From Parasitella parasitica NRRL 2501 (Eukaryota > Fungi > Mucoromycota), in the NCBI GenBank assembly GCA_025201805.1, contig MU619395.1:5002-59703 (forward strand): a stretch of DNA of 54,702 bases. Reading direction: 5' to 3'. Both the position numbers and the translations under genes were made by a program. Below, piece by piece: positions 1 through 54,702 of this stretch. Positions within the stretch are counted from its first letter, which is position 1, and every line of letters begins with the position of its first letter. The notes beneath the pieces are model-generated. The model made no database searches. It saw only the letters and a list, made by a program, of their open reading frames with translations, and had not been told where the DNA came from.

Positions 1-1105
1 CAGCTGTCATCTTCCTGGTATCCAATACAAAGCCGAGGTGTTCTAGTTGTTGGGTTGGAGTCAGCACTGACTTCTTGAAGTTGACTAGCCAGCCTAGTTG
101 TTGGAGAAGGGAGACTACCATTTGGGATTGTTGAAGCGCCAATTCCTTGCTGTCTGCGACTAAGAGCCAGTCGTCCAAATAGGCTGAAATTCTGATGCCT
201 TGAGATCGCAAGTGTTCTAAGATGGGCCTGCATACTTTGGTGAAGACATAGGGACTCGAGGCTAAGCCAAAGGCGATGGTACGGTATTGGTAAATTTTGC
301 CATTCCATTTCAGGCGTAAATTGCGTCTCGATTCCGAATGGAGGCCTATATGTAGAAATGCATCTGACAAGTCGATTGAGACTAGGTAATCGTTTTGATG
401 AACCATCAGTGATACTTCCCGTAACGTGTCCATTTTGAAGTGAGGAGCATGAAGATACTGGTTGAGTCGCTTGAGATTGAAGACTGGGCGTATGCCCCCA
501 TCTTTCTTGGGGATAACGAACATGGAGCTGTAGAAGCCTGGTGTTTGTTGGGCTTCCTCTAGAGAAACCACTTCGATTGCTTGTTTGTCTAAGAGATCTT
601 GGATTGTCTGATCGATCAAAGGTACTTGATCTTGAGATAATGGGTGAATGAATGTTGGGGTTAACGTTGTTGGTGGTGCGGTGTGAAATTGAATCTTGTA
701 GCCGTGCTGTATTGTGGTGTCGACGAATGAGTTGATGAAAATTTTTGTCCAATTTGAATAGTACCTGCTGAGCCGACCTCCTACTGGGTTGGTGGTTGTT
801 GCTGAGTGAGTATTGGTGTTGTTACTGGCGAAAGGGGTTGGTGTTCTTCTTGTTGTTGTAGTGGCTATTGTTGTTGTTGCTGTTGTTGGTGCGAAAGTGG
901 TAGTTGTTGTTGCTGTTGCTGTTGTTGTTGTTGGTGCTGAAGTTGCTGTTGTTGCTGTTGCTGGTGTTGTTGTTGCTGAAACCACCCTGCTGAGAGGGTG
1001 GACCTGGCCGAAAAAACTGCTGACTAGGACCATTCGAGAAAGAGTTGGAGACAGTAGAATTGCCATTTTGAAAACGACGGTGCTGACGTTTGTTGATGGT
1101 TGCAT
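1..1105 (-). CDS. Reverse transcriptase (pol) ORF of the DIRS element, 3'-truncated by the window edge
   Basis: Manual translation of an open frame from ATG 1105 to position 1: PVGGRLSRYYSNW...GFYSSMFVIPKKDGGIRPVFNLKRLN...SIDLSDAFLHI...IAFGLASSPYVFTK...ISAYLDDWLL (YLDD at 170-181)...HLGFVLDT. Absent from the ORF track because it has no stop in the window. Confidence 0.93.
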   Translation of the reverse strand, partial: MQPSTNVSTVVFKMAILLSPTLSRMVLVSSFFGQVHPLSRVVSATTTPATATTATSAPTTTTATATTTTTFAPTTATTTIATTTTRRTPTPFASNNTNTHSATTTNPVGGRLSRYYSNWTKIFINSFVDTTIQHGYKIQFHTAPPTTLTPTFIHPLSQDQVPLIDQTIQDLLDKQAIEVVSLEEAQQTPGFYSSMFVIPKKDGGIRPVFNLKRLNQYLHAPHFKMDTLREVSLMVHQNDYLVSIDLSDAFLHIGLHSESRRNLRLKWNGKIYQYRTIAFGLASSPYVFTKVCRPILEHLRSQGIRISAYLDDWLLVADSKELALQQSQMVVSLLQQLGWLVNFKKSVLTPTQQLEHLGFVLDTRKMTA

Positions 1106-1770
1106 CGCGAGTAGCCTTACGTGCTGCCGTCTGCTGAATTAAAGTGTTCTGAAATTCATCTAGAGGAAGTGTATAGTTAACCTCGTTCTCTGGTTTTAAG
1201 GAGAAAGAAGGTTTGATTGCACGAAGAGCGATATTATTGCGAACATGCGTAATAGAAGAACCCACATGCAATAAAAGCTTACAAACATCCCGAAGCATTG
1301 TACAATAACGTTCCAAGTTAGGATTACCTGATTCCGATGAGACAAGTTCATGGCAGAGGATGTCAAGGGGACGGTAAACAGCGGATAGTGAGTATTGAAA
1401 CTGTTTGAGTGAGTTGTCTTCCATACGTTGTCCTCTATTCATCATTTTTTCAGCGGAAGGAATAGTAGCCGGAGCCTTGTAGTCCAGATGGGCCATAGGT
1501 GGGTAGGATTCAATAATGGTCTTGCGTTCCGAATCCGAGAGAGGAGCCGTAGTGTGTAAGGGTGTGTCGAAATTCATCAATTCGGTTAAACCTTCCGAAG
1601 GAGACCAGTCGTAATGGGGTCGAGTTCCCATAGAATGGAGCGGTAAAGTATTAGCAGTGTCATCCGCTGACTGCATAGGTGTGTTAGTAGTAGCATTATT
1701 ATGGAGCTGTTCCTGAAGGGCAGCCATTTGTTGCTAGCATCATGTGGATTTGTTCTTCGAGGGAGGACAT
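822..1770 (-). CDS. Gag-like ORF1 of the DIRS element, with a probable 1-nt frameshift near 1730
   Basis: 301-aa ORF 822-1727 with an Asn-rich C-terminus overlapping pol in the +1 frame. An upstream ATG at 1770 (MSSLEEQIHMMLA) lies 43 nt (14 codons + 1) from the ATG at 1727. Confidence 0.75.
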
Positions 1771-1989
1771 TGAAGCTTGGATTGATGAAAAATTGTTTTG
1801 TAAGTTTGACAGAAATGTGTGAATTGAGCTGGTAATGACCGAGCGAAAAAGAAGATTAATAGTATATTGATTAGATTTCTTTCCTTTATATATCTTTGAA
1901 TTCGCTACGAAATAAAACTTAAAGAAGATTCCAGCACAATAACATTTCCTATTTTGTTCTGACGGTCTCAAGAAATTCTTTCGAGAAAT

Positions 1990-3240
1990 TTCTTTCGACC
2001 TAGAATGAAGCCATTCAAAAGGGTAAAAATCAATTCCATTTTTCGAAATTTTCTCTCTCAGAAATTGGTATTTTTTGACCAAACAAAAGCCTTTCCGTAG
2101 CTATGTTGTAGCTTTATTTTTGTGTTGCTATATCATGTATCCTTATATACCATTTATTGCTCAGTAAGTTACGAAAATAAATTCAGCCCCTGCTAAAAAT
2201 ATATGAAAAAATATTTTTTGGACATATCTATGTAAAAACTAATAAATCTAGTAGAGAATCAGGTTTCAAAAAGATTTTAATAATCACTCAAGCCAAAGTC
2301 TCATAGTAGTTTTTTGAGAAACAGGGGAACAAAGTTTAACCTAAAAAGACAAAATTGGCCCAAGCTTGTTGAATTCGAGCTTAAATACGACATATTTATT
2401 ACCAGCAGATGTAACAAAACGTGCTTTATTACTTTACTTAGGAGCTCGAGCATAATTTAATTGTACGATGATTTGGTACTTGATATAGGAACATATGCTG
2501 TAAAATTTGAAAAATTTGCAAAATTTGGTTATGGCAATATCTCGACAGCAAGGATAGATATCGAGAATCGAAAGACGTAGTGATGTACAGTTATTATACC
2601 AGTAATTGGATGTATAATTGGCTTGGACCCCAAATCCTTACCTGATAATGACCCTGAAGGTCGACCCAAAGTTGAAAACTGAAAATCGAATACGAGGTTT
2701 GGGGTCCAAACAGAGCCAAATATGAAAAAAGAGGTAATCAGTGGATGAGACTTGGGTATGTTGTAGAATGGTGCAAAAGAACAAGATTTTGTCTCGAGGT
2801 TGTGTGTCTATTGCTTAATAGTTTGCAAAGATTGTTATATCAATAACATGGCAAAGTCTCACATCAGGATCTCAGATCAGTCCCAGGGTCTTACAGTAAA
2901 TCATGGGTAGTCATGATTTACATTATGCAGCTAGACAGTAGAACCCTAGTGTAATGAATGTGTATATAATACATCGAGAGATGTATTATGAATAAAGGTG
3001 TAATTCTTTGGCAGATTTATTTTATCAGACTTTTGACATAACAAAGATATTAGAGATTGGAAATATGATGCTTTTAAGCGGAGAAAAAGGTGATATTTCA
3101 GATTTGCTAATATTTATTTCATCCAAAAATGAAGGTATATAAACATGGTTTTTTTGAGATCGTATTATACAGTATCTCAGCTATCGATTCATACCAAGAA
3201 ATGACCAGATTGCTTATGAAGTTCAAGTTTTGCTCCTCAA
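1990..3240. repeat. Copy 1 of a ~1.5 kb tandem non-coding repeat
   Basis: Long collinear matches to 4355-5752, e.g. agccattcaaaagggtaaaa, catctagtagagaatc-like block, atatctcgacagcaa, ttataccagtaattggatgtata, ttggaccccaaatccttacctga, gttgtagaatggtgcaaaa, accagattgctta. Confidence 0.9.
2833..3043 (+). mobile_element. Solo LTR-like insertion (211 bp)
   Basis: Ends TGTTATATCAA...TTGACATAACA (10/11 inverted match). TSD AAGAT at 2828-2832 and 3044-3048. Internal TATATAA and AATAAA. Absent from repeat copy 2 (empty site near 5610). Confidence 0.85.
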
Positions 3241-3476
3241 TTGAGAATAAGAGGTGGACTCATTTATAGCAACAAAATAGGCTGTAAATTGAATCCCAGC
3301 GGTCTGTTTCCATTTGGTCCAAACCAGATTCGAAGTTTTTTTTTGCATAGTTCATTGCTAGGTATCTCAAGGAAGTAATAGGTATATCGGATATGCGTTC
3401 TAAGTGTTTTATAACAAAAAATAAATTCTGCATCCAACCATATAAGTTACAAGGCTATACAAATACATTTTCTTAT

Positions 3477-4134
3477 TGTAATGAAATGGCACCTATTATA
3501 TAGCACCACAATTACATTAAAATAAAATCCAGATGGATCATGGCTGATCCATCCAAGAAAGAAATACATGAAAAGCACAAGTAAACATTAACAAGTGTTG
3601 GTAGAGGCTTGCACTCCTGATCAAAGTACAATCTCCTACAACCCTGGCACATGCTAATGTTGAACAACGCTACTCATAATTACAAATAAACAAATTCTAA
3701 ACATGTATAAACAATGCAATTGTTAAAACAATTGCAATAATTCTAGATGCCAGAAATGGCTTGTTTATTACACAATAAGGAAAGCTCAGTCGCATTAGAA
3801 ATAATCAGGATCCTCAAATATGACAATCCTGCCCAAAACCATAGTATCAATTTCAATACCAACATATCGAAATCCATATCGAAATCTCAACTACAATACA
3901 AGTGAGAGAATGTCAACAAAAGTCATTCTTCAAATAAGCTGTAAAATAAGCATTCTCACTGTAGCGAGGCAATTTTACAAGTAGTATAAATACAAGCTCT
4001 CTTAAAGATCATGTATCTTTTCTTCAGTTTTCTTTTAATCGAAAATAAAGGTGGAAAGACTATAATTGTATTTCTCTGGCTTTATTTTTTTACTTTTTTT
4101 ATTTTCACATAAAATTGATCCCAATTTTATTGCA
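3477..4134 (+). mobile_element. Solo LTR (658 bp)
   Basis: Ends TGTAAT...ATTGCA. TSD CTTAT at 3472-3476 and 4135-4139. GTATAAATA box near 3985. Confidence 0.75.
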
Positions 4135-4354
4135 CTTATCACCAATTTTCAAATATTCTAAAAACGCCCTTTTTGATAGTTTTTGAGTATTATCAGGCAT
4201 ATTTTGAACGCATTCAGCTTTATAGAGTTGACCAAACAAACCATCATGTCAACACCTACACGTCAATATCTTGTTCATGACTGTAGCTTTATTATTTCTG
4301 CCAAAAATTAAAATTTTGTCTCGACCAAAACTAATCGACATTTTTTCGTCCCTA

Positions 4355-5752
4355 GACTTACAGGGCCAAAATGGAGCCATTCAAAAGGGTAAAAACCCAT
4401 ACTGTTTTTCGCCATTATCTCGTTCAAAAATTGACATTTTTTAACCACACATAAACCATTCCGTAGCTATTTTGTATGTTGGATCAAAAAGATAATAAAA
4501 AAAACCAAAGGTTAACGAGATACGAAAACTAAAGATACTTTATTTAAGGTCGAAATTGCATCTGCTATTTATACTTTTTACAACTACATAAATTTATGGT
4601 GACTTATTTAGATTACTAATTGACAAGACTAATTCACAGTGACAATCTACTTGACAGGGTACGATATGAGGTTATACAGCAAGGGCTACACGTCTTTGAT
4701 CTGACAGAGCCTTAACCTTTATCCTGGTGCTCAGATCTGTGTTACTTACAGGAATAACCTTCTTGATTTGAAACAGAGACTTTATTCTCCAATTTACACA
4801 TGCGTATCACACATCACATCATTGGACAATCTTCAATCTTCAATTGAAGTACATTGCCATGATCTCCTATCTATAATAATTATGGCAGATCATTGTAGCT
4901 CTATGTTTTTGTTGCTATATCATGTATCTTCAAATACTTTCTTTTGCTTTAAAAGTTATAAAAATAAATCAAGCCTCTGCTAAAAACATATGAAAAATAT
5001 TTCTTTCGATATTTCTACCTAAAAACTTATACATCTAGTAGAGAATCAAGTTTCAAAAAGATTTTAATAATAACTCAAGCCAAAGTGTCTTAATAGTTTG
5101 TTGAGAAACAGGCTGACCAAGTTTACCGTAAAAAGACAAAATTGGCTGAAGCTTGTCGAGTTCGAGCTTGAATACGACATGTTTAATACCAGTAGGTGTG
5201 CCAAACCGTGCTTTATTACTTTACTTAGAAACTTGAACATGATTTAATTGCAAAATCTTATACTTGTTATAAAAACATGTGCTGTAAAATCTGCAAAATC
5301 TGCAAAATATAGTTTTGGTAATATCTCGACAGCAAAGATAGATATCGAGAATCGGAAGACGTGGCGAGGTACAGTTATTATACCAGTAATTGGATGTATA
5401 CTTGGCTTGGACCCCAAATCCTTACCTGAAAATGACCCTGAAGGTTGACCCAAAGTTGAAAACTGAAATTCGAATATGAGGTTTGGGGTCCAAACATAGC
5501 AAAATTTGAAAAATGGTCAGAGATGCATGAAAATCGGATACGTTGTAGAATGGTGCAAAAAAAGAAGATTTCGGCTGAAGGTTTTGTCCCTATTGCTTAA
5601 TAGTTTGTAAAGATATCAGAGATTGCATTATAGGCCTTTAAGCGGCGGGGAAAACAGTGATATTTATGATCAAGTGTTATTACAACATCGTGGCTATTAA
5701 TTTATATCAAGGCATAACCAGATTGCTTAGAAAGTTCATGTTTCGCTCCTCA
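4355..5752. repeat. Copy 2 of the ~1.5 kb tandem non-coding repeat
   Basis: Collinear with 1990-3240 once the solo LTR insertions are removed. Confidence 0.9.
4477..4892 (-). mobile_element. Solo LTR (416 bp), same family as 50946-51377
   Basis: Ends TGTTGGATC...GGCAGATCA. TSD TTGTA at 4472-4476 and 4893-4897. Empty site in repeat copy 1 (gctatgTTGTAgct, ~2107). TATAAATA followed by AATAAA on the minus strand. Confidence 0.9.
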
Positions 5753-6149
5753 AAGAATCAGCACTATCTAATAAAAAGTAACTCTGAAGTGAAAAGTCGA
5801 TATCTATAGTACTATCAATAGGGGAAAACCATAATTTTCATATTTAAATTGCATTTAACGCTATAGGCTTTGATAAAGACTAAAGTTTTGGCTAAAACCT
5901 GAGCAAGCATTATTTGATTTCCCTTGGAAGAAATGTATGGCAAAAGTTATGAGTAACGACAGGTCTTCATCTGCATAATAATTTATATTAATAACATTTT
6001 ATAAACGAAATGAGTCAGCGGTATTGTTATGAGTTTGGGGAATTTCGAAATATTTGTTGCGAACTTGGATTTCAAATCAGCTATGCTGCTTTAAATATTA
6101 GCATCAGCCAATACTTTTGGCAACAAAATCCCGTTTTCTTTCTCACGCA

Positions 6150-6761
6150 ATGCACCAAGAAGAGCAACCGTCTCACCCAGGCCTTTTCAAGGTTTTACGT
6201 CAAGGAGATGCCACTTCTTTTAGTAACAAACTTGTTGCTGAGCGAGATTTCCGAAAGGGAACAACTATTGCAGATTTGGCATGCTTGACGCCTGGACCGA
6301 AAAGATATTCTTCTGTACAGATTTCAGCAACTGAACATGTGGAACTGAACAGTGATTTACTGTATCTAAACCATTCTTGTGATCCATCCACTTACCTGGA
6401 TATAGCAAAAAAATCAATTGTTGCTCTGAAAGATATCGAAAAAGGAGATGAGCTCACATTCTTTTATCCCTCCACTGAGTGGGATATGGGTAAGCTACTT
6501 TAGTCCATCTTTATGTCGTAGTTTTTCCTTATTATTTCGAATACGTATAGCTCAAGCTTTCAATTGTTGGTGTGGGGCTGTCAAGGTATTCAAAATTCCC
6601 AAACCACCATATCTTAACCTAACATAAAACATCTCCTTTTTTTTTAGTGCGTCGGTAAAGTCAATGGAGCCAGACATATATCTGCAAGGATCCTTGAGCA
6701 ATTTACACTAAGTGAGCATGTGAGAAAGCTTTTAAGGAAGCGAGATTCTGAAGAACATTGA
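6150..6761 (+). CDS. Small SET/post-SET domain protein (putative lysine methyltransferase), 3 exons
   Basis: LNHSCDPS and ALKDIEKGDELTFFYPSTEWDM motifs. Post-SET FNCWCGAVKCVG is assembled across introns 6490-6550 and 6586-6647. Stop TGA at 6759-6761. Confidence 0.88.
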
Positions 6762-6887
6762 TGAAATAAGATAGATATCATTTGTGCCGTTAATATCGAT
6801 ATAAAAACGAATTCCGTTTAAATGGAGATGTTCTCTTTATTATTACAATGTATAGACATGCAACTTCTAACCTGCTTTCGTGTTCCT

Positions 6888-7936
6888 CTAGAATATCTTG
6901 TTGGCAAGATCGCTGCCAACTAAAATTGAGAAAAAGTGTGGGCATCAGTATGGATGTCAAGCTAATTTGAATTTCATCAAAGATACTTACGAGTGGCGCC
7001 AAAACCCCAAGTAGCAGCATTAGCGACCTGCCCTCCTAAGGCTGCTAATTTACCCTTTTTATGTGGTTCTTCGACGGCAGCAGGTGCAGAAGATGTGCTA
7101 GCCACTTGTTGGACAGGAGGAGGGGCGTAGTTACTTACTTGGTTTTGAGCTGGGGGAGGAGCGTAAGAGTTGTTTTGCGCAAAAGGAGGAGCATAGTTGT
7201 TTTGTTGTGGTGGTGCGTAGCCACCGCTTTGCGTTTGCTGAGGAGCAGGGTTATAAGAGCTGGGAGGAGGATAATTGTATGACTCTTGCTTTGGTGGCAC
7301 AGGTGAATAGTTGTAACTATTATGCTGCTGATTACGAGCAGGTGTGGTAGGAGGACTAGGTCTTTTTTCAGAAAGAGAAGATCTATTTTTTTTTGAGATG
7401 TTACGTTATGACACGCTTCAACTTTCCTTATCAGTTACTTACTCTAATTTCTTGACATAATTACGAGGAAATATGCCTGATTTACCATTCGATGTACCCT
7501 TCCACCAGTCATCATTAATTAATTCTGTCAACTGGATAACATCACCACGACGAAGTGTCAAATCGCTTGGATTCTCTCCATTGTAGTCGTAAAGTGCCTC
7601 GGCATTACCGAGCTTATTTTCCATTGATGGAGCATTATAGGGTGGGGGAGACATAGTAGTAGCAGCAGCAGCAGCAGGAGCAGGAGCAGGAGTAGGAGCA
7701 AGTGGGGAAGCCGTATTGGATAGAGGAGATGGCATTGCACCGGTAAATGAAGGTGCAGGGAATCCCATGGAAGGAGAAGTTACATCACGACGACCACCGT
7801 TACTACTTACATCATTGGGGAGCAATCTTAATATATCATCATAGGCTTGTGGTTGAATGTAATGATGTGATTTGAGCAGGTCCAATTCGTTTCGAATCGA
7901 AGTGAGAATATGTTTAGCAAAGGCTGACTCTGACAT
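6888..7936 (-). CDS. SH3-domain protein, LSB1/PIN3-like, 3 exons
   Basis: SH3 (AEALYDYNG...DDWWKGTSNGKSGIFPRNYV), P/Q/Y-rich linker with YAPPP repeats, and C-terminal ANAATWGFGATLGSDLANKIF* assembled across an intron, resembling the Lsb1/Pin3 tail. Confidence 0.8.
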
Positions 7937-8695
7937 TTTTCTTTTCTTTGCAATTTGGAAAGAAAGAGAAAAGAAAATAAAGAAACCAAACATTATTTAT
8001 AAATAAGCTGCATTCAAAAATAACCTTGTTGTGGCATTGTCGGGCCGATTTTTCCTACCATTTGCCAAGATTTCATTGTTTTTTCTGATTTCTACAGCCC
8101 AACTAGGATAAACCTTTCTTCAAGCTGGCTTTGGTATTCAAGTCATTGGTGTACACATTATAAATGGACCTATCAACCAAGTCATCTGGCGATACCTGGT
8201 TTAGGAGCAACACTTCTATGGAGTTTATTGCATATTTGGTGCTTACAATTCAAATACAAAAGCAAACGGCCCACAGAAAATTTAGAGCTAGTACCAATGA
8301 CTGCAATTCACCTGCAAATGGATTTATTTTTCAGCTACAGTCAGGTAGCATGGATGGAGAATGATAATAATAATGCTGCAACAGTGTTAGCACTATTACA
8401 ATAGCAAAGAAACACATTTTGCAAATGGTAATAGTTCAAATAGTACTGGTATTCACTTTTATTGGAGGTAAGCGTCTCAATTGATCGGTTTGCTGATTCC
8501 TCATGTGCACAGGAGCACTTTGAGCACAGCCGCTTTCATGTAGGACAAAGCTGTAGCCGTGCTTGAATACCTAGTAAGGCAGAAAAAAACTGACTCAAAA
8601 CCATTTGTATGTGTATCCTTGAGTTTTAAAAGAACTAACACTTCTTTTTCCTCTCTTTCTACTCAACTACTTTAACTTTTTGCTCAAAGACGAAA

Positions 8696-11600
8696 ATGCA
8701 TTTGTATGAATTAAATGTATGAGTGTATCAATTGAATTTACACTTACCTAAACTTGTTATAGATACGTAAAGCACGCCACTCTTATTAATAACTGCTATC
8801 CCGAAAAAGAAGGTGAAAAAAGACCTCGTTCCTCTGAACTTAGTTATCTGGTTTTTTATGCTAGTTCTCGACCTGTAAAGCTGACAAAAGTAGGCTTATT
8901 CTTGGAAAAGAAAGCCGAACGGGATGTCGCCAAAGGTAGAAAGCAGTAAGTAAAATGGTTAATGACACCAAAAAATCCGTACCTTATTTTCCCTTAGGAA
9001 TAATCAAGTAACCTTGGAAATCGTCAAAGCATTGATCGTAGATTGCAATCGTGATCTCAACTTATTTTCTAAATATGTTGTTAAGATTATTGACATGATG
9101 TTGGAAACAAACGATATTGAAGTGATTGATCTTGCTTGTCAAGTGGTAAAACAAATTGTATTATTTTCAAGGAGAGGGTTGTTAGCTAACTTGTCTTCCC
9201 AGTTTGTAATATTCACCAATCATCACGATGGATCAACCTTGGGTGTAGATGCAGAATTGACAAACGATTATGAACGGCTATTGAAGAGATTTGCAGCGTT
9301 TTGCTCGGACGAAAATGCCGACGATACCTTGAAATTGCAGTATGGTGGTTTATGTGATGAGCACAATTATACATATATTTTAACAACTTGTTGCAGAACT
9401 AGATATATTGGTCAAAGAGGATTGCAAGCTGCTGTTCACTCTAGCGCTTTACAAGCTTCCGACTTCAAAGTTCAATTGAGACTTATCTTATCGCCTCTAA
9501 TTCATGCATTATCTAATTCCAAAAATCCGGCGAATGCTTTGGCTCAGAGGTAAGCATAATATACAAGGTTCAGCGTACATGGCGGTTGGCTTATATCATG
9601 AGTAGCAACAACGATGAGATTGATATTAATCAGTCAGCTATTGGACATGAAACATTGAATGCTCATTCAGTAGAGATCACTGCAGCAAAAACAACAGCCC
9701 TGTTATTCAGTAAAGCGAATGGGGTTGCTGTAAAGCTGTCTCTTGAACCGTTATTCAAGTAATTGAACGGAACTACAGCGTGTAAATCAATACTTAAAAA
9801 AGTCCTTTCATAGATTCACGGATGACAATGAGAAATGGTGGCCAGCTAACTTTGCCATTTCCATGATGGAACTAGCACTTGATTCACTCCAGCCTCAATA
9901 TCGCTATTTACTTGTATCCGAAATTCTTCAACAATTAGAAACCGTTAAATCAGCAACCAAAACAGATAAATACAATATCGAAAAGCATGCATCTCTTGTT
10001 TCTATTTTAGATACCATTTTAAACGCTAATATACCGCTTGTTGGCATTTCGGTATTGGAAGTGTTGAATTCGCTATTTACAGATCTAATTAAATCAGTGC
10101 AAGACTTCAAAACATTCAGGGACAATGAACCTTCCTCAACTGATGATATACAAGGAGCATTAGAGTATGCGATTCAACAAGGATTAGCACACAGTATTGG
10201 AGGTTTAGCATCACAGACGTATTATTTGAATCAATTGAACGATATAACTGGTTATATTATTTCTACATTGAGAGTGGGCAATAATTCAATTGAGACTATT
10301 GAAGGATTGCCCGTCAAGGAATATCGCAATGTTGCTCTCAAGTGTTTGGATTTGATAACCACTGCTTCGTCTACAAAAGAATCACAAAAGGAGGATACTG
10401 AAAGTAACGACGAGAATACGCCCATTTATAACCACGCTATCACATTGGATGCTTGGATTCCTGCGTTGGGTTTATTGACTGAAAAGACATCATCAGAGAC
10501 AAGAGTTGGTTTTGCGGTTACGCTTGTTCATTGCTTGGAAGCTACTTCGGAAAACGAGATTGCGATAGAGTAAGTACCACTTGCAGCAGCTATATATGCA
10601 TTAAAATTCTGACAGTTTGCTTTTATGATTAGGCCATACCCAAAGGTACTGCTTTACTACAATCTATTTTGAGCTAACCATAGTTATTAAAATCTATTTG
10701 TCTCTTGCATATAGCATACGTTGAATCAACATGGCGATGTAATGTTGGTCAATGCTTTACATCAATCTATTCTGGACTGGATACAGTTGCCAACTATTGA
10801 TGTACATGATATTGGTGCCATTCATATGGTATTGTCATCGCTGACTCGCAAGTTCGGTGTTGATGAAACTATCAAAGCCGTGCCGCTCGTGTTTAAGATC
10901 CAGGATTTAGTAAAGCAGACGCTGATCCTACACACTGCTCGTCAAAGAGCAGCAGCAGCCATTGTTGTTGAATGGCTCTCCATGGTAGGCGAGTTTTACC
11001 GTATCGACAGTCTGATTCAATACGCAGATACCCTGAAGAACGAGCGCATCAAGCTAAACGAATATTCCTCATTGTTTTTGGAGACTCCTGCTAAGGATAG
11101 TGTTGACAAGTTGGAAGACCTGGAGCCCAATAACACAACACCCGTCGACAAATTTGCAGATAGGAATTTGGTTGTCCAGATGCTGTCCAAGGATGGTCCA
11201 TTGCGAGACGAGGATGACACAGAAGGAATCGATCTGGAGACAAAACTGATGATAGAATGGGGATCTGACGACTATGTCAATCATGATCGCTCCTACAGGA
11301 TTAGGACTTCTCGCAATTTGAACGATTTGAAGGCTAAATTGGCTACTCCTTGGACACACATCGAAGTCACCGTAAGTTTGGTTGTCTTTATATATAAGCA
11401 TCGTGCTCAATCATTGTTTTATTATAGCGCAATGAGCCAGGAAAGAAGCAAACTATTCGAGTAGAGAACCTCAAAGATGCTTTGATAGGTCAAACACAAC
11501 CACAGCAAAGTAATGCTAATGGAATACAGTTCTTGACAAATACCTGTCTTGCAAAAAGGCCTAACGAAACTGTTTCTGACATGAGTTCTCTGCTCCAGTC

Positions 11601-11718
11601 TCTATCGTTAGACACTGATGTATCAAAGTAGGTTCACAATATAACAAATCTTGATTGCATACAACTAATCATCGATTTCATCAGTACTACCTCTTTAGTA
11701 AATCCTCCTTACAAATAA
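8696..11718 (+). CDS. EFR3: EFR3 plasma-membrane PI4-kinase scaffold homologue, multi-exon
   Basis: N-terminal KHATLINNCYP...SSELSYLVFYASSRPVKLTKVGLFLEKK motif characteristic of EFR3. ORFs 9014, 9863 and 10721 join through short GT-AG introns. Confidence 0.88.
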
Positions 11719-11865
11719 ATGTAATGTTCCTAATAAAGCGTATGCAGCTAATCATATAATAATGCGCTGCAATAAACGATTTTAAGATGAAAAATTCATC
11801 AAACAGAATATGCATTAAAAGTAAGATTTTATTTGATATGATAAAATATGGGAAAATAGTTGTGA

Positions 11866-12561
11866 TTACTGAGTAGAGTTTATGGCGGCTTGGGCACCGT
11901 TAAAAGAATCCATGACATGCGCATAGCTAGGCATACGCTTAGCAAACAAAGCAGCCATGCCATTAATATCGTGTCTCCAATCGCGGCCTAATTCACAAGC
12001 AACAGCGAACCAGTTCATGAGTTGGACGCCAGCTTGTTGCATTCTCATCCAAGCAGCTTCACGGACAGGATCAGTAAAAGTACCAGAGGCATCAGTGACA
12101 ACAAAGACCTCAAAACCAGCCTTCTTGGCAGAAAGAGCAACAAAGGTAACGCAGACATCGGTGACAATACCAGAGACGACCAACTGCTTCTTACCAGTGT
12201 CCCTGACAGCCTTGACAAACTCATCAGAGTCCCAAGCATTGATTTGACCAGGACGAGGAATATAGGGAGCATTAGGGAACATAGCCTTGAGTTCAGGGAG
12301 CATAGGACCATTAGGACCATCTTCGCGAGAAGTGGTCAAGACAGTAGAAACGTTAAAGTACTTTGCAGTATCAGCAAGGCCCATAACATTGGTATAGTAA
12401 GAATCAGGGTTGTAGTCTTGAACCAACGAGAAGAGACCAGTTTGGTGATCAACAAACAAGAAGGCAGTGTCATTGAGGTTAAGACGGTTGTAAAGATCAG
12501 CAGAGACGGATGAGGCCAAGGCAGCAGCACCAAGAAGAGTAGCAGTGATAGAGAAACGCAT
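11866..12561 (-). CDS. YcaC-type isochorismatase-family cysteine hydrolase with an N-terminal signal peptide; intronless
   Basis: FVDHQTGL, TTSREDGPNGP, RPGQINAWD, SGIVTDVCV, VVTDASGTF and WFAVACELGRDWR motifs are collinear with bacterial YcaC. Hydrophobic leader MRFSITATLLGAAALASSVSA. Confidence 0.92.
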   Translation of the reverse strand: MRFSITATLLGAAALASSVSADLYNRLNLNDTAFLFVDHQTGLFSLVQDYNPDSYYTNVMGLADTAKYFNVSTVLTTSREDGPNGPMLPELKAMFPNAPYIPRPGQINAWDSDEFVKAVRDTGKKQLVVSGIVTDVCVTFVALSAKKAGFEVFVVTDASGTFTDPVREAAWMRMQQAGVQLMNWFAVACELGRDWRHDINGMAALFAKRMPSYAHVMDSFNGAQAAINSTQ

Positions 12562-14106
12562 TGTAAATTGATTGATTGATTAGTTAAACAGGTGAGAATA
12601 ACTGGAAAGAATTCATATTGGCATCTCTATTTATACTTGCTTTTGTTCTGAACGTTTGGTATTACTTCTGCTTTGCCACCAAGGATTTTTTGCATCAGGT
12701 CTTACTTTTCCCGGATTCTACTAGGATTTATAAAATGCTTGTAAGCGAGGAGGGGAATTATTCAATATTAAACGTCATACGCTTCAATATTGAAGTGAAA
12801 AAAGTGAAACCTATGAATGGAGAGCCCTATAATTCTCCACGGTTTTACTCTAAATACACAGCTTACAGTGCCTTATGACAAGATTATTAATTTTCCCGCG
12901 ATATTTAAACTTGAGATGCAGTTATAGTTTGAAAAGGAGCTTCGTATTTAATTTCCTTATCTAAGAAATGAAGGGTATTGCTTTTGATTATTGTCGTTAA
13001 TTTTTGTATTGGTGGTGTATGCCATATGTAGTACGTAATTCTGAAGCAGTATGCTTTTTCCTAATACATTAAGGAACAATTACCATGTTTTGCCAATGAC
13101 TAGGTAAGTTTCATTTAACCACCTGGATTACAAATAATCACCTAATGATTATGTATTAAGTTTTCAGCACTTCGAATTAGATACTTAGTCAGACCATTGG
13201 CAATAAATCAAAAATCATGCCATTCTCTGTCAAAACTGTGACATGATTACATAATAACAGCTTGGAATGCATGAATAATTAACAATGACTCTAACAGTGT
13301 CGATAAAAAGCGCATAATACAAACTTAATGCATGGAATGACTCTACAGGTTCTTCTAATCATGAACAGGAGCCTATTACTGTAAGATCCGCTAATGAAGA
13401 TTATAAATCCTATTTATTTACTACAAATAAAGTACATTCTGTGTTTTTAGAAAAAAGCTTGAATGATAAAAGAATTTCGAGTTGTAAAATAATATGGGAT
13501 TTGTGTCCTTGGAATCTACGCACTCTGAGAAAACTAACCAAGGTGAAGGTGAGAGAACAGCCAGTCCCCCCAAAATAAGGTGTTACTCTGTGGGATCCGC
13601 TATTCGCTTCAAACAACAATAAAAAGTTGCTTGAAATCCAAACTTGCACCATTGCGAAGAAATCATATAGCTGAGCGGAATCATTATTAGTCAGTGTATT
13701 GAGGTCTTAGATTCTATGCACGTTAAGGAGTCAAGAACAGCGATGAAGTAAACTCGACAACACTGTAAGTGAAACACAAAGAAGCCCCAAATTCGTAGTG
13801 AGATATATTGACGTTCTAGACTTTTTTTAGGCAGTAAAATATGTATATATTTAATATGTAGTTTGAGCCATAATCCGTTCAAATAAAGAAGAGTACATAA
13901 AAATGGAAAGCATATAAGTGGATGCAAGTATATCGGTTGTATGTATAAAAAAAAGCAAAAAATAAATGTGTACATGTGAAAAAAAGAAGAGATAGAAAGA
14001 GAGTGGAAAGGCGTAAGGCTTCTGTGATGGCAGAAAATTTTGTGTATGTTGGAGAATATCAAGCTCAAAGTGCATAAAACTCGTGAAAAAATGAATGTCA
14101 TGTTTG

Positions 14107-15645
14107 TTATGTAGAGATTTTGGAGTTGGTATTGGACTTAGACTTGGATTTGTTGAAGCGTGGGCTTCGACGCTTTTTTTCGTAAGAGTTAGAGGAGCCT
14201 ACATTTACATCGTCATCGGCAGCTTCTTCGTTGTCTTCTTGGTCATCTTCCATATCAACGTCGTTGATATTGTTTTTAGTGCTATAAGCTGGTGATTTCT
14301 GGCGTGTAGAATCTGTAAATACGGCACCAGAGGCTGGATTTTGGTGCACAAATTCGACAGGCAACATGCCACGCATTATCTGATTTGATCTGTGGTTCCA
14401 TTGAGATGACTTTTCGCCGTTATAATATGATTGAGACGTGTAACCGCTATCAGATGACTGATGTTGCTGTTGCAACGATGGTCTTTGGTGAAGGTGATGG
14501 GAATGATTATCTATGGGGCGCAATGTGTCTGCGTGGTTAGCTGCTGCATTAGTGTTACTATTTTCATTGTGTTTGGAAAAGGATTTATGTGCTTGACCAT
14601 TAATGCTAGAAGCGGGTATTTGCTCAGGTTGAAGAGGTAATTGTGCTGCTTCATCCTCAGAAGCGTGTCTTTGGCGTCTCATAACACTTTCTTTGTCACC
14701 GTAAGTATCAGCAGAACCACTGCCAGAACTACCGTTTCCATTCGAGTTGCCGTTAGAACTAGAATCAGCGATACTTCCACTATATTGATAAACGTTAAGG
14801 CTTAGAAAATTTGTGGTAGTTTGCGACAATTAGAAAACTAACCTTCCAGGAGATGCTTGTTTTGCTCTTTTCCTTGCTCTGCCAATAATGCGATTTGCGG
14901 CGTTTTGCTTTGATTTGAATTCGTTCAGATATTCTTGATAACGGTGATACTGAGGAGTTTGTCTGTATTGCTCCAGAGCAGCCAAGTATTCATCTTTGGC
15001 TCGCATTGCTCTACGTTCGTAAGATTGCTTTTCCATATGGCTCAAATTCTTCCATTGATCACCCACAATCTTTGCCAGTTCAGCAAATGACAAATTCTGG
15101 TTCTTTAACTCCGCGCGGGAATCGTTGGAAAACATGATGTAGGCCGAAGGAGGCTTTATAGGGGCATTGCGATCAGGTTTAGCATGGCGACGATATTTTC
15201 GTTTGGTGGGGACAGACTCGTTAGTATCGATGGAATCAGCATCATCATTGGACGATATGCTATTGCTGCGAGCCTGAATGGTATCGTGTTGATCGCTATT
15301 CGAGTTGTTGTTTGACGAAATACCAGGTTTACCGAGATAACTGCTTGAGCTATTAGTCATCATGGAACTATTCCTGCTATCAACAGATGAATGAACTTGG
15401 ACCGTTGACGGCTGTTGTTGATGCATTCGGGGTCGCATTGGGCCGGAACTAGAGTTGTTTCCACTGCTTGCGCTTGAATTTCCACCTATGCCGCTATTCA
15501 TACTACGGGGGCTAGTCAAGCCAGTTGTAATGCTATCATAGATGGGCAGGTTATTGGTCATCAAAACATTGTTGCTGTAAATGTTCCCGGAGCTATTACT
15601 ACTGTTTATTCGTCTCAATTCGTTTTTAACGGGAGAGTTGGACAT
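14107..15645 (-). CDS. HMG-box transcription factor, 2 exons (intron 14780-14842)
   Basis: PDRNAPIKPPSAYIMFSND...LSFAELAKIVGDQWKNL...YERRAMRAKDEY is an HMG box. S/N-rich flanks. The splice GGAAG|GTTAGT...TAG|TGGAAG keeps the frame. Confidence 0.9.
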
Positions 15646-18312
15646 CAGTTCTTGCGGACATTCGTACTCTTTTAGATTGAATGGTTTAGCAATTACAAAT
15701 TCTTCTTCACAAACGCCTAAGGAATCTTACTTGCGCCCATAGAATTGGTAATTAATGGCTGGTCAAACGGGATCCCTTTAACATTTGCAATTTCTCTTTG
15801 AATTAACTAGTAGATCACACAATGTTTAATCTTTGGGCTGTTGCGCAACGAATGGTTCTTTTCTTACCCGTCTGTGGCCTCGCTTTACATTCATGAAAAT
15901 CATGTCATCCTCTGTAATTTCCAGAAGCTAGCAAAGAATAAATAAGAAGTTTTAATTTTTTTTTAAAAGTCCATTTACCGAAGTGACAGAATCGAATCCT
16001 TCAGATAAAAAGATATCCAAGTATTGATCGAGATGACAATGATGAAGCAAATCGTCTACTGACTGATATCTGCAGTCAATGTAGTTGTTGTGCTGTGCTT
16101 GCAACGTTCGCATTGCCGTAAAGTCAGGTATTTAAGAGAATGATATATTAAACAAAATTATTGCTTGCTGTATGTTATTTTAATAATAATCAACGAAACA
16201 AAGAAACGCTTTCATAGAATGCTTTAAAACAAATGAGAAAAAGAAGAGAAAGCAACAGACAATTGGAATCGAGGCCGTTCTAATCCACTGAGGCTTTATA
16301 CCCATCCTTCAATATGGAAATTACCCAATTAAGGTTTTTTTTTTTTTTTTTTTCAAGATGACCAGCGACTTGCCGCCTTTTAATCCTTTGTTTTAAAATG
16401 AAAACTACTTCAATTTCTTATGAGTACTATACAGGTTCCTTTTACTGCTAGAACGGCACTTTTCGCCTTCTCTCCTCGCAATTTGCAAAAGTAGGTCAAA
16501 TACGATAAAATGCTGGAATATGAGATCATAGACGTTTATCCAAAACTGGAAGGCACGCTCTTTCAAATCAATCATTTGGAATCGGAAAACTGGCCTACAT
16601 CGGCCGATTTTGCTAGATGGAGAAAGAAGTACAATTTACGATCGTTTCTCCCTTGTTTTCAGATTTGGAATTGCTCACTTGGTTAAAGTTGCGCACTTTA
16701 CAAGTTTGATTTAAATGCATGTAATGTCGTAATCTTGTATTTATTCTATAAAAGTCTAGATAGCTTAAATAATGAATCTGCTAACTGGCTATGGCAATCT
16801 AGCTTGCACAAATATCGAGATGATCTACGCAATCATATATGTAAGTCCCATTGCTTGTATAACATGTTTCAACAGCTTATCCCTATTTTGTAATTTGACG
16901 TCCTCGACTTCAGCATGATCTAGTGTATGTTTTATATTCATAGCTTCTAGATTTTATTCGAATATTCCATAATATTACGGAGTTGGTAATATAATACGCA
17001 CAGATATCACTACTATACCCATGATATTTAGTCATGTTAACTCTCACAGGCCTTCATGGTAAGCAGATAACTGTCGACAGCATACACGTACGTCACGATG
17101 TACCCATGACCGCCGGGAGACGATATAAGACCAACTTTTGAAATACTTGGCACTCGACCATGATTAAATGTTGATAAATAAATTTTACATGGGCAGCTAA
17201 GCACCTACACCATTTTGCATAAACCGGTCATTGAGTCGTGATACATATAAATGTAGCTTTGACATTTTATAAGCATCACATTAACATTTTATTAAATTTA
17301 TCATGCAATAGAATGACTTGCGCAAGTTACCTCAATGATCGTTTTTGAGAACATTCCTTTTGAAGTACGCATGCTGATTGCGGATCTTTTGCTCGATGCT
17401 ACGCTAAACCATCCTTGCAGTACCAAGTAGACAATATAAATTTTGACTTATTTTTGCATTTGGAAATGTCCATTTTGTCCAAGTGTTTGTGAAGTCGTCT
17501 TCAAAATTCAAACCGATCTTTTGGAAGACTCTCCTACTGCTTAAGAAACTCCTGTTTCCAGTCAAGATCAGATAACAGACAATGAGTTTACATTGGATTT
17601 AGAACATCCTGGTGACTCAAACCTGTCAATCGACCATCACCCTAAACGTTCTTGCGAGTGCACTCTCATTTTAAGAGGCTATGAAGATACAACAAGCAGT
17701 GAAGCACCCTAGCAGTAAAGTACCCAGCAGTGAGGCATTGAGCAGCGCAGCTCCTAAAGATGATTCAAAGTGGATGGTAAGCGACATTTGTACCTTTGAT
17801 TTGTGCTTGAACCTAAAGAGCCAACCTTGTCCTTTTAATACGTATTTCCTTGCAAAAGGTCGCAACTGTTCTGATTGGTGTATGAATTGAAAAGTATGGC
17901 CAGTTAATCAGCAACATATGTATATTGTGTAAAGCCATTGTATTAATGAATGCATTAGCTCGCTACACCTACTCCAACTATGCAAAGACAACACGCTAGC
18001 TGTAGCTGCTGCTTCTATTCGCTATCCGGACTTACATAATCATTTTAAACGTAGTAGTCTTGAAGTGATAGGATAGAGTTTTTTTTATATATAAATAATC
18101 CATGTTGCTTGGCAATCGGCTTAATTACAAGCAGTTTTTCCGATCAGCAACTTGGACCTAGACATTCTATAAGCAAGACACAGACATTACAGATAACATT
18201 TCCAGCTATACAGTACAGAAAGAGATACTTTTTTTTTAATTCAATTTGTCTATAAAATGGTACGAATAACTGATATACAAAAATTTAATGGCAAACTATT
18301 ATGATTTTTTTT

Positions 18313-21300
18313 TTACTTGCGTTTCTTTTGAGATTTCTTTTGTCCACCCTTTTTAGACTTGACTGTAGTCGAGTCGCCATTAATATATTGCAAAACTTGA
18401 TCAATTGGAAGCTCGCCAACTTTGGGCTTTTGCTGCATTGGTTCAGGTACTGTAACAGGAGTGGCAAAATTATTTACGGCAGCATTGTCCTTTTCTTCAC
18501 GAGCACGTTGGGCAACAATGACAGCATTTGTTGTTAATTCCTTCAACCATAAATCGCTGTCCTTGGTTCTAGCGTCCTCGGGCCCAAGCTTCTTTTCAAA
18601 TACATCAAATGCAATACGCTCAACTGCTAAAGCCTTGGGGAAATTGCCCTCCAATGTGTACGATCTTGCAAGGACATGATATCCAGTGGCAGTGAGAACA
18701 TGGTCCTTGCCCAAAACTTGCTCAGTGGTGGCGCAAGCTCTTTCAAAGAATCTGGTACTGGTAGCATAATCGCGGAGAGATTGGAGCATTACACCAGCGT
18801 TATTCTACAACCCGCGTACATTAAGTAAATGGCCAAATTTATACACATAGTTAAACTTACATCGGCAGTCGAAGAATCAGGATGACCGGGGCCAACAAGA
18901 AGGTCCCAATAGTTCATTGCATGGCGAATGTAGCGAAGAGCAAGCTTAGTGCGGCCAGCAGCATGTTCAAACAAACCAAGATTGAGCTATATAAAAACAG
19001 AGGAAAAGGTTGGTTGGCTTACACTTTTTCAATGTCTTTCAACTTACATAGTGATGGATAGTTTCGGGATGGTCGACACCACAAGTTCTCTCAGCAGAGA
19101 TAACAGCTTTACGCTGAAGATCCAAAGCGGATTCACGGTCCTCACTATGATGGTAGATCATGGCCAGAGTAGCATAGCATTTACTTGTCTCAGGATGCAG
19201 GAAACCATACGTCTGTTCATGCAAGGATAAAGATTCGAGCAATAATTCAAGACCCAATTGTCTATGACCTTGAGCAATGCTCATCTTACCAGCCTCGAAG
19301 GTTTCCTCGGCAAAAACGCTTCTTGAAGACGCTTGTTTTACAGTGGGCATCAAGTTGAAGAAATCTTGAGGGATAAAAGTAGTTGTACGACGAACAGGGC
19401 GTTTGAGGGTGTCCTGCTGGTGCTTCTTGTTTTTCTTGCCGCGAGAATTAGACAGTTCTTGCTTCTTGCGATCGATGGCTGTTTGATAGGCAGCATCTTC
19501 AGTAAGATTAGCAGCACGTTCTTCCTCAGTATATGGTTTAGCGCGGTAGTCTCTAGTGCTTATTTGGATGCCGGTGCGGATACAAAGTTCACGAAGGGTA
19601 GGAGTGAAATTGAGTTTTTCGATAGCGTCATCCTCCAACTTGTAACGGAAACGAAGTAATACTTGTTGAGTTACGAGGGTCTTTAAGCTAGTAGGTGTAA
19701 TTTGTGCCCATTCAAAATCATTGCGGTAAGTGCCTTCAGGCAAGACAGGATGAGGCTTGGCATTGAAAGCGGTGCCGAGTAAACAGTTGAGGAAATGAGA
19801 TATACAAAGACTAGCTTGTTCAACAGGACATTTGCTGAGGTACTTGCGCAAGAGACGTTTGGAGGCACGAACAATCATTTCTTGAATTGAGAGCTGACGA
19901 ACATGTTCAATACGCTTGTCTTTGCTGATGGCAATCAATTCAGCGAGTTTACCGAGGTAACGCATGTTGATGCCACGGCGATGCATAGCCTTTGTAAGAG
20001 CGTCGCCATCCAAAGGAGAAATAGAATACGAAGCAAAGTCAAGCACAATACTAGGCACAATCTCCTCAACTAAAAATTTGGACGCATCGCGGATTATTTG
20101 CTCGTCTTGCTTGGTTTGCTCGCTGTCGGGTTGCTTGGCAGAGGTGAAAACATCCGTGTTGAAATTAAGCTTGTATTCATTGATATCAATTTTGATCTCT
20201 TCCTCCTCCTCCTTCTCTTCCTTCTCTTCCTTGTTTTCATCTTTTTGCTCTGTCTTTGTTTCCTCGTTGGCAAAGTCGGTAGCGGCAACAATTTTTTCCT
20301 CCTTGTCTTGTACAGCTCTCTCCTTTTTGATCCCATCTGTCTTGGTTTTGACCCACTGTCTAAATTTGTGCTCCCAGTACAAGCTCATCAATTCAGGTCT
20401 CAACAACGTCATCTTGTGAGGGTAAGCAGGTTTACCATCCTTTTCGACACATTCGTTTTCTTGAAACCCAATATCTACGGGATTCAATCTGTATAGATCC
20501 AACATATAACGACGGCCATCAGCACCGAGCAAACCCTTGGTTTCTTGGGAGGTGTATAGCTTGGATTCAGTGTTGCTCTCGTCGATGACAGTGTGCTCAG
20601 CTAAATGAAGAGATTTGGCAACATCCTTACTGAGTGATTCGTGGAAACCAGCATCAGAAGAGATCTGGACACCATTGTCCACAGAGCCATAGATGATGGA
20701 ATTTTCGTCATGACGACGGAAGATACCAGGAACGATGCTCTGAGCAACAATGCGCTCGCCTTTATAATCAACAATGACACTAGCCAGCGTGTACAAACCT
20801 TCTGAATCGATGCTATTCAAAATTTTGACGCCTTCCAGATCTTTGCCAGTAGCAACATGAGCAGCCTCATCAGCACCCAGCTGTTCAAAAGTACCGCGAC
20901 CATCATTTCCCTTACTGAAGAAAATATTGTTGTAAATGTACATGTGAGATTCCTCAGCTTCAAGAGGGTTCAAGGGGATAACTGATCCATTGGCAACCGC
21001 AATGGCACCACGAACAGCAGCCTCTGTAAACTCGGCTTGGACTTTAGTAATCAAGCGTTCACGCAAAACTCGTTCTTGCAAGTCGGTCTTGGGTAACTCG
21101 CGATGCGATTGCAGTTCGTCATTCCAATCACGAAGACTTTCAACAGCATCGGCACCAGCATTCAGATAGGTTTCGCAAGGTCTGGAGGGATCGTACAGAT
21201 GTTGAGGCATCTCTACAGCCCAAGGATGGTTGGGATAGTAGGTGTTGACGGGAAGTACTTCAAGCATATGATGGCTAGTGATGAATTCTTGCAACGCCAA

Positions 21301-22339
21301 GAATTTCTTCTGGAATAGTGGGGAGACCTTCTGCAGGAGCGTAATAAGAGAATGAGCAGAGGCTTTCTTGAAATGGCTGTGGGCGGGATCAAACTTGTTG
21401 TTGGTAGAGTTGTTGACAAAGAATCCCTTGGTGGATGCAGTAATGTGAACAATCTCATTCTCCAAGGTATTAACTGCCAAATACAAAAGATCGCCCATCA
21501 TCCTTTGTCTGTGAGGGACTGGATTCCATCCAGAGAGTGCCAGGCTCTTGATGCATTCTGGAGCGACTCGTTGGAAGCTGCTGGGGACAAGCTTTGAGAG
21601 TTTGAAGCGCTCTTTGATATCGACATTGGTGAATGCGTGTTCAGGAATAGGCTCATCAGAAAATAAATCGTCGATTTTCTTGTCTTCCTCGACCATTTCC
21701 TCATCTGTGTACATACACAAGTTAGTCCGGCTGATATGATTTGTCGAAATTAAGGTTTGTATGTATCCTACCTATTTCCCCTGTAATAGCTGTCAAAAAT
21801 GAAATGGCAGGATCAATGCCAATGGTGGATGGGTTGGGCTTATAAGGACCACCTAGCAAATCACGGAGACGGCTGATGTGAAGTCTAACATCACGCTCTG
21901 TATAATTGTCTTGAACCAGTTCAAGTTCACTCTCGGGCGTAATTCCCTCAATTTCACCCAGTTCCAAATAGTCGTTTACTCTCTTGCCTTTGAAGGCCAA
22001 GTAAAAGCAAGAATTGGCGCAAGTCTCTGGGGATTCCATGATAGACTGCTTGATGTCTTGAATGTTTTCACGAGGGCTAGTCTACAACGATGTCGCAAGC
22101 TGCCGTTAGCTCGATGTTTTCGCTGTATCCTGATTTGTAGCAAAAGAAACAATACTTACTATAATCTTGATATCCTCACCTCCTTCAGGCAACTTTATAG
22201 TAAGCTGGTAAGTTTCTTCCAGCACTACGGTATGCAATGATCAGCGACTACGAACCACCTGAACGATATTCCGCATCCTACCTTCTTCAGGGACATTATT
22301 GTCAGTCGCCTGCTGTTCCTTTCCTTGTGGGTCAGTCAT
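18313..22339 (-). CDS. CLU1: Clustered mitochondria protein CLU1/TIF31, multi-exon
   Basis: LALSGWNPVP...GDLLYLAVNTLE, RDWNDELQSHRELP, TLASVIVDYKGERIVAQSIVPGI, GLLGADGRRYMLDLYR, MHRRGINMRYLG and C-terminal TPR-like repeats. Confidence 0.95.
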
Positions 22340-22882
22340 ACTAACAACACAGTCTTTTGTTAGTTTACCATAATGCGAGCCCTCGACCCTTCAAATGAGA
22401 CTTACTCTCTTAACAGTGATGAAAGAAAAAGGAAAAAAAGTTGAATTCCATTTTGGCTAGGGGTGAAAGTATGTAGTTCGTCCCGCACGTCTCTGGGTTT
22501 GTAAAGCCCATCATTTCACACCATGATACTAATAGTCATTGAACGTTAAATGTGGATATATGTCAACCGCATTTTTCATTTAGCAAGTGTAACCTTCAGC
22601 GTTGAGTGGTTAAAAGCCTTAAAATTCATCGTTTTCGGTTGGAGTGTTCAAAGACATATATAAATATATGAATATATAAGCAGGGTATACCACCGTCCCC
22701 TCCCCAGCGTGGGCAAATTTATACCCTGGTTGATCCAACTCAGTTCCTTGTACGATGGAAGAAAAAGTTTCGCATTTATGCAAATAAAATATACATGGAT
22801 GGCATTTCTATTCGTATGTAGCAACATGTAATTTTATTCAAAGAAAACTAGGGCTACTGGTATCAAGTTGGATGGAGAGCCA

Positions 22883-23743
22883 CTACGCATTAATAATTGA
22901 TTTAGGATTTCTTATAAACAAACTGCCATTTCTTCGTTGTTTCTTGATTCTGTCTTGCCTAACTTCCTCTAGAGAGAACTCCACGTCACCGATCCTGTCT
23001 TCCAGACTGCATAGCATATCATCTACGCGTTTGTTGACATAAACAAGTTCATTTTTTGCCAGCCTGTAGCAATTATGTTGTTCTCCATGTGTTTTCGTTG
23101 TATGTTCCTTCAAATCTTTCTGATTCCGCTTATACTTTTCTAATTTGGAATGTAAATCATGACAACGATGCCCTAATTGCTGCGCAATAGAGTTTTGGGT
23201 TTGTATGCCCGCATTCAAATTACTGCAGTACTCCTCCAGCTTATCTACTTTGAAGTCTTGTGTCTTGACGTTTGCACTCAAATTGTCGCAAAAACTCTCT
23301 AATCGCTTTAATTGGCTAGACATTACAATGCTTGGCTTATCCATCAAACTTCGTTTAATGTCTAATACTCGATCTTCTAATTCCATGTTTTTCTTCTCGA
23401 GGTCCTTTTGCTTCGTTAACACTTTCTTAACGACAGCAAGAGTACTTTTGCTAACTCGAGGGCAGTCTTTTGTCTTTTGTTGGGCTAATATCTATTGTGG
23501 GTATATCATCGTATGAATTAAACAGCTTATCAAATATACATGTAGCTGTCTATACCTTTTTCTTTACCCATCGACGTCGTTTAATTGTTTCTTCTTGAAT
23601 CTTTTGGCGCAAAGCTGCAATATCTATCAAAATAAAAAATTAGCTACATAATGCGCTTTAAATCGAAAGCTCTTCTGTCTACCTTTTCTTAAAATACTTA
23701 GTTCTTTGAAGGGGCCTAAATGTGCTCGAGTCGTTAATTTCAT
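22883..23743 (-). CDS. Hypothetical coiled-coil protein, probably 3 exons
   Basis: A 179-aa heptad-rich ORF, preceded by two short exons with GT-AG introns from ATG 23743. No family recognised. Confidence 0.5.
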
Positions 23744-24821
23744 GCTACATAAATTATAACATGTATTTACAAACCCCTTAATTTACAGAAAACAAAGAGA
23801 GCAGTTGCCTGTATGCCAATAGCAATTAACGCATGAAATAATAGGTTTATGATATCTAAAGGAAGCATTTTGTAGTGAGAAGTTGAAAGAAAAAATCGTC
23901 GCAGTATATACATTCTTGGATACATATATATATGAAATTAATCTGACGTTGGCCATTGTTAAGAGGCTCCCATTCCAGAACAAACAATCCGATGATGTAT
24001 TCTTTATAAGCTTCTCATACACCACAAAGACGTCCTGCTTTCATTTGTATCGCTATCACAATGACGCTTAAAATTAATGGAGATAATACGTGCTTCGGAT
24101 AATGGTGCTTATTAATGATCAATATAAAGGATTAGTGACAGCATGATCCCTCTCAAATGGCGCACCACACATAAAGTCAATATTCTGTGTGTATATATAC
24201 TAATGCAACTACGAGCAGCTTTAATGGGGGTTATAGCACACATACAAATATGCAAGTCAAACAGGGAGTGTTTGTACAAAGCTTAAATCTTTTTATTTAG
24301 GCAATGGTCATATATATATACAACATACCTTGTAATAACCAACGATTGTGGTTCTGAATGCTCTAGAACGATTGATATCAAATAGTGCTTTTGTGAATTA
24401 ATATGCGCTAGATTTTGTTGTCAAATCCACACAGAAGGAGCATACACATGTTATGTTGGTGCAATTAAGGCTACCCACTTTTTGTCATTCTCCTTAATGT
24501 AAGTGAGATACCGCCTTGATGTTCCAAAACTACCCTCTTATAAGACGGTTTGGCTATCAAGATTCACACGGAAAGGTCGTGTAAGCACATGTTATAAGGC
24601 GTAGTTATTTGTATTTACCGATATAAATAAGGTTTTGGTGCCTTGTATTATGTACCTTAATGCAAGTAAGCTACAGCCTTGGTATACTCTGCTTTTTTTT
24701 TTCTAATCGATCATACTCTTTGCAGTTAGTCTATATGGTGGTTTTGCGTTAAGGATCAAAATGCAGTATATAAAGCACTGATTTGTCGTTTTAATTTACC
24801 TCTGCACATCAAACAATTGAA

Positions 24822-25530
24822 ATGACAGTTACTTTCAAAAATCTTAAACTCTACTACTTTGACAATGTCAACAACTCGTGTAAGTAGATGCTACTTGGTC
24901 AACCGTGTTTTTCAAATTAATTCATTCCACCTGGCAATAGCTATTTGCGGCCGTGGTGAACATATTCGGCTTCTTTTGAAAGATTCTGACATAGATTTCG
25001 AATACGTTAGAATAAATCTAGTAGGCAAAGAATGGACAGACTTAAAGCAAAAGCTGATCTCAGAGAAAAAGGCATCCTCGCCAACATTGCCTTTTATTAC
25101 AATCGATGGAAAATACTATGGTAAAGCTATTCCTATCATGAGATACATCTCCAACAAACTTGGAAAATACATTGCTGCCAACGATGAAGATGCCCAATTG
25201 GTTGATTCGTATGCAGACATTGTAATGGGCTGGGTTGATAGATGGGCCAATGCTTATTTCTGGAATCCCAATGAAGAGACTATCCAAAAGTATGAAAGTG
25301 TTCAAATCAACCAAGCCTATGACGATTTTGAAAACATCCTCGTTACTAATGGAGGCCCTTACCTACTCGGAAACACTATTACTTATCCCGACTTTGCCCT
25401 CTTCCATATGATTGAGGATGATGGTACAGCTGCTGCCAGATCTTCCACCCATCCTCATGTAGCTGCATTTATCAAGGAAATGCAAAATAGGCCTAATTTG
25501 AAAGCATACCTCAAAACAGATAGGAATTGA
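24822..25530 (+). CDS. Glutathione S-transferase, 2 exons (intron 24879-24940)
   Basis: LKLYYF...GRGEHIRLLL, TLPFITIDG and GPYLLGNTITYPDFALFH motifs. TATATAAA near 24766. Confidence 0.92.
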
Positions 25531-28500
25531 GGAAAAAGCTCCACATTTAATTGAATAAAAGCAATGATATTGATTATCTTCATACGCGCAGTAATTAAAG
25601 CGTCTCGATGATATTAGAGAAGTCTAATAATCTCCTAATCCTTTAAAAATTAACTTTATTTTTAATTACTATTCAGTTAAATATGGAGAAAGTTTTCAGA
25701 TACTAATAATATTGGTAGAAGTCTCTTACCTAACTCTCAATATAAAACTGAATATAGCATGAGATTGAGATAGATACAATCTACCCAATCTCATCCTTAA
25801 AACCGTTACCCTCCCTCAGATCGTCAAAAGTATATAAACTTATATTCTGGATATTTCTTTATCTGATTAATTTTACAATGTTTTTCTATAACTCAAGACC
25901 ACCTAATTTTTACTGGGTGACACACATATAGTTGTTTCCATATACGAAATATGAATATACAATTCACACAATATTTACCCAGACAATCTATACTTTTGAG
26001 CGCGAAAATCAGGCAGAGGGCTACAAGATGAATAAGTAAGCTTGAACCAGGCAACAGAATCAACATATAGACATGTAATGCCAATATGAAGTATGAAAAA
26101 CCCAGATATCGACAAAGGAAGAGGGAGAGAGAGAATACAAAAATCAGTATAACTTTGTCGAGTCAGTTTTCATAATTGAAAGATTACCCGAGAAATTACA
26201 GATGGTATTAAGATTGATTTACATCACAATAAAAGACAGATAAGTTGTTAGTCTATTATTGAACTGATTTGTACTAATACAGAATCAAGATACGGTTATG
26301 TTTACTGTACTAGGTTCATGACTCAAGGGCCCAACTCCAATTTTAATGGGTCCTTACGAATGGCACCAGTATGTAGCATCAGTCCCCTCTCCCTAGCCAC
26401 GCCAGACTATCGCATTAAACATATGACATATATGGAGTGAACCGTACAGGATAAACATCAAGTGGTATACAGCCAACATTATCGAAATCTTTCAATACAT
26501 GTATTAGCAGCACAATCAGCCCACTTGATTCGTTTTACACCTCTTATGTATAGGTATCAAAGTAAGTCAGTTGCTTCAAATCTGGAAATAGATATGGCAG
26601 AGGGCTGAAATATGCATTGAATAAGACTTTTGCATCATGATACTGATTTGGTATAGGCACAAAATGGCTATGATACATATGGCGATAAAGTACAAGAGAC
26701 CACCAGGTATGTTGGAATCATACGGATAAGCGCAGGTATTGTAGGTGCCCAGTGCATAAGCCTGAAGGCATTTATCAAATGTCTATTCAATGTGAGGTGG
26801 AACATTTTGGAAGAAAATGTATTGTATGACGGAATGAAACGACAGAATTCAACACGATTCGTTTCATCTCTCTTGTTTTATCGAATTCTAATGTATGTAA
26901 TGCAATATTATATTATATATTTAATCAAACTGACTGAAAGACAGGGTAGACGTATATACAACCTCATGTAGGCTATTTTTTCTTTTCCACCAACATGCAA
27001 GTTGGGGAAAAGTAAAAGGGGCAGTTGTTTGACTCTATGCAAACAAAGCTGCCGTGCACAGAGGAGGAGATGCAATTCCAAACTATAAAATCGAATGAGC
27101 AATGGAATCGTTGTTTGTCTTGGTATTAGATTTACATGGTTGGAGGCCACATGCTATAATTCTGACAACAATGTAACTATAGGAGAATGTAAAAGTGTAT
27201 CAAACTATACCATTGTCACATGATTTTATGAACAAACAACGCGGTGCATGTGCTCATGTCAAGATATAATTCTGTATGTCGTTTTTTTTCGGTCGATTAA
27301 AGATTCACGTTACATGATGCACTAAGGGTGGTTATATACGCAATTTTATGGAACCCATCATTCACCACCACCACCACCGCCATCAGTATCGTAACTTTTC
27401 CAATCAATATAAGTATACACACTTGTTCTCCTTGATTCTCATTTCAATCCTGACTTGTATAACAAATGATCAAACATGCATACAGTAACGAACAAGAAAA
27501 AGCCTCGATTAGCAGTTTTGTGATTCGATTACGATTGAATGATCTGCATTGGCCAGTTTGTTATGATATAAGAAGGATGTACGTGAATGAAAAAGGCAAT
27601 CAGAGGCATATGTTTGAATTCAATACAAATATAAAGGTATATAGCGTCCATAAAACGGACTTTAAGCTTACAACATGTCAATATAGCTGACAACTGATAG
27701 CGACAAATTGCTGTCTTGAGCCATATGATTGAACAAGAAGAAAACAGGGAATATTTATAAAAAAACTTTTAGTGTGGTCTGCTGCTGCTTGCTTCTGCTT
27801 CATGCTTCTCTTTTTACAGTCTATTTGATTTAACCCTATGATATACAATGGCACCTGACTAAGGTCATCATGAGACACATCTATAAACAAAAGGGCATAT
27901 ATTCTCTAGATGTATTAGTAAGATATGTACAATGTATGTATATTATATGTAATGTGGAGGCAGATAGCCTTCTATATTTAAACGGCAAGTCAATAGAGGA
28001 ATCATAGGTATTGGGGGAGGGGGATAGCGTATTTTCCAGCCCGTGCAGCCTACATAAACGTAAAAAAAGAGAAGAGTATCACAGACTTGCCAGTGTATGC
28101 TGTTTGTTTATTTGATATAGATAAACGCAGCTTTTATCCGAGAATGGCGATGACAGCAATAAGATGAAACAGCAATGTTAACTCAAAGTTTCGTTGTACA
28201 AGTTTGGAGTTGTCTATCATGGGATAACTGAAAAGGCTGATTGTTGTATGATAAAATAGAGACATTTGAGACCATCTGTTTCCAAAAGGTACCATATATG
28301 CAATACTAAGTATGCTGTCTTTGTTATAATAGCATAGATTCAAAGCGATCTTCTTGGTTTAATACTAATTCTTCTCGTTCCATTTGGTGCCAACGTCCCT
28401 TCCTCCCCCCCCCCCCTCTTTCCTTTGCCTCTCTTTTTGACTCTGTGTCTCACTATCCCACTCCACTTTACCCCCCACCCCCAAATGGAATCGACGGCTG

Positions 28501-28778
28501 ATGCAGGATGGAAAAACATGTCGTCGAAATAAGAATCATGTCCCAAATTTTGATATGGGAAATTCCCTTTAATTTAACCAAACCAAGGAAGAGTTTATAA
28601 ACAAAGAGTAAATCCTTGGTAAAAATAGAGACAAATGACCCCCACACAAACAGTTCTTCATTGGGCCGTGCTTCTTTCCAAGGGGGAAGTGGGGGATTGT
28701 CCATTCACTATAAATACTAGCATCTATTTCCTCTTACTTTTGTATACATCTTCCATACACCTTTTCGTATCTTTTATA

Positions 28779-29726
28779 ATGCAATCTTCAATTACATCGA
28801 CTGTTAGAAATAACCGTATATTGTCAACATCTAGTAATAGCAACAGTAATAGCGCAAACAATAGCCCTGGAAAGCTCATGTCAATTTCATCTATTATTGC
28901 TGCTTCTCCCTCCATGTATTCCTCGCCTTCCTCGACAACACACAAACTATATCACAAGGAAGTAATGGAACGCAGAGCATCTGCCCCAAGTCATCCGTAC
29001 CACCATCCTCAACGATACCCATCTGCTTTTTTCCGTTCTCCACCTACGTCGCCTGAAAACAAGCTGTTTGAATCTTCTGTGCCCTCATCTCCTCCTTCAT
29101 CTGTTTCATCTTTATCTTCACCAAACAGAGAAACTTATCATCAGCATCAGTATCAGCATCAGCAACAACAAAGACGCATCAATAGTCTCATGTTGGATGA
29201 TGACGAGGATGACGGCATGATGGACGATCAAGACCCATCTCAACCGCCACTCACATTGCAAGAGCGTCGATTAAGGAACAAAGCAGCATCAGCCAAATAT
29301 CGACAAAAGAAGAACCAACAGCAAAACGAAATGAGAATAATGATTGGCCGTTTATCTGAACAGAATGCTGTGTTGGAGCGTCAACTGCAAGAACTAAGAC
29401 ATGAAAACGAAAGACTGAAAGCAACCACTGACAGACTAAGAGGTAAAATGGTCGCCAAGAAGATGCTCAAGAAATGGATCGGTAGACAATCTTCCACTGC
29501 AGCTAATCATAGCCACAATGACAACACAAATGGCGCCTCTGATGTTGGCAAACATCATCAACAGCAACCCCATTGTCCAACTGATAATCATGTCAATTTC
29601 AACTACTCTGCATTATCCCTTAGTAGTAATAATAGTGAGCATGAAGACGGGATCAATGCAGTTGTTGCCACAATTTCCAGTGATCAAGATGAAGATGATG
29701 AGCTTGAAAGCATGAGTTCAGAGTAA
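28779..29726 (+). CDS. bZIP transcription factor
   Basis: Basic region ERRLRNKAASAKYRQKK followed by a leucine heptad (LSEQNAVLERQLQELRHENERL). Start placed at ATG 28779, downstream of TATAAATA near 28709. Confidence 0.9.
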   Translation: MQSSITSTVRNNRILSTSSNSNSNSANNSPGKLMSISSIIAASPSMYSSPSSTTHKLYHKEVMERRASAPSHPYHHPQRYPSAFFRSPPTSPENKLFESSVPSSPPSSVSSLSSPNRETYHQHQYQHQQQQRRINSLMLDDDEDDGMMDDQDPSQPPLTLQERRLRNKAASAKYRQKKNQQQNEMRIMIGRLSEQNAVLERQLQELRHENERLKATTDRLRGKMVAKKMLKKWIGRQSSTAANHSHNDNTNGASDVGKHHQQQPHCPTDNHVNFNYSALSLSSNNSEHEDGINAVVATISSDQDEDDELESMSSE

Positions 29727-29846
29727 TAGCGAACAACTCCCATTTACATACATACATTTCCATATACATTTAAGCATTTTTTTCCAAATACACGTGTACA
29801 CTACTCCTTACTATTCTATCACCACTCTTACTACTACAATTACAGC

Positions 29847-30021
29847 NNNNNNNNNNNNNNNNNNNNNNNNNNNNNNNNNNNNNNNNNNNNNNNNNNNNNN
29901 NNNNNNNNNNNNNNNNNNNNNNNNNNNNNNNNNNNNNNNNNNNNNNNNNNNNNNNNNNNNNNNNNNNNNNNNNNNNNNNNNNNNNNNNNNNNNNNNNNNN
30001 NNNNNNNNNNNNNNNNNNNNN
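29847..30021. other. Assembly gap (N run) followed by an A-rich tract
   Basis: 175 Ns, then a poly-A/A-rich run to ~30064. Confidence 0.99.
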
Positions 30022-30065
30022 AAAAAAAAAAAAAAAAAAAAAAAAGAAAAAGAAAAAGAAAAAAG

Positions 30066-33000
30066 CTAGTAGAGTCCCACTTCGGTGCCTGCAGCCTGCA
30101 GACATTCTTTAATCAGGCCAACGACTATATCATCTTGGCATGTAATCATACTACACAGGGAAGGATACAAATAAAATAAATGCGCTCTTGGTCCAGACAA
30201 AAGCATTTGTTTCACAGTGTCTAGTAAAACAAATAGATACATCAGATGAGGTTATATCTTTTTTTTAGAGCTAAAATTGCAAAACTTACTATGATCATCA
30301 TCATTGATTGTCATGATGTTTTCTTGTAATTGCAACTGAATCGACTGTTTTAAAAGAAACAGCATCTCCTCTTTACGCACTCTATTATAAGAAACAGTTA
30401 GCATACCGCTTTAACACCCCACCTGGATTTTTCCCCTATAGGCTTATATATATACTTATGTAAACATATATATAAACAAAAAAGCAAGTTCTCTTCTCAC
30501 CCCATCAAGTACCTTGGGAACGGGCATCTTCCTAGTAAAGGTTCATCTGCAGTATAATTTCGAAGAATGGTCTCACATCTTTCAAGTAACACAGGAATCA
30601 CTACTTGAGCAATTCTCTTGCGAACCTCAGGATTATCTATAAACGATGCATCCGAAATGAGTAATGTTTCATGTTATCGCGTTACTTTGTTTACCTTGCT
30701 TTTTAGACGAACATAAAGAGAATAGCGTCATAAATGACGCATAGGCGAATGATTCCTTCATGACAGGCACGATTGTACCTGTTGTACCTACGATATCGCT
30801 TGATCTGTCGTTGACATTCTCAACATAATACAACCGAGAGCTTTCCCGAATTACTGAGATCAGTTTTTCAATCATTTCGATGGGGACTCTAGGCTGTCCC
30901 ATATGAACTACAATATCGTTTTGAATCACACTAAGCACAGAAATATCGAAATGCTCATCGACATCCAATTCTTCAATCTTCATGCTTTCAGGAGGCGAGC
31001 TAGGCGACAAAAGACTTCCTTCTAATATATCTACAAGTGTGCGCCAAACGCCACAGAATCTGTCGGTGGATACATCTTGATTTGATCGATTGCGTTTAGA
31101 ACACAATTATCCATTACGTAATGTTTATGCTTACCTTGGCCGAGTGCTTCCAATGTTTCTAATCCAGGCTTTAGCACCTCTAACAGGCCGGTTGTAGCTA
31201 ATTTCCACAAGGGTGCCTTATCATCACTATGCTTGAAGGAAGGAGGGCAATCGTATTTCAGCTTCATTGGCAAACCGTAGGCGCCAATCATGCGTTCAAA
31301 TACGCCCTCTGTATACAGCGACACAGTATTGATATGCGCTTTAAATAGATTTGCGACAAGCGTATTACACTTCTTATTCAATGCAATGTATGTTACTGTA
31401 GAAAACTTGCGTTGACTAGGCGGAATGTAGCCACGATTCTTATTCTGACCGTCTTCAGGAGGGCTAAGAAATGCAAGTGTCATATATTCAGCTAGATCTG
31501 CTAGTACTAAAGGAGGCACTCCGTCTGTATTCATATCCAATGTCTGTACTGCGTCTAACACTGCTTCCTGCAAGGGTGAGACGTGATCTACGTCTGGTCT
31601 GTATTGAGGACTGGTAGAGTACACGAGTACATTACGCAATACGCTCAACAATGCGCTGACATCTTCTAGTGCGAAATTGTGTGAGATTAGCTTGTACAGA
31701 TCTGTAAACAATGTGACAAATGCTGTCAAGGTATCTTGAGTAAAGTCGTCAGAGATGGATGCCACGCTTGACGACGATAAAGAAAGTGTTAGCGATTGAA
31801 GTTGGGCTTCATCTCCTGCAAGCCAGCCTTTGTCGCTGCCAAAAGTTGTTTCTTCCTTTTCTCCCTCCATCGATTGACCAATGCCTTTGCCAATAACTTG
31901 CCACGTATTCCATGCTCTACGCCACAGATCTATCAATTTTGCAGATTCTTTGAACTCTGGATTAATGGTGACGATTGTCTTGAAGCTTTTGATGCTGGCC
32001 AATGAAACCTCTTGGCTTGATCGAAGACAAGAATCCTCTAAATGTGCCAACAACAAAGTAAACGCACGCTCAAAGTGCTCCGATCCATACAAATCTTGCA
32101 AAAAGTCTTGGAAAATGCTTGAAATACCAGTTAAAATCAGCACTTTAGTTTCGTCCCACTGCTTATCGGCTGTATCTCTTGAATGGTGAAGCATGAATCC
32201 AGAGGAATCACGGTCATTGGCAGAGGGCGATGATGCTTTGCTGAGAGATATTTTTGAAGCACGAATAGAAGACATCTTGATCGAGTCCAGCAAGGGAAAT
32301 AAGACTTCCCAAATACAGGCATTCCAAAGGTATGGACCCAAAACATGCCCGTTCATAGTAATTGTTCTGAACAAGGTCTGGTTTGCACCGTTACGCACCT
32401 CAGGACGCCAATCAATACAGGTGTGGGATAATTGCAGCAGCAGTAACATCCACAGGGTGCTATAAGTCTTGGGATTGCTGTCGTCTTTGTCGCTTAGCGC
32501 TAGATCAATGTTCATACTCTCTTTATCGATTCTTTCCTCTTGGTTTGTGCTCTCTTTCCCGAGATCAATGCGTCTGGTCTGAATAAAATCAGACAAGTTC
32601 CATAATAATCCAACTGCTGTTAAGCTAATGTTTAAATCATCGCTTTGCATTCCAAACGATCCCAACGTAGCGATACATTGACGCAGACAATCAGGAGAAA
32701 GTAGCGACAGGAAATCAGTGCAAATCAACTGAAGACTAGAGAATGCAACCTTGATCAAGCCAGTAGCTGATTTGGGCCCTGCAGCAGCCATGATGCTGCT
32801 ATTCATGATGGAAGATGCGGTGGTGTCAATACTTGTTCTTTCGCTGGTTTTGATTTCAGGACTAGTAATAGGCGTAGGTTGGTCTCCTCTCACTGTAGAC
32901 TCGTCGTCGTCATTGTTCTGATAGCCTATATCTAGAGCTGCTGCAGAAGGTGGTCCAATGGCACAGACAGCAACATGTCGCAACATGTCCAGTATAAGGC

Positions 33001-36000
33001 CCCATCCACAGGTGAAAGAGTGACCAGATGTTTGTAACAGGTTATTTAGCGTTTCTAATCCCATTTTTTGCACCTCGCTAAATGCTTTTGGGTTGTTGGC
33101 TAAAGTCTCTTGAATCAACGCTTCTTCGTTTGCTGGTGGCGTGTAGTTGATGCACTGGTTTAATGCCAACAAGAGTCGAGTCTGCGTACTTTCGTTGACC
33201 TTGCTATATTCTGAGAGAACATGCTCCATAGCAAACGTGATGATGGTAGATATAGTCTCGCAACACTGTGTGCGAATAGGTGCAGGAGTCAAGGGATAAT
33301 TGGCAGTGGCAATCAAATGTGTCATCATGATCTCCCATATTTTAGAAGACGATTCTTTCTGTGTGTTGATAAGCCGATCCATGTCCAACGTTGCTATGTA
33401 TTCTAATTTGTCTATGGCAAATGATCGTGTGTTGAAGATTTTCTGGCGAATGAATAGGGAATTAGTTGCTTATTACTATGCATAGCAGCATTTGTAGACT
33501 TACCGCTTTTGAGGCTTTGTTGTTGGTCGGTAATGATGATGCATAGTCAATGAATGGAGTGCCAGTGACTTCAGAGCTCATGCGACACAATGCCGAAGAA
33601 AACGCAATAAAGGAATCATCGTCCAAATATTTGCTATTTTCAAACAACCTTTGGAAAGACGCACTGATGATAGTGAGATGATCTGCGTCCATCATTTGGC
33701 TGTTGATTTGTTGAGCATGCATATTGGCAGATGAGTTTGATGGTCCAGAGAGGGTTCTTCTCAGATTATTCGGGATAGGAGTGCCGCTATTCATGCCTCC
33801 AGCGGATCCACCGCCGCCACCAGCTCCTCCTCCTCCTCCTCCGACAGATGATGTCCCTTTGGGTGTAGGTCGATTAAATAGCAAGAAATCAGCTAACTGC
33901 AATGTCTCCAATACTAGATACCACGAGGATCCCAGAACACTGCTCAGAAACATGGTAATATTCAAAAGCACGCGCAAGCTATATAGGTTTTTGTCGTTCA
34001 ATGTGATATTCGCCAATGCCTGTTGCTGATGTATGGGGAGGTCTGCGAAAGCCACAGCTGCCTGGTTTACTGACGCCACAGCTGACGATACTGTTCCGCC
34101 GCTTGTGTTGCTTGTGGTGTAGTTCATTTTTGAGCCTGCATTGCCTGGTGTTGAAGAAATGAATCCAGATGATAGTAGGGGAATAATAGGAATCGAGTTT
34201 TTGCATAAATTGGTCAAGAATGCGTCGCGAGGGGTAACAAGATCAAGCACACCGCACACGTTTGTGAAATTCTGGTATGATCGCATTGTACACTGGAATA
34301 GCTCCTCGTCAAGATTAGCGGTGAGATAGAACGACATGGCAGCTAATAACCCCGGCCAAGCAACATTAGCCATGTCGGTCACCACTTTGGCATCTTTGCT
34401 TTCCTTTTCTGCTTGTTGCTTTTTGTTAACAGAGCCGGGCGAAAACCCAGATAATGCAGATCCTGCTAATCCATCAGCGATTGAATTGAGGCATATTAAT
34501 GCGAGATAGAAAATGTAAGTTTCTGGTATAACTGGAGGGTCCGCTTTGTCCAATTGATCGATGCATTGGATGCGCATTGTCGAGTTGGATGAGCTCAGAC
34601 TGTTGTCCAATCCACTCGATGCAAACGAGCTTTGGGTAGAGTAATGCGTAGCGCCAGATCCACTGCCACCGCCTCCACCGCCGCCTCCTGCTCCTCCACT
34701 GTAGTCAAGACTATCTCTTCCTCCTTGGTTAGCTCCAATCGACTGGGGCTTTTCTGTAGCTAATCTTCCAAATCCCGTAATCATATCACGAAAGACATTA
34801 GTGGAGCTGTTATTCTGTCCATCATACCATTTGTAAATGGAGCTAGTCAAATGAGCATCACTGCAAACTCCTCTGAAAATCTCCATAGTCAGCACTCGAA
34901 GCCATAATGGATTCTCGGGCTCCAGAATTTTGACAAACATGGACAAAAATATCTCGCACTCCATAATCAAAACTTCATTGAATTTCTTGATCAGAATAGA
35001 AACCACTCGAGTTAGACGCATAGTCTGTGGAAATTCACTCTTTTCCGAAAAGTTTTTGATAAACATTGGGCAGACGAGTTCTTTGAGAATAGAGCTCAAT
35101 TCATTGTGCTGTACAAACCATTTTTAAAAGAAATACATTAGTTGTGCAATAGACACGGGAAACTCCACATTTTTACCTCTCGGAAAAGCTTGTAGTGGTT
35201 TGATAGCACACTCTCAATCAGTTCTAGTCCAAAGGTCTTTGACAGATGATTCAATCGAAGGTATTGCGGGTGGTCTCCATTAGTCAATAGACAAAGATCT
35301 CTGAATAGGAAATAGGCGTCCTTTGCACAAGGCCGTAACTTGATCTTTTCTCCCGTGCTGATTTCTACCTCTGCTGTAGTCTCTGTTGTTGGCTGGTTGT
35401 CTTCCTTGGCCACCTTGTCAAAAACAAATATGACTAATTGACGTAACGTTGCTGCTGCTGTGTTATTGACAACAACAATTTTTGAGTCTTGTAAGCGAAA
35501 ACATATCAAAAGAGCCTAAATATGGGATTGATCTTAGCCTCGCATCGTCCTTAATAGAGTCATAGCATTACCTCTGCCAAGATATCGTCATGAACACTTC
35601 TATAGTTGTTGAGCAAAGGCAATACAGTCTGTAATATCTTTAGCTGAATTTCAACACCATGGACACTGATATCAGTCAATGTCCTCAAGACAGTTCTAAC
35701 AGAAGTCTGTAGATAGTTTCTGTTAGCAGTATACTTCTTTCTTTTTTCATTGTTTCATAGCTGTCAACGCACCTCTGGGATAGCGTGAAAAGATATCAAT
35801 TTTTGTATGCATCCAATGGCGATAGCTACAAGCTTCACTTGCTTTGTTTCACAAGCTAATACAAAAGGACGTAGAGCATCTTCTGTCTTTGACAGTTCTA
35901 AATATGCTTGATAAGCATGCTTGAACGCTCGTGTCCTTATGCAACCTACCATTCGCTATACTATAGCCAGGCCTCTCCTTGAAACTTCGTAAAATGACGC

Positions 36001-36156
36001 TTAGACGTTCAGCTGCCTATGGCCTACATAGTTAGCAACCTATTGTCCAACTTTTTTTTATTGACAACAAACCTCTTTGATTTCGGGGTGCTTCCTCCTC
36101 GCTTCACTAGATAATGTCAGCAGTTCAGTCTGCAAAAATGCTGTGAGTCCACTCAT
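30066..36156 (-). CDS. MON2: MON2 (Sec7-related endosomal/Golgi trafficking protein), multi-exon
   Basis: N-terminus MSGLTAFLQTELLTLSSEARRKHPEIKE. Motifs TAAATLRQLV, KTFGLELIESVL, CIDQLDKADPP, PRDAFLTNLCK, LQLICTDFL, DLNISLTAVGLLW, RPEVRNGANQTLF, HHSRDTADKQWDET. Confidence 0.95.
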
Positions 36157-38853
36157 GACATAAACTAAGTGTTATTTTGTTATGTGGTATATATATATTT
36201 ATCTATATATTAGGGTTATTGTCTATGTTTGGATTTCTGTATCGTAATATGTCTATATCCAGTTTTCGTGTTATGTAGGAAAACAAGAGAGAAAAGAGAA
36301 GAAGAGTAGCGGTTTTGGGTTTTCTTGAATGAGATAAATAGGGCGCATACAACTGCACCCACGTCCAATGAGATTGTTACTCATGGCTGTTTAACTCCAA
36401 ACTTATTTAGGAGGAAAAAGCGAGTTTAATCTTATCATGGCTATTCATATACACCGTATATCTGTAAAGGTGCTTGCATAACGCGTAATGGTAATGGGGC
36501 AACTGTTTATGCTGGGCATTGAAATCACTGTTTGGATCCTTTGGATTTCTTTCACAAAAAGCTTGTTTTATGGGTCAACATGTTACATGACTTCTAGAAA
36601 AAGGTATTTCAAACGCCTGGCGATTGCTGTTTGGTGTCTTGGGTTTTCAACAAGTTCAACTAACATAAAATCCATAATTTTATATATTTACAATATTCTT
36701 TCAGTGATTTTTGAGGAGCATAATATATTTGAAATGTTGTCTTCTAAACTTTTGATATTCGTTATTCTCCTTTTTACAACTTTTCTCTGATGATTCCTCA
36801 AGGTTTTGTTTGTTGAGTCCTTGGCTGAACAGCCCCACACAACTCTTAGGTCATTGTATTCTACATCATGAATATGCTAAACAAATCCCAATATCAAAGG
36901 TGACACATTAAATTGGGCCATAATTATAAGTCATTTCAATATTCGCAGATAATTATGAAGCCCTCATCAACGTGGCTTGGTAATACAGCAATGCATTGAA
37001 TAACCTTTGATAACCACCATTCTTTGGAGCAAAAAGAGACATTTAAACTGGACATTATTGATGCATAAGATGATTACCTAACGACCGGAAACTAAGATAG
37101 ATAGGCTGCCCGTAAATCACAAAGAAATAACAGTGAGTAATTGTCCCTAAATATTAAGATATGGCTGCTCGAGCAATATTCAATCAACATCAAAAAAAAA
37201 AAGAACCGTGAACTGGTTTTGATGCTCAGAATGAAAACCAAGCGAAAGCTTGATATATCAGCAAAACGAAACTGACCTTGTATTATACATACGGTGGACA
37301 TTGACTCATTTTTAGCGAAAATTATACAATTAAGTCGAAAATGAACGTAATATTATGTGTTTGTTGCACCAAATCATGCTTATTTTTCTTTATTAAACTT
37401 GCTCTTTTATTATACAACTTGATAGTCACTAAAAATTACCAAGTACTTTGATTAATTTACTTGGTATGGTTCATTAGTAATTTTTGGAGAAAATGTTGAA
37501 AAACAATCAATTTGTTTCCAAAATGTGAATTCAAGAGCATTATGGGATGGGAAAAAGTGCAGCTTTTGTGTTTAACCTCCGCTAAGCACTGTAAAAAGGT
37601 GATCCCAACTTTCATTAAGAACAATTGCTCATTTCAGTAAGACACAGTGGTTAACAATGATAATTACTTTTACTACAAAATTTCTTGTTGCTGAGAGCAA
37701 CGCAACAGATAGAATATATGTAATAAGTACACAAAATATGTTCAAATAATACTGTAAATACTTGATAATTTAGAATATTTCACCCTTTGCATGGAATTTA
37801 GAGCTCACAGTCTCAAAGCAGATTTGATTTTGGTAAGAATCGACTGTATTAACGAACATATAAAACGTAAAAGATACTAGCCCTTTAATAATGCTTCCTT
37901 ATCGCTGGAAAGCAGTATAAATTTAGCAAATGCTCAGATTTACCACGCATCATTTGAATGTCTAAACAACTGCTGCTGGATGATATCATTTGTGGAACAG
38001 TCATGATGTTTCAGTTTAATTATACTTTTGAGTTAGTGATTAATGATACAGACGTACATATCATACGAGGTGACCAAAATTCTACCACAAAATGCCATAA
38101 ACACTATATATGAATATGCTCTTTGATCTATTTTTTGCACTTTGTCATTACAAGAATCCGTAAGCTTTTTTTAATGTGTTCCTACTCATATTCGAGCCTT
38201 AATTTCACATGCTTAAGGTAATATAGTCTGTCGCTTGGTAATGTCTACGCGAATCATCGCCTGTCATGGGGATTTGAGATCATGCTCCTGCTATACAACT
38301 GTAAATGTGCTACATATACTCTGTACCAACTTGATTTATTATGTGCATGCTATTGTGATTCTTCATCCATATACAAAACATACGGTATTCACCACGTACA
38401 CCACCATACTGTGAACCCCATAATAAATAGTGTAGAGACAACTAGTAAAATCATGCATACACGTGTCACTGTATAAACTGACATGTGAACAAACAACGTA
38501 GATATATGGACAAGTAAGTGTACTTCGCTTAGACCTATGATTCCCGATATGGAAAATTGTACCTGGTTCCTGATGTTGTGTGGAGTGGATCAGATACACG
38601 CATCATACCAATGGACAAAAAATAAAAAAAGAAAAAAAGAAAAAAAAAGAAAAAAAGAAAAAACAATTAGTATACACAATACGTTTTATGTCGTGTCATG
38701 CACATATAGGATGTATAAGTAATATCAGCAAAAGCGTGGCGACATGGAAAAAAAAAAAATGGACACGCTACTAAGCTGTCTGTGCCATATAAATAATCTG
38801 TAAAGCTCATTCACCTTTTTGTCATCACTTTTCTCTCTCTGTTAAAAGTCCAA

Positions 38854-40405
38854 ATGACTAGTTTAAATGTACAGAAAAATGCACCAGTTGCAGAAACCTT
38901 TTATGGTTACATAGAGACAACTCGAGATTCACTTTTACTATTCGAGGCCTGCAAAAGAGGATTGCTACCTCGCATTACTAGAAGGTTACAGGATAAAGAG
39001 CGAATTTTGATCAGGAGCGGGACGATATTCTGCTTTGATGAGCGCGAAAGTGGAATTAAGCGATGGACAGACGGACTTATGTGGAGTCCATCCAGGATTC
39101 TTGGCAATTTCCTCATCTACCGCGAACTGCAAGATAAAAACTTGACTCATTCAAACTTGAATGCAAGTTCAGTAAGCAAGCAAGCTGCAAATAATAACGG
39201 AGGCTATCTCGTTGCACCAGATCTACTACGTCGCCAGCAAGAAAAAGCACTTGTAGGATCTCTCAAAACATCGTTTAAGTTCAAGCGAAATGGACTAATC
39301 AAGAAATCCATGTCATTAGTTGTCGATGGCGTACAACAACATATCATTAGCTATTACAATAAAGAAGATGTGCTGACCAACAGACTCAGAACGCCCTCAA
39401 GCTTGATAGAATTGTCGTCATTAGAAGTGTCGCCGGGTTTACGCTTGCGGCAGAATTTTCGAATTCCTGCTTCTCAGGGGCATCCTGCTCAGGATTCGTC
39501 GACAGCAGATGACAATGGGTAAGTTTTTTGTTATCGTTTTGTGCAACTAAATGATTCAAATTTTTATATTTGTTATATTAAGGATGAAGCAAGTTACACA
39601 AATGAGTACCAATAAGCGAAAATACTCAGACTATAAAAGCTCCTCGCCTACATCATATGCATCATCAAATTCAAGTGGCTCTAGCGTAAATAGCGAATCG
39701 CAATGCTATACATTGCAAAAAGAAGCGGGAACGCTTCTTTCGTCAAATAAAATGATATGTCCCGTTCCAAGCAGTAAAAAGAGCAAGAGAAACGAGAGCT
39801 TATATCCCTCATTCCCGGTGGTAAATCATGCTTCTACTGGAAATGTCTCTTATCCTGCATTGGAATCTAGTGTTTATCAACCTCCACTGACTCCGCAAGA
39901 CACTCTAGCTGATTTAATGTTTGTTCAGTGCAAAACAAAACCTATCACCACCAAATTTCACTGCGTACAGCAAGCCAACGAGATAATGTCTTCTAATAAT
40001 ATTAATACTGCATCCAGACCAGATAAATACCCAGCAAGCATCATTTCCCCGTCGTCTAGCCACGATGGCGGCAACATGTATATAGAAAAGAAAAATAGCA
40101 ACAGAAAGCACATTTCTTCCCCAACCGATACAGCCACAATGAACAGCAGCACCGCTGATTACAGTTTCACAAGTAGCAAAATGGGTATGATTGCGTCTGG
40201 AACCTATTATGCACCTTTCAGAACAGACGACTATTATGAAGGACAGAATCCACATCAACATTTGTTTTCGTCCTCTTCATTCCATACCGTCAATCATGCT
40301 TCAATTATACCGAATAGGAGTACAGATATAACTGCAAATGCTTTTATGGAAGATATCAGTGTTTTACTGGGTACCGGTTGGAATGAATTTGAATTGCAAA
40401 TGTAG
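38854..40405 (+). CDS. Gti1/Pac2 (WOPR-domain) transcription factor, 2 exons (intron 39519-39582)
   Basis: TFYGYIETTRDSLLLFEAC...IRSGTIFCFDERESGIKRWTDGLMWSPSRILGNFLIYRE and FKRNGLIKKSMS...HIISYY are the two WOPR subdomains. Confidence 0.95.
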
Positions 40406-41104
40406 TACAGGCAATCAAAAGGATAATGCGTTCCTGGATGGAGCTTGAAATGTTTCAGCGTTTTCTGATCTGCTACTTAGTGACATAGCGAAGACGTGTA
40501 ATTCAAGACGTATGGTATTCTTTGTAAAAATGAAATGTAAAATAAAGCGTTGTTTAGTAATTTTTTGGCTCAGAAAAAAAGCAATACACATGGGGTTTCC
40601 ATTCACCGCTTTAACCGTTAACTACTTTATATGACTAGCTAACCTTTGTAGACATTGTTTTCTTCTAGTCCATCCGCACGTAAACTATACATAAAGAGTG
40701 TGGCCTAGGTTTCAAATAAATAAACTCTCCTATCATATATATACCTTTATTTAGCTCTTGCGTAATTGTTTTGAATGCCAAAGGTATTGCAATGATCAAG
40801 TTTTCTGTTGTAGAATATTCTGCATTCCACAAAACTTGGTAATCGTTGTTGAACACAAGAAAAAATTACCGATAAAAGCAACGTTTTTTTTTATATTATT
40901 ATTATTACTCTATATACACATATTATTGTAAACAAAAATGTTGTTTGTACAATAATAAAAAATTTGTCATATTAAAGTTTTTAAAAAGAACTTGATGTTG
41001 TAAATTATAGTAGGGGCATGATTGTGGTGGTGTAATTAATTTAGCTGTGTGTAATAAAGATCATATAAGAGATATAGTTTTAGTAATTATGAGATTAACC
41101 TTAG

Positions 41105-42421
41105 TTATAGCGAAGAAGAGGCATCTGTATTATGCGATAAAATACTGGAGGAGCCATCAATTGGAAATAAAGCACCAGACTTTAAAGACTGAGTAGCAAC
41201 AGTAGCAGATGAAAGATCAGCAGGAGCAGCGTTTGCGCTAACGTTATTAGGATCCAAGACTGACTGATTTTGATACGAATTTATCAATGTCTTGTAGTAA
41301 GAGGGAGTATTGTCAGAATAAGTAGAGTAATTCATGAACTCTGGCTGTGTTTGTTGGGTCATTTGAGGTACAGGCATTTGTGTTGATGAGCGGCGGCGAT
41401 AATAAGGAGAGCGGTTAGTAGAGGGTGATGTCTGAATTGGATAATCGATTTGCGTAAAATGATCTCCACTGCCACTATCAAATAGACCATTTTGTCCAAA
41501 AAAGGGACGCTTATTTGGAGGTGATGGGCTGATAATGTTATAGCTGTTAATGGGAGATCTTCTAAAAGTATGATCTGTTGTAGATGGAGACGTTGAAATA
41601 TCGCTTTCAGCTTTGGAGGAGGGGGTATAAAGCAAAGTAGGCGTTACAGCAGAAGCAGCCGCGGCAGCCGAAGCAGCCGTGGCAGCAGCAACAGCAGCAA
41701 TGTCATAAGTATAAGCAGGTACTGATGACGACGGGTATTCAAACCGTGGGCTTGATGTTTTTGAAGTGTATGCACTTAATGATTGACTTCCATTTCTTCT
41801 GTTAATGCAAGTGGGGCACTGGCGCACAAATCGGGCAACTAATTCTTTAGGAATCCAGGAGAATTGATTTCGTACCTTTTTTTTTTTTTTTTNNNNNNNN
41901 NNTTTTTTTTTTAAATGTGAAATATGAGTCAGATGGATGGAAATGTCAAATATACCAATTAAACTCACAATTGCCGAAGTTTTATCTCTACCGCCGTGAT
42001 GAGCTTCTTTGTGAGCATTGACTAAAATGTCGTAAATCTGCTCTTTCATGGCAACCGGTTTATTGTCATGGCAAACCAGATCATACGAACCAGGTTGAAG
42101 TTGAAACATCTTCTTTACCCAAAATCTGAACTGGGCGGTTGAAATTGACGTATTTCTGGGATTTTTGAGCACTTCTTGAATAAGGCAGTAACGAGCATGG
42201 TCAACGAGAGCCTTGTCTCTTTTTTTAGGGCTAAGATTATGCAGATAATCATTGATTATGCCTTGAAATTCCTCAAATGAAGGTAGTGGATCTTCTTCTT
42301 CTGTCAGACTATTTGCATTGGCCGCAACAACGACAGTGTCATTCAACATGTTGCTATATCGAAATTGTTGATGGTTGCCAAACTCAAAAATGGGGGATCT
42401 TAAATGATGATGATTTTGCAT
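41105..42421 (-). CDS. Integrase zinc-binding (H2C2) domain protein, no catalytic core, 2 exons
   Basis: AHKEAHHGGRDKTSAI|VRNQFSWIPKELVARFVRQCPTC across an intron at ~41876-41968 (contains a 10-N gap). Long S/A/P-rich tail; no DDE core. Confidence 0.8.
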   Translation of the reverse strand: MQNHHHLRSPIFEFGNHQQFRYSNMLNDTVVVAANANSLTEEEDPLPSFEEFQGIINDYLHNLSPKKRDKALVDHARYCLIQEVLKNPRNTSISTAQFRFWVKKMFQLQPGSYDLVCHDNKPVAMKEQIYDILVNAHKEAHHGGRDKTSAIVSLIGIFDISIHLTHISHLKKKXXXXKKKKKVRNQFSWIPKELVARFVRQCPTCINRRNGSQSLSAYTSKTSSPRFEYPSSSVPAYTYDIAAVAAATAASAAAAASAVTPTLLYTPSSKAESDISTSPSTTDHTFRRSPINSYNIISPSPPNKRPFFGQNGLFDSGSGDHFTQIDYPIQTSPSTNRSPYYRRRSSTQMPVPQMTQQTQPEFMNYSTYSDNTPSYYKTLINSYQNQSVLDPNNVSANAAPADLSSATVATQSLKSGALFPIDGSSSILSHNTDASSSL

Positions 42422-42743
42422 GAAATCGTAGATTATTGTTGTTTAATAGAAGGAAGAAGAAGAAAGGAAGATTGTTATTTGTGTTAATTTTTAAAAAACC
42501 TATTTAGAGGCATGCATCAAGGATGTTTATGCAAGACATTGAATGCTCTTTGCAATATTATATTCGCTAATGATCAGGAATGATACATTATATCATTGTA
42601 TACACTTCGGAATAATTGCAGCATTTCACTTTTCAAACCCTCTTACATTGTACATTTTCAGGTATTTTGTACTTTTTATTTTTTTGATACTGTATGGTAT
42701 AACAGCATTGAAAAGCTCAATTAAACCAAATATAGTATATAAA

Positions 42744-43598
42744 TCAAGAGCGAATAGGTGTTTCCAAGTTATAAATTGCGGCGCCTTTGCTGTAATCTTT
42801 TCCTTCTCACGTTCATAAGAAGGAGGGAGTAGTTTACGCTTTTCTTCATAATAGTCATTTCGGAAATCACCTTCGCTGGCTGCATTGTATGTCAAATAGA
42901 CAGCCTGTCTGGCTTTTCAGTGTTGTTATCGCAAGATCGATGAGCAAGATATGCGCCAAAGAGCAAAATAGAGCCCTAGTATATGTATAAAGTGTTTAAT
43001 TTTATTGCCAGCACTTGATATAAATCCAGTTTTATAGTCCATTTACAGGCTTACAATAAACAGACACCCATTCTTTTGCTGGGGAAAAGACGGCCATCGT
43101 AGTCATTCTTATGATATCCAAGAACGACTTCCAAGCACCCATTTGTCTCGGTGGTTGGATCAATTGTGAACACTTCAGCCATATCAGAAGACTTTCCAAA
43201 GCAAAATGCACCCGCATCTTGGTGAGGAGGAAAGCCTCCACCGCCTTTCAGCTTGTAATTCGCCTTTTTCTTGAACAAAACATAGCCTTCACCATGAAGT
43301 TCCCTGAGGACCTGAAATAGACGAGGGCTTTTGACATAAGTCAACATCCCATCATGATAGGGAGTAAAATTCTCGCTTCGACATAGCTGTTTTTCGCCAG
43401 TAACAGTATTTGGCTCATATTATTGCATCCATTTACCCTTTTCTTGAGGCCAATTCTGGAATTCGCCACAAAAGACTTCAAGAGTACTATACTCTTCAAG
43501 CGAGAAAAAGTCTTGTGTCAGCAAAAACCCATCGTTGTGATAGAACTCGATTAGCTCTTTGGTTTAGGCGTATAGCTTCTGGCTTTTAGCGATCTCAT
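42744..43598 (-). pseudogene. PhnY-like phytanoyl-CoA dioxygenase (PhyH) family Fe(II)/2OG dioxygenase, disrupted
   Basis: Reconstructed: FYHNDGFLL...GKWMQ*YE (TAA at 43420-43422)...CRSENFTPYH...LFKKKANYKLKGGGGFPPHQDA (HQD at 43216-43224)...NGCLEVV...KEWVSVYCKP|intron|GSILLFGAYLAHRS...RQAVYLTYNAASEGDFRNDYYEEKRK...GAAIYNLETPIRS*. Several frameshifts. Confidence 0.85.
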
Positions 43599-43859
43599 TG
43601 ACTGAATCTGCATTGCTTGTTCTGCTGTATGCGTTACCAGGAAGAAGCCGTCTGTTTATATATGCATCTACTGTCACGCTGAACTCAACTCTGGGAGATG
43701 CCTTCCTATTCCCACGTTTTAATCTCACGGGATTAGACAATTTGATTCAACCCATGGGTGCCCGTGGCGAACAAACTCATCTATAGAAGACGTACTTCAA
43801 GTGCAATACAAGCATTTATATCTTTTCTAGCTCTTTTGTTTCTCGCTATACGTTATAGT

Positions 43860-44093
43860 TGATCAAGCTTCTGCTATTAAATTGGAACAGAATATCTGAG
43901 TAAATTGGGCTTCTCATCCAAAGTGTCTGCATTGGTTGAATCGCATGTACCTGTCAAACGCTATCTCACGGGCAAATATCCCAAATACTACAAGACTCTT
44001 AGTGCTGCCTCCAAATTATCCCTTAAATATCAGGTAATCACAGACGAATTGTAGCCTTGAATTGACAGCAGCCAATTTATGCTTGTACTACTA

Positions 44094-44150
<57 letters not shown>

Positions 44151-44412
44151 TCAAATATTATTTATAGAGGGACACATCGCGGAGTGGTGGACCTCGAACA
44201 ACGAAAAAACTTGTACTACTACAATAGGGCGGTCCCTATTCTCGGACCAAGTGCACGCATTCGAGAATGATCCTTTGTTTAAGCTCAAAGTACAACTTCG
44301 GCAGTGGGAAGATGCAGCCAAGGTAGCCGATCTTAAAGTGCCTGTTCTGGAATCTTATCACACAATGGCTGTTCGCCAATTGTTAAGAGTTATAATATCA
44401 TTTTCACTATAA
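43860..44412 (+). pseudogene. PhnZ-like HD-domain di-iron oxygenase, lacking the N-terminal half and frameshifted
   Basis: 43881-44033 reads IGTEYLSKLGFSSKVSALVESHVPVKRYLTGKYPKYYKTLSAASKLSLKYQ. After intron 44034-44227: GGPYS (frameshift) DQVHAFENDPLFKLKVQLRQWEDAAKV. The HV..KRYL, LS.AS..SL..QGG and LR.W..AAK motifs are PhnZ-type. The LLHDIGH segment is missing. Confidence 0.82.
44095..44209 (-). mobile_element. 5'-truncated poly(A) retroposon (LINE/SINE 3' end)
   Basis: ~53-nt poly-T plus ~60 nt unique sequence, flanked by the 13-bp direct repeat CTTGTACTACTAC at 44082-44094 and 44210-44222. Confidence 0.88.
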
Positions 44413-45280
44413 AAAATTACAGACTTTATGTTCTTTGTGTGGTTTAATATACATAATTTCAAAAAATGATAGCAAACATCTCGTGCAGACTAGCATGTGG
44501 ACTCTAAATTAAATTTATATACATAGTTATCGTCTAAATGAAATAATGATACCCTATCATAAAGGAAAACGCTTATCGGAAAAAGTTTGAGATTTTATTT
44601 TATTGTACGATGCAGAGGTGCTCCAGAGTTTGGTACAGCTCAAAAATCATGCTTTGGTATCATGATGATTAAACATGCTGCTCAAGAGAAACCAACCTTC
44701 GCTCGACACATTTGAGTTGGATTTTATTCTCTCAATTATCTCAATCCAGAAATCCCAAAAGTTGATGTCCGTGGCAGGTTCCTGAAATCTCGATTGATAA
44801 AAAAAAAACAAGATAGGAAAGTAATTTGGGCAGAGTATTTACCTCCATGAAATTGGCTTGACGTATGAAGAGCAATTAATGTTTGGGGTTTCAGGTACGA
44901 CATAATCGAATTCGTTTTCGATCAAAAGAGGATGGTGCAGAATGATAAACCTGTCGGGTTGTTGTACGAATAGCCGAGAGCTGATTGCACTGTATTATGT
45001 GTTTATTCACTAAACAAATAGATAGGAGCTGTAAGACTTAATTGTTGTCTCACAACAGGTAGTTGATATTTGAGTTTGGAGAGTAAAAAACTGGCCACGC
45101 TATCAGAGATTGACTTTAGCTGCTCAGCTCATATTTCAATTATTAAAAGCGCAAATCGGGCCCTATCAAAAGCGCCAAATGGTGAGACTTTCACATTGAA
45201 GAAACAAAACCCCTCCTCCCTTCTTTAAAGCTTCTTTTACCTTCTTTACACCCCTTTTCCCACCTTATTAATCACAATCA

Positions 45281-46247
45281 ATGACCTCTGTTATATCTAG
45301 TTTATCAAAGGCCTCTTTCAATCATGGCTGTACAGATGTAGATATGGACCCAAAGCTAGAAACCACCCAGCATTACGACTTTAAATACATTGAACGTACA
45401 GTCTACTTGCTAGCAGACGCTGATAATGCGCTCGGTAAGAGTGTGAAAACAGCATTGCAAGTCATCGAGGAAGCATATCAGAGATATGGGTAATAGTATG
45501 CGGATTTTTACATTGAAGAAGAAAAAGTATTTACTATTTTACAGTCTTGATTCTGTTGCTCTTTCGTTTAATGGAGGAAAAGATTGCACAGTTTTGCTGC
45601 ATCTGGTAGCTGCTGTGATGTCTCGCTTGGGATATCAAGATGAATTTTTGCGTACGGTCTTTGTTACATACCCCAATCCTTTCCCTCATGTTGATGCGTT
45701 TGTAAAAGTTTGTATTCAACGTTATAAATTAAATTGCGTCTATATCCCTGGCCCCATGAAGCAGGCCCTGCAACAATATATCGATGGCTCATCGAGTCCT
45801 ACAAAAGCTATTTTCGTTGGCATCAGAAGAACAGATCCTTATGCCGGTAAGTTTTGCGGTCAACCTGGTGGTTTATCTTTTCTGATGACCCAAGCTGTAT
45901 TGTAGAGAAGCTATCCCATTTCAACAAAACAGATGAAGGGTGGCCAGATTTCATGCGTGTTCAGCCTATCATTGACTGGAACTACAAGAATATTTGGGAT
46001 TTCTTGCTTGAACTCAGGATACCTTATTGCTCGCTCTATGACGAAGGGTAAATTGCATTGACTTGTCGAATCAAAGTGGGATATAACTAATGTAAATTAC
46101 AGTTACACATCGCTAGGTAGTATGGAGAATACCCACCCAAATCCAGAGCTGAAGGACGATAGCCAGCCCAGCGGATATAGACATGCCTGTATGCTTACCA
46201 ACGAGCTGCATGAACGTGATGGAAGAGAAGGATCTTCCAAAAAGTAG
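45281..46247 (+). CDS. FAD1: FAD synthetase (PAPS-reductase-like family), 4 exons
   Basis: [53 protein letters not shown]...HPNPEL and ERDGR motifs. Confidence 0.93.
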
Positions 46248-46706
46248 AGAATGTGCACACCATACAGAGTTTTGTAGATAGATGACAAATACTATATAAT
46301 AGATTTATTTTTATTTTACTTTATAAATGTTGATTTGGCTTGCTGAAATGGGGTGAAGGGTTTCCAGTGTGTAACATATGAGCGTTGGCAGTGCTGATTT
46401 GCAGAAACGCAATATGCCGTGGATGGTACCCTGCTGCTTCCGACACTCTTTTGTGCTTAACAATATACTGCAAGTTAAATGTGCGATAGCTGCTCTTCAA
46501 GCAAAATGTCATCGAACCCTCAGTTTCGATAACACAGTGCAAACGAAGATTGTCGATCCAAAAATAAACTTTTCCAGTGTGTTACAAAAATTTAACAAAA
46601 AAAAAAAAGATCGTCTCCCTTTTTTTTTAACCATAATTCTTTTTGTATATCTTTCTCTTTCTCATCTTTGCTTTCCATTTCTTTTTGTTGTGTAAATTCG
46701 GGAGAG

Positions 46707-48453
46707 ATGCAGCCACCGGATTCAGAAAATAGGTTGTTGTTGAGCATCACCTTATTACTAGCACTTTTTTTTACAGCATTTTACATTGTTTATATACCGC
46801 CATCAAAAGATACCTCAAGGACCGACAGATTGGCACAGCAAAACAAACTGAACAATCCTGCCAAAGCGAAAGAGAATCCCTGTGATAAAGTTGATATTTT
46901 ATGGCTGTAAGTAGCATCTTGACGTATACTCAACTCAATTGTAAACTTTTTGTTTTCCAGAGCCAGTGACAGAATATACTGGGATGGTTGGACTGATAAA
47001 GCAATGTTTATGAGAAAAGATGGTACCTTGACCAAAGGGAATGTATACATCGACGAAGGAGATGAGATATGTGTGGTTGTTCTGGTAAAAAATATTACCA
47101 CTTGTAGGAAAGAAAATGGGGCTAAAAAATTATACTCTGTAGCTTGGACCCACACCAGCTCAATCCTCGATCAAAGATGAGGATCATCTCGGCACCAAAG
47201 ATAGCATAGCGCTATTTGCAACTGGCAATTCAACGAAAATTACTATTGAGCTACAAGCACACAAGACACAGACGAATGCCTACTTTGCTCCTGTTAGATT
47301 TACACAAGCCGATACTTACAGATTAGACGCAATAGATGAATACAGATCCTATTTTTGGGAAGCCCCCATTCTACACAACTATAAACCTTACCGATTTCAG
47401 TCCCAGAACTATTTGATAGTGTCTAAATCAGAGATTCCAACAAGATTACCAATTTGCCGAAACGATACTGATATACAAGGCATATGGGTCAATGCTACTG
47501 TTTTTAAAAAGTCAAACAGTAGATCTATGTATACTATGTTTGAAAACAACGAAAATCAATTTGTTCACAACGGTAAAGTGTTTGTCCCTGACAGCTGCCA
47601 GTTAGAATTCAAGAGTGAAGGACAGGCAATCGCTTGCCTTGGAACGAGAACAGTGCATGTCTGGGCCGATAATAACCTCAGAAGGTAGGTTAGCCATTAT
47701 GTTTACATAAATAAGAATATTTGTAATATAGCTAATCCCTTGTTCACATCATTTTATATACAAAGAAATCTGAAAGCTATCAACTTTAACAGGAGCAGTA
47801 GATGGTGCGACTTTGAAGCTATATCCAAAATCAAGAACGATTCTGAGAGACGAAAGCAGTCTGCTTGTATTTGCAATGATAATGACGAAGATACAACGCA
47901 ATACTCCTGGATAACAGACCCTCATGTTCCGCTAGAATTTGACAACTCGTGGGATATCCATACAGAGTTTTTCTACAACAATGTTGGTGGTAGCCTTACA
48001 GCAAACAATCCAAAAATCTTTGAACGAATGAAGCAATACGCCACCAACAGCACCAGTACTAAAGCTGACATTGTTATTATTGGCCTTGGCAACGACGATG
48101 TCCAGGGGCTGAAAGTATCACTGAACGATTTCGCAAATGCGTTCCGACAAATGTTAATCAATGCGCGACATGTATATCCAACACAACCCATCATCATCCG
48201 TACTCCTCAATATTTTTGCTGTGGAACCCTTTACACATCTTCCTGGAATACTGGTCGTAGTTTGACTTTCAGTAACATTGTGCGCAATCTTGTTTATTCT
48301 TTTGAGAACATGCTGCTTTGGGATGTGCATCGCTTAGGCACAGAAGAAACTATTTGCCATCCCCAGGGAACAAGTTATTCTAGCCGGAATGTCGTCAGCA
48401 TGGAAAATCAGTTTCTCTACAGTTTAATTTGCTCTGCTGCTCGATCAGTTTAA
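46707..48453 (+). CDS. Type II membrane-anchored SGNH/PC-esterase (NXPE-like) protein with degenerate catalytic motifs, 4 exons
   Basis: N-terminal TM segment LLLSITLLLALFFTAFYIVYI. FVPDSC...ACLGTRTVHVWADNNLRR (block I position), ADIVIIGLGNDD (block III) and LLWDVHRLG. Confidence 0.6.
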
Positions 48454-48911
48454 TAAAATCAACGTATAGTAGCAACCAATTTTTCTTTTTTGTGCATTTA
48501 TTCTTCACCGCATCTTACGATATAATACATTAGAAACCACAATTTCTGCTTTCAAACGCTGTAACTGGATTCCAAAATGTAAAGCAGCACCACTTCGAAT
48601 CCACTTGATAAAGCCAAAAGTAAACTATACGCCACTTGGTCCTGATTGTGCTCACTACAAAATAGCGCACTACCCGCTGTTTTCCATTGATTTATGGTTT
48701 TCAAATGTAAAAGAAGAAAGTAATTTCTCAGGAAGAGAAATTATTCAAATAAAACGGTTGTGCATTAATCAGGTAAAGATCTCGTTTACTGTCTGGAAAA
48801 TATATTGGTATAGATATAACCTGAGTATAATTTTATAATAAAGAACCCAAACTTGATTGTAATTGTAATTTTACAACGTTTTTTTTTATATGTTTTTATT
48901 TTCAAATTTAC

Positions 48912-49256
48912 TGCTATTCTTTTACAAATAAGGAATAAGCTGCAAGTTGTAATTGAACCTCTTGCAAGCTTCTGGCCTTATTCAAAGAATACATCAAGAT
49001 CAGATCGCGGGATGTCGGGAAGATATCATCTGGCCCAACCTTTTCTTTAATGTTAAATAGAAAGATAGGTCTGTCCTGGAAATGCTGTGATTTAATAAGG
49101 TTTGACACTTCTTGTCAAACATCAAATGTTATGAGGATAAACATTGACTGGGATATATTTTAGTATAAACAGAGATCATATCTTATATCAATTAAAGTCT
49201 TCCGTTTGTATCTGGTCTTATTCAGAAAAAGTCTTTATTACTTCTTTCATATAACA
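48912..49256 (+). mobile_element. Solo LTR (345 bp)
   Basis: Ends TGCTAT...ATAACA. TSD TTTAC at 48907-48911 and 49257-49261. GTATAAA box near 49163. Confidence 0.75.
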
Positions 49257-49446
49257 TTTACACAACATTTCGCTAAGCCCTTTTACACAGGCACAAAAGC
49301 CTGCTCACTTCATTCATTGATTCACTTCACTAACTCTTCCGCTGTTTAGGATATAGATCAAATCTTAGCGGAAATGTATTATACTCTGTATAATACATCG
49401 CACATGTTATGCCAGGTCTTGAAATTGAGCACAACAGGCGATTGTA

Positions 49447-49790
49447 TGTGATATAAAAATATAAGAATGTAATAAAGACTTAGTTTACCAGATACAAAAC
49501 TATTGATTTATTGATTGACAAGAAGCTGTCTATTTATATTAGAATAAATCTATCTAAATCAATCTATAAAATACAATCAGGTCATGTTTGACATTTAATT
49601 GTCAAACAAGATTATAACACAGTAGTAGTCAGAGCAAGACCTATTTCTATATTTAATCAGCTAATCGTAATGAATGTGAATCGTTCATCGATAAGTTGAG
49701 CTTCGCAATTTAGAATAAGTAGAACCCCAATAGATGGTTTCTTATACAAGACATTCTATTGAATACTTCTATTCACTAGATAGAATAATC
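49447..49790 (-). mobile_element. Diverged LTR related to 48912-49256, in inverted orientation
   Basis: Matches the reverse complement of 48912-49256: gtaataaagactt, accagatacaaa, tgtttgaca...tgtcaaac, agacctat. Distal end and TSD are not clear. Confidence 0.55.
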
Positions 49791-50253
49791 GATGCCTTTT
49801 AACCATAGATTCGATCAGGAACGGTTGCCATGACAACTGAGTTGAAATAGTATTCTATGGATACAACAATACAGCGAGCATGAGTAGAAATGCGTAGTAG
49901 AATGGGATAACTTTATTTAGACATGGCAAAGAGACATGGGTGGTGCCATTGAATGGCTGATCTTTATCCCAATACAGAGTGGCGATATTGTTTAACATTT
50001 GGTTCCTAAAATCGGTGTTAAATCCTGATGAATATTCTTTAACCAAAGCTAGTATAAAGAACTTTCTATCCTTTATACGTATCTATGCTCTCGAATTACT
50101 GCTAATTCAAAAACTCTTATCCACCAAACCTCTAGGGATTGGCCCACGGCGTACACAATTATTCCTCATCCTAGACCATGGTCCTATTGCTGCTGCACTT
50201 ATTTAATCTTTGAATAGCAAAATGAATATATTCAGTTCTAATTCTTAACAAGA

Positions 50254-50900
50254 CAAACAGCAAAACAAACACTGTCTTATGCGCCATAAGAACAGGCATG
50301 ATCATCGCTATCTGAGCATAACTTGCTTTCCACTGGGCGATGTCTCTATTAAAAGTTATCTGCAAAACCAGTTTTATTTTTCAATATTTATCATAAATAT
50401 TGAATATTTGCTCATAACTTGTGCTAAAATAACAGTAGAACCGAGATCTAACTAGGAAAACTTAGCCTTGACTTGGAGCTATTTGCCAACAACATTTGCA
50501 TCTATGTTTTTATTGATATCTACAGAATTATCAGATGATATCACAAATTTACATATCAGAATTGCATATAATCGATGATAGGCCTCCATAAACAGCAAAA
50601 TAAAACACTGTCTTATGCGCCATAAGTACAGGCATGATCATCGCTATATGAGCATAACTTGCTTTCCACTGGGCGACCTTTCCATCACAAGTTATCTGCA
50701 AAAACAGTTTTATTTTTCAATATTTATCATAAATATTGTATATTTGCTCATAACTTGTGCTAAAATGACCTTAGAACCAAGATCTAACTTGGAAAACTTA
50801 GCATTGAATTGGCACTATCTGGCAACAAAATTGGCATCCATGTTTTTATAGATGCCTATAAAGTTAGCAGATGATATCATAAATTTACATATCAGAATTC
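50254..50900. repeat. Tandem duplication, ~336 bp period, two diverged copies
   Basis: Block from aaacactgtcttatgcgccataag to aaatttacatatcagaatt occurs at ~50254-50560 and ~50591-50899. Confidence 0.92.
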
Positions 50901-50945
50901 TTCTTTGTTATATGCATTTGAAACGTTTTTATCTGGCTATATTAT

Positions 50946-51377
50946 TGTTGAGATCTGCAAGATCGAAATAAGAAAAGTATAATATAAAACGTTGAATTAA
51001 CGAGATACAAAAACTTGAGATTACTTTATTAAAGATTCAACTTTGCATCTGCTATTTATACTTTTTACAACAACATAAATTTTTGGGGACTTATTTAAAA
51101 TACTAGTCGATACTAATCGATAAGAATAATTTGCAAGCAACATCATATCCTTAACAGGGTACGATGTATTATTATACTACAAAGCTATTGATCTTTGATC
51201 TGACAGTACCTTATTGTTTGTCAATCATACAGATCTGTGTTACAGATAACCTTCCTGATTTGAAACAAAGACTTTATTCTCCTGCTTCGACAAGTATAAC
51301 AACACATCATTGGACAATCTCCAATCTTTAATTGAAGTACACCATCATGATCTCCTAACCTACATTATGGCAGATCA
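50946..51377 (-). mobile_element. LTR of the same family as 4477-4892
   Basis: TGTTG...GGCAGATCA ends. Shared blocks ttaacgagatac, tgcatctgctatttatactttttacaac, ctttgatctgacag, cagatctgtgttac, gatttgaaaca, catcattggacaatct. Flanks ATTAT and TGGTG do not match. Confidence 0.88.
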
Positions 51378-51967
51378 TGGTGCCAATTATACATTAATAG
51401 GCGAGAGCGGTCTCATCATCAACGGCGAAAATTTGAACCCGGTTCTCGTCACCAGGGAGAATCATGCGCCAAAGATTGCGCTTTAACCTCGCCGAGAGAA
51501 GGCGAGATATTGAATACAGTTACAATCCGCTTATCCCCAAAGTCGACTGGGATTACCCCCAAAATGAGCTTGGGGAATCTCATCAATAACGTGAGAGTTA
51601 TATGAATAACGATTATTTCCAAAGACAATTAAATAAAGAGACTACAAGCGATTATATCACGGAGAACGTAGGGTCTTTATTAAAGATTGAAAAGGAAGCC
51701 AGGATTGCTCTGGTCCTGGTTTCTAAAAGTCTTTATACAATTGCATTTGAATGTCAGTGTCAATATTGGAATTGAGATGAGATTCAACCTTCAATTAATA
51801 GGCGAAAACCGACAAACGAACCAAATCCATTGAACTAACTGCACCCCCTCCAACTGAAGTCGATGAGGAAACTGAATAGCTTTTTTTTTAAAAAAAAATA
51901 TATTTTTAATAAATTCATTCATTCTCTTGTCTTTTATTCTTTTCATTTTTCTTTTCTTCTATCAACA

Positions 51968-54702
51968 ATGTCTTTTTTTCAAATTTCGGCTGCAAGATAG
52001 AGACCTATCTATATTTACTGATGAGCAGAAAAAGCAAATACAAAAGTTTCAGAAGTTTATTAACAAAAAACCTAACGGGTATTTGTAAAAATCAGAAGAA
52101 ACACTAAAAAAAATAAAATACTTTTTAAGATGTTGTTTTATTTTATGTTAGGATGAGGAACTTTTCATGGCTATGAATAAACTATTGCTATTTATACTAA
52201 ATGTGAAATCTAAAGATAAAGAAATATACCATGATGGTGTGATGAATGATTGACCACTGAACCTGATAGAAAGATTGAAAGTAGTAGATGTTGATGAAGA
52301 TAGAAATTGCCAACTACAACATTAATTGGCGTACTGTAGATATAAAAAATAATTTATGGACTTGTTTATAAACAAGGTCTTTATGAACATACCTTTAGGT
52401 AACTTAGATGTTTATTAAAGTTTATATCACAAAATTGACATTAAAGTTGTACAATTCCGCAGGTAAACCAATGTACAACTCCTGTTCTATGACAGTATTG
52501 CTGTTTTTGCATGAAGTTGCTCTATCCAGAAGAGCAAAAATACCGTAAAATGCAGCATGTTGATGAACTTCCTTGCCTTGATTGGAAAATACAACCGATC
52601 ATCAAAGAATAAGGGAGAAGCAAAAGGGTTCTATTATGGTATGCGAGAAGCATAAAAAGATAGAGGAGAGCAAAGTTGTCAGATTTGCCATTACTCGATC
52701 TGTAAATGCAAATCATGAATATCTAATTGCCTTTATAGGAGATTCGGTACCTGGACTGAGCGATTTAAATTATCGTGAAGGATCAGTTTTGTCACCAGTA
52801 AAGCTATATTCTCAAATTACCAGAAAATCGACATTCAAGCATGAACGAATAGGACATTATGTCATGACAGGCTCTGTGAGCGCCATGCACAATTATGAAT
52901 TTGCCCAAATGGCTCACGGTGGAGGAACATTGAGCTTATTTTTTCGACGCGGACAACCCGAAGCTATAAATGCAGACAAGGTCAAAGCAATGTATAGAGC
53001 ATTGCAAAATTTCAATCCTCTTCTTGCAAGGCACAATTTCCCAATGCTCACGTACGCATTAGTCAATTATCATGTTACTGAGAACAAAAATCATATTGGA
53101 TCTGCTACCAATTGGACAAACAATGCTCTTTTTGCTATGATGGAAGACACTAAAATCCTGAAGCTACGCCTGACCGTTTCAGAGATTTAATTATTGGAGA
53201 ATACAATGAGGGAAAGAGCATCAAATATTCTCACCCAAGTCTTTTAGCTCTTACCTTCCCTCATTTATTCTTCACGACAAGCTCTGGCCATTATTCCCTC
53301 ATGTCGAGCAAGAAACCGGCGCCAGAATGTTCTACTCCGTTAGAGCAGCTTGCGCTCGCAACAGTACGAGGCGAATTTCTTTCAAGCTTTGCAAAAATCT
53401 CGTTTACTGATGAGGGATAGAAGATTCGCAAAAGACCCTTGGTTTTTATTTTTCATGCTTGATCTAGTCGAAAAGATAAATATAGCAACTGCAAATTATT
53501 TTGTAGTGTCGACAAAGGGCAGAACCAAAAAATCAAAACAAAGCGACATCGTCAACAATACAACCAAAAAACTGAACAAGAATCTTGTATCAACTGTTCC
53601 TCCTCAAATTCGTTCTTCTTATGCTTACAAGCGCAAAAACTTTTTGGACCTACAATGCATTTTCGAGAATCTTGGATCTCCACAGCTATTTCTTACATTT
53701 GCATGCAATGAAAATAGCTTAGACTTCAAAGATTTGGTTCCTGACATTGCGCATCCATGGGATGACCCAGTAACTTTTGTAGCTCACTGGAAACGAAAAT
53801 GGTTAGAGTTTTTCAACAAATACGTCTTGGGTCATTTTACTGATCAGATTGTTGGCGTAAAAGAGCACAGCTGGGTTATGGAAATTCAAGACAGAGGAAG
53901 CCCTCACATCCACCTTGTACTATGGACCGAAAAAACCGTAGATCAACTTATTGATATAGATGTTCTTCACACAAGTTTTCCTCCAAACGTATCGCATAAT
54001 GATCCGTTAATGCATCACCTGGTCAATACTCATCAGTTGCATACTTGTAACGATAAGTGAGTATCTTAACACAATTTTCCAATGCAAAAACTAACTGCTA
54101 TATTATTATAAAAAGCTATTGCAAACGAGGCCAACCTGACCGACCATGCCGTTTTGGTTTTCCAAAACCTCAATCACCTGTAACATGTATATGGACAAAA
54201 ATCACCAAGTAATTTATAAGAGGGATGTTACTAATTGTATGGTAAACAATTATAATTCCTTATTTACTGGCTGTATTTAGAGCAAACATGAACATTCAGT
54301 ACAATGATGGCCCGCAGGCATTAAGATACCTTGCGAAATATATGGCGAAAGGCGATTATAGCACTTCTGTCACTTTTAAAAACGTTGGAAGAACCAATCA
54401 AGGTCACTATCAGAAATCAGCGTATGTGAAAGAGTCTGAGCACCTAAAGACAAGAATTGTTGGCGCTGTTGAAGCAGTATACGATTTGTTAGGCTGGCAC
54501 AAACACAGCAATTCAAGAAACGTTATATTCTTAAAAACAGCTTTGATTGGTCATAGTTCTTTGAGGATACGAGGCGACGTAAAGCAGCTACCCCAAGACT
54601 CGGAAGATATCTATGCCAAAGCTCGAATAGAAATTTACGAGAAACGAAATGGTGCAAACACTTTGACATTACCCCAGTTCTTTTGCTTTTATATTCGCAA
54701 AT
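51968..54702 (+). mobile_element. Helitron RepHel gene (rolling-circle transposon), degenerate, runs off the right edge
   Basis: LLALTFPHLF; Rep motif 1 LFLTFACN; HUH motif EIQDRGSPHIHLVLW; HQLHTCNDK...CRFGFPKP; motif 3 RYLAKYMAK (~54324-54350). Stops and frameshifts upstream of 52582, at ~53160-53350 and at ~54190-54260. Contains introns. Confidence 0.9.

Follow-up and report, generated by a model that had tools for sequence, protein, structure and literature searches.

The window, that is, the whole 54,702-nucleotide stretch of DNA analysed here, carries at positions 42744-44412 a PhnY*-like Fe(II)/2-oxoglutarate dioxygenase gene of the PhyH family and a PhnZ-like HD-domain oxygenase gene, both real and arranged head-to-head, the former on the minus strand and the latter on the plus strand. 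Both genes are almost certainly pseudogenes. The best explanation of the locus as a whole, which is considered likely, is that they are both unitary pseudogenes, left over from the decay of a divergent PhnY*/PhnZ-type cassette of which many Mucoromycota have intact copies. A preliminary description of this stretch had correctly recognised the strands of the two genes, their pointing apart (42744-43613 and 43881-44412) and the presence of an intron in each (GT-AG, at 42976-43046 and 44034-44227). The working two-gene module that it also proposed is contradicted by the stops, frameshifts and deletions found in both genes.

Judged from sequence similarity, with spliced or stop-interrupted models compared in separate pieces, the homology of both genes lies far above chance. 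The PhyH piece matches Pfam PF05721 with E=2e-5, the whole gene matches the intact Mucor protein with E=3e-86 and its top NCBIfam match is NF052437. When the intact Mucor proteins were used as tblastn queries, the PhyH gene was covered over its full length, in three frames. On the HD side, a piece of 51 residues matches the solved PhnZ with E=9e-10, and TIGR03276 was matched too. The family assignments made beforehand (PhyH/PhnY and HD/PhnZ) are right, and all the motifs quoted with them were found in their places. The open reading frame track does show the pair only as fragments, as had been noticed, because the genes are broken and not only because they contain introns. The features of the locus are collected in Table 1.

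Table 1. Features of the decayed PhnY*/PhnZ-type locus, in window coordinates
Feature	Position	Strand	Remarks
PhnY*-like PhyH Fe(II)/2-oxoglutarate dioxygenase pseudogene	42744..43613	-	Orthologue of a 278-aa Mucor protein
PhyH exons	Exon 1, 43613-43047; exon 2, 42975-42744	-	
PhyH start codon, out of frame	43603..43613 (ATG at 43613)	-	8 nt to the first aligned codon vs 9 or 6 in intact Mucor
Premature TAA stop at the L16 codon	43564..43566	-	
Premature TAA stop at the Y64 codon	43420..43422	-	TAG here in the Parasitella parasitica copy
Net ~38-bp frame-shifting deletion, near 43075	43072..43080	-	From DNA alignment to M. lusitanicus
PhyH intron, 71 nt, GT-AG	42976..43046	-	Same intron site in M. 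lusitanicus
53-nt GT-AG stretch skipped in the X7 contig	42985..43037	+	Nested in the unspliced PhyH intron; one contig, depth 30
1-bp deletion/frameshift near 42910	42905..42915	-	Just before the distal R-x-x-V-Y-L-T-Y-N segment
1-bp deletion/frameshift near 42803	42800..42808	-	Close to the C-terminus
Intergenic/promoter remnant	43614..43772		TATA-like box near 43655-43665; boxes 43693-43704 and 43708-43720 also in M. lusitanicus
108-bp stretch	43773..43880		Replaces ~536 bp of M. lusitanicus (rest of promoter and 5' half of HD gene)
Surviving middle of the PhnZ-like HD gene	43881..44033	+	Equals PhnZ residues 83-133; H104, K108, S126 and Q133 retained
HD intron, GT-AG, long T run	44034..44227	+	M. 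lusitanicus lacks it; position common to Phycomyces, Lichtheimia and Umbelopsis
Last HD exon	44228..44412	+	1-bp deletion near 44244; E in place of iron ligand D161 at 44308-44310

The dioxygenase gene lacks a complete frame: the letters of the HxD...H triad survive, with two stops upstream of them and frameshifts between them. Of 101 PhyH residues that do not vary among 21 intact orthologues, 15 are altered in the window copy; for the orthologues themselves the figure is 0-8, mostly 0-3. The HD gene is missing its start codon and approximately the first 107 of its 219 codons. Its YxxE loop and residues H34, H58, D59 and H80 are deleted and, with D161 replaced by E, H104 is the only iron ligand left. 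Neither the PhnZ-type di-iron motif (H..HD..H..H..D), nor the YxxE loop, nor a complete frame is present in this copy.

Could the pair nevertheless be functional in this organism, the breaks being errors of assembly or sequencing? Such errors do occur. In one assembly of M. lusitanicus (GCA_040256725.1, L004:6778-8901), 1-bp slips in short runs affect both genes and truncate the public models; these slips are probably long-read errors, intact proteins being found in another assembly of the species. The lesions of the window are of another kind, comprising in-frame stops, a deletion of about 38 bp, the loss of half a gene and changes at many invariant residues. Moreover, an independent run from another study (X7) provided a contig spanning 42734-44085 with zero differing letters, gap-free except for one 53-nt skip, this comparison taking in the HD gene as far as its surviving middle. 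Five further runs contain all sampled words and are possible sources of the assembly itself. The flanking genes, compared with those of M. lusitanicus, have no stops in their coding frames, and the P. parasitica copy of the pair is decayed as well. On account of the X7 agreement, the intact neighbours and the decayed P. parasitica copy, assembly error was rejected as the source of the breaks, and a functional pair in this organism is extremely improbable. The genome yielded no second copy of either gene, its sole other PhyH-like match being an unrelated family member, and a search for other phosphonate genes in it found no PhnA and no PEP mutase.

Decay has also affected the region between the two genes, for which the preliminary description had given a length of about 260 bp. 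The distance from the PhyH ATG to the first surviving HD codon is indeed 268 bp, as opposed to 888 bp in M. lusitanicus (some 620 bp longer), while the ATG-to-ATG gap in intact fungal relatives amounts to 458-773 bp. Because the interval runs to an internal HD codon and is what deletions have left over, it does not represent a promoter length. A local alignment joins positions 43717-43772 with the intergenic region of M. lusitanicus, and none of 500 shuffles equalled it. In the adjoining 43773-43880 stretch, HD exon 1 has left a faint trace at best, equalled by 19 of 500 shuffles. The two short boxes within 43693-43720 stand in swapped order relative to the M. lusitanicus promoter, and one of them contains a CACGTT site. 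From the conserved arrangement alone, we infer a putative promoter shared by the pair. Control of the pair by a Pho4-type factor is not supported, the enrichment of Pho4-like CACGTG/CACGTT sites between the genes being not significant (4 in 3973 bp vs a background of 0.48 per kb, p=0.12), and none of these sites was found between the genes in Phycomyces, Umbelopsis and Entomortierella. Single Pho4-like sites occur upstream of the PHO84-like genes of the window genome, but near other transporters too.

The contig from run X7 raises the question of transcription over the dead locus. If this run is RNA, as it probably is, the 53-nt skip would mark a transcript that runs antisense to the PhyH remnant and is spliced. 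It could be proposed that the locus was thereby recruited as a regulatory non-coding RNA, in keeping with the plus-strand GT-AG borders of the skip, with a depth of 30 over 42734-44085 vs 4 for the contig of the neighbour gene, and with the longest ORFs in the spliced plus-strand form having just 69 and 75 codons. Yet the observation comes from one contig of one run whose RNA nature is guessed, and contig depth is unfit to rank genes; in addition, the genome holds no second gene copy to be regulated and the stretch with the antisense intron is deleted in P. parasitica. Stray transcription from the leftover bidirectional promoter accounts for the antisense contig and would be its simplest reading; a regulatory role is very unlikely.

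As regards the timing of the loss, two proteins encoded in the window are closest to those of P. parasitica (97.8% and 86%), a facultative fusion parasite of other zygomycetes (PMC4241652). The syntenic locus in the sequenced genome of this species consists of FAD1, the pair and an H2C2-domain gene, with about 80% DNA identity to the window. Both genes of the pair are pseudogenes there as well, with lesions mostly different from those of the window, a disturbed start region being common to the two copies. The dN/dS ratio between the two dead copies is 0.40, compared with 0.08-0.18 for three neighbour genes, and it differs both from 0.12 (p=4e-11) and from 1 (p=1e-6). Such intermediate value suggests that selection persisted for part of the time since the split and, therefore, that the loss was largely parallel. 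The pathway was probably lost in the window lineage mostly after its split from the sequenced P. parasitica strain. A shared first inactivating hit before the split is possible in view of the TAA and TAG stops that occupy the same codon; against one shared inactivation are the dN/dS well below 1 and the fact that most lesions differ. Between the HD remnant and FAD1, the spacer (44421-45206) has no DNA match to its P. parasitica counterpart, the spacer on the other side of the pair being well conserved.

The head-to-head pair was found at nine other loci, in M. lusitanicus, Phycomyces, Lichtheimia, Umbelopsis (two loci), Bifiguratus, Entomortierella, Penicillium riverlandense and Acytostelium. 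Linkage was also indicated by adjacent gene tags in M. circinelloides (HMPREF1544_05435/05436), M. ambiguus, M. bainieri, M. velutinosus and Apophysomyces. The genes flanking the pair vary between families while the pair itself stays; the synteny with FAD1 that the preliminary description had singled out for checking holds in Mucor and Parasitella, but not in the other loci read. Linkage in relatives, on which the proposed module had been made to depend, was thus seen at the nine divergent loci, with two departures from it: of the two PhyH copies in Backusella, one lacks an HD neighbour, and in Basidiobolus the genes lie tail-to-tail. The cluster of Basidiobolus meristosporus (L011:1-5807) contains, besides the HD and PhyH genes in that orientation, two PAP2 phosphatases and a second PhyH copy. 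Among the homologue matches listed, no proteins of Rhizopus proper, Choanephora or Blakeslea were seen, which is not proof of their absence. Some orthologues are already named 2-aminoethylphosphonate dioxygenase in databases.

Several of these loci have features of their own. In P. riverlandense (L113:15-5947), a Zn2Cys6 factor, PhnA, the HD gene and the divergent PhyH gene make up a fungal phosphonate cluster; the phosphonoacetate hydrolase PhnA, which comes after the pair, scores 582 bits (cut-off 407.55), and the gene model merges HD and PhnA into one product of 625 aa. In the public model of Bifiguratus adelaidae (L003:8001-10745), cwf18 and the PhyH gene are joined into one, and the HD gene lies concealed within a false intron. 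The dictyostelid Acytostelium subglobosum (L013:3279-5822) carries the same head-to-head pair, intronless, and homologues of both genes were seen in Synstelium and of the dioxygenase in Heterostelium.

What the cassette does can be approached through its intact copies. In the known systems, an Fe/2OG enzyme hydroxylates the carbon next to the phosphorus and a mixed-valent di-iron HD enzyme cleaves the C-P bond (PMC10574752, PMC8177086). The glutamate of the YxxE loop binds the substrate amino group (PMC8177086). The intact PhyH orthologues present the PhyH fold, the HxD...H triad and the distal Arg, and their best NCBIfam match is the methylphosphonate hydroxylase NF052437, with 186.9 bits (cut-off 500) vs 52 for ectoine hydroxylase. 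Against the PDB, the intact Mucor HD protein matched only PhnZ (E=5e-40) and TmpB (E=1e-26); with TIGR03276 it reached 170.7 bits, missing the cut-off of 214.6, in two stretches split by an insertion. The H..HD..H..H..D motif and the YxxE loop are kept in M. lusitanicus and in nearly all other Mucoromycota models. As all iron ligands and the YxxE loop are retained in the intact copies, oxidative C-P cleavage is likely. Furthermore, a PhnZ-like gene lies nearby in 76 of the 80 closest bacterial loci found (a set heavy in Poribacteria), one of them in a phnC-phnE operon, and the PhnA gene that follows the Penicillium pair points the same way.

On these comparisons, phosphonate catabolism is the likely role of the intact orthologues. 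In the proposed mechanism, the PhyH enzyme, with Fe(II), 2-oxoglutarate and O2, would place a hydroxyl group on the carbon adjacent to the phosphorus of a small phosphonate, and the HD di-iron oxygenase would then cleave the C-P bond with O2, yielding phosphate and a carboxylic acid. The best guess for the substrate would be an aminoalkylphosphonate such as 2-aminoethylphosphonate, giving glycine; for 2-aminoethylphosphonate itself the chances seem about even.

The substrate site bears on this choice. The residues that form it in PhnZ are presumably H62, K108, S126, T129, Q133 and R158, with H62 taken to be a substrate contact. Of these (4MLM numbering), intact HD proteins keep K108, S126, Q133 and R158, while H62 is Q and T129 is S. 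Of the HD proteins examined, those of dictyostelids all have Q for H62, as do the majority of the fungal ones; this change, common to Mucoromycota, Zoopagomycota, dictyostelids and one ascomycete, may mark a new specificity. Under such an interpretation, the pair would be dead in the window all the same, and the intact fungal pair would act on methyl- or hydroxyethylphosphonate, or on a non-phosphonate. This would agree with the closest curated model being the methylphosphonate hydroxylase of Gimesia and with both intact proteins scoring under the family cut-offs (187/500 and 171/214.6). The comparison is one-sided, however, since NCBIfam showed no model for 2-aminoethylphosphonate dioxygenase. 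The YxxE loop, with its glutamate for the substrate amino group, is intact, and PhoF, the one assayed fungal enzyme, acts on aminophosphonates. A different substrate is accordingly possible and rather less probable than an aminophosphonate, and the two readings overlap if that substrate is still a phosphonate.

Among the systems with which the cassette can be compared, PhnY*/PhnZ of the marine bacterium HF130_AEPn_1 (PDB 4MLM/4N6W) converts 2-aminoethylphosphonate to glycine and phosphate. There too, a PhyH-family Fe/2OG enzyme gene adjoins an HD di-iron enzyme gene, and the intact Mucor HD protein shares with that PhnZ the residues Y24, E27, H34, H58, D59, H80, H104, K108, S126, Q133, R158 and D161. 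Unlike the HF130 operon, the fungal genes are divergent and intron-containing; their HD proteins differ from PhnZ in the two substitutions mentioned above and in an insertion of 25-40 residues after the HD motif, and the window copy is dead. GmPhnY*/GmPhnZ1 of Gimesia maris (methylphosphonate; NF052437 and NF052439) supply the best model for the dioxygenase (187 bits) and the second best for the HD protein (141 bits), but the intact fungal proteins remain far under the respective cut-offs of 500 and 300. With respect to TmpA/TmpB of Leisingera caerulea (PDB 6NPA), TmpB was the next-best PDB match of the HD protein, weaker than PhnZ, and TmpA was not among the PDB matches of the dioxygenase.

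Two fungal precedents are closer. PhoF of Fonsecaea multimorphosa is a PhnY-PhnZ fusion assayed on 2-aminoethyl- and 3-aminopropylphosphonate (PMC10574752). It is fungal and has the same two domain types, in a single fused chain, whereas the two genes of the window are separate and lie on opposite strands. Penicillium psychrofluorescens and P. antarcticum have adjacent phnY*/phnZ genes, as annotated by KEGG orthology (PMC12422055). These pairs are, like the present one, unfused, adjacent and fungal, and that of P. riverlandense is head-to-head; unlike the Mucoromycota loci, the pair of this ascomycete is linked to PhnA and a Zn2Cys6 factor. Oxidative phosphonate breakdown of the PhnY-PhnZ type is thus already known in fungi from PhoF and the Penicillium pairs, and the pathway of the window is not new. 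The literature searched, most subscription journals excepted, contained no paper on a Mucoromycota or dictyostelid pair and no assay of a Mucoromycota enzyme.

For the window genome, the locus is a gene loss of little significance; its value lies with related fungi. A linked PhnY*/PhnZ-like pair, for the most part under a "hypothetical" annotation, is present in many Mucoromycota, among them M. circinelloides and M. lusitanicus, which are amenable to genetics. Whether early-diverging soil fungi and dictyostelids use phosphonates can be tested directly in this way, with the window organism as a natural null.

Concerning evolutionary origin, the dioxygenase tree unites fungi and dictyostelids in one clade (support 98, quick search) with no resolved sister, the planctomycete and Poribacteria homologues forming a branch separate from the fungal clade. 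The first trees placed the dictyostelids among zygomycete fungi; fungal monophyly without them was not rejected (AU p=0.74), and for this reason no claim is made of a cassette transfer from fungi to dictyostelids. No specific bacterial donor was found in the trees. Since fungal monophyly is not rejected and no bacterial sister was resolved, neither a fungus-amoeba transfer nor a bacterial origin is shown, and the ancient bacterial origin suggested for the pair in the preliminary description finds no support. A wider scenario, regarded as improbable, would have an old eukaryotic PhnY*/PhnZ branch (Mucoromycota, Mortierellomycota, Penicillium and dictyostelids, mostly with the H62-to-Q change) with a substrate range other than the bacterial one, lost twice in parallel in Parasitella lineages as dependence on fungal hosts arose. 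Full-length homologues of the dioxygenase were also seen in Tupanvirus and bdelloid rotifers (P0232, P0241 and P0261), and environmental sequences include many HD-PhyH fusions, in both domain orders.
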